A program made the translations under genes and the position numbers. Shown one piece after another: positions 1 through 64,000 of a stretch of DNA of 64,000 nt. The stretch lies in sequence record MZ501268.1. One strand, written 5' to 3'. Every line of letters starts with the position of its first letter. The stretch's first letter is position 1. Below the pieces are notes generated by a model that was given only the letters and a program-made list of their open reading frames with translations, had not been told where the DNA came from and ran no database searches.

Positions 1-212
1 TATACCTCTTGCTGACCCCAAGTATCTCTAAGGGGCAATTCCGTCGTACCGGTAAGGCATATCGCGATTATATAAACCAACGTGAACCTGAGCACTATGT
101 CACGCTTATGCAGGCGTATAACCACGTAGCCAAATGTTTGGGGTATCCGAGCTATCATGAGATGCCTCGTGTTTACCCGTTAATCAACCTCAATGCCGCT
201 GATTGGAAATGA
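1..212 (+). CDS. hypothetical protein, probably 5'-truncated by window edge
   Basis: Track ORF 9..212 starts at TTG and the frame stays open to position 3; it is followed by an RBS-led gene at 253. Confidence 0.45.
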   Translation, partial: YLLLTPSISKGQFRRTGKAYRDYINQREPEHYVTLMQAYNHVAKCLGYPSYHEMPRVYPLINLNAADWK

Positions 213-252
213 GTCAGCAAACCCATTTAATCTTAAGTGAAGGATACTCCCC

Positions 253-966
253 ATGAACAAAGAAACATACACTGAATGGTTCAAAGGTCTTAATGCGCGT
301 TTGGCTGATGGCACTTACACCAACAAAGTATATGAACGCCTCATCATTGATAATTTGCAGTCGTTAATCGTTAAGCGCTATAACGACAGACACAACCGCG
401 ATCAAATGACCTGGGCTGAGCACTACGAGCTAATTAACCATTACTTCGAAATGTTAATTGATGCGCCGCTGACCAATACTGGAGTAGTAACCCTGCTGCT
501 GTCAGTCAGGACAAACTTCAGGATGTTGCCTGCCGCGCGGGAATTGGCTGCTAAACATAAAACCACAATAATTGATCCCAACTTTTTAATGCCTGGGCGG
601 TTAATGGATAACCCTGGATTGCTGCGGAAGGTGGTTGTGCGCGGCACTGAGACAATGGTAGATCGTCCGGTGATCACACAGGTCAACGAGGCGGATGATG
701 AGATGACTATTGCACTGCCATGGAAACTGGCGCTGCACGTCTATAAGGGATTCCTGGTAAAAGAGCTGATGGCGAATCATGACTTCAGCTACCATGATGC
801 TTACAAGTATATCACTGATCATTATAGTGAGTATGATGAGTTGTTAGATAAACTCATCCAGGATATCATTACTCATAAGGAATCGCATTTAGTGTCAGTC
901 GGTGGCGGTATCACCGCAGCAGGGACGGGTCTGGTTGTGAGTGGAGTTATTAAACCGGAGGAGTAA
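253..966 (+). CDS. protein containing an RNA polymerase beta-prime-like fragment (no NADFDGD catalytic motif)
   Basis: RBS AAGGA. The C-terminal half (GLLRK..RPVI..ALPWKLALHVYKGFLVKELM..SYHDAYKY..YDELLDKLIQDII) parallels the beta-prime segment that precedes the catalytic motif. Confidence 0.6.
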   Translation: MNKETYTEWFKGLNARLADGTYTNKVYERLIIDNLQSLIVKRYNDRHNRDQMTWAEHYELINHYFEMLIDAPLTNTGVVTLLLSVRTNFRMLPAARELAAKHKTTIIDPNFLMPGRLMDNPGLLRKVVVRGTETMVDRPVITQVNEADDEMTIALPWKLALHVYKGFLVKELMANHDFSYHDAYKYITDHYSEYDELLDKLIQDIITHKESHLVSVGGGITAAGTGLVVSGVIKPEE

Positions 967-1535
967 TGGAAAAGGATATACAAACGACCTTCAAGGAACG
1001 TTACGGGGATTTAATTAAACCAGGTAACGAAATTACTGTTCCTTTATACCACATCAGTTTTCATGGTGATCGTGAAGGCATCTGGATACCTAAAGTACCG
1101 GACTCCCCTTTCGACACACCAAAGAACCCAAGCATCTCTTACGAAATGCCAATACCTCGTATTTGTGTAGCCCCTTCTATCGAGCAATGTTTCTGGGCAA
1201 TCTACCCGAACATCTCTCATTACTTTGAGGAGGAGAACTACGCTGCGATGTGCTTTACGGTGTACCGACCCATGTTAAACGCGAACAGTGCGGTGGTAGA
1301 CACTGCCGCATTAACTCAACGGCAGTTAGTGTGTGATGCGCATGTCACCGGAGAGCACTGGTTGCTTGGCGAGACCTTCATGGAGATTGTTGATCAGATT
1401 CGTATCAATAATACCTCTGCTGGGGAATTCGTCAAGTATCGTCCGTATAACTCTCAGGAAGGTTATGAGTGGGAACTTGCGCCTAAGAATGTAGTCTATA
1501 CTCAATTAACCTATTGTCCCTGCGGTAAGGAATAA
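966..1535 (+). CDS. putative ADP-ribosyltransferase-fold protein
   Basis: LYHIS ... PRICVAPSIEQC ... TGEHW pattern resembles the ART H / S-x-S-like / E arrangement; start overlaps the upstream stop (TAATG). Confidence 0.45.
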   Translation: MEKDIQTTFKERYGDLIKPGNEITVPLYHISFHGDREGIWIPKVPDSPFDTPKNPSISYEMPIPRICVAPSIEQCFWAIYPNISHYFEEENYAAMCFTVYRPMLNANSAVVDTAALTQRQLVCDAHVTGEHWLLGETFMEIVDQIRINNTSAGEFVKYRPYNSQEGYEWELAPKNVVYTQLTYCPCGKE

Positions 1536-1540
1536 AAAAT

Positions 1541-2290
1541 ATGATCAAAGCTTCTACTGATGACACGCATACTGCTTATGACATGTCAAATAACGAAATC
1601 AACGAACTGGCGTTTGAAGTCAACCGCATTGCCGGATTTGCTATTCGTCGTGAGCATATCGTGATCGCCATGTTTCATTACAAAAAGAATGATCCTGCGC
1701 ATCAACCCGACCATGCGATTACTGTAATGAATGAAGCGAGCTCCATCATCGCACGCTTCCCACAACTCGAGAAGTGGCGTAAACAGATCATGCTGGGTTG
1801 TCTCTTCCACGATACGCATTGTCATGTGGATCGTGATATGCATCATCTACTGGGGGCGAATCATGTACAACGCATACTCGGAGCCAGTGCCGATGATTAT
1901 GGGTTAAGCTTAGCAGACGTCTACCTGATCTCTCAAGCCGTTCTTGAACATCGTGCCTCTTGGAAGTACCCGCGTATTAACCCTGTATCCAACGCTGTGG
2001 CTTCTGCTGATCGTGGTTACCCTGATCTACAGAAATACATCCGGCGTGCAGTACAGTACCGTTACAAGCGCATGGCGGTGATCAACATGAATACCATCAT
2101 CTCTGAATCGATCGAACACATGATCGAGAAGTTCGGGGATGACGGGTATGCGTGGGAGTCTTACCCAGACTATGCACAAACCATGCACGGTAAGGTGATT
2201 GAAGAGATCAAAGAGACCCTACGTTCACCATCAGGTCGGGCTGCGTTGAAAGCTTACGCAGAACTCAACTACGATGAGTGGATTGAATGA
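1541..2290 (+). CDS. HD-domain phosphohydrolase
   Basis: HQPDHA ... CLFHDTH ... HHLLGA ... EHR ... ADR metal-binding motifs. Confidence 0.8.
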   Translation: MIKASTDDTHTAYDMSNNEINELAFEVNRIAGFAIRREHIVIAMFHYKKNDPAHQPDHAITVMNEASSIIARFPQLEKWRKQIMLGCLFHDTHCHVDRDMHHLLGANHVQRILGASADDYGLSLADVYLISQAVLEHRASWKYPRINPVSNAVASADRGYPDLQKYIRRAVQYRYKRMAVINMNTIISESIEHMIEKFGDDGYAWESYPDYAQTMHGKVIEEIKETLRSPSGRAALKAYAELNYDEWIE

Positions 2291-2391
2291 TCTGGCCAGT
2301 GCTTGGGATGGTGGCTTTTGCGATCATCCTATTTGTGGTAGGTCGGGCTATTGAAGCCGAAGAAATCAAACGTCTAACACGCCGACGCTAA
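2287..2391 (+). CDS. 34-aa membrane mini-protein (MIWPVLGMVAFAIILFVVGRAIEAEEIKRLTRRR)
   Basis: Hand-translated; ATGA overlaps the upstream stop; N-terminal hydrophobic helix. Confidence 0.6.
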   Translation: MIWPVLGMVAFAIILFVVGRAIEAEEIKRLTRRR

Positions 2392-2416
2392 GTCGGCTTT
2401 TTGTAAAAGGTAAGTA

Positions 2417-2530
2417 ATGAACATGTTAATCCTACTGGCTGCTGTATTAGTGGTTGTCATTGTTGTTGCCGCAGTCCTGCACAAGAAACAGCATTCCTCT
2501 CGCAAGCACAAGTTTATCCGCCGGCGCTAA
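2417..2530 (+). CDS. 37-aa membrane mini-protein (MNMLILLAAVLVVVIVVAAVLHKKQHSSRKHKFIRRR)
   Basis: Hand-translated; RBS AAGGT; TM helix plus basic tail. Confidence 0.65.
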   Translation: MNMLILLAAVLVVVIVVAAVLHKKQHSSRKHKFIRRR

Positions 2531-2663
2531 GCCGGTATTATGTTGGTTATTTTTTGTACAATTAAACAAGGTTGCCTCTTTGTTATACAAGAGGTTTAAA
2601 AGTCTCTACCCGAGCTAAGGGTAACGTGAACAGTTATGCTGATCAATAAATAAGGAACTCTCT

Positions 2664-3191
2664 ATGATTGTTGAATTCAAGCCCTTCCCCTGGATTCCTA
2701 TCCTTATCCTTCTGGGTATCGCCGTGTTGTGGTATTTACACAACCGGCAAAAGCATCTGCAGGCGATCATGGATTATCACCGTCGGATGCAAGTCCAGAC
2801 AATCCTTATCACCTCGAAGATGTTGCTGAAGACCTTTGCTGACAACATAGCGTCAGCGTGCAAGGAGGATACCTACCTGCCTGATCCCAGTCGATCTGTT
2901 GAAGCTGACCGGGGATCTGTCCGTGGAGTCGCATCGGTATTTGCGACCTGGTACAACATGGCAGTGATTCCAGCGCATAACTTTAATCCTACGTTTGGAG
3001 ATATTGTCATCACCAAAACGGATTACGTCGAGGTAGATGACGGCATCTATGTGGAGTTCTATCTGGGTGAACAGCGTAATGATGTGGTTAGGCACTTTAT
3101 ACCTGACCGGGCCTTACAGGCCTTTATTACCCGAACACGCGGCTTCAGCGTATACTTACAACAGGCCGTGAATACACCACCACCACATTGA
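2664..3191 (+). CDS. N-terminally membrane-anchored hypothetical protein
   Basis: RBS AAGGA; TM segment WIPILILLGIAVLWYL. Confidence 0.7.
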   Translation: MIVEFKPFPWIPILILLGIAVLWYLHNRQKHLQAIMDYHRRMQVQTILITSKMLLKTFADNIASACKEDTYLPDPSRSVEADRGSVRGVASVFATWYNMAVIPAHNFNPTFGDIVITKTDYVEVDDGIYVEFYLGEQRNDVVRHFIPDRALQAFITRTRGFSVYLQQAVNTPPPH

Positions 3192-3730
3192 GGTGTCTTA
3201 TGACCGAATATGGTTTCCTGCTGAATACAGTCCTTCTGGTTTTCCTGATCTTTTACGTTTGGCGTTTCCACGCGCTGGTAAACAACAATGAGAAAGCAAT
3301 CATCGCGGCAGATTACAATGCCAAGCTGCGTTTCTTAACCTACAGCAGCCGCAAGATGTTGGCTGATCTGTACTCCTCATTGGATCTCCCCACACTTACC
3401 GGTTGTGCGAAGATGTACCTTCGTGATGACGGAACCTTGGCGAACATTGAAGTCATTATGAAACGGTTTGTAAAAGAACATAATGACATCATCGACAAGT
3501 TGAGTGAAGGGGTGAAAGCCGAGCACATGAAGATCACCGGCGTAACGGTAACTGAGAATACCAAGACCAGTGAAATCTCCATCACGTTGCTCTACCCCAA
3601 TAAGTACAAAGACATTCTGGTGTTTCACCACAACCATCTAGCGCAAGCAGTCTATCAGCTGGATCGGTTGTCGCATCGATTGTCGACGTTCAATACCTCT
3701 GTGCCCAATCGGGACCTGTATCAGATGTGA
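3188..3730 (+). CDS. N-terminally membrane-anchored hypothetical protein
   Basis: TM segment FLLNTVLLVFLIFYVW; true start may be ATG at 3200. Confidence 0.7.
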   Translation: MRCLMTEYGFLLNTVLLVFLIFYVWRFHALVNNNEKAIIAADYNAKLRFLTYSSRKMLADLYSSLDLPTLTGCAKMYLRDDGTLANIEVIMKRFVKEHNDIIDKLSEGVKAEHMKITGVTVTENTKTSEISITLLYPNKYKDILVFHHNHLAQAVYQLDRLSHRLSTFNTSVPNRDLYQM

Positions 3731-3739
3731 CCATACTAC

Positions 3740-3767
3740 GGGAGGGCTTCGGTCCTCCCTTATGCCG
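3740..3767 (+). terminator. hairpin + TTATGCCG terminator
   Basis: GGGAGGGC-TTCG-GTCCTCCC, then TTATGCCG, then a T-run. Confidence 0.8.
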
Positions 3768-3849
3768 CCTATCTTTTTTTTTTGATCATTACTATGATTT
3801 GCAAGAAATCACCAGTAGTTCAATTAACCTAACCTGATAGGAGTTACCC

Positions 3850-5748
3850 ATGGCCGAAGCCACTTTAACACCACTACAACAGCTGAGTGCTGCCCAAGCA
3901 GCAGATCCAGCCAGTCGTGTTATGCTCATGAGCAAAGGCGAAATAGCTTACTTCCCACTGAGCGTCCTGACCGAACAACTGAACAGCATTATCTCCCTGG
4001 ATACGCTGAAGGTTGCTGATGGTCTGTGCCTCATTGGTCAGATCTTGTCGTTTGACGATCTGCGTAAATTAAAACCCCGGTCCGAAGGTGCACGTATTTC
4101 TTTGCGTGGCTGGAACACCAATACCTGCTATGGTGGTGGCGAGTTTATTGGCCATCTAACCAAAGGTACGGATGATGGCGGTACCATCGCTGCGGGATCT
4201 GGTTATTACTGGGAACGTGTGTGCAACGACCCTGCTGAACTTAATGTCACCCACTGGGGCGCTGTCCCAGATGGCAAGACTGACGCCGCACCGGCCATGT
4301 TGAATATGTACAACTGGTCATTTGCTAAGTTCCAGGGCGTGGGGATTCGATTCCCAGCAGGCACGTTCTTTGTTTCTCAGTTCAAGCCAGGCAAAGAACT
4401 GAACATCATCCGCATTACTGGCAACCCAACCAACTTTGGTTATCACGGTTCGACAATTCTGGTGTCGGATAATAATGATAACTTCATGATTGACTTGACT
4501 GCCCGTAAAGTGGAGTTGGCGAACTTTATCTTCCGTGGCACAACCACTGTTGCTGCACCAACGAAGAAAAGCATCTACAGCAACAACATTGCTGGCGGTC
4601 AGTATTTCAACGGCACCTGTCTGCGGTTTGAAAACATTGGCGGGAAATCCATCTGCCTGGTCGATACCTTAGACACTCACCTGAACCAGTGGTACGCATC
4701 CGGCTGTACGGGTGATGTGATTACTGCCACCTGGTCAGGGCGTGCTGCCGGGGTCTGGGATCACAGTACGGCGATTGAGCTTTCTAACTTTAACGTACAG
4801 AACGTGCGTGGAGCGAAAGTGTTCAACCTGCCACGTTGTACCCAGTCCTTCATGTATAATGGTTGGATTGAGCACTGTGATGACCCAGGCGATATCAACA
4901 ATGGCCAGTGGGTGATTACCGGTCTTAGCATCGAAGACTGTAAAGCGGCCTTGCGTGCGTCTTACTCTCGTCTGGTGGAAACTGCCCGTAGTCTGCAGTC
5001 TGGTTCGAAGATTGACTACTCCATCGACCCAACCATTGAAGAATGGCTGAGTGAATGGGAACGTGGCCGTGTTGATATTCAGAACTACGGCGTCTACACC
5101 GATGGCTCGATTGAGTTCGGTGCCATGATGTCCCGTAACAAACTGAGCAACTCTGCTGCGTCTGCGAAGTGGTTCCGTGTGGGCAAGTTCTTCTCGCCTG
5201 CTGAAGGTGACCAGATCGATGTCAACTTAATCGGTACCGGCAACTTCCTTTCGGTGGGTGCGGTCATTGAGAACGTTGACTCCGTTCGTCAAGGTGGTGG
5301 TAACACCCTGATTCGTCTGCAGTATAAGAGTAAAGCCATTGGCGCAACACTCATGCCTTTTGGTTCTTCTCCTATTCAGGCTGCGTTGTTTGTTAAAGAC
5401 GGATCGACGTTCCAGTTGTATGTGCAGCTGAAACCATATACCCGTAACGTGATCCCGGTGGTCACGGCAACAGGTATTACACACTTTGAGAAAGGAGTGT
5501 CGTTCTACTTCCGTCCTGACATCGCGGGATTAGCCGATGCTGAGATTGCTGACTTGGTTGGTGCAACTGTCATCAACGAACAGTGGTCGATTGGTCAGGC
5601 AGCAGGCGTAGGTGTAACCAATGAAGGTAACCTGGTATTGAAAGGCAAGATCGTTAACAATCACTTAGCAGTACAGGTGATGGTGAGCACGGCGGCCTAT
5701 GCAAAACCAGAGATCCGTTACCTTGAATTGAAGACTGAAGCCAAATAA
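3850..5748 (+). CDS. tailspike-like parallel beta-helix (pectate-lyase-like) protein, related to AmsF-type EPS proteins; putative depolymerase/adhesin
   Basis: GGGEFIG, DDGGTIAAG, NVTHWGAVPDGKTDAAPA and GIRFPAGTF motifs typical of tailspike/AmsF beta-helix N-terminal regions; own terminator. Confidence 0.65.
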   Translation: MAEATLTPLQQLSAAQAADPASRVMLMSKGEIAYFPLSVLTEQLNSIISLDTLKVADGLCLIGQILSFDDLRKLKPRSEGARISLRGWNTNTCYGGGEFIGHLTKGTDDGGTIAAGSGYYWERVCNDPAELNVTHWGAVPDGKTDAAPAMLNMYNWSFAKFQGVGIRFPAGTFFVSQFKPGKELNIIRITGNPTNFGYHGSTILVSDNNDNFMIDLTARKVELANFIFRGTTTVAAPTKKSIYSNNIAGGQYFNGTCLRFENIGGKSICLVDTLDTHLNQWYASGCTGDVITATWSGRAAGVWDHSTAIELSNFNVQNVRGAKVFNLPRCTQSFMYNGWIEHCDDPGDINNGQWVITGLSIEDCKAALRASYSRLVETARSLQSGSKIDYSIDPTIEEWLSEWERGRVDIQNYGVYTDGSIEFGAMMSRNKLSNSAASAKWFRVGKFFSPAEGDQIDVNLIGTGNFLSVGAVIENVDSVRQGGGNTLIRLQYKSKAIGATLMPFGSSPIQAALFVKDGSTFQLYVQLKPYTRNVIPVVTATGITHFEKGVSFYFRPDIAGLADAEIADLVGATVINEQWSIGQAAGVGVTNEGNLVLKGKIVNNHLAVQVMVSTAAYAKPEIRYLELKTEAK

Positions 5749-5772
5749 GTCTTCTGGTACCCTACTGTATAT

Positions 5773-5801
5773 GAGGAGGGGAAACCCTCCTCTTTATGCC
5801 G
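5773..5801 (+). terminator. hairpin + TTATGCCG terminator
   Basis: GAGGAGGG-GAAA-CCCTCCTC, then TTTATGCCG. Confidence 0.8.
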
Positions 5802-5828
5802 TCTTCTTTTATTAGACATTTTCTCACC

Positions 5829-5846
5829 TCTATATTACCAGGTTGC
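5829..5846 (+). promoter_or_regulatory. putative early (virion RNAP) promoter
   Basis: TCTATATTAC contains the phiKZ early consensus TATATTAC; intergenic, just after a terminator. Confidence 0.6.
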
Positions 5847-5944
5847 TAGACCGTTACAGGTCTTGTAGAAATGGACACAGAAACTAAGTTATATATCCCG
5901 CAGACCAAATAAAGTGTCTGCTAAATAAAGAAGAGGATTGCACA

Positions 5945-6655
5945 ATGAGTAAGCTGACTAAAATGGTTAATCTGGCCCGTCTGGCCGATTTTGTTAACCA
6001 GAACTTTGGTACGGATTACCATCTCCCGTTTGTGATTGAGATAGTCCGTAATGATCTTGGGCGAGGTGAAGGTCATTACCGAGTTGATCTCCATTGCCTG
6101 GCCACACCCGTGAGTAACTCTTCCGGACTAGTCTACAGCATCCCGGTTGCGTTAAGCCTGATTGATGAGACCGATCTGTTTAATCAGACTGCTGCAAGTA
6201 TTGTGGGGGCAGGTGCCGCCATCGAGATAGTGGGTCGCGTTTTGTGGTACTGGCTTGTTACACCGAGTTCTATTAAACACCGCGAAGAAGCATTGAAAGT
6301 GGTTCATCAGGCATGGGATGCGTGGACACTCGCCACCTCTATTATGGACGGGTCTAAATCACGTGAGCTGATGCAGCGACCAAACTTCATCTGTGCTGGC
6401 GTCAATATCAATCAACACGTCTTGTGCCAGACCCACAAACTCGGGGCACATTCGGCCTGGTTGAAACGCCGCACCTTCCTAAAAGAGGATACCGTGCACA
6501 TTGAGTCGCGTTGGACATTTTCTCGCAGCAGTCAAACTGAAGATGGCGGCTTGCATGAAGTCAAGCATATCTTGACCTATGTGAATCCGGCTGACGTGGC
6601 ACCAAAGCAGTATGGGGCGATCGCGTTAGAGTTTGATTTCTTTTTACGGAAGTAA
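5945..6655 (+). CDS. hypothetical protein
   Basis: 236-aa ORF with RBS GAGGA. Confidence 0.75.
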   Translation: MSKLTKMVNLARLADFVNQNFGTDYHLPFVIEIVRNDLGRGEGHYRVDLHCLATPVSNSSGLVYSIPVALSLIDETDLFNQTAASIVGAGAAIEIVGRVLWYWLVTPSSIKHREEALKVVHQAWDAWTLATSIMDGSKSRELMQRPNFICAGVNINQHVLCQTHKLGAHSAWLKRRTFLKEDTVHIESRWTFSRSSQTEDGGLHEVKHILTYVNPADVAPKQYGAIALEFDFFLRK

Positions 6656-6665
6656 CAAACGAACT

Positions 6666-6683
6666 GGGAAGCTTCGGCTTCCC
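6666..6683 (+). terminator. intrinsic terminator hairpin
   Basis: GGGAAGC-TTCG-GCTTCCC followed by T-rich sequence. Confidence 0.7.
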
Positions 6684-6726
6684 TTACTTTCCAATTCTTT
6701 TATTTTTGAATGAAAGAAATCATAAA

Positions 6727-6744
6727 CCTACATTACTACTGTGA
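6727..6744 (+). promoter_or_regulatory. putative early promoter CCTACATTAC-N4-GTGA
   Basis: Match to the motif repeated upstream of many + strand operons. Confidence 0.6.
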
Positions 6745-6781
6745 TAGGCCTGATCAACAATTTAACATAAGGAAATTTGTA

Positions 6782-7252
6782 ATGAACGAAATCACATTTA
6801 AAGATGAGCGCTATTACGACTTGATCACCAAAGAGCAGTTGACTGCGGGTCATGTTGTTTTGTTATCTGTTAAAGGCCAGCCTGCCGGAGTGATGACACC
6901 TGCTGTACAGTGGGCAAAGGATAACCTAATCAATGCGGTTGTGGTATACGGTACCACCAATGACCTGCAGGCTATCCGCGATGAAGTCATGAAAGTTACC
7001 CAGCCGATCGTAGTGGTGTTGACCGGATCAACGATGTCAATGCACGAACTCTCTCACTGGGCGCGGGATGCCAATGTGGTTGTGTTCTTGGCTGTTGACG
7101 CGAATGCGGCACTTCCCCGCTATCATGTATTACTGGCAGCCTGTATGGTTGAGTTGACGTATGACCACACCGGGCGAGTTGCTCAAGCTCGAGCTATTCG
7201 TAATATACACACTGCATCTGGCTGGGTGCTTGACTTTACCGAGGATAAATAA
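6782..7252 (+). CDS. degenerate RecA/DnaB-fold protein (Walker A lost)
   Basis: Start moved from 6710 to ATG 6782 (RBS AAGGA, downstream of the promoter motif); strand/helix order resembles DnaB/KaiC, ending ARAIRN. Confidence 0.4.
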   Translation: MNEITFKDERYYDLITKEQLTAGHVVLLSVKGQPAGVMTPAVQWAKDNLINAVVVYGTTNDLQAIRDEVMKVTQPIVVVLTGSTMSMHELSHWARDANVVVFLAVDANAALPRYHVLLAACMVELTYDHTGRVAQARAIRNIHTASGWVLDFTEDK

Positions 7253-7738
7253 ATGCCCTCTGGAAAAGAACCAGCATCACTTGAAGAACTCAAGTTGGGT
7301 TTCCTAACCATTCTTCATCGGCTCGAAGGTCTGTATATGCAGGCTTTGTATACCCCTACCCGTGTGATTGATGTCAGTGGGCGGATGGTGTTGTGGTGCA
7401 GTGAGCTGGAGGTTATCTGGGGCGAGATCATTCTGGCGTATGACCGTAAAAACAGGGATGCGATCAAAGCGGGTACTGAACGGTCTTTCAACACGCAAGT
7501 GGTTGAGCACGAACACTTTGTCAACGCCAGTAAAGGCACGGCTGTGTATGACAACTTAGCCCGACGTAACTATGCGGAAAAAGATCGTTACACACTCAAG
7601 CCCTATGTGGTTCATACCCTTCGCACCCAAGTGTTCGAAGACTTGAAACCCATCGGGATGCGTTTTGCAATACGCGAGCTGTGTAATCAGCTGTCGCGTT
7701 CAATTAATCATTTCAGTAGCATCAACCCAACCAATTAA
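7253..7738 (+). CDS. hypothetical protein
   Basis: 161-aa ORF abutting the upstream gene; RBS GAGGA. Confidence 0.7.
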   Translation: MPSGKEPASLEELKLGFLTILHRLEGLYMQALYTPTRVIDVSGRMVLWCSELEVIWGEIILAYDRKNRDAIKAGTERSFNTQVVEHEHFVNASKGTAVYDNLARRNYAEKDRYTLKPYVVHTLRTQVFEDLKPIGMRFAIRELCNQLSRSINHFSSINPTN

Positions 7739-7764
7739 CTTAACCTTTCTGTGGAGTAACTACT

Positions 7765-8373
7765 ATGCAATTAAATCAAGCCGCAGCACTTTTAATGGGC
7801 GTCGGACTTCTCAACGTTTTGATCGTGATTGGCGGTATTATGCTGATTATGCGTAACCAGTTCCGTTATGCCAGTTTCAGCAAAACGCGTTACGACAACC
7901 TGGTCAAAATGCGCATGGTTGATTTACATAACCAAATCATGTCTGATCTCAGCGACATCTTTACCCGCTATCTGCTTTTACGTAAAAGCAGTTACCACGC
8001 GCATGATATTGATCTTGAAGGTGCCGCTGGCATGATCATGTCACAGCTCCACGGTATTATGGCGCACTTTAATAGCGAACTCAGTTATAACGAGCATTAT
8101 GACCAATTGGTTGGATTAGAGTTTTTACCTGATATCAACATCCGTCATCAGAGTGATCGCATCATCTTTAGTATCCAACGCAAAGGTGAAACGTACCGCG
8201 AACTGACATTATGTAACCCGGAGTATTTCGCGCCGCTGTTAATGGCTGAGCTCCAGGCGTATCGTGAGAAGATGAAAACCCGCGTGGTGTGTAAGGTTCA
8301 TCGTAAATACGAATCCGTGCCACAAACGTATCTGTCTTACGCTGCAGCTAAAATGCACGAACAAAAAGCTTAA
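7765..8373 (+). CDS. N-terminally membrane-anchored hypothetical protein
   Basis: RBS GGAG; TM segment LLMGVGLLNVLIVIGGIMLI. Confidence 0.7.
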   Translation: MQLNQAAALLMGVGLLNVLIVIGGIMLIMRNQFRYASFSKTRYDNLVKMRMVDLHNQIMSDLSDIFTRYLLLRKSSYHAHDIDLEGAAGMIMSQLHGIMAHFNSELSYNEHYDQLVGLEFLPDINIRHQSDRIIFSIQRKGETYRELTLCNPEYFAPLLMAELQAYREKMKTRVVCKVHRKYESVPQTYLSYAAAKMHEQKA

Positions 8374-8378
8374 CTAAT

Positions 8379-8398
8379 AAGAGGGCTTCGGCCCTCTT
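8379..8398 (+). terminator. intrinsic terminator
   Basis: AAGAGGGC-TTCG-GCCCTCTT plus T-run. Confidence 0.8.
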
Positions 8399-8478
8399 TA
8401 TTTTTTGACCTAACAGTAAATCTGTACAGATTAATTAAATCCTTTAGTAACCCTTGTAATCGGGAATAAACAATAACC

Positions 8479-8775
8479 ATGTCAAATACAACTGTCCAAC
8501 ACGCTCTGAATACCATCACCAGCACTTACGCTAAAGTCGAGATTGTTTCTATTGATGGGCTGACTGCGTGCTTTGGCACTCTGAGTGACGGTAGGATTGA
8601 GACGACTTATGTTGGTAACCTTCCCCCTTTCAGTGAAGGCGCGGTCAAGCGCTTGTATAACGCCAAATGGTCACAGCGTCAGATCGGTTATCTGTATGGC
8701 ATGTCGCAACCTAAGATTGCGGCTATAATGAAATCCCGCACCACTACTGTTCCCCATACCTTAAAAGGTTATTGA
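8479..8775 (+). CDS. helix-turn-helix DNA-binding protein
   Basis: WSQRQIGYLYGMSQPKIAAIMK is a typical HTH. Confidence 0.65.
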   Translation: MSNTTVQHALNTITSTYAKVEIVSIDGLTACFGTLSDGRIETTYVGNLPPFSEGAVKRLYNAKWSQRQIGYLYGMSQPKIAAIMKSRTTTVPHTLKGY

Positions 8776-8776
8776 C

Positions 8777-9067
8777 ATGAAATGGTACGAACGATTGGTA
8801 AACAGTCCTGGCCTTCGTATATTGGGGGCCATCACCATGGCCTTCCTCTGGACTGCGTTTCTACTGCACCAATATTCACTGGGTCTTGATCTCGCACTGG
8901 GTATCATCTCATTGCTGATGGTGTTCAACCTGCGTGACTACATGAAAGACTTTAACCACGGTGTTTCCACAAAGCACGACTTCGCAGGCTGGTTGATTCT
9001 TAACCTGGCTGCTACTGCGGTGGTTGCGTCAGTGGTTAATGTGCTGTTTCTCCTGCATCAACTCTAA
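8777..9067 (+). CDS. small multi-pass membrane protein
   Basis: Three hydrophobic segments. Confidence 0.65.
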   Translation: MKWYERLVNSPGLRILGAITMAFLWTAFLLHQYSLGLDLALGIISLLMVFNLRDYMKDFNHGVSTKHDFAGWLILNLAATAVVASVVNVLFLLHQL

Positions 9068-9075
9068 GGTGACTT

Positions 9076-9657
9076 ATGTCGATCAAAAGTGAAGCAACCC
9101 GTAAGAGTATGTTCCTTTCATTAGTTCTGCGTCACCGACCTGAAGAGATCGGGATTGTGTTAGATGAGAATGGCTGGACAAAAGTGTCTGAGTTAATCTC
9201 AGGTGCTGCGATGACCGGGCGTTTCTATACTGTTCCGGAATTAGAGCAGATCGTCGCCACTGACGAGAAGCTGCGTTATCAACTCAGTGATGACAATGAA
9301 TACATCCGTGCAGTCCAAGGTCACTCGCACGAAAGTGTAATGGCGATGACCTTTGAGTTGCTAACACCGCCAGCGAAACTGTATCACGGTACTCCAGCTG
9401 CGAATGCTGAGAGCATCGAAGACAAAGGGATCCTGCGTGGTAAGCGTTTATATGTCCACCTTACGGAGGATGTTGATACGGCTTGGCGTGCAGCGGTACG
9501 CAGACGTTCTGCTGGGGTAGTTTACCAAGTAGACACTGCTAAGATGATGCGCATGGGTCACGTGTTCTATCGTGCTGAGAACGGTGTTTGGTTAACCAAA
9601 CGTGTTCCTTTCTCCGCCACTGGCTTGGTTGACTCACATGAAGAGAACGGTGCCTGA
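9076..9657 (+). CDS. kptA: RNA 2'-phosphotransferase (Tpt1/KptA)
   Basis: LSLVLRH, DENGW, KLRYQ, IRAVQGHS, LYHGT, RLYVHL, AENGVWL motifs. Confidence 0.92.
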   Translation: MSIKSEATRKSMFLSLVLRHRPEEIGIVLDENGWTKVSELISGAAMTGRFYTVPELEQIVATDEKLRYQLSDDNEYIRAVQGHSHESVMAMTFELLTPPAKLYHGTPAANAESIEDKGILRGKRLYVHLTEDVDTAWRAAVRRRSAGVVYQVDTAKMMRMGHVFYRAENGVWLTKRVPFSATGLVDSHEENGA

Positions 9658-9919
9658 ATGGTGGCATACACCGATGTTACCGATTGGTATCATGATGGTG
9701 TGGTTAGGGTATGTAATTGGTTGTCAGTATCTGCAGTTCTGGTCGAACGTTTGTGTTGCGATCATCTGCGGGGGTATTTCCTATCAGCAATGCTTGTCGT
9801 CGCTAAAACTTCGTAAAAATACCGTAAGTTGGTTTATTCGTTGGAATACTTACGGTATTGTCGCGATGTTTGGCATCGGGTTCATGCTTGCTGCAATTTA
9901 TTTAGGTGGAGTAAAATAA
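9602..9919 (+). CDS. membrane protein
   Basis: Three hydrophobic helices; true start is probably later, near the Tpt1 stop. Confidence 0.6.
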   Translation: MFLSPPLAWLTHMKRTVPEWWHTPMLPIGIMMVWLGYVIGCQYLQFWSNVCVAIICGGISYQQCLSSLKLRKNTVSWFIRWNTYGIVAMFGIGFMLAAIYLGGVK

Positions 9920-10186
9920 GTGAAAAGTAAAACAGGCGGGTCATTGACGCGGACTTTGATGGTTGCGTTTGGTGTGTACATCGCGGGAGTGTTTACCTTG
10001 ATGGTTTCTTTATCGGGGGAAGATAACACGCGGGTGATAACTGACAACTATGATAAGACGAGTATCGATAACTCGCCTGAGTTTATTTTGACAGATCGGG
10101 GTAATGGATGTAGATACGTTTATGACTCGGTCCAAAAGACTTCTCATACGGCAGCAGGTTACGATAACTGCTCGCCATTGAAATAG
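9920..10186 (+). CDS. membrane-anchored hypothetical protein
   Basis: GTG start after RBS GGAG; N-terminal TM; GNGCRY..NC motif. Confidence 0.6.
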   Translation: MKSKTGGSLTRTLMVAFGVYIAGVFTLMVSLSGEDNTRVITDNYDKTSIDNSPEFILTDRGNGCRYVYDSVQKTSHTAAGYDNCSPLK

Positions 10187-10194
10187 GTAATTTC

Positions 10195-10686
10195 ATGACT
10201 AATAATTTAACCAGCTTTATGAGAAATAACATCTGCACCTTAACCGTGGTCTGGCAACGGATGGGCGGGGCATATTGCGCGTTTCTCTCTGCCGAAGACC
10301 ATGCCGAAGCAATGGCAAGCGACGCAGGCGGTAAGTATGATGACCACGATAATCTGTCATACGGTCTGTTCCACACCGATTGGTTCCCGGTGGGATTTGG
10401 TGAAACTCCCCAGGAGGCCATTGATGCACTGGAAGAACGCATAACCAACCTCACCAATGACCCTGACGACAGTGAAGGGATTGTTTATAATCGCCTGTTT
10501 AACACGTTGGTGTGTCGTACCTACAGGGAAACAGGGACCGGGTACTTTACCTTGCAACCTGGTTTTTTCCCGGATGCTATTCCTGACTGGCTGAAGTCGT
10601 TCAGTAAGATTGATGAAGACCTTATCAGCAGCTACGCAAAACACGTGCCGATCAAACAGGACTCGGGTTGGACGCCACTAGAATAG
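10195..10686 (+). CDS. hypothetical protein
   Basis: 163-aa ORF in operon. Confidence 0.7.
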   Translation: MTNNLTSFMRNNICTLTVVWQRMGGAYCAFLSAEDHAEAMASDAGGKYDDHDNLSYGLFHTDWFPVGFGETPQEAIDALEERITNLTNDPDDSEGIVYNRLFNTLVCRTYRETGTGYFTLQPGFFPDAIPDWLKSFSKIDEDLISSYAKHVPIKQDSGWTPLE

Positions 10687-10698
10687 GTAAGCTGCCCC

Positions 10699-10800
10699 AT
10701 GAAAACTATCTGTGCGTTGGTGCTAAGTGGCGTGTTTACACTGGTAACTATCTCAGCTGCGGTGATAGCCAGAGTCGTTTACATTAATTACTTCATGTAG
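10699..10800 (+). CDS. 33-aa hydrophobic mini-protein (MKTICALVLSGVFTLVTISAAVIARVVYINYFM)
   Basis: Hand-translated; fills the gap between operon genes; AGGT upstream. Confidence 0.55.
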   Translation: MKTICALVLSGVFTLVTISAAVIARVVYINYFM

Positions 10801-10810
10801 CGGGGACGAT

Positions 10811-11080
10811 ATGAAGCCTGAAACAGTTAAACTAATGGGGGTGGTGCCTCTGGCCTTCTTCATTATCGGTATGACTTCTTTCCCGACTCATGCTGCGGAT
10901 ACTACAGTTAGCCCTCACTGTGTTGCTATTTCCAATGACAGTACAATTACTACACAATGCGACGATGGAACTGTCGTGATTACCAACACGGCGACATCGA
11001 CCGTGATGGTTTGTCATGTGAGCGAAACAACCCACGGCTTACCGCAATGTATAAAAGACCGTGTTGTCAATTCTAATTAA
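10811..11080 (+). CDS. small secreted Cys-containing protein
   Basis: Signal-peptide-like N-terminus ending THA-A; four Cys. Confidence 0.6.
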
Positions 11081-11103
11081 CGTTATTTCTCGGAGTCCCA
11101 ACC

Positions 11104-12234
11104 ATGCAGTATAGTACTTTTAACACCACCAAGAATGATCAGCTGGCAGAACCCATGTTTCTGGGGCAATCAGTTAATGTCAGCCGTTATGACCAACAAA
11201 AATACCCTATCTTTGAGCAATTGATAGAGAAACAATTGTCGTTCTTCTGGCGACCTGAAGAGGTTGACGTCTCTAAAGACCGTATTGACTTCCAGGGTTT
11301 ACCGGATCACGAGAAACATATCTTTGTTTCTAACCTGAAGTATCAAACGTTGCTGGACTCCATTCAGGGTCGTTCACCAAACGTGGCGTTGCTGCCGATC
11401 TGTTCTATCCCGGAACTCGAAACCTGGATCGAAACCTGGTCGTTCTCTGAGACCATCCACTCACGTTCGTATACCCACATCATCCGTAACATCTTTACTG
11501 ATCCAAGTATTGTGTTTGATGACATCGTGACTAACGAACACATCAAAGCCCGTGCCGAGTCAGTCACTGAGTACTACGACCAGTTGATCGAACTGACCAT
11601 GTACTACAACCTGCTGGGCGAAGGCACACACAGCGTCAACGGTAAGAAAGTTGAAGTGTCACTGCGTGCACTGAAACGTCTGCTGTATTTGTGTGTCGTG
11701 TCAGTCAACGTACTGGAAGCCATCCGCTTCTATGTCTCGTTTGCCTGCTCGTTCGCATTTGCAGAACGTGAACTGATGGAAGGTAACGCAAAGCTCATTA
11801 AGATGATCGCGCGTGATGAAGCCCTGCACTTGACTGGCACCCAACACATGATCATGCTGCTGAAGTCTGGCGCTGATGATGCCGAGATGGCCGAGATCGT
11901 TAAAGAGTGTGAAGCAGAAACATACGCACTCTTTAAAGACGCTGCAGAGCAAGAGAAAGACTGGGCGGGTTATCTGTTCCAAGATGGTTCGATGATTGGT
12001 CTGAACAAAGAGATCGTGTGCCAGTACATCGAATACATCACCAACATTCGTCTGCGCGCTATCGGTCTGGATGTTATCTATAAGACCAATGCTAACCCAA
12101 TTCCATGGATCAATTCCTGGTTGGTCTCTGACAACGTGCAACAGGCGCCTCAAGAATCTGAGATTACATCCTACCTGGTAGGTCAGATCGATTCAACGGT
12201 CGAAAAAGATGCATTCGACGATTTCCAACTGTAA
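11104..12234 (+). CDS. nrdB: class Ia ribonucleotide reductase beta subunit
   Basis: Close to enterobacterial NrdB: [62 protein letters not shown]. Confidence 0.97.
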
Positions 12235-12241
12235 TCAATGG

Positions 12242-12265
12242 GCACCCATGCTTCGGTGTGGGTGC
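12242..12265 (+). terminator. intrinsic terminator
   Basis: GCACCCAT..CTTCGG..GTGGGTGC hairpin plus TTTATT. Confidence 0.65.
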
Positions 12266-12283
12266 TTTATTAATGAGGGTGCT

Positions 12284-12880
12284 ATGGTAACAGATGAGCT
12301 GTGTATCCGGGTGTCTGATCGTGAAGAGATTGTCGGGATGTCGGGCATTAACCATTTGCCTCTACTCGAAGTAGAGGAAGGGCTGTTCCATGTTCTGTTG
12401 TGTCGACTTGATGGCATGTCAATAACCCGTTCTTTTATGCATTATAATCTGGATCTGTGTTTTACGGATCATTATGGTTTTATCAGCAGTAAGCAACCTT
12501 TTACTGAAGTTAACGGAAACTCACGTGTCAAAGAAAATTTACGGCTAAAGAAACAAGTTACCCGTGAACAACTTGAAAACATTATGGTTTCCATTAACCC
12601 TGACTTCGCCGGATTCATCCTTGATAGTGTGTCCATTGAAAACGGGCTTGTCTATGGACTGGTGAGAACGGCTGACAGCCTGGGCGGAAGAGCGCTGCTT
12701 TTAGCAATTCGTGACCCGGCTCCTGATCAAGCCGCGATTCTCTTTGGTGTGCGGTATCTCTGTACCTCAACAATCGCTGAGGGTGTAGAGTATTCCGATA
12801 TCAAAAAGATATGCGCTTATGACACGGCCATACTCAGCCGTCAAGAACTGATTAACCGACGCAATGGGAACATTGGGTAA
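12284..12880 (+). CDS. hypothetical protein
   Basis: Start moved to ATG 12284 (RBS GAGGGT, after the terminator). Confidence 0.65.
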   Translation: MVTDELCIRVSDREEIVGMSGINHLPLLEVEEGLFHVLLCRLDGMSITRSFMHYNLDLCFTDHYGFISSKQPFTEVNGNSRVKENLRLKKQVTREQLENIMVSINPDFAGFILDSVSIENGLVYGLVRTADSLGGRALLLAIRDPAPDQAAILFGVRYLCTSTIAEGVEYSDIKKICAYDTAILSRQELINRRNGNIG

Positions 12881-13498
12881 ATGAAAAGAACAAAAAATAT
12901 AAAGCACGATCGTTTTCGTAAGGCATGGAAATTTACACGGGTCTCGATGGCGTTGATGGTCGTCTCGGGTTCGTTCTACCTGGTCGGGTGTGATGAAGCA
13001 TCTGATCAGCATGTTGCAATGTATCAGAACGCGGATGATTGTTCACGGGCTAATCCATCGCAGAAAGAGCAGTGTTTTAAATCGTATCAGAATGCAGTGG
13101 CTGAAGCAGATCGCACAGGCCCTAAATACAGCAATCAGGCGGACTGTCAGAAGGACTTCAGCGATGAGCAGTGTCATCAGTCAAGTTCCTCATCTGGATC
13201 GCACTGGGTGCCGTATATGTACGGTTACATGTATGGATCAAGTGGATCCTACAGCCAACCACTGTATTCATCCAATCGTCCGGGTAGCTCGATGTATAAG
13301 CAGACCTACGATGCAGCCGGCAACAATTACGGTAGTGCGGTATCAGGTCGTTATCTCAGTACCACTCGCAGTAACCTTGCTCCGAAGCCTTCGTCCACAA
13401 CGATTACCCGTGGGGGATTTGGTGCAACGGTTGCCAGGGTTAGTAGCGCACACTTCTCGTCCAGTCACAGCAGTGGCGGACATTCATTCGGCGGATAA
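12881..13498 (+). CDS. ygiB: YgiB/DUF1190 family lipoprotein
   Basis: MKRTKNI..FRK, lipobox LVGC, YQNADDCS..NP, EA.RTGPKY...DC..F..QC, YSQPLYSS, TTTITRGGFG; recognisably like E. coli YgiB. Confidence 0.9.
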   Translation: MKRTKNIKHDRFRKAWKFTRVSMALMVVSGSFYLVGCDEASDQHVAMYQNADDCSRANPSQKEQCFKSYQNAVAEADRTGPKYSNQADCQKDFSDEQCHQSSSSSGSHWVPYMYGYMYGSSGSYSQPLYSSNRPGSSMYKQTYDAAGNNYGSAVSGRYLSTTRSNLAPKPSSTTITRGGFGATVARVSSAHFSSSHSSGGHSFGG

Positions 13499-13507
13499 GG
13501 ATCTGCA

Positions 13508-14026
13508 ATGCAAATTAAAGGCATCCCTGAAAAGTTTGAAGACCTTTGTGAACTCATTGTTAAACTTGGTTTTGTCGATGCAACGGTTGAAAAGACCACT
13601 GAACTTTTGTGGCAGTCTGTAGAAGATCACGGCTACACCCATCGGTGGGATGATCCAGATCAAGAGATGGTTTCAACGGATCGTTGGTTTGCCCGAGTGG
13701 AAGAATTGAAGATGGTGTTCAATTCTGATGTGATCGCCCTGTTAGTTGACTGGTCGATCATGACTGGGCGTATGAGCCAGTACCATGATGACATTAATTA
13801 TCAGCAACATTGTCGCAACTGGCTGGCTTCGCAAATTGGCGTTAAGCTGAAGCTTGATGATGAGGGTGTTACTGAAACGACCCTGCACCCGCCGGTCTAT
13901 CGCTATCTTCAGGGCGGTAAGATCTTTGTTATTAATACCGCTACTTCTGGGAATAGTGGTGGCATCAACTATTACACCATGTCATTAGAGGAGTTTGTCA
14001 ACGATGGACAAAAAGTACATCCCTGA
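13508..14026 (+). CDS. hypothetical protein
   Basis: 172-aa ORF with RBS AAGGA. Confidence 0.7.
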   Translation: MQIKGIPEKFEDLCELIVKLGFVDATVEKTTELLWQSVEDHGYTHRWDDPDQEMVSTDRWFARVEELKMVFNSDVIALLVDWSIMTGRMSQYHDDINYQQHCRNWLASQIGVKLKLDDEGVTETTLHPPVYRYLQGGKIFVINTATSGNSGGINYYTMSLEEFVNDGQKVHP

Positions 14027-14294
14027 TAAATTGCGGGTTGGGACTACAGGCTATGTCCTGTACCATGATTTCGTTTTAAAACAGGATCTTACCTTCGCTG
14101 AAGTTGCGCGTCGCATGGGGACTCATCCAGCAACTGTGAGCGACCTCATCGATAACTGTCGTAATATCACGGATGCGATGGCGGATAAACTTGTCACGGC
14201 ATTCCCGGAAACCACTCCGGAGTTCTGGAAAGGACATAAACCTAACAAACTACGTCACCATAAAGGCAAAGCTGAAGCTGATCGCTACTGGTGA
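13995..14294 (+). CDS. higA: HigA/VapI-like XRE HTH protein (orphan antitoxin-like)
   Basis: LTFAEVARRMGTHPATVSDLIDNCRNITDAMADKLVTAF..TPEFW; likely start ATG 14004. Confidence 0.7.
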   Translation: MSTMDKKYIPDKLRVGTTGYVLYHDFVLKQDLTFAEVARRMGTHPATVSDLIDNCRNITDAMADKLVTAFPETTPEFWKGHKPNKLRHHKGKAEADRYW

Positions 14295-14491
14295 TTCACA
14301 AACACGGGGGGGGTGCAAAGATCATGCCAACTCAACAAGAGATTAATGCCTTTTCTGATCGGGTAAAACAACGCGATCGTGAACGTATGAAAATTGTTGG
14401 TTATACATTAACCGTACTGCCACTTGACAAAGTGGAAGCAGTAAATCCATTAACGAAACAGCACAAGTTACCGGAGGTGCCTCATGGGTAA
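14291..14491 (+). CDS. small hypothetical protein
   Basis: Fills the gap between the HigA-like genes with overlapping start/stop; likely start ATG 14324. Confidence 0.55.
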   Translation: MIHKHGGGAKIMPTQQEINAFSDRVKQRDRERMKIVGYTLTVLPLDKVEAVNPLTKQHKLPEVPHG

Positions 14492-14771
14492 GGTCAAAGA
14501 GCTTCTGTATCGTAAACGTTCCACTCCAGGCGAGATCCTGAAGTTGGAATACATGGAACCACTGAACCTCAATGTGGAAGCCACGGCTAAACTACTCAAA
14601 GTCGGTAAGTCTACCGTCAGTCGGGTAGTGAATGGCCGTTGTCGTTTAAGTGCCAAGCTTGCCGGTAAGCTGGCTAAAGCGTTCGGCACCACACCAGACT
14701 TCTGGATGAACTTTGCGGATAACTGCACGAATCCGTACGATCATCTGAAGCGTCGTGGTTGGTATCGATGA
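14484..14771 (+). CDS. higA: HigA family addiction-module antidote-like protein
   Basis: TPGEILKLEYMEPLNL...AKLLKVGKSTVSRVVNGRCRLSAKLAGKLAKAFGTTPDFWMN. Confidence 0.88.
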   Translation: MGKVKELLYRKRSTPGEILKLEYMEPLNLNVEATAKLLKVGKSTVSRVVNGRCRLSAKLAGKLAKAFGTTPDFWMNFADNCTNPYDHLKRRGWYR

Positions 14772-14989
14772 ACATAGATGGTCACATCTATGAAGTGGAA
14801 GTGGGTGTTACTTACCTTTCACCTTCCGGACTTCCTTTTGAAGTTCTGTATATCGCAGCACACGGTCAAGACTGTACCGTCCCGATGATCATTTATCGTA
14901 ATCTAACAGCAACTTACGATAAACCAATCGGGCAGATCTGGACAACATCTGAGTCTTTGTTCTTAAAACAATTCCGCGTAGCTCCGTGA
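14759..14989 (+). CDS. DUF1653-like small protein
   Basis: FEVLYIAAH..MIIYRNL..IWTTSESLF pattern; likely start 14768. Confidence 0.5.
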   Translation: MVSMNIDGHIYEVEVGVTYLSPSGLPFEVLYIAAHGQDCTVPMIIYRNLTATYDKPIGQIWTTSESLFLKQFRVAP

Positions 14990-15033
14990 TGGTATGGTGG
15001 CAGACCGCCACTTAATCATGCAGAGGTAAGCGC

Positions 15034-15345
15034 ATGTCCACGAACGAACCTTTTGTTGTCTCGGATCAAGCCATTATCGATGCCATTCTTGATTACACCC
15101 GTCGTCACTCTGAATCCTGTCCGGTTGCCTATGACCCCAGCGCGTCTGAAGCAGAACGATTAGGTCAGGAAATGAGGATTGTTCGGTGGTTTCAAGACAC
15201 CCGCCATGTGGTCGACTTTGTTTGTCAGCGCCCTGGCTTTTCGGGACTTAATGTGCTGAAGCTTGCAGTCCAGGCAATGGAGGCAGAAGTCATTGCTCGG
15301 GCTGGTACTTCACCACACACCCCTAACTTAACCTGTAAAGAATAA
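15034..15345 (+). CDS. hypothetical protein
   Basis: RBS GAGGT; 103 aa. Confidence 0.65.
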   Translation: MSTNEPFVVSDQAIIDAILDYTRRHSESCPVAYDPSASEAERLGQEMRIVRWFQDTRHVVDFVCQRPGFSGLNVLKLAVQAMEAEVIARAGTSPHTPNLTCKE

Positions 15346-15358
15346 AAAGGCTACACAC

Positions 15359-15598
15359 ATGCAATTACAAGAACTGGTGAAATGCATCCGTCCTGGAGAT
15401 CAGATCACGAACGAGTCATGGCCAACTGGTCGTACTTTTACTGTGTCAACGGAATTCATGAAATTCCACACAGGTCGTGGTATTGATACTCATGAACGTA
15501 ACTCCTGTCCATCAGGTACTTACGACGGTTGGTCAGTTGCAGGTCTCTACCCGACTGCACTGAGCTTGCAAGCATCAGCCACAACCCCTGTAATGTAA
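15359..15598 (+). CDS. hypothetical protein
   Basis: RBS AAGG; 79 aa. Confidence 0.55.
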   Translation: MQLQELVKCIRPGDQITNESWPTGRTFTVSTEFMKFHTGRGIDTHERNSCPSGTYDGWSVAGLYPTALSLQASATTPVM

Positions 15599-15610
15599 AG
15601 AGGAAGTAGA

Positions 15611-16015
15611 ATGATCTCGATCAAGGATACGCAAGACGACTCGTCGTTTAATGACGAACTGAAAGCCAAGTTGGTTGAGCTGTTGCCGGAAGATAACACC
15701 GGTATTGCTCACACCTACGAATTTACCGATAACGCCGAAGAGAACCCTTTCGAAGGTTACCTGATCATTAGCTCACCAACGCTGATGTACCAGTTCATTC
15801 GCACCACGAAGAATGATGACGGCGAAACCGAACATAACTACATGGGTCAGTATGTCCCGACTGTTGATGGTGGTGTTATGCCTGAGAACGGTCTGGGTCA
15901 GAACCTCAGCGATGGTGTCGGTGATCGTGTTGCTGAATTCGAAACCGTACTGCGTTCATTCCACCGTAAGGTGTTAGAGCGTCTTGGTCAGCCTGTGCCT
16001 GGTCAAACACTGTAA
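15611..16015 (+). CDS. hypothetical acidic protein (paralog of 16918..17319)
   Basis: RBS GAGGA; PFEGYLIISSPTLMYQF. Confidence 0.7.
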   Translation: MISIKDTQDDSSFNDELKAKLVELLPEDNTGIAHTYEFTDNAEENPFEGYLIISSPTLMYQFIRTTKNDDGETEHNYMGQYVPTVDGGVMPENGLGQNLSDGVGDRVAEFETVLRSFHRKVLERLGQPVPGQTL

Positions 16016-16020
16016 TTACC

Positions 16021-16051
16021 AGCCCGGGGGAAACCTCGGGCTATTATGCCG
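16021..16051 (+). terminator. hairpin + TTATGCCG terminator
   Basis: AGCCCGGGG-GAAA-CCTCGGGCT, then ATTATGCCG, then T-rich. Confidence 0.8.
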
Positions 16052-16122
16052 TCTTTTCTTTTTGTGTTGAAGATTACATAACCCCCACTTCATATACACA
16101 CTACCCTTTAAAGGAAATCATC

Positions 16123-16914
16123 ATGTCTGAACAGCAACCTAAGATTCCAACCCGATTGAAGATCAACGTCGCGGGTAACCACCCACTGCTTGCTACAGCA
16201 GCCGCAGCTGCAATCGCTGATGTGTTCACCAAATTGAACGTAGCCGGCGAGCGTCCGAGCCAGTGGTCTATCGACGGTGATTATGCTCAGCAACTTCTGC
16301 AAGAGCTTGCTGCAGACCAAAACAACACCATCGACGTTCACGCCGACCCATTGACAGTTGCAGTCATGCAGGGTAAAACCGAAGTGTGGGATTGGCCTAT
16401 CTGGAATAATCCAGACGAGCCATGGACAGCGCTGGTTACCGACGAACTTCGTGGCCTTTGGTCTTCTTTCACTTCAGTGCAAAAACGTGCGATTTATTAT
16501 ACCCTGACCGGTATGAACATCGTGGTTGAAGATGATGAAATGACTATTGCCAAGGCACAGGACATCATCAACGAATCTGAAGTCTATGTCGACCTGCGTA
16601 ATCCGCGTGAAGACGGTAGCTTTGCATCGGTAGTGGTTGACGGCAATGTCTATGCGGATGTGTTTGCCGCCATCGTCTTCCTGTATCAGAACGCCAGGGT
16701 TGAAGAACCGCTGCCGGCTGAAGAGATCACCAAAGAAGTGGTGTCGGGTCCGGCTGTAGATGCGAATGGTAAACCGATTGACTTTACGGTAGATCCTGAT
16801 GACCTTCCGTCAGTGAGCGCTGAGCAGCCAAGCTTTGCAGCGCCACAGGAAAATAACCCGGTATCATCCGGTAGTGTTACCCCTTACCACGGCAATGACT
16901 CTGTAGAGGATTAA
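16123..16914 (+). CDS. hypothetical acidic protein
   Basis: RBS AAGGA; 263 aa. Confidence 0.75.
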   Translation: MSEQQPKIPTRLKINVAGNHPLLATAAAAAIADVFTKLNVAGERPSQWSIDGDYAQQLLQELAADQNNTIDVHADPLTVAVMQGKTEVWDWPIWNNPDEPWTALVTDELRGLWSSFTSVQKRAIYYTLTGMNIVVEDDEMTIAKAQDIINESEVYVDLRNPREDGSFASVVVDGNVYADVFAAIVFLYQNARVEEPLPAEEITKEVVSGPAVDANGKPIDFTVDPDDLPSVSAEQPSFAAPQENNPVSSGSVTPYHGNDSVED

Positions 16915-16917
16915 TCC

Positions 16918-17319
16918 ATGCTCCCACGCTCTCAGCCTATCTCCATCTTTGATGTTGCTAACGTTCGCCTGACAGAAGAGTTAGTTGAACACTTCCGTAA
17001 AGACCTGAACGAAGCCGATAAGATCCACTCGGCCTATGCATTCAAAGATGGTTCGCGGTTCATTAAGCCTTTCAATGGCTTTCTGGTGGTTACGGGCCCT
17101 ATCCTGCAGTATCAGCTGTATAGTGGCAATGAAGCGATTACGGCTGATTGGGTGGGTTCCTTTACATACGACGGCGAAGGCAATGCCATCATCCCTGATG
17201 AAATGAAAACAGTCTTCACTGATGTGGATCGCAGCCGGGTAGCCCAATGGAAAGGCCTGGCGCAAGCATTACACTACGCTGTCTTAGAAGACATTAAACG
17301 AGGTGGGTATGGTCGATAA
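16918..17319 (+). CDS. hypothetical protein (paralog of 15611..16015)
   Basis: RBS GAGGA; PFNGFLVVTGPILQYQL. Confidence 0.7.
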   Translation: MLPRSQPISIFDVANVRLTEELVEHFRKDLNEADKIHSAYAFKDGSRFIKPFNGFLVVTGPILQYQLYSGNEAITADWVGSFTYDGEGNAIIPDEMKTVFTDVDRSRVAQWKGLAQALHYAVLEDIKRGGYGR

Positions 17320-18025
17320 ATCAGCACACGGGGATTGTCGTCCTCCGTTACCGCCTTATAAAGGTGGGATCTTTCTACGGGAAGGGAAGCAGGAAGCCGA
17401 GGCATTAATCGTTTGGCACCATGTCATGTCTACCACATGGGAATTATCTGCCGATGCTATCCCGGGCGAGTGTGCATTGCTTGTTCCCGATCATCAAATC
17501 TGGGCCTTTCATGACAACCTCTGGAGCCAGGATCTGCTTGGCACTGAACATGTCGCCAGATGCCGGCGAACAGGTGAATTCAATGCATTAGGGGTTAATT
17601 ACATTGATATCCCTAACCCAACTGAAGAAGCCGGTATCGTGTTCGGTGGTGAAGATCGTCGTGAATGGACTATCGGTAACTGGATTGCTCATTTAGGCGG
17701 GCGTATCAACGGCGCTGGTTATTTGGAGTTTGGTAGTGTGTACGCTTTCCATGCGATGCTTGTACAGATGTTGCGGGCTGACTTCAAAGGGGAAGAAGAA
17801 CTCCGGGTGACCATCGATGGTGGCGATGACAGCATGAAGGTAGTTGTCGCCATGTTGCTGGGTAGTGCGATGGGTGAGGGTGAATACACCCCAGGCCCTA
17901 ACCTGTTAGCATTAAAGGCAAAACTTGATCAGTTGCCTGGTGGTCTGGATAAGATCAAAGAGCGGGTTAGTCGTCTTGGTGACACACAGGTTATCATTGA
18001 TACACTGCCGCGGCGAAAGGGGTAG
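17303..18025 (+). CDS. hypothetical protein
   Basis: 240-aa ORF overlapping the upstream stop. Confidence 0.7.
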   Translation: MGMVDKSAHGDCRPPLPPYKGGIFLREGKQEAEALIVWHHVMSTTWELSADAIPGECALLVPDHQIWAFHDNLWSQDLLGTEHVARCRRTGEFNALGVNYIDIPNPTEEAGIVFGGEDRREWTIGNWIAHLGGRINGAGYLEFGSVYAFHAMLVQMLRADFKGEEELRVTIDGGDDSMKVVVAMLLGSAMGEGEYTPGPNLLALKAKLDQLPGGLDKIKERVSRLGDTQVIIDTLPRRKG

Positions 18026-18027
18026 GT

Positions 18028-19047
18028 ATGGATGAAGATAAGAAACTGGTTGAACTTGCACCCGGTAAGGTGGGTAAGGACGCGTACACTGGCGAGCCTA
18101 CTGTCGATTATATTGCGTTTGACAGAACTGGGTACGATGAACTGCTCGCGCTTTACCCGGAGTATGTCGTATTTATCCGCGACCCTAAGGCCGTCACCGA
18201 AGGCATCTCACTAATACCCACGGTAGACCTCAACGCCAAACCATTCCCGTGGATATTATCCGCCATTGGTCCGGTTGATATTGCCTTTAAAAAGATTGTC
18301 CTGGAAGCAGCAGGGCTCGATGAAATTGATGCGTTGTCCAAGCTTCTCAAAGATAATGAAGCTAACGCACGACAAGGAAACTATTTGATGACTACCGATA
18401 ACAAAAACGTAAACTATTTCGAACTGATCCGTGACTGGGGTAAAGCCCGTAACATCATCGGCGGGGGCTCTACACCTATTGATCAGTTTATCAAAGGCCT
18501 GACGGAAGCAGCTGAACTCTGGGGCAATATCCTGGGTGGCAAAACCAATAACCTGAAAGATGACATTGGCGATACACTGGTGTGTCTGACACAGTCTTAC
18601 GGTATCATCGACAGCATCAAAATCGAAGCTGCTGCGGATGACATCGACTCCTGGTTACGTGAAGCTCGGGTTGAATACCAAAATTACGGCGAGTGGGCGG
18701 ATAAGCGTCTGGCGTTATCTGTACTGCGTACGCTCGCTAATATCTCTCTGGAAATCGAGCTGGCCCAGTTTGAACCGCTGTATCACGATCCAGAAAGCCT
18801 GCAGGAACTCACCAGCAAATTGATTGCTGATTTGGTTGTGCTGGCTGAAGCCAAAGGCTGGACACTGGAAGAGTGCCTCGCTGAAGCGTACAACGACATC
18901 AAGGACCGTAAGGGTGTGATGTTCAACGGTGGGTTTGTGAAAGAAGCGACCCTGACTGTTGACTATGCCAAAGAGATGTTGGCCTCTGGAACAGTTGGCG
19001 GTGTGGGCGCAGATTATCTGAACGGATATATTGCCGCTAACAGCTAA
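18028..19047 (+). CDS. mazG: MazG-like nucleotide pyrophosphohydrolase with N-terminal extension
   Basis: WGKARNI..QFIKGLTEAAEL...KDDIGDTLVCL and TLEECLAEAYNDIKDRKG motifs. Confidence 0.8.
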   Translation: MDEDKKLVELAPGKVGKDAYTGEPTVDYIAFDRTGYDELLALYPEYVVFIRDPKAVTEGISLIPTVDLNAKPFPWILSAIGPVDIAFKKIVLEAAGLDEIDALSKLLKDNEANARQGNYLMTTDNKNVNYFELIRDWGKARNIIGGGSTPIDQFIKGLTEAAELWGNILGGKTNNLKDDIGDTLVCLTQSYGIIDSIKIEAAADDIDSWLREARVEYQNYGEWADKRLALSVLRTLANISLEIELAQFEPLYHDPESLQELTSKLIADLVVLAEAKGWTLEECLAEAYNDIKDRKGVMFNGGFVKEATLTVDYAKEMLASGTVGGVGADYLNGYIAANS

Positions 19048-19064
19048 ATGTAAATAATGCTACA

Positions 19065-19108
19065 CCTACATTACCTAAGGGATAGTGAAAGCTATCCCTT
19101 TTATGCCA
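19065..19108 (+). terminator. early-promoter-like motif immediately followed by hairpin + TTATGCC terminator
   Basis: CCTACATTAC (19065-19074), AAGGGATAG-TGAAAG-CTATCCCTT, TTATGCCA. Confidence 0.65.
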
Positions 19109-19221
19109 ACCTTTAACTGTCATCAATAGAACAATTCGCTTCTATTCACGAACTGAAAAAGCATCTTCAGTCTAATTAATTCACCCATCCATAAATGACA
19201 ATTGTGTCATAGGAGATCAAC

Positions 19222-19920
19222 ATGTTAAACGCATCTAAAGTTACTGTCGCTGCAAAGTCCTCTAAATGCACCATTGAGTATGATGGTGCCGACGGCAGCA
19301 CGCCACGCAGCCTGCAGTTCTCATTCAGCAATGAAAACCTGCATTCGGTAGCGAGACTGATCTTCATGTATCAGTTAAAGTTTGTTAATATCCCCGCAAC
19401 CAAAGCGGTGATTCCTTTTAAACACACGTGCGGTAAAACCGTGGTGGAAAGTAAATCGCCATTTACGTGGTCACTCGACAACGGTATGGTCAACTTCAAT
19501 CTTGATACCAATGTGTTTGTTCGCCATCATTGGGCGGGTCATGCTGATTTATTGGTGCCGGTACTGACCAGCAGTTTAGGGATCAATTTCAGCTATCACT
19601 TCATGGGTACCTTAAAAGGACATCCATACATCTTCGTGTACAAGTACGTAGATGCTTCGCGTGATACTGAAATTGTCATGTTGACCGACCGCAAGTCGTT
19701 TTATGTGGCGATGGCAAACAGCATGCTGATCGAACGGGGCTGGTACTCGTTCTTTGGGTATGACAAGGATATGTTGTGTCCTGACTGGGATGTTACCACA
19801 GCAAAACAACACCGTGGCGAACAGGCTGCTTTAGGTGATCGCTATCGTCATCTGGTTAAGCAGTATAATTCTGTTGACGATCTTTTAATGAATGGTGTCA
19901 TCGCAGAGGAACGCGCATAA
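19222..19920 (+). CDS. hypothetical protein
   Basis: RBS AGGAG; 232 aa. Confidence 0.75.
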   Translation: MLNASKVTVAAKSSKCTIEYDGADGSTPRSLQFSFSNENLHSVARLIFMYQLKFVNIPATKAVIPFKHTCGKTVVESKSPFTWSLDNGMVNFNLDTNVFVRHHWAGHADLLVPVLTSSLGINFSYHFMGTLKGHPYIFVYKYVDASRDTEIVMLTDRKSFYVAMANSMLIERGWYSFFGYDKDMLCPDWDVTTAKQHRGEQAALGDRYRHLVKQYNSVDDLLMNGVIAEERA

Positions 19921-19930
19921 CCCATACTGG

Positions 19931-19950
19931 GAGAGGGTATTTGCCCTCTC
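19931..19950 (+). terminator. hairpin, putative terminator
   Basis: GAGAGGGT-ATTT-GCCCTCTC; weak U-tract. Confidence 0.5.
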
Positions 19951-19973
19951 TCATACCAATCTAATTAATCTAC

Positions 19974-20405
19974 TTGTGGAAATTAACCATGACAACGTCG
20001 CGTACTGACTTGATCACTAATCGGATCAAAGAGGCATTAAATGGGGTCCGGGTACAAACCAGTGAACTGTATCATGAATCAACAGAGGTCACATCATTCG
20101 GTGCGGTGAAAACGGTGATGTTCTTTTGGAACGTAGCTGACAATGATTTAACTGCTGAGATGGTCGAGCGTGAAATCCTGGTCCGACTACAGGCTGAGAA
20201 CATTTACGTGGCCTTCCACAAAACCCGCCGTCGTGAAGGGGAGCGTTTAGTTACCGCCAGCATTCCCTGTAATCCGAATAACCCGAATTACACCTACGGT
20301 GGCCTGCGAGGTTTTACCCAGATGTGGCTACAGAAAAGCTTCGGGGCAACGAAAGACCGCCTGCAACAAAAGCAACGTGACAGTAATTTGTTTATTCGCC
20401 GTTAA
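19974..20405 (+). CDS. hypothetical protein
   Basis: 143-aa ORF; start possibly ATG 19989. Confidence 0.6.
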   Translation: MWKLTMTTSRTDLITNRIKEALNGVRVQTSELYHESTEVTSFGAVKTVMFFWNVADNDLTAEMVEREILVRLQAENIYVAFHKTRRREGERLVTASIPCNPNNPNYTYGGLRGFTQMWLQKSFGATKDRLQQKQRDSNLFIRR

Positions 20406-20416
20406 TTAAGGAATAC

Positions 20417-21145
20417 GTGATGGATATTGACAATAAGAAAATCTTAGGTTTGTTGTTGAACGACTTCACCGATATGTACATGTTGCAGCTCAACAAGAAG
20501 AACCGGGATGTCTGCATTGACGAGTTAAACACCGGGATGTGTGGTGTGGCGGCGATGTGTGTCGGGAATGTCATGCGTGAGCGCTATGGGGTTACTGAGA
20601 TTGACTGGGAGTCCCACTGTTTGCACATGTGGTTGGTGTTAGAGGGCAAACGCTACGATACGCTATATCCAGAAGGGTACAGCGAGGCGGTGGCTGATGC
20701 GTGGTTACTGAAAACGCAGAAATACAACAGCGACGTCATGGCCGGCGGCACTGTTATTGATATTGAAGATAACAGTGGTTATGTAGCGGGTGGTTGGTGG
20801 GATTGTCTCTATCTGATCAAAGGCTGGTATGAGCGCTACGGTATGACGCCTCCGGCTTACGTTAAGCGCATGATAGCTAACTTACGGGGTAATCACCTTC
20901 ATCGTCAAGAACGTCGTGCAAAACGCCGTTACCAGCTGGTATTGAAAGCACCCCTCCCGTCACCTACTGACGAAGTCCGCACCAACAATGTCTTACCAAT
21001 GACCCACTACTGGCACGGTGAGTTTGAAGGCAGCCAAGACCGAGTGTTGGCACGTAGACCTGGTATGCCGTCAGTAAACACGTATAAAAGCCTATTGAAG
21101 TATTACCGTGAGAAAGGTGTTCCTATCACACAGTACTTCTGTTAA
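20417..21145 (+). CDS. putative papain/transglutaminase-fold protein (Cys-His-Asp)
   Basis: NTGMCGVAA ... LHMWLVLEGKRYDT; paralog of 27404..27958. Confidence 0.5.
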   Translation: MMDIDNKKILGLLLNDFTDMYMLQLNKKNRDVCIDELNTGMCGVAAMCVGNVMRERYGVTEIDWESHCLHMWLVLEGKRYDTLYPEGYSEAVADAWLLKTQKYNSDVMAGGTVIDIEDNSGYVAGGWWDCLYLIKGWYERYGMTPPAYVKRMIANLRGNHLHRQERRAKRRYQLVLKAPLPSPTDEVRTNNVLPMTHYWHGEFEGSQDRVLARRPGMPSVNTYKSLLKYYREKGVPITQYFC

Positions 21146-21174
21146 TCAACCATCTACTAAGAAGGAAACGATTC

Positions 21175-21900
21175 ATGACGCTGAAGAGTAATAAACAATT
21201 AAATGCTGAAACCCCTGAGCTGCGTGACCTGGTCATTGTTATCGACGGGTTAAATGTCCTGGACCTGAATCTGGCACCGGGTGCCCGTGCAGCGCGTTAT
21301 AGCGTCCAACTGTCAGGCGACATGGGATTGACTCCAAACAACAAACGTGCGGTGTATGGTCATGCCGCCCAGCTGTTAAATGCACTCCTGGAGAGAGGGT
21401 TCTCTGCACATGCAAACGTATCACGTGACGATCTGGATAATGACGTTGCGCGTGCAACTGAACTCATGCAGCAAGCGGTCAACCTGCTGATCGAAACCGG
21501 TGAAGACGTTATGGTGCGCTGTCACTCACTGTCTATCTCGGTGACTACTGTTGATTTCAACTTGACTGGGGTGCAGGTCATCAGCGATGAGGCGATGGAT
21601 AAAGTCGAGTTCCTGTTGGCGCAACCTGCAGAACCATCTGAAGCACTGGCCCAGCTGCTTGGGTGTAAAAACCAGAGTTGTATGATTAACAACGAGCTGC
21701 ATGTACGCCGTGAGTTCGCGAATGAATACGGCGATGTGATCATTGTGTGGATGCCGATCGATCTTAATCAAGATATCCTGCACACCGGCGATGTGGATAA
21801 AACTAAACTCAGCTTCCATGGCGACGCGTCAGACGGTAAACCAACCTTTATCATCAACCGCTATGCAGTTAAAGGTAATACCGACCAGTCACCAGTGTAG
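21175..21900 (+). CDS. hypothetical protein with an internal DUF1778/TacA-like segment
   Basis: RBS AAGGA; VISDEAMDKVEFLLAQPAEPSEALAQLL. Confidence 0.55.
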   Translation: MTLKSNKQLNAETPELRDLVIVIDGLNVLDLNLAPGARAARYSVQLSGDMGLTPNNKRAVYGHAAQLLNALLERGFSAHANVSRDDLDNDVARATELMQQAVNLLIETGEDVMVRCHSLSISVTTVDFNLTGVQVISDEAMDKVEFLLAQPAEPSEALAQLLGCKNQSCMINNELHVRREFANEYGDVIIVWMPIDLNQDILHTGDVDKTKLSFHGDASDGKPTFIINRYAVKGNTDQSPV

Positions 21901-21934
21901 TAATTAAATAATAGACAGTGTAATCATATGCGAT

Positions 21935-21975
21935 AAGGGGGTCTGGTGAAAGCCATATCCCTTTTGGTTATGCTG
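21935..21975 (+). terminator. hairpin + TTATGCTG terminator
   Basis: AAGGGG..TGG-TGAAAG-CCA..CCCTT, then GGTTATGCTGTC and a long T-run. Confidence 0.65.
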
Positions 21976-22070
21976 TCTTTTTTTTTGTTTTTAAAAACTA
22001 GCGGCCACCATTATATGCAATTTACACGACACACTTTTTCATTTGACACACTTAGCAAGAGAGATAAGCA

Positions 22071-22214
22071 ATGAGCCAACCTGAAGAATTTGATTTGGAC
22101 GCACTGGGCGAACTGGACCTGGACAGCGCTGAGAAAGCAGCAGAAGCGAAAGGTGCCCTGGGTGGCGAAGCTATCGCTGATGGCGAAGCTGACTGCGAAG
22201 GCTGCAAGATCTAA
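22071..22214 (+). CDS. 47-aa acidic peptide ending in DCEGCKI (NrdA C-terminal-tail-like)
   Basis: Hand-translated MSQPEEFDLDALGELDLDSAEKAAEAKGALGGEAIADGEADCEGCKI; purine-rich AAGAGAG upstream; highly expressed-type codons; not in the ORF track. Confidence 0.75.
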   Translation: MSQPEEFDLDALGELDLDSAEKAAEAKGALGGEAIADGEADCEGCKI

Positions 22215-22240
22215 ATGCCGTGATGTGAACCGGGTCTGAT

Positions 22241-22588
22241 ATGGGATCAGTTAACCGAGGAAACATCATGAACATTTATCTTGTCAAACGTACCGACGAA
22301 GTCATGCGCAATGAATTCAGTTCTTTTCTGGTAGTTGCACATTCTGCAACTGAGGCGAAGACTATTCACCCGCACTATCACTGGAACAGTTCAGCTAAGA
22401 AGACCGACGATGATTTCACTATTGTTGAGTGGGGTGCCGACATGGCAAAATACTGGCAACGTGAATCAATCCGTTGTTCATCTGAGTGGACACTGGATAT
22501 GGATAAAATAAATCCTATCTATTTAGGGCAGGCTGGCGTTGAATTCACACGCCCTACTATCCTTGCATGTTCGTACGAAGACTTCTAA
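22241..22588 (+). CDS. hypothetical phage protein
   Basis: Likely start ATG 22268 after RBS GAGGA; MNIYLVKRTD..FLVVAHSATEAK. Confidence 0.65.
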   Translation: MGSVNRGNIMNIYLVKRTDEVMRNEFSSFLVVAHSATEAKTIHPHYHWNSSAKKTDDDFTIVEWGADMAKYWQRESIRCSSEWTLDMDKINPIYLGQAGVEFTRPTILACSYEDF

Positions 22589-22594
22589 CATATC

Positions 22595-22623
22595 AGGCGT
22601 CCTTCGGGGCGCCTTTATGCCGG
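22595..22623 (+). terminator. hairpin + TTATGCCG terminator
   Basis: AGGCGTCC-TTCG-GGGCGCCT, then TTATGCCGG. Confidence 0.8.
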
Positions 22624-22666
22624 TCAAATTCTATAGGTAACGATATAAACAAAGACGGAGTTAAAC

Positions 22667-23152
22667 ATGTTGGAAATAATAATGCTTACCGGCGGTGCAT
22701 CTGAGCCAGCGAGCGGTAATGTGCCTTTAACTCCTACCCAACAGTGGGTGTCTACAGTAACGCGTGATGTAACCTTTACGCTACTAGGACCAGGTGGTGG
22801 TGCCGGCGGCTCTACGGGTACTTATGCCGGGGGTAGTGGTGGCAACGGCGGAAAGGTCAGTGTTGTTAAAACCGTCAAGCGGGGTGATGTGATTTCCTTT
22901 ACAGGTGGCACAGGCGGTGTTGGTGGTAGTAGTTCAAGTAACGGTGGTAACGGCACGCCGCTGGTATTGGTGATTAACAACGTTGCACAGGAATCAGCAC
23001 CCGGAGGTGGTGGCGGTAGCGGGAGTCGAAATAGCTTAGCGGGTTCTGCAGGATCAAATGGTGGGAATGGACTGGGTGCTAAAGGCGGGACAGGTTCTAA
23101 AGGGTCTGCGGGTAACAGCGGGGCCAAAGGATCAGCGACGATCACATGGTAA
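22667..23152 (+). CDS. glycine-rich putative virion/tail-fibre-like protein (MLE family)
   Basis: Starts MLEIIMLTGG; polyglycine-type GGGAGG repeats; RBS GGAG. Confidence 0.65.
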   Translation: MLEIIMLTGGASEPASGNVPLTPTQQWVSTVTRDVTFTLLGPGGGAGGSTGTYAGGSGGNGGKVSVVKTVKRGDVISFTGGTGGVGGSSSSNGGNGTPLVLVINNVAQESAPGGGGGSGSRNSLAGSAGSNGGNGLGAKGGTGSKGSAGNSGAKGSATITW

Positions 23153-23188
23153 TCTTATGACTTGTATGTAGCAGGTCTGAGGTGAATC

Positions 23189-23818
23189 ATGTTTAAACGT
23201 CTTGCGTTTTTCCTGTTCAGTAAGTTCTTTGATCATAAAGGGGAGTACACCATGTCAGAAGCAGCAAAAGATCAGAAGCCCGACGAGACACCAGTAGTTC
23301 CTTCAGTTGAGGAGCAACCGACTCCTGTGGCTGATGATACTGCTGATGCTCCGCTGGCGTCACCGAACTTGGCCTTTGCACCATCCGATGCAGTAGGTTC
23401 ACGTCCGGAAGTTCCTGAAGTGAATGAAGAAGAAGCCGTAACAGAAACTCCGGTTCCTGTTGTTGAGCCAGTAGCGGTACCTGTTGAAGAACCCGCACCA
23501 ACACCAGTCGTTGTCCCTGAGACAGCTCCGGTTGCTGAGCCAACACCTGCCCCGGCAGTAACCCCGTCGACCGACAGCACTAAGACTGAAGGCGATGCCA
23601 CACGTTTCGATCATCTGGCAAGCACACTGAAGAGTTTACTTCAGGTAGCCGGTCATGAAATTGACGAAGCGTTTGATGACGCAGTACCTTTGGCAAAACA
23701 GATCGCCTCCAGCGATGAAGACTTTGGTGACAAGCTGAAAGATATTCTGGTTGTAGTTGGCCGTGAATATGGCGAAGCTTTCCACAACTTCTTCAGCTAC
23801 GCTAAGAAGCATATCTAA
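23189..23818 (+). CDS. Pro/Glu/Thr-rich low-complexity protein with helical C-terminal domain
   Basis: EPVAVPVEEPAPTP linker; alternative start 23251 with RBS GGGAG. Confidence 0.7.
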   Translation: MFKRLAFFLFSKFFDHKGEYTMSEAAKDQKPDETPVVPSVEEQPTPVADDTADAPLASPNLAFAPSDAVGSRPEVPEVNEEEAVTETPVPVVEPVAVPVEEPAPTPVVVPETAPVAEPTPAPAVTPSTDSTKTEGDATRFDHLASTLKSLLQVAGHEIDEAFDDAVPLAKQIASSDEDFGDKLKDILVVVGREYGEAFHNFFSYAKKHI

Positions 23819-23827
23819 GTGAAAAAC

Positions 23828-23859
23828 AGGGGTAGGGTCACACCTACCCTTTATGCCGA
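23828..23859 (+). terminator. hairpin + TTATGCCG terminator
   Basis: AGGGGTAGG-GTCACA-CCTACCCT, then TTATGCCGA. Confidence 0.75.
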
Positions 23860-23898
23860 CAGAATCTTATAGACGGTGTTCTTTATTAAGGATAGGTT

Positions 23899-24504
23899 AT
23901 GTTAGAAATGATGCTTGGTGGTAAACCCGCTGCGACAGGAGGTCAACAACTCTTTACAACTGCCGGTACATTCAGTTTCATCGTACCCAATGGCGTCACC
24001 CTACTGGATACGTATAACCAGGGTGGTGGAGGTGGGGGTGGTAATGGTAACTCATCAACGTATAAAGGGTCCAACGGGATTCCCGGAAGAGTTGGTGCAC
24101 CTGCTTATGTAAACGACATCCCTGTCACACCTGGTGAGACATTAACCATTGTAGTGGGTGCAGGCGGTGCGTTGGTTACTGCAGGCGAGGCGACTCAGTT
24201 GTTACGGGGTAGTACTGTGCTAGCAACCGCCCCAGGTGGGGCTGCGGGGGCGAATTCTGGTTCTGTTGGTAGCAGTGAGAACAACGTGGGTGTCGCAGGC
24301 ACTGCCGCAACAACCATTCCTGGAAATACAACAACTTACACAGCAACAAACAAACGACCTGGATCTTCAGGAAATGGTGGAGCTGGCTATTCCAACGGCA
24401 GTGGTAAGTTAAGCGCAACTGCAGGTATTGCTGGCGGTCTACGATTGATGTGGGGTAATGGACGTGATTATCCTGCAACGGGTGTGGCTGATGTAAAGAT
24501 GTAA
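23899..24504 (+). CDS. glycine-rich putative virion/tail-fibre-like protein (MLE family)
   Basis: Starts MLEMMLGG; QQLFTTAGTFSFIVPNGVT, GGGGGGG, GGLRLMWG. Confidence 0.7.
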   Translation: MLEMMLGGKPAATGGQQLFTTAGTFSFIVPNGVTLLDTYNQGGGGGGGNGNSSTYKGSNGIPGRVGAPAYVNDIPVTPGETLTIVVGAGGALVTAGEATQLLRGSTVLATAPGGAAGANSGSVGSSENNVGVAGTAATTIPGNTTTYTATNKRPGSSGNGGAGYSNGSGKLSATAGIAGGLRLMWGNGRDYPATGVADVKM

Positions 24505-24560
24505 AAGAATAAAAGTTTGGCGTTACTTATATAACGACAACACACATTGGAAACAAGACT

Positions 24561-25139
24561 ATGGCTAAGTTATATTTCTACTATGCGTCGATGAACGCAG
24601 GTAAGTCGACTGCATTGTTGCAGGCGGCACACAACTATAAAGAACAGGGACACCATGTCTTGTTAATTAAGCCTGAAGTTGATGACCGCAGTGGTTCATC
24701 TAACATCAGTTCACGCATCGGGCTCGAGTCCTTGGCCATTCCTTTTGATGCAGAAGCTAACCTGTATGAACTTACCTTACGGGAACTGCGTAACACCAAA
24801 CTGTCTTGCGTGCTGGTTGATGAATCTCAGTTCATGACTGACGAGCAAGTACAGCAGTTATGTGACGTGGTGGATTTCAATAATATCCCGGTTGTGTGTT
24901 ATGGGCTGCGAACTGACTTCCAGGGTAACTTCTTCCCAGGGTCAGGGGCGTTGCTTGCCCGTGCTGACAAACTGATCGAACTCAAAGGCATTTGTCATTG
25001 CGGTAAGAAAGCCAACTTTGTCCTGCGTCGTGATAAAGCTGGGCGGGTGGTAAAAGAAGGTGATCAGGTTATGATTGGTGGCAACGACCGTTATGAAGCG
25101 GTGTGTCGTCATCATCACCGTCGGGCCATGCTTTCCTAA
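24561..25139 (+). CDS. tdk: thymidine kinase
   Basis: MAKLYFYYASMNAGKSTALLQ, LVDESQF, CYGLRTDF, C-H-C zinc site, IGGNDRYEAVCR. Confidence 0.97.
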   Translation: MAKLYFYYASMNAGKSTALLQAAHNYKEQGHHVLLIKPEVDDRSGSSNISSRIGLESLAIPFDAEANLYELTLRELRNTKLSCVLVDESQFMTDEQVQQLCDVVDFNNIPVVCYGLRTDFQGNFFPGSGALLARADKLIELKGICHCGKKANFVLRRDKAGRVVKEGDQVMIGGNDRYEAVCRHHHRRAMLS

Positions 25140-25142
25140 GTT

Positions 25143-25174
25143 AGAGCCAGGGGTTCGCCTCTGGCTTTATGCCG
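25143..25174 (+). terminator. hairpin + TTATGCCG terminator
   Basis: AGAGCCAGGGG-TTCG-CCTCTGGCT, then TTATGCCG. Confidence 0.8.
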
Positions 25175-25190
25175 CCCAAAGTATCTCATG

Positions 25191-25208
25191 CCTACATTAT
25201 GCTTGTGT
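25191..25208 (+). promoter_or_regulatory. putative early promoter
   Basis: CCTACATTAT-GCTT-GTGT, a variant of the repeated motif. Confidence 0.55.
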
Positions 25209-25263
25209 AGAAAGCAACATTATCAACTTAACCTATAGTGTTTTAGCCAGGAGGTATTTGGAC

Positions 25264-25626
25264 ATGAATCACTTACTGTTGGATGTAACCGAGAAAGTAT
25301 CCCCTGTTACCCGCCAGTTTATTAACACTGATTGGGATGGAATTATCCGTGATGTTAGTTTATACATCATGCGACTTTATTGTGCTTCTCAATTACTCGG
25401 ACAACACATTAACCACAACCCCGCAGACCACCTACGGGATATCCAATGGCGCTACGGTTTTGACCCACAGGACGGGCAGGTTGCTGTGCAGTTTACCAAA
25501 CTGTATAAACACCTTGGGGACGCCATCGGTCTTTATGTACAACAGACCCAGCCTAAGAAACTATTAACTGTTATCCGTGTAAGTTCGGCTAACAACATTT
25601 TCCAATTGCATTTAGGGTATGCCTAA
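25264..25626 (+). CDS. hypothetical protein
   Basis: Start moved from 25075 to ATG 25264 (RBS AGGAGG, after terminator and promoter). Confidence 0.7.
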   Translation: MNHLLLDVTEKVSPVTRQFINTDWDGIIRDVSLYIMRLYCASQLLGQHINHNPADHLRDIQWRYGFDPQDGQVAVQFTKLYKHLGDAIGLYVQQTQPKKLLTVIRVSSANNIFQLHLGYA

Positions 25627-27374
25627 TGAACACCTCATTAACGACGAATGAAGTAGTTGAACATTTAGACCAGTATGTGATTGGTCAAGTCGACGCCAAA
25701 CGTGCCATTGCATTGGCTTACCGTGAGCGTTCATTGAAAGCTGAAAACAGCGGCAACGAATGGAAGTATATCACCCCCAGTAATATCCTGATGGTCGGTC
25801 CGAGCGGAAGTGGGAAAACTGAGCTCGCCAGACAACTCGCCGATATGACCAATTCGCCTTTTGTGAAATGTGAAATCACCGAGTTCACACAAGTCGGTTA
25901 TTACGGCCGGGATGTCAAGACTATTTTGACCGACCTCATTAACGAAGCCATTCGTATCGCCCCTGAGATCTGGAAGAAAGAAAACAAACCGAAACTCAGT
26001 AAACCAAACCGTGACCTGTTGGCGTTGATGCTCAAAGACCCAGAAACGTTGGATGTCTTTGTTAAAGCACTTAACGTCACCGTCGATAAATGCACCGTGC
26101 CATTTGTGGAAGAGAAGCTCCTCAACGGAACCACACTACGTAAGCTTAATGTGCGTTATGGTTGGCGCGCGAACCCTCTGCTGGCTGCTATTGATAAAAA
26201 GGCAGATAGCCCTGAGAAGGGAGAAGAAGAACCACCGATGTCTGACGTATCGGCCTGGACACAGTGGTATGTTCGCACCAAGATGAATTTTAACAAGCTT
26301 GGTTACTCGGGCACTGAAGACAGCCTGGTGAAAGAAGCAGCCCGGGTGTTAGAAGCGATTCCTATTAAGGATAAAATTGAGCCGGTGTTGATTGAGGTCA
26401 TCGGCGAAACACTCAATGAGAAACGCAAAAAGATCATTGCTGGTCGCGGGGCCAGTCAACCAAAACTGATTCGTCTGTTACTTGATGAAAAGGACCATAA
26501 AGTCCTGTGCCGTAAATTGCTGGAAACCATGGGTGCGCATCTATGGATGAAACTCGACACCATCATTGACATCAGTGATGCACTGAATCAAAGCAAGAAC
26601 CCGCCTTCTGACTTCATCGTCCGTCTGGTTGAAGAACGTGGTATCGTGTTCATTGATGAATTCGACAAGATCTTCTTAGACAGTCGGGGTAGTAACGTCG
26701 GTAACATGGGGGTGGTGCGTGATCTGATGCCTTACCTGGATGGGATTACCACCGAAGTCTCTACCAAGACAGAACGTGAATCTCATTCGATGTTTGGTGG
26801 GCGTGAGGAAAAGTACTCCATCAATACTGCTAATATTCTCTGGATCGCCTCAGGTGCGTTTCATCTGGCAAAAGTGAATGATGTACCGGCTGAGATCTTA
26901 GGGCGCCTCCCAGTGCATGTGAAGCTGTTACAGTTGACTGCTGATGATCTGGAACGGGTGCTGATTAAACCGCACGGTTCTATCATCAGTATCGTAACCA
27001 CAGTGATGCAGGCCGAAGGAGCCGAGTTCACCATTGACCCGGGTGCCATCAAAGCGATTGCTCAGCTGGCTTATGAATGTAACACCCACGGGGAAGACAC
27101 CGGCGCGCGTCGTTTGAAAGGGGTTTGTTTCGAACTCTTTAAAGCGATGCTCTATGGTGCGTCTAACCTGTTACCAGAAGAACGCAAGATTCGTTTCACC
27201 GAAGCGCAAGTATTGGCTGAACGTGATCGGATACTGGCAACCATCGAACCGCGTAAGCGTAAGCTTAATCCCACTACACCGTTTACCACAGACGATAAAG
27301 AAACCGACCCTAGCAAACGCTTAACCAATGCAATTGCTGAGATTGGTCGTCTGGTGAACATCACCAACGAATAA
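25626..27374 (+). CDS. hslU: HslU/ClpY-like AAA+ ATPase
   Basis: LDQYVIGQVDAKRA, TPSNILMVGPSGSGKTELAR, GYYG pore loop, IVFIDEFDK, GVVRDLMP, EILGRLP, TGARRL. Confidence 0.9.
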   Translation: MNTSLTTNEVVEHLDQYVIGQVDAKRAIALAYRERSLKAENSGNEWKYITPSNILMVGPSGSGKTELARQLADMTNSPFVKCEITEFTQVGYYGRDVKTILTDLINEAIRIAPEIWKKENKPKLSKPNRDLLALMLKDPETLDVFVKALNVTVDKCTVPFVEEKLLNGTTLRKLNVRYGWRANPLLAAIDKKADSPEKGEEEPPMSDVSAWTQWYVRTKMNFNKLGYSGTEDSLVKEAARVLEAIPIKDKIEPVLIEVIGETLNEKRKKIIAGRGASQPKLIRLLLDEKDHKVLCRKLLETMGAHLWMKLDTIIDISDALNQSKNPPSDFIVRLVEERGIVFIDEFDKIFLDSRGSNVGNMGVVRDLMPYLDGITTEVSTKTERESHSMFGGREEKYSINTANILWIASGAFHLAKVNDVPAEILGRLPVHVKLLQLTADDLERVLIKPHGSIISIVTTVMQAEGAEFTIDPGAIKAIAQLAYECNTHGEDTGARRLKGVCFELFKAMLYGASNLLPEERKIRFTEAQVLAERDRILATIEPRKRKLNPTTPFTTDDKETDPSKRLTNAIAEIGRLVNITNE

Positions 27375-27381
27375 TTAACCC

Positions 27382-27407
27382 GGGGAGGGAAACCTCCCCT
27401 TATGTGC
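27382..27407 (+). terminator. hairpin + TTATG terminator
   Basis: GGGGAGG-GAAA-CCTCCCC, then TTATGTGC. Confidence 0.7.
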
Positions 27408-27958
27408 TTGGAGCTGTCATGAACCGCAATACCGAAATCTGTACACTGAACGCAAGAGTATTAATTCAGAGTGAGCTGTATCGCTTCATTCGTTTGTATG
27501 CTTTGTTTAACGACATAGATGTTAATGACATTGGCGCAATTACTAAGGAGATCAATTCTGGTGATTGTGGTCTGGCAGCAATTACAGTACACCACATCTT
27601 GAAAGAGAAGTACAACCTTGACACCGACATTCTAATCTGTCGTAACCACTGCTGGCTGGCCTACCGTGAAGGTGAGTATGACACCGCCTTCCCCGGCGGT
27701 TATACCAAACCGGTCGTGGAGGTATGGCAAGGCCATCAGAACGAACCTGCGCAGTATCTGACCTTTCAAGATGCCTGTGATGGATGGATGCCGTATGACA
27801 CAAAAGGAGCTTATATGGTAAAAGCCTTCTGTGCCGTGACTTGGGTGAGCTTCCCAAAAGAACTCCAGCATTGCTTAGACAATGCGGATGAATACGAAAT
27901 GCCGGGTATTGCAGAGCAGTACGAGGCGAAATGTAAACTTGTGACTGAAAACATGTAA
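27404..27958 (+). CDS. putative papain/transglutaminase-fold protein (Cys-His-Asp)
   Basis: NSGDCGLAA ... NHCWLAYREGEYDT; likely start ATG 27419. Confidence 0.5.
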   Translation: MLGAVMNRNTEICTLNARVLIQSELYRFIRLYALFNDIDVNDIGAITKEINSGDCGLAAITVHHILKEKYNLDTDILICRNHCWLAYREGEYDTAFPGGYTKPVVEVWQGHQNEPAQYLTFQDACDGWMPYDTKGAYMVKAFCAVTWVSFPKELQHCLDNADEYEMPGIAEQYEAKCKLVTENM

Positions 27959-27967
27959 GGTGGTTTT

Positions 27968-28495
27968 ATGTCTAGCGCTATTCCTCGTTTGAAAGTTGTA
28001 AAGGGCGGTTCTTATCAGCAGGTCTCTGGCGGGGTGTTGGCCAAACTGCGGGAGCTGTTATCGCCTGAGATTCGTAATGTAGTATTGCATGGCGCCCAGC
28101 GTGCACACTGTAAGCTCCTGGTAGCTTCTCTGCGGGCCGAGTACGAATCATTCGGTGTAACCCTGCAGTTTAATGCTAAACCGCTGTATGACACGGTAGA
28201 CATCTCCTGGCCAGGAAGTGATGCAGTGACGGTGTTGACGCTGCGTCCAGAAGACTTCGCAATAAACGAGGCCCTGCACCTGAGCCACGATACCCACATC
28301 ATCGCCATTACCGCAAAACCGATCCTGACCACTGAGTTGTTGAATCTCTACGATCATGCGTCGGCCAGCGGGGTGCATGTCGAGATCTTTACCACCGGGT
28401 ATGTACCACAGGGAATCGTGTTGCTTGAGCAGCTCAATGACTTTGTGTATGTCCCGATGGTTGACAAGATCGCCCGAACTCCCTCGATGGCATAA
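27968..28495 (+). CDS. hypothetical protein
   Basis: 175-aa ORF with RBS AAGG. Confidence 0.65.
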   Translation: MSSAIPRLKVVKGGSYQQVSGGVLAKLRELLSPEIRNVVLHGAQRAHCKLLVASLRAEYESFGVTLQFNAKPLYDTVDISWPGSDAVTVLTLRPEDFAINEALHLSHDTHIIAITAKPILTTELLNLYDHASASGVHVEIFTTGYVPQGIVLLEQLNDFVYVPMVDKIARTPSMA

Positions 28496-28594
28496 CTGTA
28501 ATACCTGACATAAATCACTGTTTATATGTTAACCGGCCTCCTGGTTAATTCCGGGAGGCTTTTATAACCGTACGCTTTTTTATCGAGGGTTAGC

Positions 28595-28945
28595 ATGATT
28601 GGTATTGGTGTGTCAGTTTGCTTTCGATTGCGAGCAGACGCAGTAGACCCGTTCTTGGTAGGGGTGTGTAATTACGACATCCTGGTAACTGAGGAACGGA
28701 TTGCTGGATTATTAAAAGAACTTGAAGGTATGTATAAGCGGGTGATGTTTCGTTACCATCATCAATGCGAATACAAGTTAGACGGGAAAGTATTGGAAAT
28801 CGTGATGCCGTTTATTCCCAATGCTTTTGAAGGAAAGCTTGCCCCAGCGATTACGGTGAGGATTCCTAAAGATGTGAACTACGCCGTTAATGGGTGTATG
28901 AAGGAAACCCACGAGGTATTGTATCCATTAACAAAAGTAGCTTAA
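28595..28945 (+). CDS. hypothetical protein
   Basis: RBS GAGGG; 116 aa. Confidence 0.6.
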   Translation: MIGIGVSVCFRLRADAVDPFLVGVCNYDILVTEERIAGLLKELEGMYKRVMFRYHHQCEYKLDGKVLEIVMPFIPNAFEGKLAPAITVRIPKDVNYAVNGCMKETHEVLYPLTKVA

Positions 28946-28957
28946 AGAATTTACATA

Positions 28958-28975
28958 CCTACATTACTCTCGTGA
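28958..28975 (+). promoter_or_regulatory. putative early promoter CCTACATTAC-N4-GTGA
   Basis: Exact motif match in an intergenic region. Confidence 0.65.
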
Positions 28976-29004
28976 TGTAAGATAATTAACTAAGTGGGTG
29001 CATT

Positions 29005-29607
29005 ATGGCCTGGAAAGGTTATTTCTTAGAATTCCTTCATACGCCTGAACCACACATCTACTTTGGCTATACCTTTGAAGATGACGTGCGTAAAGCGGTA
29101 GAGGATCTATTAGCCCTGGCGCGAAATAAAGACCCGAAGGTTCCAAATAAGTTTGTTGAGTTCTGTGCGTATAACGCCGAACAAGACAAATTGATTTATC
29201 AGGTTGTTGAGTACACCGATATTGATGAAGTCGATCCTGAGGCATGGGTCGATAAACTGATTCGCAGCTATACCGTTCTTGGGGCGACAAATCAATGCAT
29301 CAACAGCGACCATATCCTGCGTACAATACGCCGTAAGCGATCTGCCTTGACCGTCAATGCGGGATTGTATTACGAACTGTGGCATGGCCTACAGCCGGTA
29401 ATGACAGACAACCAATGGGATACGTTAGCAAAAGAACTGGTTAGCCTACAGACGCGTTATGCGTTCCTCTTACCGTGCGTGAACTTCTTTGATGATCACT
29501 TCAATGATTTCACAGATGACACCGGGATGTTGTTACCGTATCGCGATGACTATTTCGTAAGTATCCTTGAACAACTGCGTCGTGATCCAACGATGCCCAA
29601 AGTGTAA
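29005..29607 (+). CDS. GIY-YIG-like domain fused to an NAD-dependent DNA ligase subdomain-Ia-like domain
   Basis: N-terminal GYFLEF..HIYFGYT..R; C-terminal RRKR..LYYEL..PVMTDNQWDTLAKELVSLQ. Confidence 0.5.
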   Translation: MAWKGYFLEFLHTPEPHIYFGYTFEDDVRKAVEDLLALARNKDPKVPNKFVEFCAYNAEQDKLIYQVVEYTDIDEVDPEAWVDKLIRSYTVLGATNQCINSDHILRTIRRKRSALTVNAGLYYELWHGLQPVMTDNQWDTLAKELVSLQTRYAFLLPCVNFFDDHFNDFTDDTGMLLPYRDDYFVSILEQLRRDPTMPKV

Positions 29608-29649
29608 TTCCCCTTTATTCATTTAACCTTTCTAATTAGAGAAACCGTT

Positions 29650-31269
29650 ATGTACATTCAAGATATGACTTTTCGCATTCACACATCTATAAGTTCACGT
29701 GACGATCTGACTAACGTTATTCGCCTGCTCAATCAAAATGATGAAGTGATTATTGAACACACACTTCATGACGCCATGCTGTCTGTCATTTATCAAAATG
29801 ATAAACTGGCTGCTGCGTATTTGGCGGTGGTTTACATGTACACCCGTGACATGCCAGAAGGACAAGGTGCAGCAACGTATGACTTCCATCGTACGGCTGG
29901 CATTATCCTGGATCAGTTTGTAGAAGACAGTAACCTGGGTGAGTTCGAAGCAGATGACTGGGGGGAGGTTGAAGTGATGGTACCCAACCTGCCAGAAGGG
30001 GTGCGTGCCTTTGTACATACCACCGATGGATCTGATGTGAACATCCGTATCTATCGCAACAATGGCCCGTTGGTTGATGATCGTCTGTGGACTTTCACTG
30101 ACGAAGACGTTGTACCCGCCATCACGACATTGCTGGAAGGCTGGGATGCAGATCTGGCGTCTAATACTCTTCCATCTGACACGCAGGATAACTCGGCGAC
30201 TCTGAGCTACGGTGATGTGCACTTCGTCTATGCACTCGACATGACAACCGAAGGGCGTACACAACGTCGTGCGATCATGCAGATCATCATCGGCGAGCGT
30301 CTGGTTGCTGAACAACGCATCCATGAAAACACCCAACCCCTCATGTACTTTGTGATGGAAGTGTTTAACATGTTGGCGCTGCGCTTTAACGTTGGTCAGG
30401 TTGCAGGAATCAATGCCGAAGATCGCGTGACCTTACTGAACGCCATCAGTGCGTTCATTGGTGGGCATCTGGCAATGCCTGATCAGGTACAGATCGCAGC
30501 CGGCATGCAGTACATGCACGAAGGCTCAGTGACTGATGAAGTCACCTATGTGCTTTCTCATCAGCTGCTGGAAAACAACCAACTGCGTGCAACCTACCAG
30601 TTTAACGTCATGGTTGATGAAACGATGCGTCGCTCTATTACCATGGTGGACACGGTAGACTATCTGCAAAACCCAATGACCCCACTGGAGTTCTTCAATA
30701 ACTTCCAGGAAGATCTGCGTCGTGAATTGCAGCTCAAACGCAGTTTCGATATTGCTATGATTGCAGCAATTGACACGGCTAACGGCCTGGGTAAAGACGG
30801 TGATCTGTTGTTCCGTATTAATGAAGATCTGCAGTACTTCAAATCACAGACTGAATACAACCCAATCATCATGGGGCGTAAGACGTATGAGTCACTCCCT
30901 CACCCATTACCAAATCGCTTGAACATCGTACTGACCACCAATCCTGTTGAGAAACACACCACCATGTCCGGGGTACGTTTTGTCAACAGTAAAGAAGATG
31001 CCCTGGCTGCGGCAGTGGGTTATCTGTCAGAGTCCGGTGGCGATAAGATCTGGATCATTGGTGGTGCGTCGGTTTATGAGCTGTTCTTGCAGGATGCGAA
31101 AGAGATCCACCTGACAACGATTGCGGCTGACCGTGAAGATGCTGATACTTTCTTCCCAGCAATGTCGATGAGTGGTTGGACGCCGGAGCGCATGTTCGAT
31201 GAAGATCAGTTCTTTACCCGCGAAGGTGAAGAGATCAGCTACAACCGCTACATCATGAAACGTAACTAA
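29650..31269 (+). CDS. folA: dihydrofolate reductase fused to a ~365-aa acidic N-terminal region
   Basis: C-terminal IAMIAAIDTANGLGKDGDL..EDLQYFK..IIMGRKTYESL..PLPNRLNIVLT..IIGGASVY..DTFFP. Confidence 0.9.
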   Translation: MYIQDMTFRIHTSISSRDDLTNVIRLLNQNDEVIIEHTLHDAMLSVIYQNDKLAAAYLAVVYMYTRDMPEGQGAATYDFHRTAGIILDQFVEDSNLGEFEADDWGEVEVMVPNLPEGVRAFVHTTDGSDVNIRIYRNNGPLVDDRLWTFTDEDVVPAITTLLEGWDADLASNTLPSDTQDNSATLSYGDVHFVYALDMTTEGRTQRRAIMQIIIGERLVAEQRIHENTQPLMYFVMEVFNMLALRFNVGQVAGINAEDRVTLLNAISAFIGGHLAMPDQVQIAAGMQYMHEGSVTDEVTYVLSHQLLENNQLRATYQFNVMVDETMRRSITMVDTVDYLQNPMTPLEFFNNFQEDLRRELQLKRSFDIAMIAAIDTANGLGKDGDLLFRINEDLQYFKSQTEYNPIIMGRKTYESLPHPLPNRLNIVLTTNPVEKHTTMSGVRFVNSKEDALAAAVGYLSESGGDKIWIIGGASVYELFLQDAKEIHLTTIAADREDADTFFPAMSMSGWTPERMFDEDQFFTREGEEISYNRYIMKRN

Positions 31270-31280
31270 TTTAACCCTCT

Positions 31281-31296
31281 GGGGGTGAAAACCCCC
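31281..31296 (+). terminator. hairpin, putative terminator
   Basis: GGGGGT-GAAA-ACCCCC plus TTCTT. Confidence 0.55.
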
Positions 31297-31323
31297 TTCT
31301 TGTTATTAAAGGATATTAAGATC

Positions 31324-31932
31324 ATGACAACCGAAAAAGCAGCAGTACCCGCCATTGTAAATGTTATCACCGGTAAAACTCTGTCAGAAGTAACCGACAG
31401 TATCCCGAATGCTATCATGTTGTTAGACAGCAATACCGTTGATGTACGTTATACCCCAGCATTCTCAGAACTGCCTGTTGATTTACAGCATGTGATCTTA
31501 ACGGCTCAAACCAGCAACCCAATCATTTCATTAGAGCGTCCGCTGGCTGCTGACGGTAAAGTGGATGCAACCAATCCTAACATGGTGATTGCTGCGGCGG
31601 TGCAAGGCAATGGACAGAACCTCGGGATCTATCATCCGGCCATGATGGGTAAGTTGCGTCAGATCCCAAAAGGTTATTTGATCTACACCCATTATCATAC
31701 CAGCGTGAGATGTGATTTCAGCTACCGTGTGTTTGAAAAGGCACTGGCGGAGTATTGCATGATTGCTGTGGCATTGGGTACTAAAGATCAGCCAGTGGTG
31801 ATTAACCTCCCAGGACTGCAGTGTGCGGGTGTGTTGGATGGTGCGGTACCTTCTGCGCGTCATATCGAACGAGTGAAAGACATCATCGCTAACACCATGT
31901 TCGCTAACCTGACGGTTTATCTGGTAGTCTGA
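31324..31932 (+). CDS. possible degenerate macrodomain protein
   Basis: Start moved to ATG 31324 (RBS AAGGA); C-terminal YRVFEKAL..INLPGLQCAG..VKDII..VYLV echoes the macro fold. Confidence 0.4.
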   Translation: MTTEKAAVPAIVNVITGKTLSEVTDSIPNAIMLLDSNTVDVRYTPAFSELPVDLQHVILTAQTSNPIISLERPLAADGKVDATNPNMVIAAAVQGNGQNLGIYHPAMMGKLRQIPKGYLIYTHYHTSVRCDFSYRVFEKALAEYCMIAVALGTKDQPVVINLPGLQCAGVLDGAVPSARHIERVKDIIANTMFANLTVYLVV

Positions 31933-31934
31933 CT

Positions 31935-32378
31935 ATGATTAGACTCGATGCAACAGTAGGGTTCACAAGCGCCTTTTCTGTACTGCCATTCATACAGAGC
32001 CTGGATGTGTTCTATCCCGATATCAGTCACTGGTACATCAACACGGTGATTCCGGGATTGTGTTTGGGTAATGATAAACTGATCATTGCCAGGGATAACA
32101 ATGTGATTGCTGGTATTGCACTTGGTAAGATGGGTGATGAAACCAAACTTCGGTGTATTCGGGTTCATCCTAACTATCAAAGCACCGGGCTCGGCATTCG
32201 TCTAATTGACGACATGCTAGAGCTCATCGAAGACGGCAAACCTGCGGTGACAGTGTCTGAAGAGATGCTACATCTATACAGTCGTCCGTTTGTGAAGCGT
32301 TATGGTTTTGAACTCAGTGATGTAAGTAAGGGTCGCTACCGTCGCGGTAAACTTGAATACGGATTTAATGGAGCCTGA
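31935..32378 (+). CDS. GNAT family N-acetyltransferase
   Basis: KLRCIRVHPNYQSTGLGIRL acetyl-CoA motif; YGF. Confidence 0.85.
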   Translation: MIRLDATVGFTSAFSVLPFIQSLDVFYPDISHWYINTVIPGLCLGNDKLIIARDNNVIAGIALGKMGDETKLRCIRVHPNYQSTGLGIRLIDDMLELIEDGKPAVTVSEEMLHLYSRPFVKRYGFELSDVSKGRYRRGKLEYGFNGA

Positions 32379-32595
32379 CATGACAATTAAACCATGTCCG
32401 TTATGTGCTTCTTCAGCTAAGACCTTTCGTTTTGCTTTGGTCTTTTGGGGCGTGCGTTGTACTGGCTGTATGTTATACCTCAAAGACATGAACACGTCTG
32501 AGCAATCTGCGATGAATCAATGGGATACTCGCATTACTCCTGAGGAGCGGGCATTAGCTCGGAGTAAAAAGAAAGGTAAAAAGGAGGCAACATGA
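32353..32595 (+). CDS. Lar-like (restriction alleviation) zinc-ribbon protein
   Basis: IKPCPLC..VRCTGC..SEQSAMNQWDTR. Confidence 0.65.
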   Translation: MNTDLMEPDMTIKPCPLCASSAKTFRFALVFWGVRCTGCMLYLKDMNTSEQSAMNQWDTRITPEERALARSKKKGKKEAT

Positions 32596-32906
32596 TAAAA
32601 ACTGCTTTGGTCGGACTGATCGCCTGTGTGACCTTAACCGGTTGTAAACTTACAGACCCAGATGAGGTACCTGTAAAGTCGGTTACGGGCACGGTGATTA
32701 GTAGTGAGGTATGTCAAGCTGGCCATAAGTGCGAAGCCGTAATTGCACGTGACCCAGATAACTGGACGTACCAAATCGCAGAAGGGCCTTTTAAGAAAGG
32801 TGACGCCCTCTACAAAGCCTGTGCGTATTATCCAACGTATGAGCGTTGCAGTTCGGTATGGTCTTCTCGACCCGATCAATTCATCCCCCCTGAATCAAAG
32901 AAATAA
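32592..32906 (+). CDS. putative lipoprotein
   Basis: Lipobox LTGC after a hydrophobic N-terminus; several Cys. Confidence 0.65.
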   Translation: MIKTALVGLIACVTLTGCKLTDPDEVPVKSVTGTVISSEVCQAGHKCEAVIARDPDNWTYQIAEGPFKKGDALYKACAYYPTYERCSSVWSSRPDQFIPPESKK

Positions 32907-32965
32907 CAGACGACTGACGGCGTGTCATGCGCCGTTATTAATTTAAGCAAATGTAGAGGTTTATC

Positions 32966-34120
32966 ATGGAATCATCAGAACAACACAAAAGCACAATTGA
33001 TAACAGCACGTCTTACTCCCAGGAACTTGCTGAACTCATTGAAGACTTTGTTGCAGTCCGTTTCACCGACATGGATGATTCGGTGCTGGCATCGCTTTAT
33101 GCCGACTTGCCTGATGTTCATTATTTGAAAGGTGTGGTGAAAGGTCTGCGTCGAAACCTGATGCGTCAAGCACAACAGATCAATGTCGAAGAAGCGTATC
33201 CTCAGACGTGGACAGTTGCAGAGGTATCTGTTGCTCAACTGGCTAGCGAAATCATTCAGGAAGAAAACCCTGATATGCCGGCTGATGAAGTGGCGCAAAC
33301 TGTGGCCGAGATCGTTACTGCGTCTGCTGAAGAACCTGACGATGATGAAGTGGATAACAGCGAAGCCCTGCGTTTTCGTCAGACCGCAGTACCATCCTTA
33401 TCCGAACTGACGCGCGGTACTGATAAAGGCTGGCCAACGGAACTCACCAAGAAAGACGTGCAACAGATGACGGTCAGTAAGAGTGACTTACGTCAGATGG
33501 TTGTGACTAAGGAAGATCTTGAACGGGTGGGGATGGTCGGTAACACACCTCGATTCATGTCACGCGCCGAACGCTTTGGTACCACTCAGGTGGCTTTGAG
33601 TAACCTGTTGTCTGAAGCCAAACCAGGAAGTGTGTTCTCTGCTGATAACATCACCGCTTCGAAGAACCAAAGTCTACAGTTGGTTAAATCACCAGAATCA
33701 TTCGGTGGTTATCGTCCTGCCAAGATGTTGCTTGAAGCAACGGACCCGCAGTACTACCAATACATGTGGCCTACCTTATTCGAAGCTATAGATGCGCTGG
33801 CCAGAGATAACACCATCCCTGCATCCAACATGCGCCGCCTTGATGACGAGAGCATTCTTGAACGTTTAGGTGAAGGTGCCGCGGCGGCTGCCAGAACGAT
33901 TATCAGTATCGGTAATCGTGATTTGCTGATTAAAGAGAATGTCACCTATTTCATGTCACAGGTTGAGATTCTGGGGGTTGATGTAAAACTGTATTTGGGT
34001 GAGAAGCTGTATCAGGGCAGTTCGTGGACAGGGCGTTGGAAGGATGCTTCCCTGCAGACACGCAAAGGGAAGTTTGTGTTCGGTAAGGTAGAGGCTGATG
34101 TCGTATGGCGAACGAACTAA
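32966..34120 (+). CDS. hypothetical acidic protein
   Basis: RBS GAGGT; 384 aa. Confidence 0.75.
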   Translation: MESSEQHKSTIDNSTSYSQELAELIEDFVAVRFTDMDDSVLASLYADLPDVHYLKGVVKGLRRNLMRQAQQINVEEAYPQTWTVAEVSVAQLASEIIQEENPDMPADEVAQTVAEIVTASAEEPDDDEVDNSEALRFRQTAVPSLSELTRGTDKGWPTELTKKDVQQMTVSKSDLRQMVVTKEDLERVGMVGNTPRFMSRAERFGTTQVALSNLLSEAKPGSVFSADNITASKNQSLQLVKSPESFGGYRPAKMLLEATDPQYYQYMWPTLFEAIDALARDNTIPASNMRRLDDESILERLGEGAAAAARTIISIGNRDLLIKENVTYFMSQVEILGVDVKLYLGEKLYQGSSWTGRWKDASLQTRKGKFVFGKVEADVVWRTN

Positions 34121-34431
34121 TTCGTTGGGATGTATTAATGAGGGCGTTAGAGTCAGTGGCTAATACTGATACTTTCCCTGCGGACAGAAAACGTAATCTG
34201 TCTAATCCCGTATTGCAGCGTCGGATGAAGTCATGTGTAAAGCGATCGGTTGAACGTATTGCGAACATCCTTGGGAGTGAGTTCAAGACCCCTGAAGATT
34301 TCGATCAGTTTACAGAGAAAGCATTGGCGGCTGAAATCGTCATTCGCTTTACGCAATACACCACGGTCGCTGGTCGCACCACCCTTCATGGTTTACTCCA
34401 CACAACCAAAGGCTTTATTGTTTATGGGTAA
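34105..34431 (+). CDS. hypothetical protein
   Basis: Overlaps the neighbouring genes in operon fashion. Confidence 0.6.
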   Translation: MANELIRWDVLMRALESVANTDTFPADRKRNLSNPVLQRRMKSCVKRSVERIANILGSEFKTPEDFDQFTEKALAAEIVIRFTQYTTVAGRTTLHGLLHTTKGFIVYG

Positions 34432-34741
34432 CAACATCTTTCAATTGGTTCAACGACCTTCGATTAAACAAAGCGTCACATTAGCACAAAAGTTTGTGCT
34501 GGAATTAGAAAATGCTTTTGTCACATTACAGCTGACTGCGGCATCCGCGAAGTACGATAACTTGGTTTATGGTTATCCAGCACGCGATGAAGTGAAAGCT
34601 GTTCAACAATGTGCACGCATCTTATTAACGAAAGCCAACTTCAAACCGGTGGTAGATCTGTTAAAGAATGTAACAGTCCATGATGACCCCATTAACATGG
34701 TGAAGGCAAGACAAGCAGAGTATCATCAATTAATGCAGTAA
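34424..34741 (+). CDS. hypothetical protein
   Basis: Start moved to ATG 34424, overlapping the upstream stop. Confidence 0.6.
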   Translation: MGNNIFQLVQRPSIKQSVTLAQKFVLELENAFVTLQLTAASAKYDNLVYGYPARDEVKAVQQCARILLTKANFKPVVDLLKNVTVHDDPINMVKARQAEYHQLMQ

Positions 34742-34750
34742 CAACATAAT

Positions 34751-34792
34751 CGGCATAAGAGAAGAGGCGTTTGCCTCTTCTCTGATTATGCG
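34751..34792. terminator. bidirectional terminator flanked by TTATGC on both strands
   Basis: CGGCATAA + AGAGAAGAGGC-GTTT-GCCTCTTCTCT + GATTATGCG, between convergent genes. Confidence 0.85.
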
Positions 34793-34802
34793 CTCTTTTT
34801 TT

Positions 34803-35120
34803 TTAACTTGAGGTAGGTTGGTCGGCAGTTAACGTAGAAGGGAAGCTTCTGTCTTTACCCCAGATAAGACGTATTCCGCCTGTACCTGGTGAATAGGCAC
34901 TCCCCATTCCGCCACCACCGCCATAATTACCACCGGTCCCACCGCTTGCGGTTTTGCCGCCAGATCCACCTTTACCAAACTGGGCAAATGCCCCCGCACT
35001 ACCGGATGTACTGCCGGTGGTAGCAAATAACTTCTGACCTACCACGGTAGTATCGCTATCCGGCAACGAACCTCCTCCAGAACCTGGCCGATAGCTTGAG
35101 TTTAGTAACAGTTCTAGCAC
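34803..35120 (-). CDS. short glycine-rich MLE-family protein (internally shortened relative of 23899..24504)
   Basis: MLELLL.., VGQKLFATTG, GGIRLIWGKDRSFP. Confidence 0.65.
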   Translation of the reverse strand: MLELLLNSSYRPGSGGGSLPDSDTTVVGQKLFATTGSTSGSAGAFAQFGKGGSGGKTASGGTGGNYGGGGGMGSAYSPGTGGIRLIWGKDRSFPSTLTADQPTSS

Positions 35121-35129
35121 GGTGGCTCC

Positions 35130-37253
35130 TTACCAGCTAAACGCTTTATTGGCACGTGGCATAACAACTTCCATTGGAATGTCTTCGGTGACCAGTTCTT
35201 GAGACTCCATGTCATCAAGCCACGCTTCCATCCCAGCTGACAGGAACTGGTGTTCATGATCTTTCTCTTCGAACGATTCCATACCAGCAGCCTCAGCGAT
35301 CTCTTCCACATCAACAGTTGACCCGTAACGATCCAGACCCATCAACTGATCTACCTGGGATTTAGACCAAGCCATGATGTCTTCTGAGCGGGTAGAGATG
35401 TTTGGCATAGAACCGGTGTCCAACACGAAGTTGAAGATGTAGACATCGTCTTCCTGGCCAATACGGTGCATGCGGGAAACCGCCTGCTCGTAATGGTGGA
35501 AACGGAAGGGTTTGTTCAACATCAATCCACAGTTCGCTTCAGTCAAGGGTACTGCCTCAGCCAGTGAACGGAAGGTAGCAATCCCTGGGTTAACATCTTC
35601 AGAAGCACGGAATGACTTCACCATCTCAACCAGGTCTTTGTTGGTATCGCCGTAAACCACTACCGGCTTATACCCCAGACCGCGACAGATGAGTGCCATG
35701 GTTTCCAATGCTGGGACGAAGTCTGTAAAGATCAGGGTCTTCTTCTTGGCGTTGTCGATGTACGTTCCAAACGGAATGGCTTCAGCAAGCTCGACATGAC
35801 ACATGGTGCGCTCTTTACCCAGCACGCGACCTAAGCACTCACCTTTGATCTTCAGGTCAACATACTTGATCACTGACCGAGCATCTTTGAAAGGCTTGCG
35901 CATGTGGTCAGGGATTACCGGGATGATGCGTTTGAGTTCGTAGTCATTACAGTACTGACTGTACGGACCCATCCATTCTGCCTGGTACCCTTGCTTGATG
36001 AACATCTCCACGTAGTCGTTGTACTTCTTGAAGTCCTCTTTCTCTTTTGGAGAATGCAGGGTCTTCTCATACCACGCTAAAGCGTCATCGTAGATCTTCT
36101 GGTAGGTGGCTTTGTTTTCCGTGTAGAACTTAAAGCGTTCCTGGATAAAGGCCATCATGATCCGTTGGATGTTGTCCAAGGTATAATGCGCGCCATTCTT
36201 GATCTTCACCTTGACCGTGGCTTCAATCGGTTTGGTTGACATGAACTTCGACTTGGGTACAGAGAAGCTCACAATCCCCAGACGGTTAGCGAGGATATCG
36301 TTAGCCTTCGTCGCTGTCTTACCCCAGATCTTACGCATAGCCAATTCTACGTCCGCTGTGAAGCCTGGGATCAACGTACGGAATAAAGGCACAGCTTCGG
36401 TACCCATTGCCGTCAACGCCGTTCCTGAGGCCCACACGATGTCCTGTGCGCCTGATACCTGACAGAGCTCCACAAACAAACCGGTACGGGTAGACTCTTT
36501 CGTCTTCTGGTTAAGGTTGTGTGACTCGTCAAGGATAATCCCGACATTCGGTAAGCGGTGCTCTTTTACCAGCTTCACGATCTCATCGAGTTTCTCATAG
36601 TGGGCAACAATCCACTTAGTGCCTTTGCGATACGGCTGACCGTATTCGGCAACCCACACATCTTGCTCAGTGGTGAGTTCAGTGGTAATGGTGCGTTCCC
36701 AGACATCACGGGTGGCTTTCTTAGGCGCGATCACAATCACGAAGTCTTTCTTACGACAGAGCATCGTCATGATGCTGCACAGGGTTTTACCGGCACCCGG
36801 TGCTGCGGACAGTAATGCACCCCGTAGGCTGTAACGTGGCACTGCGGTATTGTAATAGTTCAGCCAGTTACGTTGTTCCGGTAATGGCGATTTCTTTACC
36901 AGTTTCAACTGACTGAGATCGATGATGTCTTCGTACTGTTCATCAAGGTTACGCATCCAGGTGTTCTTACGCAACAGATCCAGGATCTTTCCAATTCCCC
37001 GGCGGTCAGTCCAGGTCTTGTCGTGGTCCAGTAACTGTTTGAAGATGTACTCGACCTCAATGGCAAAGAAGCTGTTAAAGCTGATCTTGTTCTGGGTCAC
37101 CTCACGGAAAAGGTAACCTGCTACCTTACTGGTTTTCCAGACCTTTAGAATGTCACGAGTCGCTAACGGAGCATTAAAACCGGTAATGGTAATAACATCA
37201 TTCTTTTCTTCAACATTAATAAAGCCTAACGCACGGCGGAGATAATCAAACAT
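35130..37253 (-). CDS. SNF2/SWI2-family helicase (conserved in phiKZ-like phages)
   Basis: SAAPGAGKT, ILDESH, WASGT, QAVSRMHRIGQ. Confidence 0.9.
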   Translation of the reverse strand: MFDYLRRALGFINVEEKNDVITITGFNAPLATRDILKVWKTSKVAGYLFREVTQNKISFNSFFAIEVEYIFKQLLDHDKTWTDRRGIGKILDLLRKNTWMRNLDEQYEDIIDLSQLKLVKKSPLPEQRNWLNYYNTAVPRYSLRGALLSAAPGAGKTLCSIMTMLCRKKDFVIVIAPKKATRDVWERTITTELTTEQDVWVAEYGQPYRKGTKWIVAHYEKLDEIVKLVKEHRLPNVGIILDESHNLNQKTKESTRTGLFVELCQVSGAQDIVWASGTALTAMGTEAVPLFRTLIPGFTADVELAMRKIWGKTATKANDILANRLGIVSFSVPKSKFMSTKPIEATVKVKIKNGAHYTLDNIQRIMMAFIQERFKFYTENKATYQKIYDDALAWYEKTLHSPKEKEDFKKYNDYVEMFIKQGYQAEWMGPYSQYCNDYELKRIIPVIPDHMRKPFKDARSVIKYVDLKIKGECLGRVLGKERTMCHVELAEAIPFGTYIDNAKKKTLIFTDFVPALETMALICRGLGYKPVVVYGDTNKDLVEMVKSFRASEDVNPGIATFRSLAEAVPLTEANCGLMLNKPFRFHHYEQAVSRMHRIGQEDDVYIFNFVLDTGSMPNISTRSEDIMAWSKSQVDQLMGLDRYGSTVDVEEIAEAAGMESFEEKDHEHQFLSAGMEAWLDDMESQELVTEDIPMEVVMPRANKAFSW

Positions 37254-37332
37254 AAATGCCCCTTAGGAAAGTTAAATCATACTAAACTGATCTATAAAAT
37301 AACGTACGATGTCAAATCCACATTTTTATATA

Positions 37333-37350
37333 CCTACATTACAGTGGTGA
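37333..37350 (+). promoter_or_regulatory. putative early promoter CCTACATTAC-N4-GTGA
   Basis: Exact motif match in a divergent intergenic region. Confidence 0.65.
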
Positions 37351-37453
37351 TATGTTGTACAATATAAGACATATTCGTTGCGCCTACTAAAGTTTTATTC
37401 CACACTAAATTATAATAGTGCTTTAGTATACGTCCAACGCAAGGGGATCTATT

Positions 37454-37525
37454 ATGGATCGTTTAATTATTTTCATCGGGGTAGTTGTCATGTTTGTTAT
37501 TACGATGGTAACACACGTGACATAA
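37454..37525 (+). CDS. 23-aa hydrophobic mini-protein (MDRLIIFIGVVVMFVITMVTHVT)
   Basis: Hand-translated; RBS AAGGGGA; first ORF after the promoter. Confidence 0.5.
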   Translation: MDRLIIFIGVVVMFVITMVTHVT

Positions 37526-37543
37526 TGTACGAAGGAGAGGGTT

Positions 37544-37957
37544 ATGAATCGCCCTACAGTAACTGTACGTAGTATGGTTGAGGATTTGTTAGCAATGGCA
37601 CAACAGCAGCACCCAGACGTATCTCGACTCGCTATAAAAGTCGCTTATATTCAGAATGAACAAAATAAATACATTGTGAATATTACCACGGCAGCAGGAG
37701 TGGTACCGTTCACTGATGAAAGTCAGGTGGATGTTATGGGAGTTGTTGAGCGTGAGGTGGCGAAGATCACTGAACGCGAACGCAACAAACCTAACGTAGG
37801 CGAATTAGACATAGCCAGTAACACCACAATAAATCTGTATACGAAGTTTAGGCGCATCTTTGGGCCTCGACCCATTATCACAGTGAAATTGGGTTATCTT
37901 GATCCACTCAATCCTAGCGTAAACAGGTTGACCGTGGAATTAGACTACACTTACTAA
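37544..37957 (+). CDS. hypothetical protein
   Basis: RBS AAGGAG; 137 aa. Confidence 0.7.
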   Translation: MNRPTVTVRSMVEDLLAMAQQQHPDVSRLAIKVAYIQNEQNKYIVNITTAAGVVPFTDESQVDVMGVVEREVAKITERERNKPNVGELDIASNTTINLYTKFRRIFGPRPIITVKLGYLDPLNPSVNRLTVELDYTY

Positions 37958-37961
37958 GGGT

Positions 37962-38546
37962 TTGACAACAATGTTAAACAAAATTATCTCTGACAATGTC
38001 GGCCGTGTATCGGTAAAGATCTGGGACAACTGCGAAGATTATTTACTTCGCATTACCCAGGGCATCAAACGTGACATCATGCGTGAAATCAAAACGCACG
38101 GCGGCAGGAATCATTTCCGCATTGTCGTTCGTAACTCGCTGGGTTACAACAAAGTTGAAGGCGTGTTCCATGATCTCCAAGTGGTCGTCACCTGTACGAG
38201 AAACACAAACGAGATGAAAGAAACTGTGCGCCTGCCGGTGAGCAAGGATAACCCACTGGCGATCGTGCAAGGCACGTTAATGCACGCAGCGATCAAAGCT
38301 AACACCGTGCGCACCTACACCTCTGTGAATGTACAGGCGGATGCAGTGCGTTCTTCACTTAAAGCGCAGTTGGATGATATCCTGAAGACACACAGCTCAG
38401 TGATCTCTATTCATCAACACAAATCTGGCCATCCTGAAATTGTTGCAGAATTCATTCAGACTGACGGGCCTTCCATTGCCGCGTTGTTTGATAAACTTGC
38501 GCAACACAACTCTATGGGCGGTCTGTCCACACAGCCCTCGATGTAA
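37962..38546 (+). CDS. hypothetical protein
   Basis: 194-aa ORF; TTG or ATG 37971 start. Confidence 0.7.
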   Translation: MTTMLNKIISDNVGRVSVKIWDNCEDYLLRITQGIKRDIMREIKTHGGRNHFRIVVRNSLGYNKVEGVFHDLQVVVTCTRNTNEMKETVRLPVSKDNPLAIVQGTLMHAAIKANTVRTYTSVNVQADAVRSSLKAQLDDILKTHSSVISIHQHKSGHPEIVAEFIQTDGPSIAALFDKLAQHNSMGGLSTQPSM

Positions 38547-38603
38547 GCTCTCGTAATCCAGTCAGGCGGGTGTGTTTCACCGCCTGACTTTTAGGAGTCT
38601 ATT

Positions 38604-39104
38604 ATGAGCTCACTCCCCACTGACTTATTTTTTGGTCCCACCATACCACTCGGTCTGGCAATCGGCACCCTTGGTTGGTTATTGTACGTGAAGCAGTCAA
38701 ACAAGTCACATCAACACATGATCAATGTTGTCGGTCATCAGTTGGTCAATGACATCGAACACCTGTGTCGGGAACTAGCCAGCCCGTCGGATCATCGGCG
38801 CTACATTAAGACCGATCTTCCAGTAGAAGGTGATCAGAGTAACTACCTGTGTAAACATATCGAGTCGTATCTAAAGCGTCGTGTAACTAAATACATCGAT
38901 GCCGCTTTTTATAGCGACCGGTCTGTAGGACGTGTCAAAGTCACGATTAAAGTTGCCGCGGTTAACATCGCGCACATGGGTGAAGTCATTAAGATAAGTT
39001 TTAAACTAGGCAGGGGATTCTTCATGGATCACGTCACCTATTTTAAACCGTCTACCTTCGCACATGCCACCGACTTTTTTAAACATGAAGTTCTTTCCAA
39101 ATAA
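38604..39104 (+). CDS. N-terminally membrane-anchored hypothetical protein
   Basis: RBS AGGAG; TM segment IPLGLAIGTLGWLLYV. Confidence 0.7.
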   Translation: MSSLPTDLFFGPTIPLGLAIGTLGWLLYVKQSNKSHQHMINVVGHQLVNDIEHLCRELASPSDHRRYIKTDLPVEGDQSNYLCKHIESYLKRRVTKYIDAAFYSDRSVGRVKVTIKVAAVNIAHMGEVIKISFKLGRGFFMDHVTYFKPSTFAHATDFFKHEVLSK

Positions 39105-39116
39105 AGGATCGCAGTT

Positions 39117-40454
39117 ATGTCAAGCAAGAAAGCAGCCAAACAGAATCCAAAGAAGCAGCATAAGCAAGCGCTTGCACAGCAGATGCAAGAAGTGAGCACC
39201 GACCTGCAGTGGGCTCAGCAGATCTTCCCACACATCGACCAGTACTTTGTTGACCTGGTTGGTAACGACGTTCATCGCCGCTATAAAGGCGCAACCGAAT
39301 ACCCGAAACATTTTGGCGCCCGTGTTGAGATCAATGAAAAACACAGTCGCTTCGATGTCATGAAGTTCGTCACCTTCAATGAAGAAGGTGTCTTGGCCAA
39401 AGATGGCGATATTAATGAAGGCGAATACGAAATGGGTTATGTCCATTTCCACACGCTGAAACAGATCGCTGAAGATGCACACAAAAAGCAACGTCCTGTT
39501 GATATCGGCTGGGCCTATGTACCTCACATCAACTTCGACTACTCTGTTGATGCCGCACTGCGTGCTGCTGAGAAACACGAGCATTTCGAAGCGGCTGTGA
39601 AAGCACACCTGGGCAAAGCGCTGGTTATCTACAATAACGTGGTTGAAGAACTGAAGCAGGAATACGCCGCAGAGAACGATGACGGTCTCTATATCGGTGT
39701 GTGCTTCTACTACAACCCGGAAACCAACATGCTGGAATATGTCATGCAGAAACACGGCGTGACTGACCTGATTGACGGCAAAGCATCAGAACGTGATTTC
39801 CGTGACCTGCCTGCAACGAACGGTGAAACCTCACCAATCGTAGTAGACGGTGACGAGTCGTTCCGTAACTATGCGTCATGCATGCTGCGACTGGTAGCTG
39901 ATGTCGCGAAGTGGGAACGTATCAGTAAGCCAAGCAAAGCCCGTATGGAAGCTGCCGCTGATGACCTGGTTGACCGTATGATCAGTAATGCAGAGTCCGT
40001 CTTTGACAACGCGAAAACCAAAGCCAAAGAAGACGGCATCACTGCAGAGCTCGGCATGCGTTACAACGGCCTGCGCGGTATGTTGGAAGTGGTTTACTTC
40101 GATGACCACAACAATGTCTGTCAGATCGACCTGGGAATGGATGCAGCCGCTGTGCTGTTGATCATGACCCGTATCGAACCTGACCTGCAGTTGCATGTCA
40201 CTCCACGTTTCAACAAAGCTTTCGTCGAACGTTTTGGTTCTGGTGACCGTACGGTAATTTCTGCAGATGGCACCACCATCGCGACAGAAATCAAACCAGG
40301 TCTGCAGATCATCGACGACTTGCCATTCATCCCTGAGACTGCCTCGTACCCACGCGGTCAAACTCCGGACCTTCTGGTAGTCGATGAATTCGGTGCTACA
40401 GAAGAAGCGGATGATGAAGTGGCTGCTGATGAAAATTACGCACTGAAGTCGTAA
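39117..40454 (+). CDS. hypothetical acidic protein
   Basis: 445 aa; RBS AAGGA; strong codon bias. Confidence 0.8.
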   Translation: MSSKKAAKQNPKKQHKQALAQQMQEVSTDLQWAQQIFPHIDQYFVDLVGNDVHRRYKGATEYPKHFGARVEINEKHSRFDVMKFVTFNEEGVLAKDGDINEGEYEMGYVHFHTLKQIAEDAHKKQRPVDIGWAYVPHINFDYSVDAALRAAEKHEHFEAAVKAHLGKALVIYNNVVEELKQEYAAENDDGLYIGVCFYYNPETNMLEYVMQKHGVTDLIDGKASERDFRDLPATNGETSPIVVDGDESFRNYASCMLRLVADVAKWERISKPSKARMEAAADDLVDRMISNAESVFDNAKTKAKEDGITAELGMRYNGLRGMLEVVYFDDHNNVCQIDLGMDAAAVLLIMTRIEPDLQLHVTPRFNKAFVERFGSGDRTVISADGTTIATEIKPGLQIIDDLPFIPETASYPRGQTPDLLVVDEFGATEEADDEVAADENYALKS

Positions 40455-40464
40455 TACTGCTGTA

Positions 40465-40486
40465 GGGGGAGGGCTTCGGCTCTCCC
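40465..40486 (+). terminator. intrinsic terminator
   Basis: GGGGGAGGGC-TTCG-GCTCTCCC plus TTTT. Confidence 0.75.
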
Positions 40487-40525
40487 TTTTGAGGGATTGC
40501 TTTTATTTTTGTTTATTTTTTGAGT

Positions 40526-40565
40526 TGCAGAAAATTTCAGACCTATATGACGTAAGTGAATAGAG
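40526..40565 (+). promoter_or_regulatory. extended early promoter, copy 1
   Basis: TGCAGAAAATTTCAGACCTATATGACGTAAGTGAATAGAG; near-duplicate at 42184. Confidence 0.7.
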
Positions 40566-40613
40566 CCAGTAGTCACTGACTCGACAACTTTAATCACTTA
40601 CGAGGTATAGACT

Positions 40614-41051
40614 ATGAAACTGAATAAACTGCGTTATGTTCTTTCTAAGGGATTCATTTCTCTTTGTGTTGACAACATCGAGAAGATGGGTATGGCAACT
40701 GTTATCCGTATGGCTGAACGTCGCTATGCATTCGCTAACCCAAAAGCTGATGAAATTGAAATCAATGAATCAGATGTTGAACGCGCACTTAGCATCGCTA
40801 AGCACAAAGATGCACGTTATGACCGCATCGCTAACCTGTACTCTTGGTTGGCTCGCAACATCAACGGTGTTCGTAACAACGCTGCGCTGAACAGCGAAGT
40901 AATGAAAAGCCTGTGGATGAGCTACCGCGGTTATATCACTGCAAACGCTCTGGAAGGACTGTGGGTGGTTACTAAGGTGTATGACAATGGTGCTGATCAC
41001 GAACTTGAGTTCAGCGAAGTGTGTACCCTGATTACCAACAGCGAAGTATAA
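40614..41051 (+). CDS. hypothetical protein
   Basis: RBS GAGGT; strong codon bias. Confidence 0.75.
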   Translation: MKLNKLRYVLSKGFISLCVDNIEKMGMATVIRMAERRYAFANPKADEIEINESDVERALSIAKHKDARYDRIANLYSWLARNINGVRNNAALNSEVMKSLWMSYRGYITANALEGLWVVTKVYDNGADHELEFSEVCTLITNSEV

Positions 41052-41061
41052 GGAGCACATT

Positions 41062-41547
41062 ATGTCGAATGGGGTAATGTGGATGATATTGGCAGGGCTG
41101 ATAGCGATTGGCTTTAAAATAATCGGTACGGCTTTGTCATCCCCGGCATCGACTGTTGCAGATCTAAAACGCTGGGCTTCTATGAAGACACCAGATTTCA
41201 TTGATGCGGCGTTCACCGGGAACGCGATGTACTGCATCACCGAACGTACTGCAAGACGTCATTTGGAGTTGTATGGTCCAAATGGTATTGTGGGAATGTA
41301 CAGTGATGTGTTTGATGAACTACGACAATGTACCACTATGGACGGGTGGGTTATCGACGGTAAGATTGTCGACAATAGAAAAGGGGCTGTACTGATCACC
41401 TTATCATTGCATCGCAATGACGTGGAGACCAGACGTGAGTATACGGTCCCATACTTGCAAATCTTGCGAGTTACCGATACGTTCTCACCTGAAATCCTGC
41501 GTCGTTCTGTTCGCGATGTTCAGGTTATTAATGAACAAGTTATTTAA
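41062..41547 (+). CDS. N-terminally membrane-anchored hypothetical protein
   Basis: RBS AAGGAG; TM segment VMWMILAGLIAIGF. Confidence 0.7.
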   Translation: MSNGVMWMILAGLIAIGFKIIGTALSSPASTVADLKRWASMKTPDFIDAAFTGNAMYCITERTARRHLELYGPNGIVGMYSDVFDELRQCTTMDGWVIDGKIVDNRKGAVLITLSLHRNDVETRREYTVPYLQILRVTDTFSPEILRRSVRDVQVINEQVI

Positions 41548-41561
41548 TCCCTCCGAATTTT

Positions 41562-41592
41562 AGGCCAGGTGCAAACCTGGCCTTTATGCCGG
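41562..41592 (+). terminator. hairpin + TTATGCCG terminator
   Basis: AGGCCAGG-TGCAAA-CCTGGCCT, then TTATGCCGG. Confidence 0.8.
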
Positions 41593-41751
41593 TTTAGGGA
41601 ATGGTACCCGTTATGCCACTATCAATTAACCAAAACGTAGAAATGGTAGATTGGCCTAACGTAGGGCCAATTACCTAACCGACATACTGCGCTGGGGATC
41701 CAAGTGGTCCCCGGGCAACCAATTCAATTTAACCGAATGTAAGGCACCATT

Positions 41752-41934
41752 ATGAACTTAGTAAAATTAGCTGTCAACGTAGTGGAATTAGTGTTAGTCG
41801 TAAAACAAGAGAAACGCCGTGCGGCACGTCAGGCTCAAGACCGTGCATTCTTGGCAGCCGCTAATGCAATTATTGCAGAACAGCAGCGCCAGCTTAAGAT
41901 CTTGTCTCGTGTTAACCGTTCTATTAAGCGTTAA
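41752..41934 (+). CDS. small basic helical protein
   Basis: RBS AAGG; 60 aa, Arg-rich. Confidence 0.6.
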   Translation: MNLVKLAVNVVELVLVVKQEKRRAARQAQDRAFLAAANAIIAEQQRQLKILSRVNRSIKR

Positions 41935-41996
41935 GTTTCACCCATAAAACAATAAACCTTTTTCTTCACTTTTATCTTCACCAGGAATTTATTAAC

Positions 41997-42152
41997 ATGT
42001 CATTCTTAAAATCACTGTTCAAAACTACGCCCGTTGCTGCTCTCTCTGTTATCGAAGCCGAGCCGAAAGCACGCACTGAACTGTTAGCCCGCATCGCTCA
42101 CCGCGAAGCCAATAATGCCCGCACTATCCGGATGCGTGAAATCATTCGTTAA
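41997..42152 (+). CDS. 51-aa basic peptide (MSFLKSLFKTTPVAALSVIEAEPKARTELLARIAHREANNARTIRMREIIR)
   Basis: Hand-translated; RBS AGGA; amphipathic N-terminus. Confidence 0.6.
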   Translation: MSFLKSLFKTTPVAALSVIEAEPKARTELLARIAHREANNARTIRMREIIR

Positions 42153-42183
42153 GCACAACGCAGTAAAGTAACAAAATATTGAA

Positions 42184-42223
42184 TGTAGAAAATCTTACAC
42201 CTATATGACCTAGGTGATAAAGA
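42184..42223 (+). promoter_or_regulatory. extended early promoter, copy 2
   Basis: TGTAGAAAATCTTACACCTATATGACCTAGGTGATAAGAG. Confidence 0.7.
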
Positions 42224-42282
42224 GTAGTAAAAGAAGTTCCCGTCGTATCCAATTTAACCTAATCGTCTTGTGAGGTATTACC

Positions 42283-42909
42283 ATGTCAAACATTCATTCT
42301 CTGAATCAAACTCCTACTAACCCGGCTATGGCTGAAGCTTTCTTACAAGCGGCGACCAAGAACAAATCGCCGGAGATCGGTGGTGACACCTTACAAGCCG
42401 AATTAGCCAACATGGAACAGGTGAAACCTGAGCCAGACACCACCGCAAGCCGCCTGGCCAAATCTCTGGCCTCCATGAACGCTGGTGTGAAGAACGTCAG
42501 CGACAAAGTCAACGAAGTGAAGGAAGAGATCATGCATCACACCGATGGTTCTGACAACATGTTTGCAGAAGTAGAAGAGATCATGGAACCGGAATTCACC
42601 GGAAGCCATAGTCGTGTTAAAGCGATGGCCCTGATGGTCGCAGGTTCTGGTTTGGCAGCCACTGCAGTCGGCGCACTGTTTACCCGTGATGGCAAGACCA
42701 TCAAGAACATGGCGATCAGCAGTCTGGTATCCGGCAGTGCGTTGGTCGGGATGGAAGCCATTAAAGCCAAATGTGCGCCGTCTATTGCTGACCGCATGAC
42801 CATGGGTAAAAAGCGTAGTGCTAAGTTACTGGGTGGTGGGATGCTCATCGGCGCAGTAACCACAACGATCTGCCTGTCTGTAGCCCGCATCTTTAACTCT
42901 GGAGAATAA
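42283..42909 (+). CDS. membrane-associated protein, FxxxxxxxEP family member 1
   Basis: MFAEVEEIMEP followed by Gly/Ala-rich hydrophobic helices; RBS GAGGT. Confidence 0.7.
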   Translation: MSNIHSLNQTPTNPAMAEAFLQAATKNKSPEIGGDTLQAELANMEQVKPEPDTTASRLAKSLASMNAGVKNVSDKVNEVKEEIMHHTDGSDNMFAEVEEIMEPEFTGSHSRVKAMALMVAGSGLAATAVGALFTRDGKTIKNMAISSLVSGSALVGMEAIKAKCAPSIADRMTMGKKRSAKLLGGGMLIGAVTTTICLSVARIFNSGE

Positions 42910-42910
42910 C

Positions 42911-43291
42911 ATGAGTAACTTATTCGACACTATCGAAGAAGTGCAAGAACCTGTAGTGGATCTGGCAGTATCAAGACGCACTATCATGATGGCTTCCTGT
43001 ATTCGTGCAGCAGCGCTGTCTACCGGGGTTGTAGTGGGTGCGATGGCAATGAAGATCAAGCCCAGCACCATCGCGAAAGCTGCGGTGATTCCAGCAGTGA
43101 TTGAGCTGGCTACAACTTATGCCCAAGTACACCGCGCTGATGAAGACATCGTGGTACTGGAGGCTGCGGCAACCAACAGCAAAACACACTTCAATAACGC
43201 CGCGATGAACTTCGTCGGTGGTGCAGTCGCAATCGTCGGTGGTGCAGTTATTGCCCGCTGGCTCAAAGGTCCGGATCTCCCGGCTGAATAA
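42911..43291 (+). CDS. membrane-associated protein, FxxxxxxxEP family member 2
   Basis: LFDTIEEVQEP plus hydrophobic helices; RBS GGAG. Confidence 0.7.
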   Translation: MSNLFDTIEEVQEPVVDLAVSRRTIMMASCIRAAALSTGVVVGAMAMKIKPSTIAKAAVIPAVIELATTYAQVHRADEDIVVLEAAATNSKTHFNNAAMNFVGGAVAIVGGAVIARWLKGPDLPAE

Positions 43292-43309
43292 ATCCCTTTA
43301 ATAAGGAAC

Positions 43310-43504
43310 ATGGCGATGTTCAATAAATCAGATAAAGTTCAAGAACCAACTTGCGAAATAACCGTAAACGTAAACCTGCAAATCGTTGGCATGGCCATGG
43401 GCTGTGTACTTGCACAAAGCGAGAACACTTTAGTCAAAGCAAGCGGTGTCGGTCTGGTGACTGCATCGTTCCTGCGCATGGTAAACAAACTGGCTAAGAT
43501 TTAA
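43310..43504 (+). CDS. membrane-associated protein, FxxxxxxxEP family member 3
   Basis: MFNKSDKVQEP plus hydrophobic helices; RBS AAGGA. Confidence 0.65.
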   Translation: MAMFNKSDKVQEPTCEITVNVNLQIVGMAMGCVLAQSENTLVKASGVGLVTASFLRMVNKLAKI

Positions 43505-43574
43505 GAACACCCCTGTAGTAAACAAACCCAATCCAAACAACTGTAATTAACCTAACTGTATAAGAGAGATTCCC

Positions 43575-43874
43575 ATGAAAGATACTAACGTAAACGCAAT
43601 CAACGAAACTGCACGTACCGCTGGCGAAACTGTTGAAGCAGCAGTAAAAGAAACCATGTTCGCTAAAGTGACTGAAGTGACTGAACCATCAGTTGCGAAG
43701 AAAGTGGCTAAGCGCACCCTGATCGCCGGTGGTGTGCTGGCGCTGTGTGGTCTGGGTTACTTCGGTTACCGTGCAGTGAAGAAAACCAAAGCGATCGTCA
43801 TCGTGGCGGAAGGTGATGCGGCAAACGAAGCAACTGCTGAAGAACCTGCAGCTACTGACGACGCAGCTGCGTAA
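43575..43874 (+). CDS. membrane-associated protein, FxxxxxxxEP family member 4
   Basis: MFAKVTEVTEP plus TM segment LIAGGVLALCGLGYFGY. Confidence 0.7.
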   Translation: MKDTNVNAINETARTAGETVEAAVKETMFAKVTEVTEPSVAKKVAKRTLIAGGVLALCGLGYFGYRAVKKTKAIVIVAEGDAANEATAEEPAATDDAAA

Positions 43875-43880
43875 TTTTGT

Positions 43881-43904
43881 GAGGGCTAGGATATCCTAGC
43901 CCTT
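43881..43904 (+). terminator. intrinsic terminator
   Basis: GAGGGCTAGG-ATAT-CCTAGCCCTT, then a T-run. Confidence 0.75.
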
Positions 43905-43924
43905 ATCTATTCATTCTTTTTTTT

Positions 43925-44410
43925 TTGCTTGAGGTGTCTATGCACGTGATCACGATCGGTGCCGTTGCTATTCTGATCTTCATTATTTTCTTGTGCATAT
44001 CAGAGTGGCGTTTAAAAGTCAGCAAGAACCTTATCTTCCGCGAAGTCACCCGGATTGCGTATTCCATTATCCGCTACACAGAAGTGAAACAGATCACCCC
44101 CGAGATCTATTTGATCGCAGCAGAGCTTCAGGGGAGAATGGTGAAAGTAGGGAACTTCTCCATTACCCAGAAAGACCGTGAAGTCAACATGACTATTGCC
44201 AAGTACATTTCAATCTTTGGTAATCAGCGTGTGCGTGACCCAGTGATCTTACTGCATGTCATCGCCAGACGGTTAAATGAGTTCGATGGGATATCAGCTA
44301 AATCCCTGGTATCGACAAACGGACGCCTGGAGCTCGTTATAGGGCGTGATGATGCAACAGACTATGATCGTGTCATCTATCGCTTCAACTCACCCCAGAC
44401 GTTGTTTTAG
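43925..44410 (+). CDS. N-terminally membrane-anchored hypothetical protein
   Basis: TM segment VITIGAVAILIFIIFLCI; likely start ATG 43940 (RBS GAGGT). Confidence 0.7.
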   Translation: MLEVSMHVITIGAVAILIFIIFLCISEWRLKVSKNLIFREVTRIAYSIIRYTEVKQITPEIYLIAAELQGRMVKVGNFSITQKDREVNMTIAKYISIFGNQRVRDPVILLHVIARRLNEFDGISAKSLVSTNGRLELVIGRDDATDYDRVIYRFNSPQTLF

Positions 44411-44411
44411 G

Positions 44412-44445
44412 CGGCATAAGGGGCAGGGTTTCCCCCGCCCGCTTA
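44412..44445 (-). terminator. terminator for the convergent - strand operon with TTATGCCG on the - strand
   Basis: CGGCATAA followed by a GC-rich imperfect hairpin. Confidence 0.65.
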
Positions 44446-45096
44446 TTAGGTTGTTGTCTGATTGGTCAAACGGGTTTCGTAGTCTGCAATGATTGCCCGG
44501 AGTTGAGCAATCGTTGTCTGCGCTGCTAACAACTGAGCATGCTCTGTCGTTCTGCGTTTGATCGCATTCTTTCGATTCTCTTCAGCCAAACGATACTGTT
44601 CAGCACTGACGGCATTAGTCGACGGTGCAATTGCAATCGCAATCGTTGGTTCCACACCCGTCAGATCACTGATCGCTGCTTTCACTACATCTTCAGTTTG
44701 TTGTAACTGATCGATAATAGATGAAGGTAACGCACCCAGTGAACACGACATTACCACGTACTGATACTGGATTGCACTGTCATCAGGAAACTTCGTGATG
44801 TAGGTGCTTGGGATGTAAATAGGACTACGCCCAACTGACGATAACGTAATGACGTTAGCGGCGAGTAATACATCTGCATCCATGTTGGCTTGCGTTAACC
44901 CGACCGGGGTGTATACACGACCAAGGATATCCACACCCAATGCCTGAAGCTCAGGGAAGGTACGGATGGCCTCAACCTGGTAAATCACCCCAGGATCAAT
45001 CTTGGTATAGTCAGCAACCCCAGCGCTACCCATGTAGGGTTCAGCAACTGTGAATAACCCTTTGGTTAGGATGGGTGGTGTTAATGACGTTGCCAT
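44446..45096 (-). CDS. putative virion structural protein (phiKZ-like core)
   Basis: 216 aa; operonic with 45107..46420; C-terminal coiled coil. Confidence 0.55.
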   Translation of the reverse strand: MATSLTPPILTKGLFTVAEPYMGSAGVADYTKIDPGVIYQVEAIRTFPELQALGVDILGRVYTPVGLTQANMDADVLLAANVITLSSVGRSPIYIPSTYITKFPDDSAIQYQYVVMSCSLGALPSSIIDQLQQTEDVVKAAISDLTGVEPTIAIAIAPSTNAVSAEQYRLAEENRKNAIKRRTTEHAQLLAAQTTIAQLRAIIADYETRLTNQTTT

Positions 45097-45106
45097 GTAC
45101 TACTCC

Positions 45107-46420
45107 TTATGCGTACAGTGACTCAACATAAGGTTTCGCCACTACCAGGAACTTGATACCATTAACTGATTTCGCGGCACAGATCACACCATCACGAACC
45201 ACACGTGAGATCTCCGCTGGCAGCTCACTGAACTCGGTCATGGTCTCGGCTGCAATCAACATCGTTTGCATGTCGTAGATCCATTCCTGGGTATCAGGAG
45301 AGAGGCGGTCGAATTCAGTGTCGTCTGACGGGATCAGGGCGTAGTCAGGGTACAGTTCTTTTAACTTGATCTGACCATCACGGTTCGTTGGCTTAGCCAC
45401 GGCGTAAAGATCGAGTGACTTGTGCAATGCCGGGAAGACTTGCAGTGACGCTTTGATGTGGTCAGCTTCATACCACTTCATGACTTTGGTCGGCATTTCT
45501 AACATGGTTTCGTAGTCGACTACCGGTGAATTGGTACCCGCTTCTGTTGTTTTGTTAGGAATGCTATAGGACAACCAATCCGGTGCGATAACGTACTCGA
45601 TCGGGTTGAATAGGTCCGGGATAACCAGCGCCCACTCATCTTCACTGAACTGGGAATTTGCCAGAATATCGGCTTTCAACAGTTCATAAATAGCATCGTC
45701 GTTATTGCCATTCTTGCCGTAACCGACAATGGTGAAATAACCCACTTGCCACTTAGACGTATTTTCTTTATCGTAGATCTTAAACGAGATCTCACGAATA
45801 AACGTCGGTGGGTTAATACCCATGATGGTGTTGATATTCTTGGCGACGTCACCTTTCGTCACCGAGTCAATCGCCGTCTTCGCTGTATTGTAATCTTCAT
45901 GCAGCACGTCAATTTGACTTAAAGGGACAGGATAGTCAGCAAAGAGTTCGTAGCGCGGATAGCTGAGTTCAAATGACTCATCCGATAACCAGATTTTAAT
46001 GAGGTTATCATCACTGCCACTCAGCTTACCGGAAACCCATTCAGGGGCCCAGTATTTACCGTCAGTGACCATATCCCCGATGGCCAGGTTTTCCCAGGAC
46101 GTATCGAAATCTGCTTTGATCTGTTGTAAAGCGATTGTCTTGTCGTTGGTAAAGCGCCCATCAGCAATACGCACAAGCATCCACGCTTGTAAGTTAAGGA
46201 TAGCTAAACTGTAAGTACTGGATAACTGGAACGCTACATCGTTCTCATCAGTTGCTGTAAAAACAAGCAGAGCAGTACCTGGTTTGTCCGTGTTAGTGTA
46301 CGTCCCAATATCCCGTGAAAATGACACTGAGAGTTGCGACAGTTCGCCAATGGGGTTGGTAACACCTTTCTGGTTGTTATTCAGTGACGGATACACTGAA
46401 AACCCTAGAATCGTTTTCAT
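45107..46420 (-). CDS. putative virion structural protein (phiKZ-like core)
   Basis: Start moved to ATG 46420 (MKTILGF, RBS AAGGG); GELS..S.SFSRD motif; position divergent from RNase H as in phiKZ-like genomes. Confidence 0.55.
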   Translation of the reverse strand: MKTILGFSVYPSLNNNQKGVTNPIGELSQLSVSFSRDIGTYTNTDKPGTALLVFTATDENDVAFQLSSTYSLAILNLQAWMLVRIADGRFTNDKTIALQQIKADFDTSWENLAIGDMVTDGKYWAPEWVSGKLSGSDDNLIKIWLSDESFELSYPRYELFADYPVPLSQIDVLHEDYNTAKTAIDSVTKGDVAKNINTIMGINPPTFIREISFKIYDKENTSKWQVGYFTIVGYGKNGNNDDAIYELLKADILANSQFSEDEWALVIPDLFNPIEYVIAPDWLSYSIPNKTTEAGTNSPVVDYETMLEMPTKVMKWYEADHIKASLQVFPALHKSLDLYAVAKPTNRDGQIKLKELYPDYALIPSDDTEFDRLSPDTQEWIYDMQTMLIAAETMTEFSELPAEISRVVRDGVICAAKSVNGIKFLVVAKPYVESLYA

Positions 46421-46498
46421 AGCTCGCCCTTTACATGGGATGGGATTAAAATACATAACATTTAACACAGCGTACGAGGGCCTGTAGGGAGACGAGAC

Positions 46499-46906
46499 GT
46501 GTTATTCTTAAAGTTATTCTTTTGGAGTCTTCCCTTTATAAAGAAACGGTCTAAAACTTTTATGGCCGATGGGGCGACTCGTTATAATGCATCGAAGAAA
46601 GCACGCGGGTGGTTTTACGCAATATCGATGGCATTCTTTTTATTCCTTGGTATTATCACCTGGGGCTATCGTCAATACGACTATCTGTCTAAACAGAACC
46701 GTCATATGACCGAAGAGATCTCCCAGCTTAAAGGCCGCATCAACATCTACCCTACTTTATCAGACACTATCGAGCAAAATAGATTACTGCTGAGTCAAAA
46801 CCACGATCTTGCAGAGGAACTCATTAAAACTCGTCAAACTAATAGCGAGCTGTATAAAGAGAACCAAAAGCTGCAACTTCAAGTGGAAAACCGCAAAGCG
46901 AAGTGA
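46499..46906 (+). CDS. TM + coiled-coil protein
   Basis: TM segment ISMAFFLFLGIITWGY, then heptad repeats. Confidence 0.65.
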   Translation: MLFLKLFFWSLPFIKKRSKTFMADGATRYNASKKARGWFYAISMAFFLFLGIITWGYRQYDYLSKQNRHMTEEISQLKGRINIYPTLSDTIEQNRLLLSQNHDLAEELIKTRQTNSELYKENQKLQLQVENRKAK

Positions 46907-46980
46907 TTAACGCCCGTTTTGGTAATTTATTACGTAGTTGACCAATTATAAGAGAGATATTATTTATTCGAGGGCGTTTC

Positions 46981-48495
46981 ATGGATAAGTTACCAAGCAC
47001 GGCACTTCCCAAGGTGTCGATGGTTTTATACACCGATGGTGGTTGTCGTCAGAACATCGGTGGCTGGGGTATCCACGGATACAGCTGGTTGATGGAAGAC
47101 GACGACAAGAAAAAGAAAAAGAAGCCTGCGCGTGATGTTCCATCCACGACCGGGTATATTGTCAAAGACGATCCGAAGATCGACATTCGCGAAGTGGTCA
47201 GGCCCCACGAAGTGATTGAAGGGTTCGGTGGTATTTTGCCAAACACAACCAATAACGTTGCAGAGTTAACCGCGACGATTAATGGTATTGATCTTGCACT
47301 ACAGCAGAACACAGAAAGTCTCATCATCATCTCTGATTCCAAATACGTTGGCGACAACGCAAAGAACCAGCTGCATCGTTGGATGAAAGCTGGCTGGAAG
47401 AAAGCCGATGGTGGTGATGTTGCAAACAAAGAGCTGTGGGAAAACCTCAGTACCAAACTGGAGGAGCTGAAGTTCCGTGGCATCTCCTTTGATATTGAGT
47501 GGCTCAAAGGTCACGCGGGCCATCGTGGTAATCAGTTCGCTGACTACATGGCAACCCGTGGGGTGTTTAAAGGTCGTGCTGGTGATGCACAGCCTTATTA
47601 CCAGATCCAAGATGCTAACGAGTATGAGAAGTACAAAACTGAACGTCCACGTTTTGTGACTCACTCTCGCTGGTACTTTACCTTGCAGGCTGAGAAGCTC
47701 ATGAACAAGAACGATCATGGCTTCTATGAATACTGTTTCGGGCACCCTAGTAAAGGCGATGCTGATCAACAGTACCTCGGGAAGGCTTTGGCGGATACTG
47801 CATTTAGCGTGGTCTGGTTAAAGGCTCCAGAGGAGTGCCTGGATCTGGTGTACACCCGCACCAAAGAAATTGCGACTGAAGTGTACGGTAATGCACTCAT
47901 CGGTCGTTTAGACAACATTTACAATCCATTTATTCACAAAGAGATCATGGACTACGGCGGGTCGTTATTGCAACGTGCTAACAAGTACAACAATGACATC
48001 ACCAACTGTACCGATGCTCAAGTGGTGCGTGAATGTAATCCGCCAGGTATCTCTTACCGTGCTCTGTCTAATTTGGAGTACTTAAGCCGTACTTTGAATG
48101 AGTTTGTCAGCGAAGGTTTGCCTACTACAACCAGGGTGGTAGACATTACTGACAAAATCTACGAGACGGTAAAGGGTAAGAAAGAAGATAAGCTGGCGTT
48201 GGTTGGTTCGATTCGTCAAACCGACAAAGCGCTCAAGTTCAGTGTACCGTGTGATGTGATTGACAAAGCAATTGAAGTTGAAGTCACCGCAACACTCGGG
48301 TTGACCTTACCTAACCGTAATACCTTAAATGGCATCACGGAACTAAACCCGAAGGTATACCTGTTCTTGATCAAAGAGTCCGACATTGCATTTCGCTACG
48401 GATCGATTGTGGTATGCGATGAAGGTTATTGCATTATGGCTAATGTCTATGCTGATCTGCGTACGCTATCGAAAAAGGATCTGGAGCGTTGTTGA
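46981..48495 (+). CDS. rnhA: ribonuclease HI with C-terminal extension (phiKZ gp155-like)
   Basis: LYTDGGC, TTNNVAELTA, ISDSKYV, NKELW, WLKGHAGHRGNQFADYMA. Confidence 0.92.
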   Translation: MDKLPSTALPKVSMVLYTDGGCRQNIGGWGIHGYSWLMEDDDKKKKKKPARDVPSTTGYIVKDDPKIDIREVVRPHEVIEGFGGILPNTTNNVAELTATINGIDLALQQNTESLIIISDSKYVGDNAKNQLHRWMKAGWKKADGGDVANKELWENLSTKLEELKFRGISFDIEWLKGHAGHRGNQFADYMATRGVFKGRAGDAQPYYQIQDANEYEKYKTERPRFVTHSRWYFTLQAEKLMNKNDHGFYEYCFGHPSKGDADQQYLGKALADTAFSVVWLKAPEECLDLVYTRTKEIATEVYGNALIGRLDNIYNPFIHKEIMDYGGSLLQRANKYNNDITNCTDAQVVRECNPPGISYRALSNLEYLSRTLNEFVSEGLPTTTRVVDITDKIYETVKGKKEDKLALVGSIRQTDKALKFSVPCDVIDKAIEVEVTATLGLTLPNRNTLNGITELNPKVYLFLIKESDIAFRYGSIVVCDEGYCIMANVYADLRTLSKKDLERC

Positions 48496-48510
48496 CAGTA
48501 GGGGTGATAT

Positions 48511-48867
48511 GTGACCACGTTATTTGCCGGTGCACCAACTAAGCTTCCAATGATGGACTTATCTGCAATCATGGATCCCGATAAGGATCTGGAGTCTCGG
48601 CTGAAACGGAAGTTGCTGTTGACTTTCGTTTGCCATCGCCGGAAACCTCGGGCCAGTGCTGATGAACTTAATCGTGCACATGACCTGTGTGAGGATTCGG
48701 CTGATGTTGAGCAATGCCTTGATTATATTACTCGCATGAGTCCTGAATTCAATGAAGCTTACGATGGTGTTGATATTGAGTGTGTAATGGAAGTCATCGG
48801 GCACACGCCTGAATGGTTACGTTACGGCTCAGCTATCGAAATGTGGACTGATCTCAAGCAGTTGTAG
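48511..48867 (+). CDS. hypothetical protein
   Basis: 118-aa ORF in operon. Confidence 0.6.
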   Translation: MTTLFAGAPTKLPMMDLSAIMDPDKDLESRLKRKLLLTFVCHRRKPRASADELNRAHDLCEDSADVEQCLDYITRMSPEFNEAYDGVDIECVMEVIGHTPEWLRYGSAIEMWTDLKQL

Positions 48868-48906
48868 GGCATAAGAGGAGGGCTAGTGCCCTCCTCTACT
48901 TTATGC
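48868..48906. terminator. bidirectional terminator flanked by TTATGC on both strands
   Basis: GGCATAA + AGAGGAGGGC-TAGT-GCCCTCCTCT + ACTTTATGC. Confidence 0.85.
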
Positions 48907-48915
48907 TCATTTTTT

Positions 48916-49713
48916 TTAATTGAGCTCTTTTGCCAACTTCAACGCAGAGTTGTTCAGTGCAGTACCCGTGGTAATAAAGAGGGTATGACACACACTGTAC
49001 AGGTCTGCTGCACGTGCTGTATCCAGCATGACCTTCGCCAACTGATCCAGTTCACCTTTATTAACGGTGAGGTCACCAGACTCAATCTGGGTGAAGATCA
49101 AGTCAGACAGTTCGGCCACACGTTGTACCGCGGCGTTAAAGTCACGAATCTGACCGCGCTTAAGCATGCCGATCAGTTTGTTGAAATCGTCGTACACGGT
49201 GGTGAATTCAGTCAGGTTCTGGAAGCGAGCAGCGAAGCTAACCTCAGTAACATCTTTTCCACCCAGGGACTTGCCGAGGACAGATTCAACTTTACCCAGA
49301 ATCGCTTTGTCGACATTTGGCGCGTAGGCCACACTGGCTTTCTTAGAAGCAACCTGGGCCAGCCAAGTCTGCAGCTTATTAATGTGGTCAGACTCAACCA
49401 TGGTGCAGAACGCCCGTGCGGTAGCCAGGTTATCAACCCATTCGCGGTAGGTGATGTTCAGACGAGCTGGCTGTGAAATCGTGCGATCCATGAAGTCAGC
49501 GTAGTTACGCGTCTTTAATGCTTTCGCCAATGGGCTCAGGTCAGCCATGATCAGTTCTTTCGTGGTACCGTAAGCACGGTCTTGGAAGAACTTCTTGACA
49601 CCATCAAAAAAGTTACGAATCGGAGCGATGATGTTCAGTGCTTCGAGGCCGGCACCAGATGACTCACGCAGTCCTTGGTAATCGGCTTCTAGGTTTTCAA
49701 TGTTGTACGACAT
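48916..49713 (-). CDS. putative virion head protein (phiKZ gp153-like position)
   Basis: AGLEA cleavage-type site near the N-terminus (phiKZ-like head protease cleaves after A-x-E); located between RNase H and UvsX. Confidence 0.55.
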   Translation of the reverse strand: MSYNIENLEADYQGLRESSGAGLEALNIIAPIRNFFDGVKKFFQDRAYGTTKELIMADLSPLAKALKTRNYADFMDRTISQPARLNITYREWVDNLATARAFCTMVESDHINKLQTWLAQVASKKASVAYAPNVDKAILGKVESVLGKSLGGKDVTEVSFAARFQNLTEFTTVYDDFNKLIGMLKRGQIRDFNAAVQRVAELSDLIFTQIESGDLTVNKGELDQLAKVMLDTARAADLYSVCHTLFITTGTALNNSALKLAKELN

Positions 49714-49794
49714 ATGTACTCCGTGAGTTAAAAGTAATCTATTACATAAGATGACTTATTATGAAGGTATTATTAATTAAAAGGACCGCACACA

Positions 49795-51180
49795 ATGTTG
49801 TCATTCGGTGAATTTGTTGAGAAGTCACGCCCTATTCGTCCTTTCTTGAATATTGGCGCTGGCTTCGATATCCCGACCGGAAGCTACCGTTTCGGTAAGC
49901 ACGGCGAATCTATTCTTAATGGTGGTCTTGCACCGTTCATTGCCATCGTAGGTAAAGGTAACACCTTTAAGACAGCGATTGGTTGTTTCATGATGACCCG
50001 CGTCCTGGAGCGCTACAGCAACTCTAACGGCCTGCACTACGATACCGAGTGTACGTTCAGTGCTGATCGTTTAACCAGCCTGACAAGTCGCCTGGGGCCT
50101 GATGCTGCTGCAGACTGGCTGGCAGCCGACCGCATCTATTTAACTGACGACTCGGTTATTAAAGGTAACCAGTGGTTTAAGAAGTCGGTACAGGAATATG
50201 CAGAAGCCAAGAAGAAGGCCAAGCAAGGTACCTTACCGTTCGTGGATAAAGATGGGAACCTGATTCCTTATCCGTTCCCGACAGTGAACTTCGGCGACTC
50301 CATGTCTGAGATGAAATTCGACGACCTGGAAAAGAACTACGCCAAGATGGAAATCGGCCAGGGTGAAATGCAAACCGAAGCCATGCGTGTGTCAAACGCC
50401 AAACGCATGTTAATCGAGAAGACCCAGGGCTATGCGAATGCCGGCGGGATGTATGTCATCATGACAGCACATCTCGGTAAAGAACTGAACATGGACGGGA
50501 AACCTCAAGAGAAGAAAACCACCTTTATGAAACAAGGTGACAAAATCTCTAAGGTTCCTTCTCAGATTCTGTCTCTACCAAACAACGCCTGGGAAATCTC
50601 CACCGGTACGGTTCTGATTGACAAGAACACCAAAGAGTGGCTGTACCCGAAACAGGGTCGTAATGACGTGGATACCAATGGTAACCCGGACATGATCACT
50701 CTGGTGGCGAAGAACCTGCGTGGTAAGAACGGGCCTTCTGGGGTACCGTGGGAGTTCGTGATGTCACAGTCTGAGGGTCTGCTTCCTTCCTTGACTGAGT
50801 TCCATTACATCAAGAACAACGGACGTTACGGCCTGGGCGGCAATGACCGTAATTATTATGTTGAGTTGTGCCCGGACATCAAATTGCAGCGCACCACTGT
50901 GCGTGATCGCATCGACAGTCACCCCGAGTTACGTCGTGCATTAGAGATCACCATGGAAATGTGTCAGATGCGTTTCTTGTGGCATACCCGCGATCCGAAG
51001 TACAACATGACTCCTCAGGAACTTCGTGAAGGTCTGGAGAAGAAAGGGTACAACTGGGAGCAGTTACTTAACACCCGTGGGTTCTGGACGTTTGAAGAAG
51101 ACAAGCATCCATTACCATTCTTAAGCACAATGGATCTACTCCGCATGTATCATGATGAGTACCGCCCATACTGGCTGTAA
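49795..51180 (+). CDS. uvsX: RecA/UvsX-like recombinase (phiKZ gp152-like)
   Basis: NIGAGFDIPTG, Walker A GKGNTFKT, YDTE, FGDSMS, AKNLRGKNG. Confidence 0.85.
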   Translation: MLSFGEFVEKSRPIRPFLNIGAGFDIPTGSYRFGKHGESILNGGLAPFIAIVGKGNTFKTAIGCFMMTRVLERYSNSNGLHYDTECTFSADRLTSLTSRLGPDAAADWLAADRIYLTDDSVIKGNQWFKKSVQEYAEAKKKAKQGTLPFVDKDGNLIPYPFPTVNFGDSMSEMKFDDLEKNYAKMEIGQGEMQTEAMRVSNAKRMLIEKTQGYANAGGMYVIMTAHLGKELNMDGKPQEKKTTFMKQGDKISKVPSQILSLPNNAWEISTGTVLIDKNTKEWLYPKQGRNDVDTNGNPDMITLVAKNLRGKNGPSGVPWEFVMSQSEGLLPSLTEFHYIKNNGRYGLGGNDRNYYVELCPDIKLQRTTVRDRIDSHPELRRALEITMEMCQMRFLWHTRDPKYNMTPQELREGLEKKGYNWEQLLNTRGFWTFEEDKHPLPFLSTMDLLRMYHDEYRPYWL

Positions 51181-51194
51181 GTGTACCCGCTGTG

Positions 51195-51214
51195 GGAGAG
51201 GGATAACCCTCTCC
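51195..51214 (+). terminator. hairpin terminator with variant tail (TTATACCG)
   Basis: GGAGAGGG-ATAA-CCCTCTCC, then TTCTTATACCGTC. Confidence 0.65.
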
Positions 51215-51259
51215 TTCTTATACCGTCAGTAGAGGGAAATAAGCTAAATAGGAAGCAGT

Positions 51260-51679
51260 ATGCTTAATAAAGAAATACGCATTGTCGTTGCGTCAGTTAA
51301 AGGCTTCACTGATGCAGAGCGTTTAAAAATGACTATTGACGAGTTCCTCGATGACATCTACTACCTCAACGAAGGCATTGGTGAAGACGACGAAGAATTG
51401 ATCACTGACGCGAAGATTGTCTTTATCACCAACGGCGAACACCGCACAGCTGCTGAGCTCTTGCGTACTGCACTCGGTGACCGAGACATCGACATTGAAG
51501 AGATCCGTGTCGATTGGTCTAAAGGTAAGAAAGCCTTTTACGATAACTGTGCCGTCTTGGGTGCTAAATCTACCCACGGTATCATTTTTACGGATCACAA
51601 AGATGAAGGGATGCAGACGCTGTTGAAAGCGTGTCTGGATGCTGGTTCCCGTGTTCGTAGTTATAGCTCTGCTATTTAA
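51260..51679 (+). CDS. divergent SLOG (DUF2493/YAcAr-like) protein
   Basis: IRIVVASVKGFTD..IVFITNG..DWSKGKKA..HGIIFTDHKDEGMQTLL parallels the SLOG pattern. Confidence 0.55.
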   Translation: MLNKEIRIVVASVKGFTDAERLKMTIDEFLDDIYYLNEGIGEDDEELITDAKIVFITNGEHRTAAELLRTALGDRDIDIEEIRVDWSKGKKAFYDNCAVLGAKSTHGIIFTDHKDEGMQTLLKACLDAGSRVRSYSSAI

Positions 51680-51688
51680 GGTAACCCC

Positions 51689-52132
51689 ATGATAGCCTCA
51701 GAAGCCAAAGTCGGTATATTAGACATCCACACCACCCACGTAATATGCACTGTGAACTGCCAGGGTCATATGGGTCGTGGCATTGCTTTATACCTGCGTA
51801 AGTGCGTTCCGGGGCTATACGAGCGCTATAAGCACTTGTGTGACTTAGGCCTCCTCACGGTAGACAAACTCTGGATCTACCACGCACATCCCCGTCATAT
51901 TCTCTGCTTTCCCACCAAGGACCGAACCTGGGAAGACAGTAAGCTGGAATGGATCGAAGCTAACCTGATTAAGCTTCGTGATACCTACAAAGCGAAAGGC
52001 ATTGTCTCGGTTGCAATGCCTCCTCTCGGTTGTGGGAATGGTAATCTAAAGTGGGATGAGGTGCGGAACCTCATTTATGCCATCTTGGGCGATTGTGACC
52101 TGGAAGTACATATCTGTTTGGGCAGACAATAA
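51689..52132 (+). CDS. DarG/TARG1-like macrodomain (ADP-ribose hydrolase)
   Basis: TVNCQGHMGRGIAL, ILCFPTK, SKLEWIE, VAMPPLGCGNGNLKW. Confidence 0.9.
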   Translation: MIASEAKVGILDIHTTHVICTVNCQGHMGRGIALYLRKCVPGLYERYKHLCDLGLLTVDKLWIYHAHPRHILCFPTKDRTWEDSKLEWIEANLIKLRDTYKAKGIVSVAMPPLGCGNGNLKWDEVRNLIYAILGDCDLEVHICLGRQ

Positions 52133-52143
52133 TTGAGGGTACG

Positions 52144-52494
52144 TTGATGATTAATACGTTGTTCTTCCTTTACATTCTAAATACCGGGGGTCAACACGAC
52201 CTCAAAAAGATGCCGTCCTACGACGCCTGTAATGCGGCAAAGATCACTTTATTGAAAGCGGCTGAGCAACACAAGGATGTTGCACCACCCCCGTTGGTTG
52301 TGGACTGTTACAGTGTTAACGGTGTTACTGACATCGCATTCAGTGTACATACGTTCCAGGATATTCAAGACATGATCACCGAACAACGTATTCATGAACT
52401 GACCGAACGATCAAAAGAGATCAAAGACGTCAACCCGAGCGAAGCCATTAAGTATCAGCAGTTCTTAGACAACAAGGAAAAATCCCATGAGTGA
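52144..52494 (+). CDS. hypothetical protein
   Basis: 116-aa ORF in operon. Confidence 0.6.
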   Translation: MMINTLFFLYILNTGGQHDLKKMPSYDACNAAKITLLKAAEQHKDVAPPPLVVDCYSVNGVTDIAFSVHTFQDIQDMITEQRIHELTERSKEIKDVNPSEAIKYQQFLDNKEKSHE

Positions 52495-53365
52495 TGTACG
52501 GGTACTCCCCGATCCACGGGAAGATGGTAAAAGCCACATGAACGTCTACAGCCGTGGCGCAACCTGGCTTGGCCAGCAACTCTCCAATATGGCGTACTAT
52601 AACTTCGCACATCCTAAGTACGGTGTGTTCGCCTCGTTGGAAGGTTTCTGGTATTGGCTGGCAACTGGCAAGCAACATGAAGAGCTGCGTAACCTGGCGG
52701 GTGTAAAAGCCAAGATGGTGGGGCGCGACTTTGAAGCCATCCCTCTCGATACCTTTGAAGAAGAGTTCAAAGAAGCCATGCGCTTGCGCCTGGAGCAACA
52801 CCCGATCATTGCCAATGCGTTGGCCGAATCTATATTACCGCTGGAGCACTACTATTGCTACGGTGGCAAAGTCATTGATCTGTACGAACGGCATAAATGG
52901 CAGATGGAGTTTTACGAGCAATGGCGTAAAGAGAACGCACCGGAAGACCACTCCATTGTGTTATTAATCTCAGGCTCACGTAAAGAGAAAGACTACGATT
53001 CATTTAAGAACATCGTGATGACTTATCTCCAACCGTACATTGAGCGTAACAAAGACACGTACAAGATCACACTGCTGTCAGGATTGGCTTGGGAAGGTCC
53101 AGATGACATGGCGATTCGTTTATGCCGTGAAGAAGGCTTTATGTTGGTTGGTCTGCCAGCGAAATGGAAAGAGCAAGGCAAAGCGGCGGGAATGATTCGT
53201 AACGGGGCGATGGGGCGGTTGTGTAACAAAGCTCTGGTGTTCTGGGACGGGGAATCACCGGGGACAAAAGGGATGATTGATTACCTGAAGAAAAATACTA
53301 TAGACCATCTTGTGTATATGCACGGTAAACATGAACCTGACTGGAAAGCGCCGGAAGCGGCATAG
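52487..53365 (+). CDS. NADAR-like domain fused to a SLOG (YAcAr/DUF2493) domain
   Basis: N-terminal LSNM..FASLEGFW..AKMVGR..EQHPIIANAL; C-terminal LLISGSR..LLSG..W..GKAAGMIRNGAM..ALVFWDGESPGTKGMI. Confidence 0.75.
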   Translation: MSDVRVLPDPREDGKSHMNVYSRGATWLGQQLSNMAYYNFAHPKYGVFASLEGFWYWLATGKQHEELRNLAGVKAKMVGRDFEAIPLDTFEEEFKEAMRLRLEQHPIIANALAESILPLEHYYCYGGKVIDLYERHKWQMEFYEQWRKENAPEDHSIVLLISGSRKEKDYDSFKNIVMTYLQPYIERNKDTYKITLLSGLAWEGPDDMAIRLCREEGFMLVGLPAKWKEQGKAAGMIRNGAMGRLCNKALVFWDGESPGTKGMIDYLKKNTIDHLVYMHGKHEPDWKAPEAA

Positions 53366-53378
53366 AGGAGTGTAATAG

Positions 53379-53663
53379 ATGTCGACGTTGCAACTTGCTG
53401 TAAACGGTGAATATTTCGACGCCATGAAAGACGGCAGTAAAGTGGAAGAGTTTCGCTTGACAACCCCTTATTGGGAGAAGCGTTTACTCAACCGCGATTA
53501 CGATCGTCTGATTATTACACGGGGGTATCCAAGTCGTGATGATCAGTCTCGGCGTATTGATATCCCTTATAATGGTTACGAAGTAAAAACCATTACTCAT
53601 CCGCATTTTGGTGACCAGCCAGTGAATGTTTTCGCCATTAAAGTTAATCTGGAGAAATCATGA
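53379..53663 (+). CDS. ASCH-domain protein
   Basis: LQLAVNGEYFDAMKDGSKVEEFRL..YWEKRL. Confidence 0.85.
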   Translation: MSTLQLAVNGEYFDAMKDGSKVEEFRLTTPYWEKRLLNRDYDRLIITRGYPSRDDQSRRIDIPYNGYEVKTITHPHFGDQPVNVFAIKVNLEKS

Positions 53664-54334
53664 CACCTGCCCGCCAACAGACTCAGCAATTTGTGATGGA
53701 CGCAATTGCTGAAATACTCCCCGGCTCTAAGAACCGGGAGATCTACGCTGACTTCTTCTCACGCCAGACCGATGAGAGCTTCGATGCGTTAATGCAGCGT
53801 ATGGATGAGGATCAGGAGATCTTCCCGTTCTATCATCCTAACTTCACCGGTAAAGTGATTGATGTTGAGCACGTGATCAAACTCATTGAGAAACATGGGG
53901 ATACCATCATGGAGCAGCTTAATGACATCGACCCAGAAACCGGCATGCAGTATCTGACCCCGTTGAAATACCCGGTGCTGTTGTTACCGCTGCGTATTCA
54001 GCAGCAGAAACTGCAGAAGAAGATGTCGATTCCAAAAGACAACAATCACATCGATGACCTGACCAACCAACCGACCACAGAATCTAAAGGTGCGTCTTTA
54101 TCCTACCCTGAAGTGCAGATCATCTATGCAATGGGTGGCGATAAGATCCTGGAAGAAACCATGAAGGTCCGTGGTGGCGATGAGAAAGCGTTCCGTGATT
54201 ATAACAACGAAATTATTGCCAACGGCGGTGTGACTATTGCGGCGATCAGCAGCAGCAAGACCAAGGTGAAGTCCACCAAGACCGTCGCAGTAATTCTTGA
54301 AGCCATGCACTTGAGCAACAACTTGGCGAGTTAA
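53660..54334 (+). CDS. virion RNA polymerase beta subunit, C-terminal part (phiKZ gp149-like)
   Basis: LNDIDPETG, LRIQQQKLQKK, DDLTNQP..SKGASLSYPEVQI..LEETMKVRGGD parallels the beta C-terminal GQRFGEME..QEMLTVKSDD region. Confidence 0.8.
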   Translation: MTPARQQTQQFVMDAIAEILPGSKNREIYADFFSRQTDESFDALMQRMDEDQEIFPFYHPNFTGKVIDVEHVIKLIEKHGDTIMEQLNDIDPETGMQYLTPLKYPVLLLPLRIQQQKLQKKMSIPKDNNHIDDLTNQPTTESKGASLSYPEVQIIYAMGGDKILEETMKVRGGDEKAFRDYNNEIIANGGVTIAAISSSKTKVKSTKTVAVILEAMHLSNNLAS

Positions 54335-54343
54335 GGATGCACC

Positions 54344-54913
54344 ATGAGTAATATATTCCAATCCATGACCGGGAAGGGGAAAGTCGAGCTCTCCCCGGTT
54401 GAGCTGGATGCAGAAGTTCAGAGCATCGTTTCTGAATATGTCGGTACTTACTTACGCAACCGCATCTTCTTAGCTGTGCAGGGTAACAAGCCGGTAAAAG
54501 AAGATGAAGGCTACATGGCGATCGTGAGCTTCCTGGCGCTGGTGAATAACGAATTCAACCATATGCGCATGTGGTCGACAGCCGACATGACTACCGTGGT
54601 TTGGCCACAGATTGCTGCAGATGACCATGTTCTACGGTTTGTGTTCAAGGGCACCACGTATGTCAGTGTGCGCGCCTTTAATGGCGATGAACCTTTTCAC
54701 AAGTTGGTTGAACATGTCGCAGGGTCGTTGAGTTGTATGTCGCATACCAACAACCCAATCATCTCTGGCGACTTGGTATCGGTGTTACCGCGTAATGATG
54801 AACTGACAGAACTCTTTATGGGTAATCAGTGGTCATTGTTCATTTACTATCTGACGCGCATCAACCTCGTTGAGATTGTAACCGCATCGAAAGTCGGAGG
54901 AGTTGCATCATGA
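54344..54913 (+). CDS. conserved phiKZ-like hypothetical protein
   Basis: 189 aa, operonic after the vRNAP subunit. Confidence 0.65.
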   Translation: MSNIFQSMTGKGKVELSPVELDAEVQSIVSEYVGTYLRNRIFLAVQGNKPVKEDEGYMAIVSFLALVNNEFNHMRMWSTADMTTVVWPQIAADDHVLRFVFKGTTYVSVRAFNGDEPFHKLVEHVAGSLSCMSHTNNPIISGDLVSVLPRNDELTELFMGNQWSLFIYYLTRINLVEIVTASKVGGVAS

Positions 54914-55641
54914 TTGGTGGTGACCGCATTGGGTGTTATGTCCCATTAGATGCCTTGCTGGATACCCGCATCGGTGTCATTGACCAAATCGCCGGCGAGA
55001 ACGGATTGGCGTTAGTGGAGTCCTGGTACCATACCCGCACCACTGATCGCTTTGACCGTAAAGGTACCGCACTCACTCAGACGGCATATAAGGCAGCCTG
55101 GGCCGCCCGTGATGAAGAGACGTTAAAGCGCACACGGATGACGTTTGTGCCGATGTATCTGATGAACTTAATCAGTCGGTACAACACCGCTCATGGGATG
55201 CCGATCATGGCGGCAACGTACACGGTGACCGTGAATACGTATCCGTACAAACTGCCTGATGAACGCAAAGCACAACTGCAGCAGATCATTGAGACCTACA
55301 CGTCAGGTATTGCTGAAGTCGTGATTGACTACATCGACCCTGCTGACTTGACTGTCGAGTACATCAAAGCAAACTACTCGGTTTGTCTGATGTATGAGTT
55401 CGATGACTGGCTGATGAAACACAAGGATGAGTTTGCGAAAGTGCAGATGCCAGGGACAGTGATCATTGCCCCGAAGCTGTATCTGTCAGATGTGTCGGAT
55501 GAAGTGATTAAACGTGCGGAGAGCGGGGATGGGTTTGCCGGGTTGTCACTGGCGCTGTGTGCATTGGTGACGACGGTGTTCCTGGATGTAAGGTTGTTCT
55601 CTTATGTCACAGACACACCGCCGAACCTGGATGACGAATAA
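54910..55641 (+). CDS. conserved phiKZ-like hypothetical protein
   Basis: YVPLDALLDTRIG motif; ATGA overlap. Confidence 0.7.
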   Translation: MIGGDRIGCYVPLDALLDTRIGVIDQIAGENGLALVESWYHTRTTDRFDRKGTALTQTAYKAAWAARDEETLKRTRMTFVPMYLMNLISRYNTAHGMPIMAATYTVTVNTYPYKLPDERKAQLQQIIETYTSGIAEVVIDYIDPADLTVEYIKANYSVCLMYEFDDWLMKHKDEFAKVQMPGTVIIAPKLYLSDVSDEVIKRAESGDGFAGLSLALCALVTTVFLDVRLFSYVTDTPPNLDDE

Positions 55642-55643
55642 CC

Positions 55644-56096
55644 TTACTTTGGTTTATTCGGTGTCATGATGTCTTCGTACTCGATGTGCTCACTCCCCTG
55701 ACGGGTTTCGCCATCTTTAAAGTTAGGGGCAGGAAGCTGATTAGCATCGGGCGCTGGGGTGGAGATCGGTGCATGGGAGCGATCGTCTTTCCCACGCAGT
55801 GCAAAGCCCCCGGCTGCCAGGACTTCTTTTACGGCACCAATGATCAGTGCGCCTTGAGTCTCGTCGTTGTCCTGGGCTTTCTGTTCCAAGTCAAGACGCT
55901 GACGGTTGATAATGGACTTGTCAATGTCACCCATCGCAGTCAGGGCGATCTTCAACATCTTCGGATCTTGGTTACTGGCTTTAATTGGTGCACCAGACTC
56001 ACCGTCTTTCTCATCAAGGATATCATCGACAATACCCAATCGACGCATTTGCATACGACGCATTAAGGCCGCATCGTCTAATTCATAATCAGCCAT
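55644..56096 (-). CDS. hypothetical protein
   Basis: Start moved to ATG 56096 (RBS GGAGG). Confidence 0.65.
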   Translation of the reverse strand: MADYELDDAALMRRMQMRRLGIVDDILDEKDGESGAPIKASNQDPKMLKIALTAMGDIDKSIINRQRLDLEQKAQDNDETQGALIIGAVKEVLAAGGFALRGKDDRSHAPISTPAPDANQLPAPNFKDGETRQGSEHIEYEDIMTPNKPK

Positions 56097-56118
56097 GAGG
56101 CCTCCAGAATAAGTCACA

Positions 56119-56136
56119 CCTACATTATCTAGGTGA
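56119..56136 (+). promoter_or_regulatory. putative early promoter CCTACATTAT-N4-GTGA
   Basis: Motif match in a divergent intergenic region. Confidence 0.6.
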
Positions 56137-56693
56137 TCGTAAGTGTATTAAAAGGAATCGTTATGCGCTTTTTTAAAAAGCTGGCACTCAAACGCTGCAT
56201 GGCGATGTTGCGTGAAGCAAGGGGTGATACCTTTACTGCGCAAGAAAGCATGAACGTTCTTCAAGTGCTTGATACCGTGATTTCTACGGACGGCATCATA
56301 AAATATTTCGATGTTCGAGTTTCATTGTCAATCATGATGGAAACGCAGCTTCCAAATGCCATTGCGATGATCGACCTGATCACCGAAATAAATCGCCATA
56401 TCCAAAAAGATATTGATTCAACTCTTCCCGATCACGGTGCGTTGTTCTCGGAGTTTCGTGACATCCGACGCATCACGTTGTATGACTGGTTATCTGATAA
56501 TCAGGGGAATGTCGTAGATGCTCCACAATTTTATCAACTGTTTATTAATCAGTTGAATCAATTAATTACCGTTATTGTGAACTGTGAAGACCAACCAACT
56601 CAACAGTACTATCTGCGTAGATTGCAGCCGATCTATAATGAATTACTGGAAACAGTGTATGCGGCGTTACACTGCGGGTTGTTAAGTCTCTAA
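56133..56693 (+). CDS. hypothetical protein
   Basis: Likely start ATG 56163 (RBS AAGGA). Confidence 0.65.
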   Translation: MIVSVLKGIVMRFFKKLALKRCMAMLREARGDTFTAQESMNVLQVLDTVISTDGIIKYFDVRVSLSIMMETQLPNAIAMIDLITEINRHIQKDIDSTLPDHGALFSEFRDIRRITLYDWLSDNQGNVVDAPQFYQLFINQLNQLITVIVNCEDQPTQQYYLRRLQPIYNELLETVYAALHCGLLSL

Positions 56694-56704
56694 GGGGTTA
56701 TCAG

Positions 56705-57169
56705 GTGTCCGAAAAGAAAAAGCCAAAGGATCAACTCACGGAGATGTTGACCGACCCAACGAAACAGATGCGTCAAACCGCTGATCCGTTGGTAAGACTC
56801 TGGCGACAATTCATGGCACGGGAGCTTGTCACTCCCTCTAAGTGGGGTGCCTTGATTGCTGAACACATCACCCGACTACGACGCTTTAAAGAAATGGATG
56901 TACAAGCAGTCGGTACTGAACGGGGTAATTTAAAGAAAGCGTTTATTGAAAAGAATAAAATGTCTTTCTCGGCGTTCCAACGTGGTTTACGTTTCCTGGG
57001 ATTTATGAAGGTTACGATCATCATCATTGCAGAGCGACCTTCTGGAGAGAAAGTCGAAGAGCGTGTTGAGATCGAGTTAATTAAGCGGATGTTTACACCA
57101 GGAAAACCGCCGACCACACCGCCTACTGAGAAAGACAAGCCCGACCCGAACAAACCGCCTGAGAAGTAA
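56705..57169 (+). CDS. hypothetical protein
   Basis: GTG start after RBS AAGGGG; basic. Confidence 0.65.
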   Translation: MSEKKKPKDQLTEMLTDPTKQMRQTADPLVRLWRQFMARELVTPSKWGALIAEHITRLRRFKEMDVQAVGTERGNLKKAFIEKNKMSFSAFQRGLRFLGFMKVTIIIIAERPSGEKVEERVEIELIKRMFTPGKPPTTPPTEKDKPDPNKPPEK

Positions 57170-57184
57170 CGCGATACTATAGAA

Positions 57185-57204
57185 GATGGGACTTCGGTCC
57201 CATC
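57185..57204 (+). terminator. hairpin terminator
   Basis: GATGGGAC-TTCG-GTCCCATC with a displaced T-run. Confidence 0.7.
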
Positions 57205-57235
57205 GCTATTATTCACTCTTTTTTTTTGTTGAGGA

Positions 57236-58312
57236 TTGATCATGGCAGGAGTGGACATCGGACAATCGATCTCAAACTCGATTAAGTCAGCAAACTCGGT
57301 AACACAAAATGCCGTGAACAAAGTACAGTCTACGTTTGTTGGCGGCATTAAAGAAGATCTCGCATTAGTCGATGCCAAAACCAAATCGGCAGTGCAAACC
57401 CTGAACTCTTATAAGGATACTGCGATCGGTGCAGTAGATGGGTTCATTAAGAAGGTCTCTAACGGCGCTCTAAGCATCTCTGAGCTGTCTAGCATCATCG
57501 ATGTACGTAATGGCATCACTGTTGACTACAACAGGCTCTACAGGCGTTTAGGAGACGCTGCTGGCTTCCCTATGGATTCGATCATTGGGATGACTGCTGA
57601 GATTAAGTTGGAAGTGGCTAACGTATTAGACGCTTACTCCAGCAAGAACTATACCTACCTGCTCAATAAAGCCGGGATCAAGATTGGGGTCAATGACGCC
57701 AGCTACCAGGCGATGCAATTGATCTCCAGTGTGATCAGTAAGATGTCGGACAGTGATTCTGATTTCAGTAACATTGTCGATGAAGCCGCGCAGCTTGCTT
57801 TACTCAATGTCATGGTGCGTAATGCCGTGCAAGTTGGGTTGTGGTCTGGCATTGATACCTTGCTTGCTCAGTATACCGACAAAGCAGCGGGAATCACTAA
57901 TCTGGCGAACTGTGCGCAGATTGCAATTCGTGCAGGGGATGTGTACACCACCAAGTACATCGTCGATACCGTTGGCATTGCCCGAGTAACAGCATTGAAC
58001 ACGGACTTCTTGTCTGACATGCTGCGTTACTTCAAATTCAAATCGGATGTCACAACGTCACAGTACGCCGACTACCTGAACACGATGGTCTACTCATTAC
58101 AGCAAGCTGACAGTGATTGGGCGTACATCCAGTTTGGGACGGTCAGGGCATTACGATTAAAACCGTTCACCCAAGCCTCTACTGATGCAATCACCTTGTT
58201 TGAGAATACTGATGAGTATCGCCAGCATGTGATGATCGCTCGGACATACCCGTCAAAAGACTTGATGGATCTGTTAAAGCAAAGTTATCCCAACATGGCA
58301 TTGGTACAATAA
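57236..58312 (+). CDS. putative virion structural protein
   Basis: 358 aa; RBS GAGGA; convergent with the baseplate/tail genes as in phiKZ-like genomes. Confidence 0.55.
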   Translation: MIMAGVDIGQSISNSIKSANSVTQNAVNKVQSTFVGGIKEDLALVDAKTKSAVQTLNSYKDTAIGAVDGFIKKVSNGALSISELSSIIDVRNGITVDYNRLYRRLGDAAGFPMDSIIGMTAEIKLEVANVLDAYSSKNYTYLLNKAGIKIGVNDASYQAMQLISSVISKMSDSDSDFSNIVDEAAQLALLNVMVRNAVQVGLWSGIDTLLAQYTDKAAGITNLANCAQIAIRAGDVYTTKYIVDTVGIARVTALNTDFLSDMLRYFKFKSDVTTSQYADYLNTMVYSLQQADSDWAYIQFGTVRALRLKPFTQASTDAITLFENTDEYRQHVMIARTYPSKDLMDLLKQSYPNMALVQ

Positions 58313-58314
58313 AC

Positions 58315-58353
58315 CGACATAGAGGAGAGGGCAAACGCCCTCTCCTTATGCTG
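58315..58353. terminator. bidirectional terminator
   Basis: CGACATA + GGAGAGGGC-AAAC-GCCCTCTCC + TTATGCTG. Confidence 0.8.
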
Positions 58354-58379
58354 GTCTTTTTTTTTGTGTGCAGAGAACC

Positions 58380-60368
58380 CTAATTGCGGTAGGTGCCCTG
58401 GACAAATGCCGAGATCGCTTGCCCAACCAGTGACGACGAGAACGTTGCCGCCATCTGTGTCGGTGATACCCACTGCTTCACATCCAACTGTGTCTTCGCT
58501 AACACACGGGCCAGTTTGTCTGAACGGTAGATCTGCTCATTCAATCCCATCCCTGATAACACCGCCAGGTAGTCTGAGTAGTTGTTATCGTCGGTCATGA
58601 GTTTCGATGCAGCACGAGCAGGGTTAGTTAAATCCCCTGGGTTCAGTGCTGGGTCGATTGGCGCATGAAGCATCGGTGACATGTCAGCAACCGAGAAGGT
58701 TACATCAATCCCCAGTGGGTGTTTGTCTTTGTTCCAACCAACGTTACCGACACCACGCTGAATACTCATTGAGTCGATCATCCCTAAACGGGTTTGTGAA
58801 CGACCTTTTGAATATGCTTCCACTAAGAATGGTGAGGTATAGGCCTGAGCGCCCACAGAACGCGGTAGGACCATGTTTAACAGACAAACCAAGGGAATGA
58901 TCAGGTTCTGGATACGTGCCACTGGATGGCCGTATGGAGAGCGTAGGTTGATCGTGTACGTTTCCCGTGGGAGAGACGCGGTCGACCCAGTCCAGTGTTG
59001 TGGGATCTCGATATAGCCCTGACCCAACATCAGGTTAACAATCCCGCCTAAGCTGGTACCCGATGCGTATCCCTGCACAACCTGCATACTGGAATCGATC
59101 AAGGAGTCAATCGGACCAAACCCTGTCTTACCACCCCCTGCCATGAAACGTGCATCCTGAGCGGCAGTAGATGCACCATTCAGAATCCCAGTCAACTGGT
59201 TCTCACCAAATGAACTCTGGAAGGATTCCCCGATAGCGCCATTGTGGTTAACCTTAAACCCAATGAAGGAACCACCATCACGCAATTCGGATTCCATGTG
59301 ATCCAACACACTGTTAAAGAACCCAGTGGATTTCTCAACATCCGTGACTGCTGCTGTATCGCCATTAGAGGTCGGAACCGTAATCCCGTTATCACCATCC
59401 GCATCCGTAGTGTAGCTCCCTGCCGTTTCCATTGCGGTACCAGAAGCATCCTTCACCTGACCTAAGCCGGCATTGAAGTACGATTCAAGATACGTTGATA
59501 GATTAGACTCAGGGCTATCACCCGCGGGGTCAGTCCAGGTATTGCCGTGGTTGTTGATGGCTTTGATCGCACTATCACGATCGTTAACCGTGGACGACTC
59601 AATACGTTGGGCTAGCGCTTTCTGCCAACGAATGTGTTTACGGTTAGCGCGGTTAGCAAGATAGAAAAGGTCAACAGAACCATCAGCACGCCAAAGGCCA
59701 GGCAACATGTTCGCAAGCAGTTTACGCTCATTGGGTGTGTAAGCTGAGAAGTCAAACGTCTGCTCCTTTATTGTCGAGTGACGTGTACGGAAAGCCGGTG
59801 GAATAATCCCCATGTTGATCATGATGGCGTTCAACATGTTGGTACAGGATTTCCAATACAACGGCATGGCATTCTTCGAATAATAGAACTTCGATTTAGG
59901 AATACCCATCAACCACGTTACGGTGGTATACGTCACAGAGATCGCTTGGATTGGCCAGTGAATAATAGCCGAGACTGCTTCAGCGAAATGGAACAACCAG
60001 CCTGGTGCACGACCTGTACGAGCAAGGTAAGCTGCGTTCGAATCAAACATGTTGGCCAAGAAACTGAAGATCCCGTTAAACTCAGGCACCCCCATACGGA
60101 AATACACCACGTCGGCGTTGTCATCGATCGCGGCACTGTAGTCTGACCCCATGCCACCGAACTGATCATTCCACCAACGACTGGCACGGATATCACAGCT
60201 TGGCGCCCACTGCGGCGGTGGGTTAATCCAGAAGTTACCACCCGGGGTTGTGTCTGTGAATTTGTTTCGGGCTTTCTGGAATTGCCTGCGGTCTTTTAAC
60301 CCGTCATCAATATTTACCCCAGAGAGCATAAATGCCTGTTGTAAATAATCATGGTCTTTAATGTTCAT
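58380..60368 (-). CDS. putative baseplate/tail protein (phiKZ gp182-like)
   Basis: 662 aa; TDTTPGGNFWINPPPQW, GMGSDYSAAIDDN, LGMIDSMSIQRG; directly follows the giant lytic tail gene. Confidence 0.65.
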   Translation of the reverse strand: MNIKDHDYLQQAFMLSGVNIDDGLKDRRQFQKARNKFTDTTPGGNFWINPPPQWAPSCDIRASRWWNDQFGGMGSDYSAAIDDNADVVYFRMGVPEFNGIFSFLANMFDSNAAYLARTGRAPGWLFHFAEAVSAIIHWPIQAISVTYTTVTWLMGIPKSKFYYSKNAMPLYWKSCTNMLNAIMINMGIIPPAFRTRHSTIKEQTFDFSAYTPNERKLLANMLPGLWRADGSVDLFYLANRANRKHIRWQKALAQRIESSTVNDRDSAIKAINNHGNTWTDPAGDSPESNLSTYLESYFNAGLGQVKDASGTAMETAGSYTTDADGDNGITVPTSNGDTAAVTDVEKSTGFFNSVLDHMESELRDGGSFIGFKVNHNGAIGESFQSSFGENQLTGILNGASTAAQDARFMAGGGKTGFGPIDSLIDSSMQVVQGYASGTSLGGIVNLMLGQGYIEIPQHWTGSTASLPRETYTINLRSPYGHPVARIQNLIIPLVCLLNMVLPRSVGAQAYTSPFLVEAYSKGRSQTRLGMIDSMSIQRGVGNVGWNKDKHPLGIDVTFSVADMSPMLHAPIDPALNPGDLTNPARAASKLMTDDNNYSDYLAVLSGMGLNEQIYRSDKLARVLAKTQLDVKQWVSPTQMAATFSSSLVGQAISAFVQGTYRN

Positions 60369-60397
60369 TCACCAACTCCGAATGATTAAGAATAAGA

Positions 60398-60419
60398 AGG
60401 CGGGGGATTAACCCCGCCT
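60398..60419 (-). terminator. hairpin between the tail and baseplate genes
   Basis: AGGCGGGG-GATTAA-CCCCGCCT. Confidence 0.55.
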
Positions 60420-60423
60420 GGTG

Positions 60424-63400
60424 TTACTGATTACCGTACTTACGACGGAAGTCTACGGCAGGTGCGCCTGTCCCGCTAGCCGGTTGTTGTGTTGCTGCTG
60501 CAGGCTTACTCATTGCCTGCATTTGCATTTCAATGAATTGCCTCAACACATCAACCAAAGAAGTCATCTTATCATCAATGGACGACAGATGGTCCTTGCT
60601 ACCAGACAGGGCAGCCACAGACTCTTTCGGCATGACCGGTTGAGCTGGAGCAGGGGTAGCTGCAACAACCTGAGGGGCATTAGGAACTTGCGCCTGGGTC
60701 GGTTGCATCTGTGGTGGGGTATTCAGGGTTGGTGTCGTTGCTGCACCCGGAGGTGGTGTCGTCGATGCCTGATTGTCGATTGCCGATGCGGTGGAGTCTT
60801 TTGCATTCGGTGTACTTGATCCTGCACTGACGGTCGCGCTAACACTTGGTCCTGTGGTACTCTTCAGAGCCGGTGCATCACCCTGACCTGACGGCGGGGT
60901 AACCGGAGCCGCTGCCGCAGCGTTAGCTGCAGAGGCACCTGGTGCAGTGAGTTCAGCTGCCGTCTTCGCCCCGGACAACGCAGGTGAATCTGGACCGCCT
61001 TGCTGCACACTCGTTTGAGCAGTTGACGCATCATCCGTTTGTGCCCCGGCAGAGGTATCCTTACCAGAGATGATGTCATCAAACTTACCTGTCCCAACCA
61101 GATCCGTATACTGTTTAAACAACTGACCGCGTTCAGCAAGACCGTGTGTCCCGCCATTGATCAGTTTGGTAACCGTATTCAGATCCCCTTTCTTCGCTGC
61201 ATCTTCAATCCCGCCACGGGACTTCCAATACCACAATGCCGACTTGGCAGCCATCTCAGGATCTGTTGAGAGCTTATCTGGATCAGAGACCAGGTCGACC
61301 CCCATTCCTTTACTGGCTGCGGCGTAGTTGGCTTTACCGGTCAGCTGCATGAAGCCACGCCCACGGTACTTCCAACCATCCCCCGGTTTATCATTCCCCA
61401 TGCGTCCGCCGTAGATGGCATTCGCAATTGCGACAGGACCCGCTGTTGCCAGCTGTTGTGCTGCTGCAAGACTTGGGAAACGATTCGGCCAGAGTTTCAT
61501 GAGGGTCTCTGCTTTGTAACGCAGGTTCTCCTCAAGCTTACTAAAGCCACCGGACTCCAAGTGGGTTTGTGCCAAGAGCATGGCAATCTCGTTCTTATCC
61601 GTTATCCCCGCTTTCACAGCCTGACGGATTAAGATACGCGCACCCTCTTGTGCACCTGGTCCTAACTTGATTGGACCGACCTTACCGGTATTGTCAACCC
61701 CTCCGCTTGCTCCGCCAGCACCTTGACCCGCACCACCACCGTACGCTGTTTCAATACGGCCTGTTTCTGGGTTGTAGGTAGTGACCTGTCGCTGAGAGGT
61801 ATAGACTTGACCAGTACTCGTCTTCACTTGGTTATTCACCATGTTACCTGACGAGTCTTTACGCCACTCTTTCTCAGTGGTGCCGTCTTTGTTTTGCTGA
61901 ACACCGCCTTTCACTGCTTCAGCCGAATACTGCGCTTGCTTCACCTGGGCTTTCAAGTTATTCAGATGGTTTTGAATAATTGAAGCATCATCATTCATCT
62001 CACCCGTAGACCACGGAGATGTCTTGATAGTCCAGACAGAGATCGCATTAACCCCATCAGTGTACTTCGCATTTGCCATTGCAGTTGCAGCAGCAAACTT
62101 CAGTTCCGGTGGCATCTTCGGCACAGCTAAGGTTGGTCGGGTATCGCCCGTTTGCGTGTAGACTGTTCCTGCAAAGGACAAGTACGCTGGCAAGAAGCGA
62201 CGAGTGAACCACGGCTCCCAGGATTTGTACGACCACTGACTGGATGGATTCAATCCAAAGGAAGCAGCCACTAAACGGTAGATGTCAGATGCTTTACCAT
62301 CAAACGTCGCACCGCTGTCCGTGAACTTCACTTTGTTCGCCATCACCAGTTCTAACTGCAGGAGCGTTGAAACACGATCCACGTCAAGCGTAGGCAAGCC
62401 ATAGACTTTCATACGCAAGGCAGTCAGGTCATCCATCGGTTGACCAGACTTCGGTAACAACCCGCCTAAGATGTCTCCTGCACTAACCACGGTTCGATCA
62501 CCAGTGAACCACGATGACTCTTTGTGCCCCACGGTGTTCAACCCAGGGATGTCACCGGTTGGGTTGATCGCTTTGACCATGTCGCCACTAAGCTCACGCT
62601 TAGACGCCACTTCACTCATCCCAGTGGCAAACACTGAGGTGGATTTACCCGTCGTCATCTTCGAGGCTTTCACCCGTAAACGATCGACCACATCTTTTAC
62701 CAGTGCTTCGGTCTGTTTGCGATCAGTTGCATTCAGGTCCGGGAACACACGTCCGGTAAAGGTGTATGGGTGGTCAGCAGAATCATCGAACTGTTGTGCG
62801 CGTTTAGCAATCTCATACTTCGCAGCCTCATCCGTTGACTTATCAAGGTCCATGAATGATTGGCTTGGTAGAACTTGCTTGGCCACGGCTTTGTGTGTCA
62901 GGAAGACCGGTTTGAAACGATGGAGGAACCAACCTGCGAATGACTCCACCTGATCACGGTCATTAGGATCATCAACGAAGCCAGATGCCAGTTTCGCAAT
63001 CGGGGCCTTTGGATCCAATGAGGCGTAACCATCATCAGTAGTCTTGACATACGGTTCTAATGCTGCTTCAAGTTTCAGGATAGCCGAGACATGATCGGTA
63101 TCATTGTCTGGTACACCGTACTGACGAAGACGCATTTGCTGGAGTAACCCAGGGTCATTGAACCAGCCGTATAAGGAACGACCAATCGCACCACCACCGA
63201 GCGCACCAATCGCACCCCCGGCAACAGCACCGATGGCGGTTCCGACAACCGGCACAACTGAACCGATAGCCGCACCCATTGCAGCGCCACCCAGAATACC
63301 GCCAACACCTGAACCTACTGCTTCAGCTGCACCGGCATCGTCTCCTTCTTTATAAGCACTGTAAGCCTCAAAAGCAGAAAGACCGGCTGTGACAATTCCG

Positions 63401-64000
63401 CCACCTTTGACCAAGGTTTTCAAATTACCGCCGACACCTGCACGCAATGCACCTGCAGTACGACGACCAATCCCAGCACCCAGTCTTTTGACACCGCGAG
63501 CAGTCCCGCCAGCCAGACGACGAATCAACCCACCACGACCACGGCCGCCACGCCCACCGGTACGGCGACCCCGTCGACGACTGCGACGATCATCACCTTC
63601 ATCTCCATCGCCGAGATCATCCATGATGTCTGAGGCCGCATCAATGGCTTTCTTACCGGCCAAGATTTTACCCAGACCACCAATCAGATCACCGACCCAA
63701 CCAAGACCCAAGAACTTAGCCAATCCCCCGAGGATCCCAAACTCCTTAATCCCCGAGACCAACCCAGTCACGGACGAGAACAGTCCTGCCACTAACCCAA
63801 ACAGGGTGGTAGGTTTCTCTTTCTCTTTTCCGTTGTCATCTGCGTTGTGTGCACGCTTGGCTTCGTCTTGTTCCAGCTTCTGTTGCTTACGGCGACGCAG
63901 GAGATCGAACACCGAGTTGTTACGCACACCATCATGATCAGGATCAGCAGCATCACCACGTTTCTTATCACGCAGCATGTTCCACAATCCACGGGTTGCT
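60424..64000 (-). CDS. giant tail-associated lytic protein (phiKZ gp181-like) with a GH19 lysozyme/chitinase domain; 5' end lies beyond the window
   Basis: Frame open to the window edge; glycine-zipper GGILGGAAMGAAIG; AMLLAQTHLESGGF..EENL, GDGWKYRGRGFMQLTGKANY, VTKLINGG. Confidence 0.85.
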   Translation of the reverse strand, partial: ATRGLWNMLRDKKRGDAADPDHDGVRNNSVFDLLRRRKQQKLEQDEAKRAHNADDNGKEKEKPTTLFGLVAGLFSSVTGLVSGIKEFGILGGLAKFLGLGWVGDLIGGLGKILAGKKAIDAASDIMDDLGDGDEGDDRRSRRRGRRTGGRGGRGRGGLIRRLAGGTARGVKRLGAGIGRRTAGALRAGVGGNLKTLVKGGGIVTAGLSAFEAYSAYKEGDDAGAAEAVGSGVGGILGGAAMGAAIGSVVPVVGTAIGAVAGGAIGALGGGAIGRSLYGWFNDPGLLQQMRLRQYGVPDNDTDHVSAILKLEAALEPYVKTTDDGYASLDPKAPIAKLASGFVDDPNDRDQVESFAGWFLHRFKPVFLTHKAVAKQVLPSQSFMDLDKSTDEAAKYEIAKRAQQFDDSADHPYTFTGRVFPDLNATDRKQTEALVKDVVDRLRVKASKMTTGKSTSVFATGMSEVASKRELSGDMVKAINPTGDIPGLNTVGHKESSWFTGDRTVVSAGDILGGLLPKSGQPMDDLTALRMKVYGLPTLDVDRVSTLLQLELVMANKVKFTDSGATFDGKASDIYRLVAASFGLNPSSQWSYKSWEPWFTRRFLPAYLSFAGTVYTQTGDTRPTLAVPKMPPELKFAAATAMANAKYTDGVNAISVWTIKTSPWSTGEMNDDASIIQNHLNNLKAQVKQAQYSAEAVKGGVQQNKDGTTEKEWRKDSSGNMVNNQVKTSTGQVYTSQRQVTTYNPETGRIETAYGGGAGQGAGGASGGVDNTGKVGPIKLGPGAQEGARILIRQAVKAGITDKNEIAMLLAQTHLESGGFSKLEENLRYKAETLMKLWPNRFPSLAAAQQLATAGPVAIANAIYGGRMGNDKPGDGWKYRGRGFMQLTGKANYAAASKGMGVDLVSDPDKLSTDPEMAAKSALWYWKSRGGIEDAAKKGDLNTVTKLINGGTHGLAERGQLFKQYTDLVGTGKFDDIISGKDTSAGAQTDDASTAQTSVQQGGPDSPALSGAKTAAELTAPGASAANAAAAAPVTPPSGQGDAPALKSTTGPSVSATVSAGSSTPNAKDSTASAIDNQASTTPPPGAATTPTLNTPPQMQPTQAQVPNAPQVVAATPAPAQPVMPKESVAALSGSKDHLSSIDDKMTSLVDVLRQFIEMQMQAMSKPAAATQQPASGTGAPAVDFRRKYGNQ

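Follow-up and report, generated by a model that had tools for sequence, protein, structure and literature searches.

The experimental demonstration that phages possess erasers of DarT marks dates only from 2025 (AdfN, a NADAR protein) and 2026 (AdfM, a macrodomain protein), in different phage groups. The anti-DarT factor macro (AdfM) is known from chimalliviruses (PhiKZ gp104, PhiPA3 gp108, and Asesino gp217), which are protected by it, the PhiKZ protein stripping DarT2 marks off DNA (Morgan et al., Cell Rep 2026, PMC13309987). T4 AdfN (gp30.3) counters DarTG1 (Nat Commun 2025, PMC11825919), and guanine-linked ADP-ribose was removed in vitro by four of the four NADAR subtypes assayed (Toxins 2024, PMC11125620). 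T4 gp30.3 gave no rescue of DarT1 toxicity outside infection (PMC11125620), and in vitro activity is therefore no guarantee of a counter-defence role. [quoted passage not shown]

Here we describe a locus of the Erwinia jumbo phage AH06 (Agricanvirus) in which these domains are neighbours. The window, a 64,000-nucleotide stretch of sequence record MZ501268.1, carries AH06 genes 157-161 at positions 51260-53663 with 100% identity. According to the ORF listing, five co-oriented ORFs on the + strand fill this interval, with a spacing of 9-14 nt or overlaps of 4-8 nt, and the placement between uvsX and a virion RNA polymerase (vRNAP) subunit given by the first-pass annotation was confirmed by the phrog_97 and phrog_3233 flanks. 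The start of the vRNAP piece overlaps the stop of gene 161 by 4 nt. No further Macro, NADAR-like, or YAcAr gene was found in the whole AH06 phage. The features, in window coordinates, are:

49795..51180, + strand: upstream flank, UvsX-like recombinase, AH06 gene 156 (phrog_97, 1.2e-54; RecA-like recombinase in the record)
51198..51213, + strand: weak terminator-like hairpin in the gap between uvsX and gene 157 (5-bp stem, then a T-rich tail; consensus scan only)
51260..51679, + strand: gene 157, divergent YAcAr-type SLOG paralogue, 139 aa (hhalign, phrog_289)
51689..52132, + strand: gene 158, DarG2/AdfM-type macrodomain, 147 aa (Pfam, PADLOC, NCBIfam, and PDB matches)
52144/52147..52494, + strand: gene 159, orphan small protein, 115-116 aa (without family match)
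52487..53365, + strand: gene 160, predicted phage-type NADAR plus YAcAr/YpsA-like SLOG, 292 aa (AlphaFold2, phrog_11222)
52511..52936, + strand: NADAR domain of gene 160, approximately aa 9-150 (structure matches)
52946..53356, + strand: SLOG domain of gene 160, approximately aa 154-290 (structure matches, motifs)
53379..53663, + strand: gene 161, small ASCH-like protein, 94 aa (homologue names; weak ASCH signal)
53660..54334, + strand: downstream flank, vRNAP beta-subunit piece, gene 162 (phrog_3233, 4.1e-95)

The hairpin is a possible transcription unit boundary; terminator-like sites of this kind were no more numerous in the consensus scan than the shuffled expectation.

The gene 158 product matched Pfam Macro (3.6e-10, 40.3 bits, cut-off 22), PADLOC DarG (6.9e-41), and NCBIfam antitoxin_DarG (7e-37), and its top PDB matches were the DarG macrodomains 5m3i (4.7e-24) and 5m31 (6.7e-21). 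Other macro clades in the PDB scored lower (OARD1, 7e-6; Poa1p/Appr-1-p phosphatase macrodomains, 0.26-0.9), and by sequence comparison the DarG clade is the nearest. Lys77 of its FPTK motif (51917-51919) aligned with the catalytic Lys of DarG (K80 in T. aquaticus DarG, PMC11543638), and the DarG-type lysine claimed for this macrodomain in the first pass thus stands. Asn23 lies in the TVN motif (51755-51757), and the conserved Asn was mutated as N23A in PhiKZ AdfM (PMC13309987). In an alignment with two experimentally studied AdfM homologues, PhiPA3 gp108 (tblastn, 2e-14) and Asesino gp217 (2e-10), TVN, PTK, and PPLG were invariant. The match to antitoxin_DarG spans profile positions 8-145 of 338, without the C-terminal DarT-binding domain, and its 127 bits lie under the equivalog cut-off of 250. 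No darT gene adjoins, the neighbours being SLOG and NADAR genes. Given that only the macro half is present, at a score below the cut-off and in this neighbourhood, we regard gene 158 as encoding an orphan AdfM-like protein; a full DarG antitoxin was ruled out by the missing DarT-binding domain and the missing adjoining darT. Several records label homologues of this gene ‘phosphatase’ or ‘Appr-1-p processing’.

The AlphaFold2 model of the gene 160 product reached a pLDDT of 84.8, and each of its two domains found its own fold family with VIA-align. For the N-terminal domain these were the NADARs YbiA 2b3w (Z 10.1), 8bau (9.1), and 8bat (8.4), covering aa 2-161. When the domain was modelled separately (pLDDT 93.8), the three solved NADARs were the only PDB matches of Foldseek at E<1 (TM 0.62 and 0.61). 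The modelled domain has a NADAR/YbiA-like fold, so that the fusion of a NADAR-like domain to SLOG, first read from the sequence, is upheld by predicted structure. The full protein matched phrog_11222 (1.3e-192). The N-terminal domain had no match at E<=1 to Pfam PF08719 (NADAR) or PF08010 (Phage_30_3), which argues against its acting as an eraser of ADP-ribose marks; a weak Phage_30_3 match occurred in one of the 150 best family representatives. In profile comparison, hhalign gave a probability of 64% with T4 gp30.3/AdfN (E 6.4e-5) and 28% with YbiA (E 6e-4).

Residues expected of phage NADARs could be located in this alignment. hhalign pairs E52 with T4 E36 and H121 with T4 His123; E52 is present in all 150 family representatives and the last-strand H121 in 148 of them. 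T4 E36 and PnNADAR E43 are the catalytic Glu, and a last-strand His in place of YbiA Glu or BC4488 Asp distinguishes NADARs of the phage gp30.3 type (PMC11543638; PMC11125620). Also expected is a Lys seven residues past the Glu (T4 K43, EcC7 K95). Here T4 K43 is paired with Gln63, next to Lys62 in AH06. Of 150 relatives, 109 have a basic residue at 59, 62, or 63; the other 41 have none there, which likewise weakens the case for an eraser. With 1943 representatives at 50% clustering and occurrence in 524 phage records, the family makes up a large phage NADAR subfamily, separate from T4 AdfN, to which this domain belongs.

The C-terminal domain of gene 160 was best matched in VIA-align by YpsA 2nx2 (Z 12.3), followed by DprA 3uqz (11.2; a second DprA, 10.2), ShosA (10.8), the ThsA SLOG 7uxs (9.7), and LOG (9.1), and confident Foldseek matches of the whole model were mostly to the SLOG superfamily (ShosA, DprA, ThsA). 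In the model, this domain has the SLOG Rossmannoid fold. Its match to Pfam YAcAr PF10686 (4.1e-5, 23.7 bits) is under the curated cut-off of 28.2, and homologues reach 9.6e-13. The motifs GSR, GxD, AAGMIRN, and WDGESPGT are intact, and the columns GSR, G..A..G.D, AG.IRN, and WDG.S.GT are invariant in 11 homologues. Burroughs and colleagues reportedly defined the YAcAr/YpsA-like SLOG clade in 2015 by glycine-rich and polar motifs that follow strands 1 and 4. The NADAR-SLOG fusion had been thought unusual, a view that did not hold, since SLOG was counted in no fewer than 28 and at most 37 of the 150 best family representatives and the fusion is also in the literature. Likewise, we found no evidence supporting the suggested signal-sensor function, YpsA and DprA fitting better than the ThsA SLOG.

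Gene 157 had been read as a divergent SLOG, and rightly so: its family aligned end to end with the gene 160 SLOG family (hhalign probability 96.2%, E 2.1e-9, 119 columns), and its homologue in phage pEa_SNUABM_37 matched Pfam YAcAr at 3.4e-5. Gene 157 itself matched phrog_289 (4.2e-9), the same family as the C-terminal domain of gene 160. Its signature motifs are swapped (GSR to ASV, AAGMIRN to KKAFYDN, and WDGESPGT (WDGESxGT) to TDHKDEGM), and because these nucleotide-binding motifs are replaced, the protein is likely to lack catalytic activity or to bind a different ligand.

The gene 157 homologue, macrodomain, and SLOG occurred together in every relative examined, Proteus phage 10 alone lacking NADAR, and always at the uvsX-vRNAP position, with a UvsX-like recombinase in the same place in each. 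The relatives’ layouts are three genes, a Macro-SLOG fusion (276 aa, Proteus phage 10), or a Macro-NADAR-SLOG fusion (429 aa, phage pEa_SNUABM_37 and one metagenomic contig). Directly upstream of the macro gene, every relative examined has a gene of 138-139 aa, whose homology to gene 157 was checked in five relatives; each fused gene is preceded by a 138-aa homologue of gene 157. In some relatives DUF4326, predicted to be a phosphatase acting on ADP-ribose products, is also joined to the NADAR-SLOG pair. Because macro, NADAR, and SLOG are fused in relatives at this same position, we consider them functionally linked.

The conserved core comprises only gene 157, the macrodomain, SLOG, and, with the exception above, NADAR. 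A module of all five genes, as put forward in the first-pass annotation, was not borne out: genes 159 and 161 were limited, among the relatives examined, to the AH06 sub-lineage (AH06 and three metagenomic relatives), were missing from phages Ea35-70 and RAY, and gene 161 also occurs in unrelated temperate phages. Gene 159, noted as a small unknown, is indeed an orphan, without a family match in Pfam, PHROG, PADLOC, or NCBIfam and with AH06 as its only match in phage records. Its N-terminus is hydrophobic, two of its Cys are conserved, and it stays an open frame in the three metagenomic relatives. The gene evolves fast: in two compared relatives of this group it is 35-44% identical, against 71-90% for genes 157, 158, and 160, uvsX, and vRNAP.

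Gene 161 was 65-79% identical to proteins named ‘ASCH domain-containing’ by NCBI from Enterobacterales and from Stx, P22-like, and Jersey-like phages, and occurs in 331 phage records, that of AH06 among them, mostly of temperate phages. Its homologues occupy lambdoid/P22-like prophages with eaA, DUF550, or DUF551 as annotated neighbours; no macro or NADAR gene was among the annotated neighbours in the contexts shown. The ASCH assignment is weakly supported. The names of homologues and an atlas feature score of 0.93 to ASCH clusters favour it, but gene 161 itself had no match to Pfam ASCH PF04266 at E<=1; sub-threshold matches were found in 9 of 18 homologues (best E 0.024), and a profile search of the PDB returned a spurious match only. 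Genes 159 and 161 are later insertions in the AH06 sub-lineage, to which we assign no part in the function of the core.

We favour, at a probability of roughly 55%, the interpretation that the core forms a unit with which a nucleus-forming jumbo phage counters host defence, stripping ADP-ribose from nucleic-acid bases with SLOG as an accessory. We infer all enzymatic activities, the targets, and the SLOG role from folds, catalytic residues, homology, synteny, and fusions. The macrodomain would hydrolyse the thymine-linked ADP-ribose of DarT2-type toxins, like PhiKZ AdfM, and the NADAR domain the guanine-linked ADP-ribose of DarT1-type or similar toxins, like T4 AdfN. SLOG may be an accessory module that binds ssDNA, as in DprA, or an ADP-ribose-derived nucleotide, and gene 157 a non-catalytic paralogue working with it. 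A DarG2-type macrodomain beside a phage-type NADAR, both with predicted catalytic residues kept, fits one locus serving both DarT chemistries. Among 401 species sampled from Brenneria’s bacterial family, which stands in for the host family, 29 have DarT genes. A stronger version, which we hold to be unlikely, makes SLOG and the pseudo-SLOG of gene 157 an obligatory targeting/regulatory subunit of a multi-activity eraser, binding ssDNA or released ADP-ribose and coupling removal of thymine-linked (macro) and guanine-linked (NADAR) ADP-ribose in the phage nucleus. If it were true, a single phage locus would resist both DarTG classes, and the widespread viral YAcAr SLOG domains would get their first function. 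On the other hand, the AdfM genes of PhiPA3 and Asesino have no annotated SLOG neighbour, and SLOG is therefore dispensable for AdfM function generally.

The targets could instead be soluble. According to the surveys by Iyer et al., which in this respect count against removal of marks from DNA, soluble ADP-ribose derivatives are the favoured predicted targets of phage combinations of Macro, NADAR, SLOG, and DUF4326 (PMC9503650; PMC7824862). Instead of DNA adducts, the core would then clear soluble immune signals or toxins derived from ADP-ribose (for example Thoeris gcADPR variants, ADPr-1''-phosphate, or ADPr>P), with Macro, NADAR, and SLOG each cutting a different bond or with SLOG sequestering the molecules. 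The intact nucleotide-binding signature of the gene 160 SLOG, its resemblance to the ThsA SLOG, a 3'cADPR binder, and the DUF4326 fusions are all consistent with this. However, gene 158 is specifically DarG-type, and characterised DarG-type members act on DNA; the SLOG is nearer to YpsA and DprA than to ThsA, and no experimentally characterised phage SLOG was found in the literature searched. We regard soluble targets, in either form, as tentative and rather improbable. Removal of ADP-ribose from bases remains our preferred interpretation.

DprA was a good structural fit, and the locus directly follows uvsX in all relatives, which would suit SLOG proteins acting as DprA-like ssDNA-binding mediators for UvsX, the macro and NADAR domains cleaning modified bases before recombination or replication. 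Records name gene 160 ‘DNA processing protein A’ or DprA-like and gene 157 ‘DNA binding protein’, Pfam DNA_processg_A matched 9 of the 150 best representatives of the gene 160 family, and DprA/Smf is proposed as an extra jumbo-phage ssDNA-binding protein by Iyer et al. Nevertheless, neither the top fold match (YpsA) nor the Pfam match (YAcAr) is DprA; the recurrent fusion partners process ADP-ribose rather than being recombination domains; and the macro genes of PhiPA3 and Asesino, which lie in other gene orders, lack an annotated SLOG nearby, all of which makes such mediators doubtful. Least probable, and in our view very unlikely, is housekeeping without any anti-defence role, either of by-products of NAD-dependent RNA repair/ligation (Appr>p, ADPr-1''P) or in undoing the phage’s own ADP-ribosylation of host targets. 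The database labels of gene 158 homologues would agree with it, and Macro and NADAR domains are also tied to phage RNA-repair contexts by Iyer et al.; but no RNA-ligase, KptA, or ADP-ribosyltransferase is named at the locus or its flanks by Pfam, PHROG, or record annotation, and in the PDB the match of the macrodomain to DarG is much stronger than that to the Poa1p/Appr-1-p phosphatase macrodomains (4.7e-24 against 0.26-0.9).

In Agricanvirus, both predicted eraser types stand side by side, as one protein in close relatives and always joined to SLOG. With the two types adjacent or fused, the locus offers a compact natural setting in which to ask whether one phage can withstand both DarTG classes, what job viral SLOG domains do, and why a degenerate SLOG is kept beside an intact one. 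Since the domain combination has already been catalogued by comparative genomics, we do not propose a new kind of system. The domain set of the AH06 locus is that of the jumbo-phage Macro/NADAR/SLOG/DUF4326 architectures of Iyer et al., whereas these authors predict soluble-signal processing and, in the available parts of their papers, do not name the AH06 locus, the pseudo-SLOG of gene 157, or the fixed uvsX-vRNAP position. Like bacterial DarG2, the antitoxin of DarTG2, gene 158 has the macrodomain sequence and catalytic residues; unlike it, gene 158 has neither a C-terminal DarT-binding domain nor an adjacent DarT gene. Gene 160 shares the SLOG fold with the ThsA sensor of Thoeris (Z 9.7, 7uxs) but lacks SIR2 or another effector domain, and is closer to YpsA and DprA. 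With T4 AdfN/gp30.3 (PMC11825919; PMC11125620), gene 160 shares the predicted NADAR fold, the catalytic Glu, and the last-strand His, yet it belongs to a separate subfamily undetected by Pfam, with a shifted Lys position and a SLOG fusion. As in AdfM, gene 158 encodes a single-domain DarG2-like macro of a nucleus-forming jumbo phage with no DarT beside it and with the Asn and PTK Lys kept. It is 30-35% identical to the AdfMs, and nearer to bacterial DarG and phiEco32-type macro (approximately 44%). The PhiPA3 and Asesino macro genes are solitary and sit at other genomic sites, whereas gene 158 shares a conserved operon with SLOG genes and is fused to them in relatives.

The interval 51260-53663 matched genes 157-161 of Erwinia phage AH06 (MZ501268.1), a 275-kb Agricanvirus with Erwinia billingiae as its isolation host, at 100% identity. 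Phage RAY, also an Agricanvirus, is a characterised nucleus-forming chimallivirus. The ORF listing placed five genes here, separated by gaps of 9-14 nt or overlapping by 4-8 nt:

51260-51679, + strand: g1, divergent SLOG protein
51689-52132, + strand: g2, macrodomain protein
52144/52147-52494, + strand: g3, orphan
52487-53365, + strand: g4, NADAR-like domain fused to a SLOG domain
53379-53663, + strand: g5, ASCH-like small protein

The AH06 record names them, from g1 to g5, 'DNA binding protein', 'ADP-ribose binding protein', 'hypothetical protein', 'DNA processing protein A' and 'RNA binding protein'. Upstream of g1 lies a UvsX-like recombinase (phrog_97, 1.2e-54) and downstream of g5 a piece of the virion RNA polymerase beta subunit (phrog_3233, 4.1e-95), whose start overlaps the g5 stop. 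The first-pass annotation was thus correct in describing five co-oriented genes between uvsX and vRNAP. The recombinase itself (49795-51180, 461 aa) was recognised by phrog_97 only, and Pfam RecA-family models gave no match at E<=1. A terminator-type consensus scan detected a weak hairpin followed by a T-rich tail between uvsX and g1. A sigma-70 promoter scan returned fewer sites than shuffled sequence and was uninformative for a phage with its own RNA polymerases. Two sequencing runs contain the complete interval; both carry the label 'DNA?' and may stem from the source sample.

The match of g2 to Pfam Macro exceeded its cut-off, and its top family matches were PADLOC DarG (6.9e-41) and NCBIfam antitoxin_DarG (7e-37), the latter falling under the equivalog cut-off because g2 covers just the macro half of the model. 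Among solved structures, two DarG macrodomains came closest, 5m3i from M. tuberculosis (4.7e-24) and 5m31 from T. aquaticus (6.7e-21), and the FPTK lysine of g2 aligned with them, bearing out the DarG-type macrodomain proposed earlier. Chimalliviruses encode a DarG2-like macrodomain, AdfM, reported in 2026, which enters the phage nucleus, takes DarT2 marks off DNA and protects PhiKZ (PMC13309987). In tblastn searches, g2 matched PhiPA3 gp108 (2e-14), an Asesino protein (2e-10) and PhiKZ-like phages (7e-12), the first two being AdfM members named in that paper. Invariant in the g2/AdfM alignment were the Asn of TVN, the Lys of PTK and the PPLG loop, and the Asn is the residue altered in PhiKZ AdfM N23A (PMC13309987). 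Given the DarG-type matches, the AdfM matches and these invariant residues, g2 is, on sequence grounds, an AdfM-like orphan macrodomain.

Assignment of the g4 N-terminal domain depended on structure prediction. Sequence models detected a sub-threshold YAcAr SLOG at aa 159-228 of g4 and no NADAR match, a Pfam NADAR search of the whole AH06 genome gave zero matches, a PDB profile search with the N-domain returned nothing, and phmmer of whole g4 against the PDB returned noise only. The AlphaFold2 model of g4, built on 13 homologues, had two domains and a pLDDT of 84.8. When it was compared with 48,161 chains by VIA-align, the N-domain (aa 2-161) matched E. coli YbiA (2b3w, Z 10.1), a Phytophthora NADAR (8bau, Z 9.1) and the Geobacter DarG1 NADAR (8bat, Z 8.4). 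In Foldseek, the N-domain of the two-domain model matched no NADAR structure; with a model of the N-domain alone (pLDDT 93.8), these three NADAR entries were the sole PDB matches with E < 1. The fold therefore emerged only through the wide VIA-align comparison and the domain-only model. T4 gp30.3, or AdfN, is a phage NADAR with demonstrated action against DarTG1 (PMC11825919), and hhalign matched the g4 N-domain family to it with E 6.4e-5, placing Glu52 of g4 on the catalytic E36 and His121 on the His of the last strand. This His is distinctive of phage NADARs; the YbiA type has Glu instead, and the DarT1-linked type Asp (PMC11543638, PMC11125620). In the same alignment T4 K43 fell on Gln63 of g4, which Lys62 of AH06 adjoins.

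Searching 1.84 billion representatives by profile gave the N-domain family 1943 members. Among the best 150 of these, Glu52 and Asn19 were each present in all 150 and His121 in 148, while 109 carried a basic residue at position 59, 62 or 63. The NADAR fold, together with the conservation of Glu52 and His121 and their mapping to T4 gp30.3, suggests that the N-domain is a divergent, phage-type NADAR and probably active. Members of the family occur in 524 phage records, Ackermannviridae and other giant phages among them, and are annotated as N-glycosidase in a few. A Pfam census of the same best 150 of 1943 relatives counted DUF4326 (32), YAcAr (28), DprA-type SLOG (9) and Macro (3).

The g4 C-terminal domain (aa 154-290) matched YpsA (2nx2, Z 12.3), DprA (3uqz, Z 11.2), ShosA (Z 10.8) and the ThsA SLOG (7uxs, Z 9.7) by VIA-align, and the models thus uphold the proposed NADAR-SLOG fusion on both sides. 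We rejected g4 as a true DprA, given its better fit to YpsA/YAcAr and the ADP-ribose enzymes that recur as its fusion partners. Elsewhere in AH06, a 463-aa open frame gave a weak second YAcAr-like signal in the 32446-32565 region (E 0.024, 13 bits), which is probably noise.

Profile-profile comparison aligned the g1 family with the g4 SLOG family end to end (probability 96.2%, E 2.1e-9, 119 columns), both g1 and the g4 SLOG matched phrog_289, and the g1 homologue of pEa_SNUABM_37 matched Pfam YAcAr (3.4e-5). On this sequence evidence the earlier reading of g1 as a divergent SLOG holds. A PDB profile search with g1 gave weak matches only (E 0.068-0.09), the best being a HAD-like hydrolase and sialate phosphatases. 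The invariant motifs of the g4 SLOG family (GSR, AG.IRN and WDG.S.GT) are all replaced in g1, which for this reason looks like a non-catalytic or re-purposed SLOG paralogue. A predicted complex of g1 and g4 scored 0.20 against a mark of 0.32, a neutral result that speaks neither for nor against binding.

The first-pass annotation had treated the five genes as one candidate module, and the synteny survey did not show all five to be conserved together. Between uvsX and vRNAP, three metagenomic AH06-like contigs carry all five genes, whereas Ea35-70 and RAY carry g1, the macrodomain and NADAR-SLOG without g3 or g5. In pEa_SNUABM_37 and one metagenomic contig, the g1 homologue is followed by a single 429-aa Macro-NADAR-SLOG protein, and in Proteus phage 10 by a 276-aa Macro-SLOG protein without NADAR; g3 and g5 are absent from these fusion-bearing relatives as well. 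The fusion proteins occupy the position of the separate AH06 genes. Those of pEa_SNUABM_37 (L012:2560-3849) and Proteus phage 10 (L005:4001-4831) are both annotated as hypothetical. These arrangements point to a stable unit of pseudo-SLOG (g1), macrodomain and SLOG, in which NADAR is usual but not constant, and the repeated fusion argues that the macro, NADAR and SLOG parts act together. A profile search of the AH06 GenBank record detected no further Macro, NADAR-like or YAcAr gene.

The small gene g3, earlier listed as of unknown function, proved to be an orphan, with no family match and no homologue in other phage records. Three metagenomic relatives keep its frame open. Its identity in the two that were compared was 35-44%, versus 71-90% for g1, g2, g4, uvsX and the vRNAP piece. 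Alignment of g3 (52147-52494) with L015:2760-3116 and L016:2775-3116 revealed a hydrophobic N-terminus (FLYIL) and two conserved Cys. Divergence with the frame kept, together with these features, is a pattern consistent with diversifying pressure on a host-interaction protein.

The claim that g5 is an ASCH protein fared unevenly. Pfam ASCH did not match g5 and matched 9 of 18 homologues with E 0.024 or worse, and a PDB profile search gave a single spurious glycosidase match; language-model features pointed to ASCH clusters (0.93), and NCBI names its homologues 'ASCH domain-containing'. The assignment is plausible but tentative. The g5 protein is 65-79% identical to one of about 93 aa that occurs very often both in prophages of Enterobacterales and in Stx, P22-like and Jersey-like phages, where its neighbours are eaA/DUF551 genes. 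A place for g5 in the ADP-ribose module was rejected, as it is a sub-lineage insertion common to unrelated temperate phages. Between AH06 (53379-53663) and the metagenomic relative L015 (4001-4285), g5 is 96.8% identical and the flanking genes 72-90%, which suggests recent exchange of g5 or unusually strong constraint. Brenneria bubanii JAKMAJ010000008.1 carries, on one contig, two oppositely oriented g5-like genes (L020 and L023; 73% and 69% identity to g5) with some 14 kb between them.

Counter-defence against ADP-ribosylation of DNA bases is the best-supported reading of the locus. The proposed role of g2 draws on its specific identity as a DarG-type macrodomain and on the precedent of AdfM. 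That of g4 draws on the conserved phage-NADAR catalytic pair, on the AdfN precedent and on the in vitro removal of guanine-ADPr by each of the four NADAR subtypes assayed (PMC11125620). With the bacterial family that contains Brenneria taken as a proxy for that of the host, a family-level tally counted DarT genes in 29 of 401 sampled species. In five genomes of that family (G182, G113, G189, G132 and G243), two adjacent DarT-family ORFs lie about 60 nt apart, one matching Pfam DarT strongly (~1e-51) and the other weakly (~1e-20), and these may be tandem DarT paralogues.

The main rival is a prediction published in PMC9503650 and PMC7824862, by which the Macro, NADAR, SLOG and DUF4326 domains of phages would break down soluble signals or toxins derived from ADPr. 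Two lesser rivals are housekeeping of RNA-repair by-products and a DprA-like recombination role beside UvsX. With YpsA and DprA as its closest fold matches, the g4 SLOG domain may bind either nucleotides or ssDNA.

Iyer et al. (PMC7824862, PMC9503650) report, by comparative genomics alone, that viral SLOG domains of the YpsA-like/YAcAr kind show enrichment in jumbo phages, occur in fusion with Macro and/or NADAR and co-occur with DUF4326. AdfM and AdfN have been experimentally characterised in other phages (PMC13309987, PMC11825919). The locus type is therefore already known, and AH06 adds a member. The AH06-type locus offers a clear testable case, in which the two eraser types share an operon or a polypeptide and are accompanied by a conserved pseudo-SLOG partner at a fixed genomic position. 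The passages of Iyer et al. that were consulted describe neither this partner nor this position. In sequence, g2 is nearer to bacterial DarG and phiEco32-type macrodomains than to the AdfMs of Pseudomonas phages. The AdfMs of PhiPA3 and Asesino stand alone, elsewhere in the genome, whereas g2 of AH06 sits in a row of SLOG and NADAR genes.
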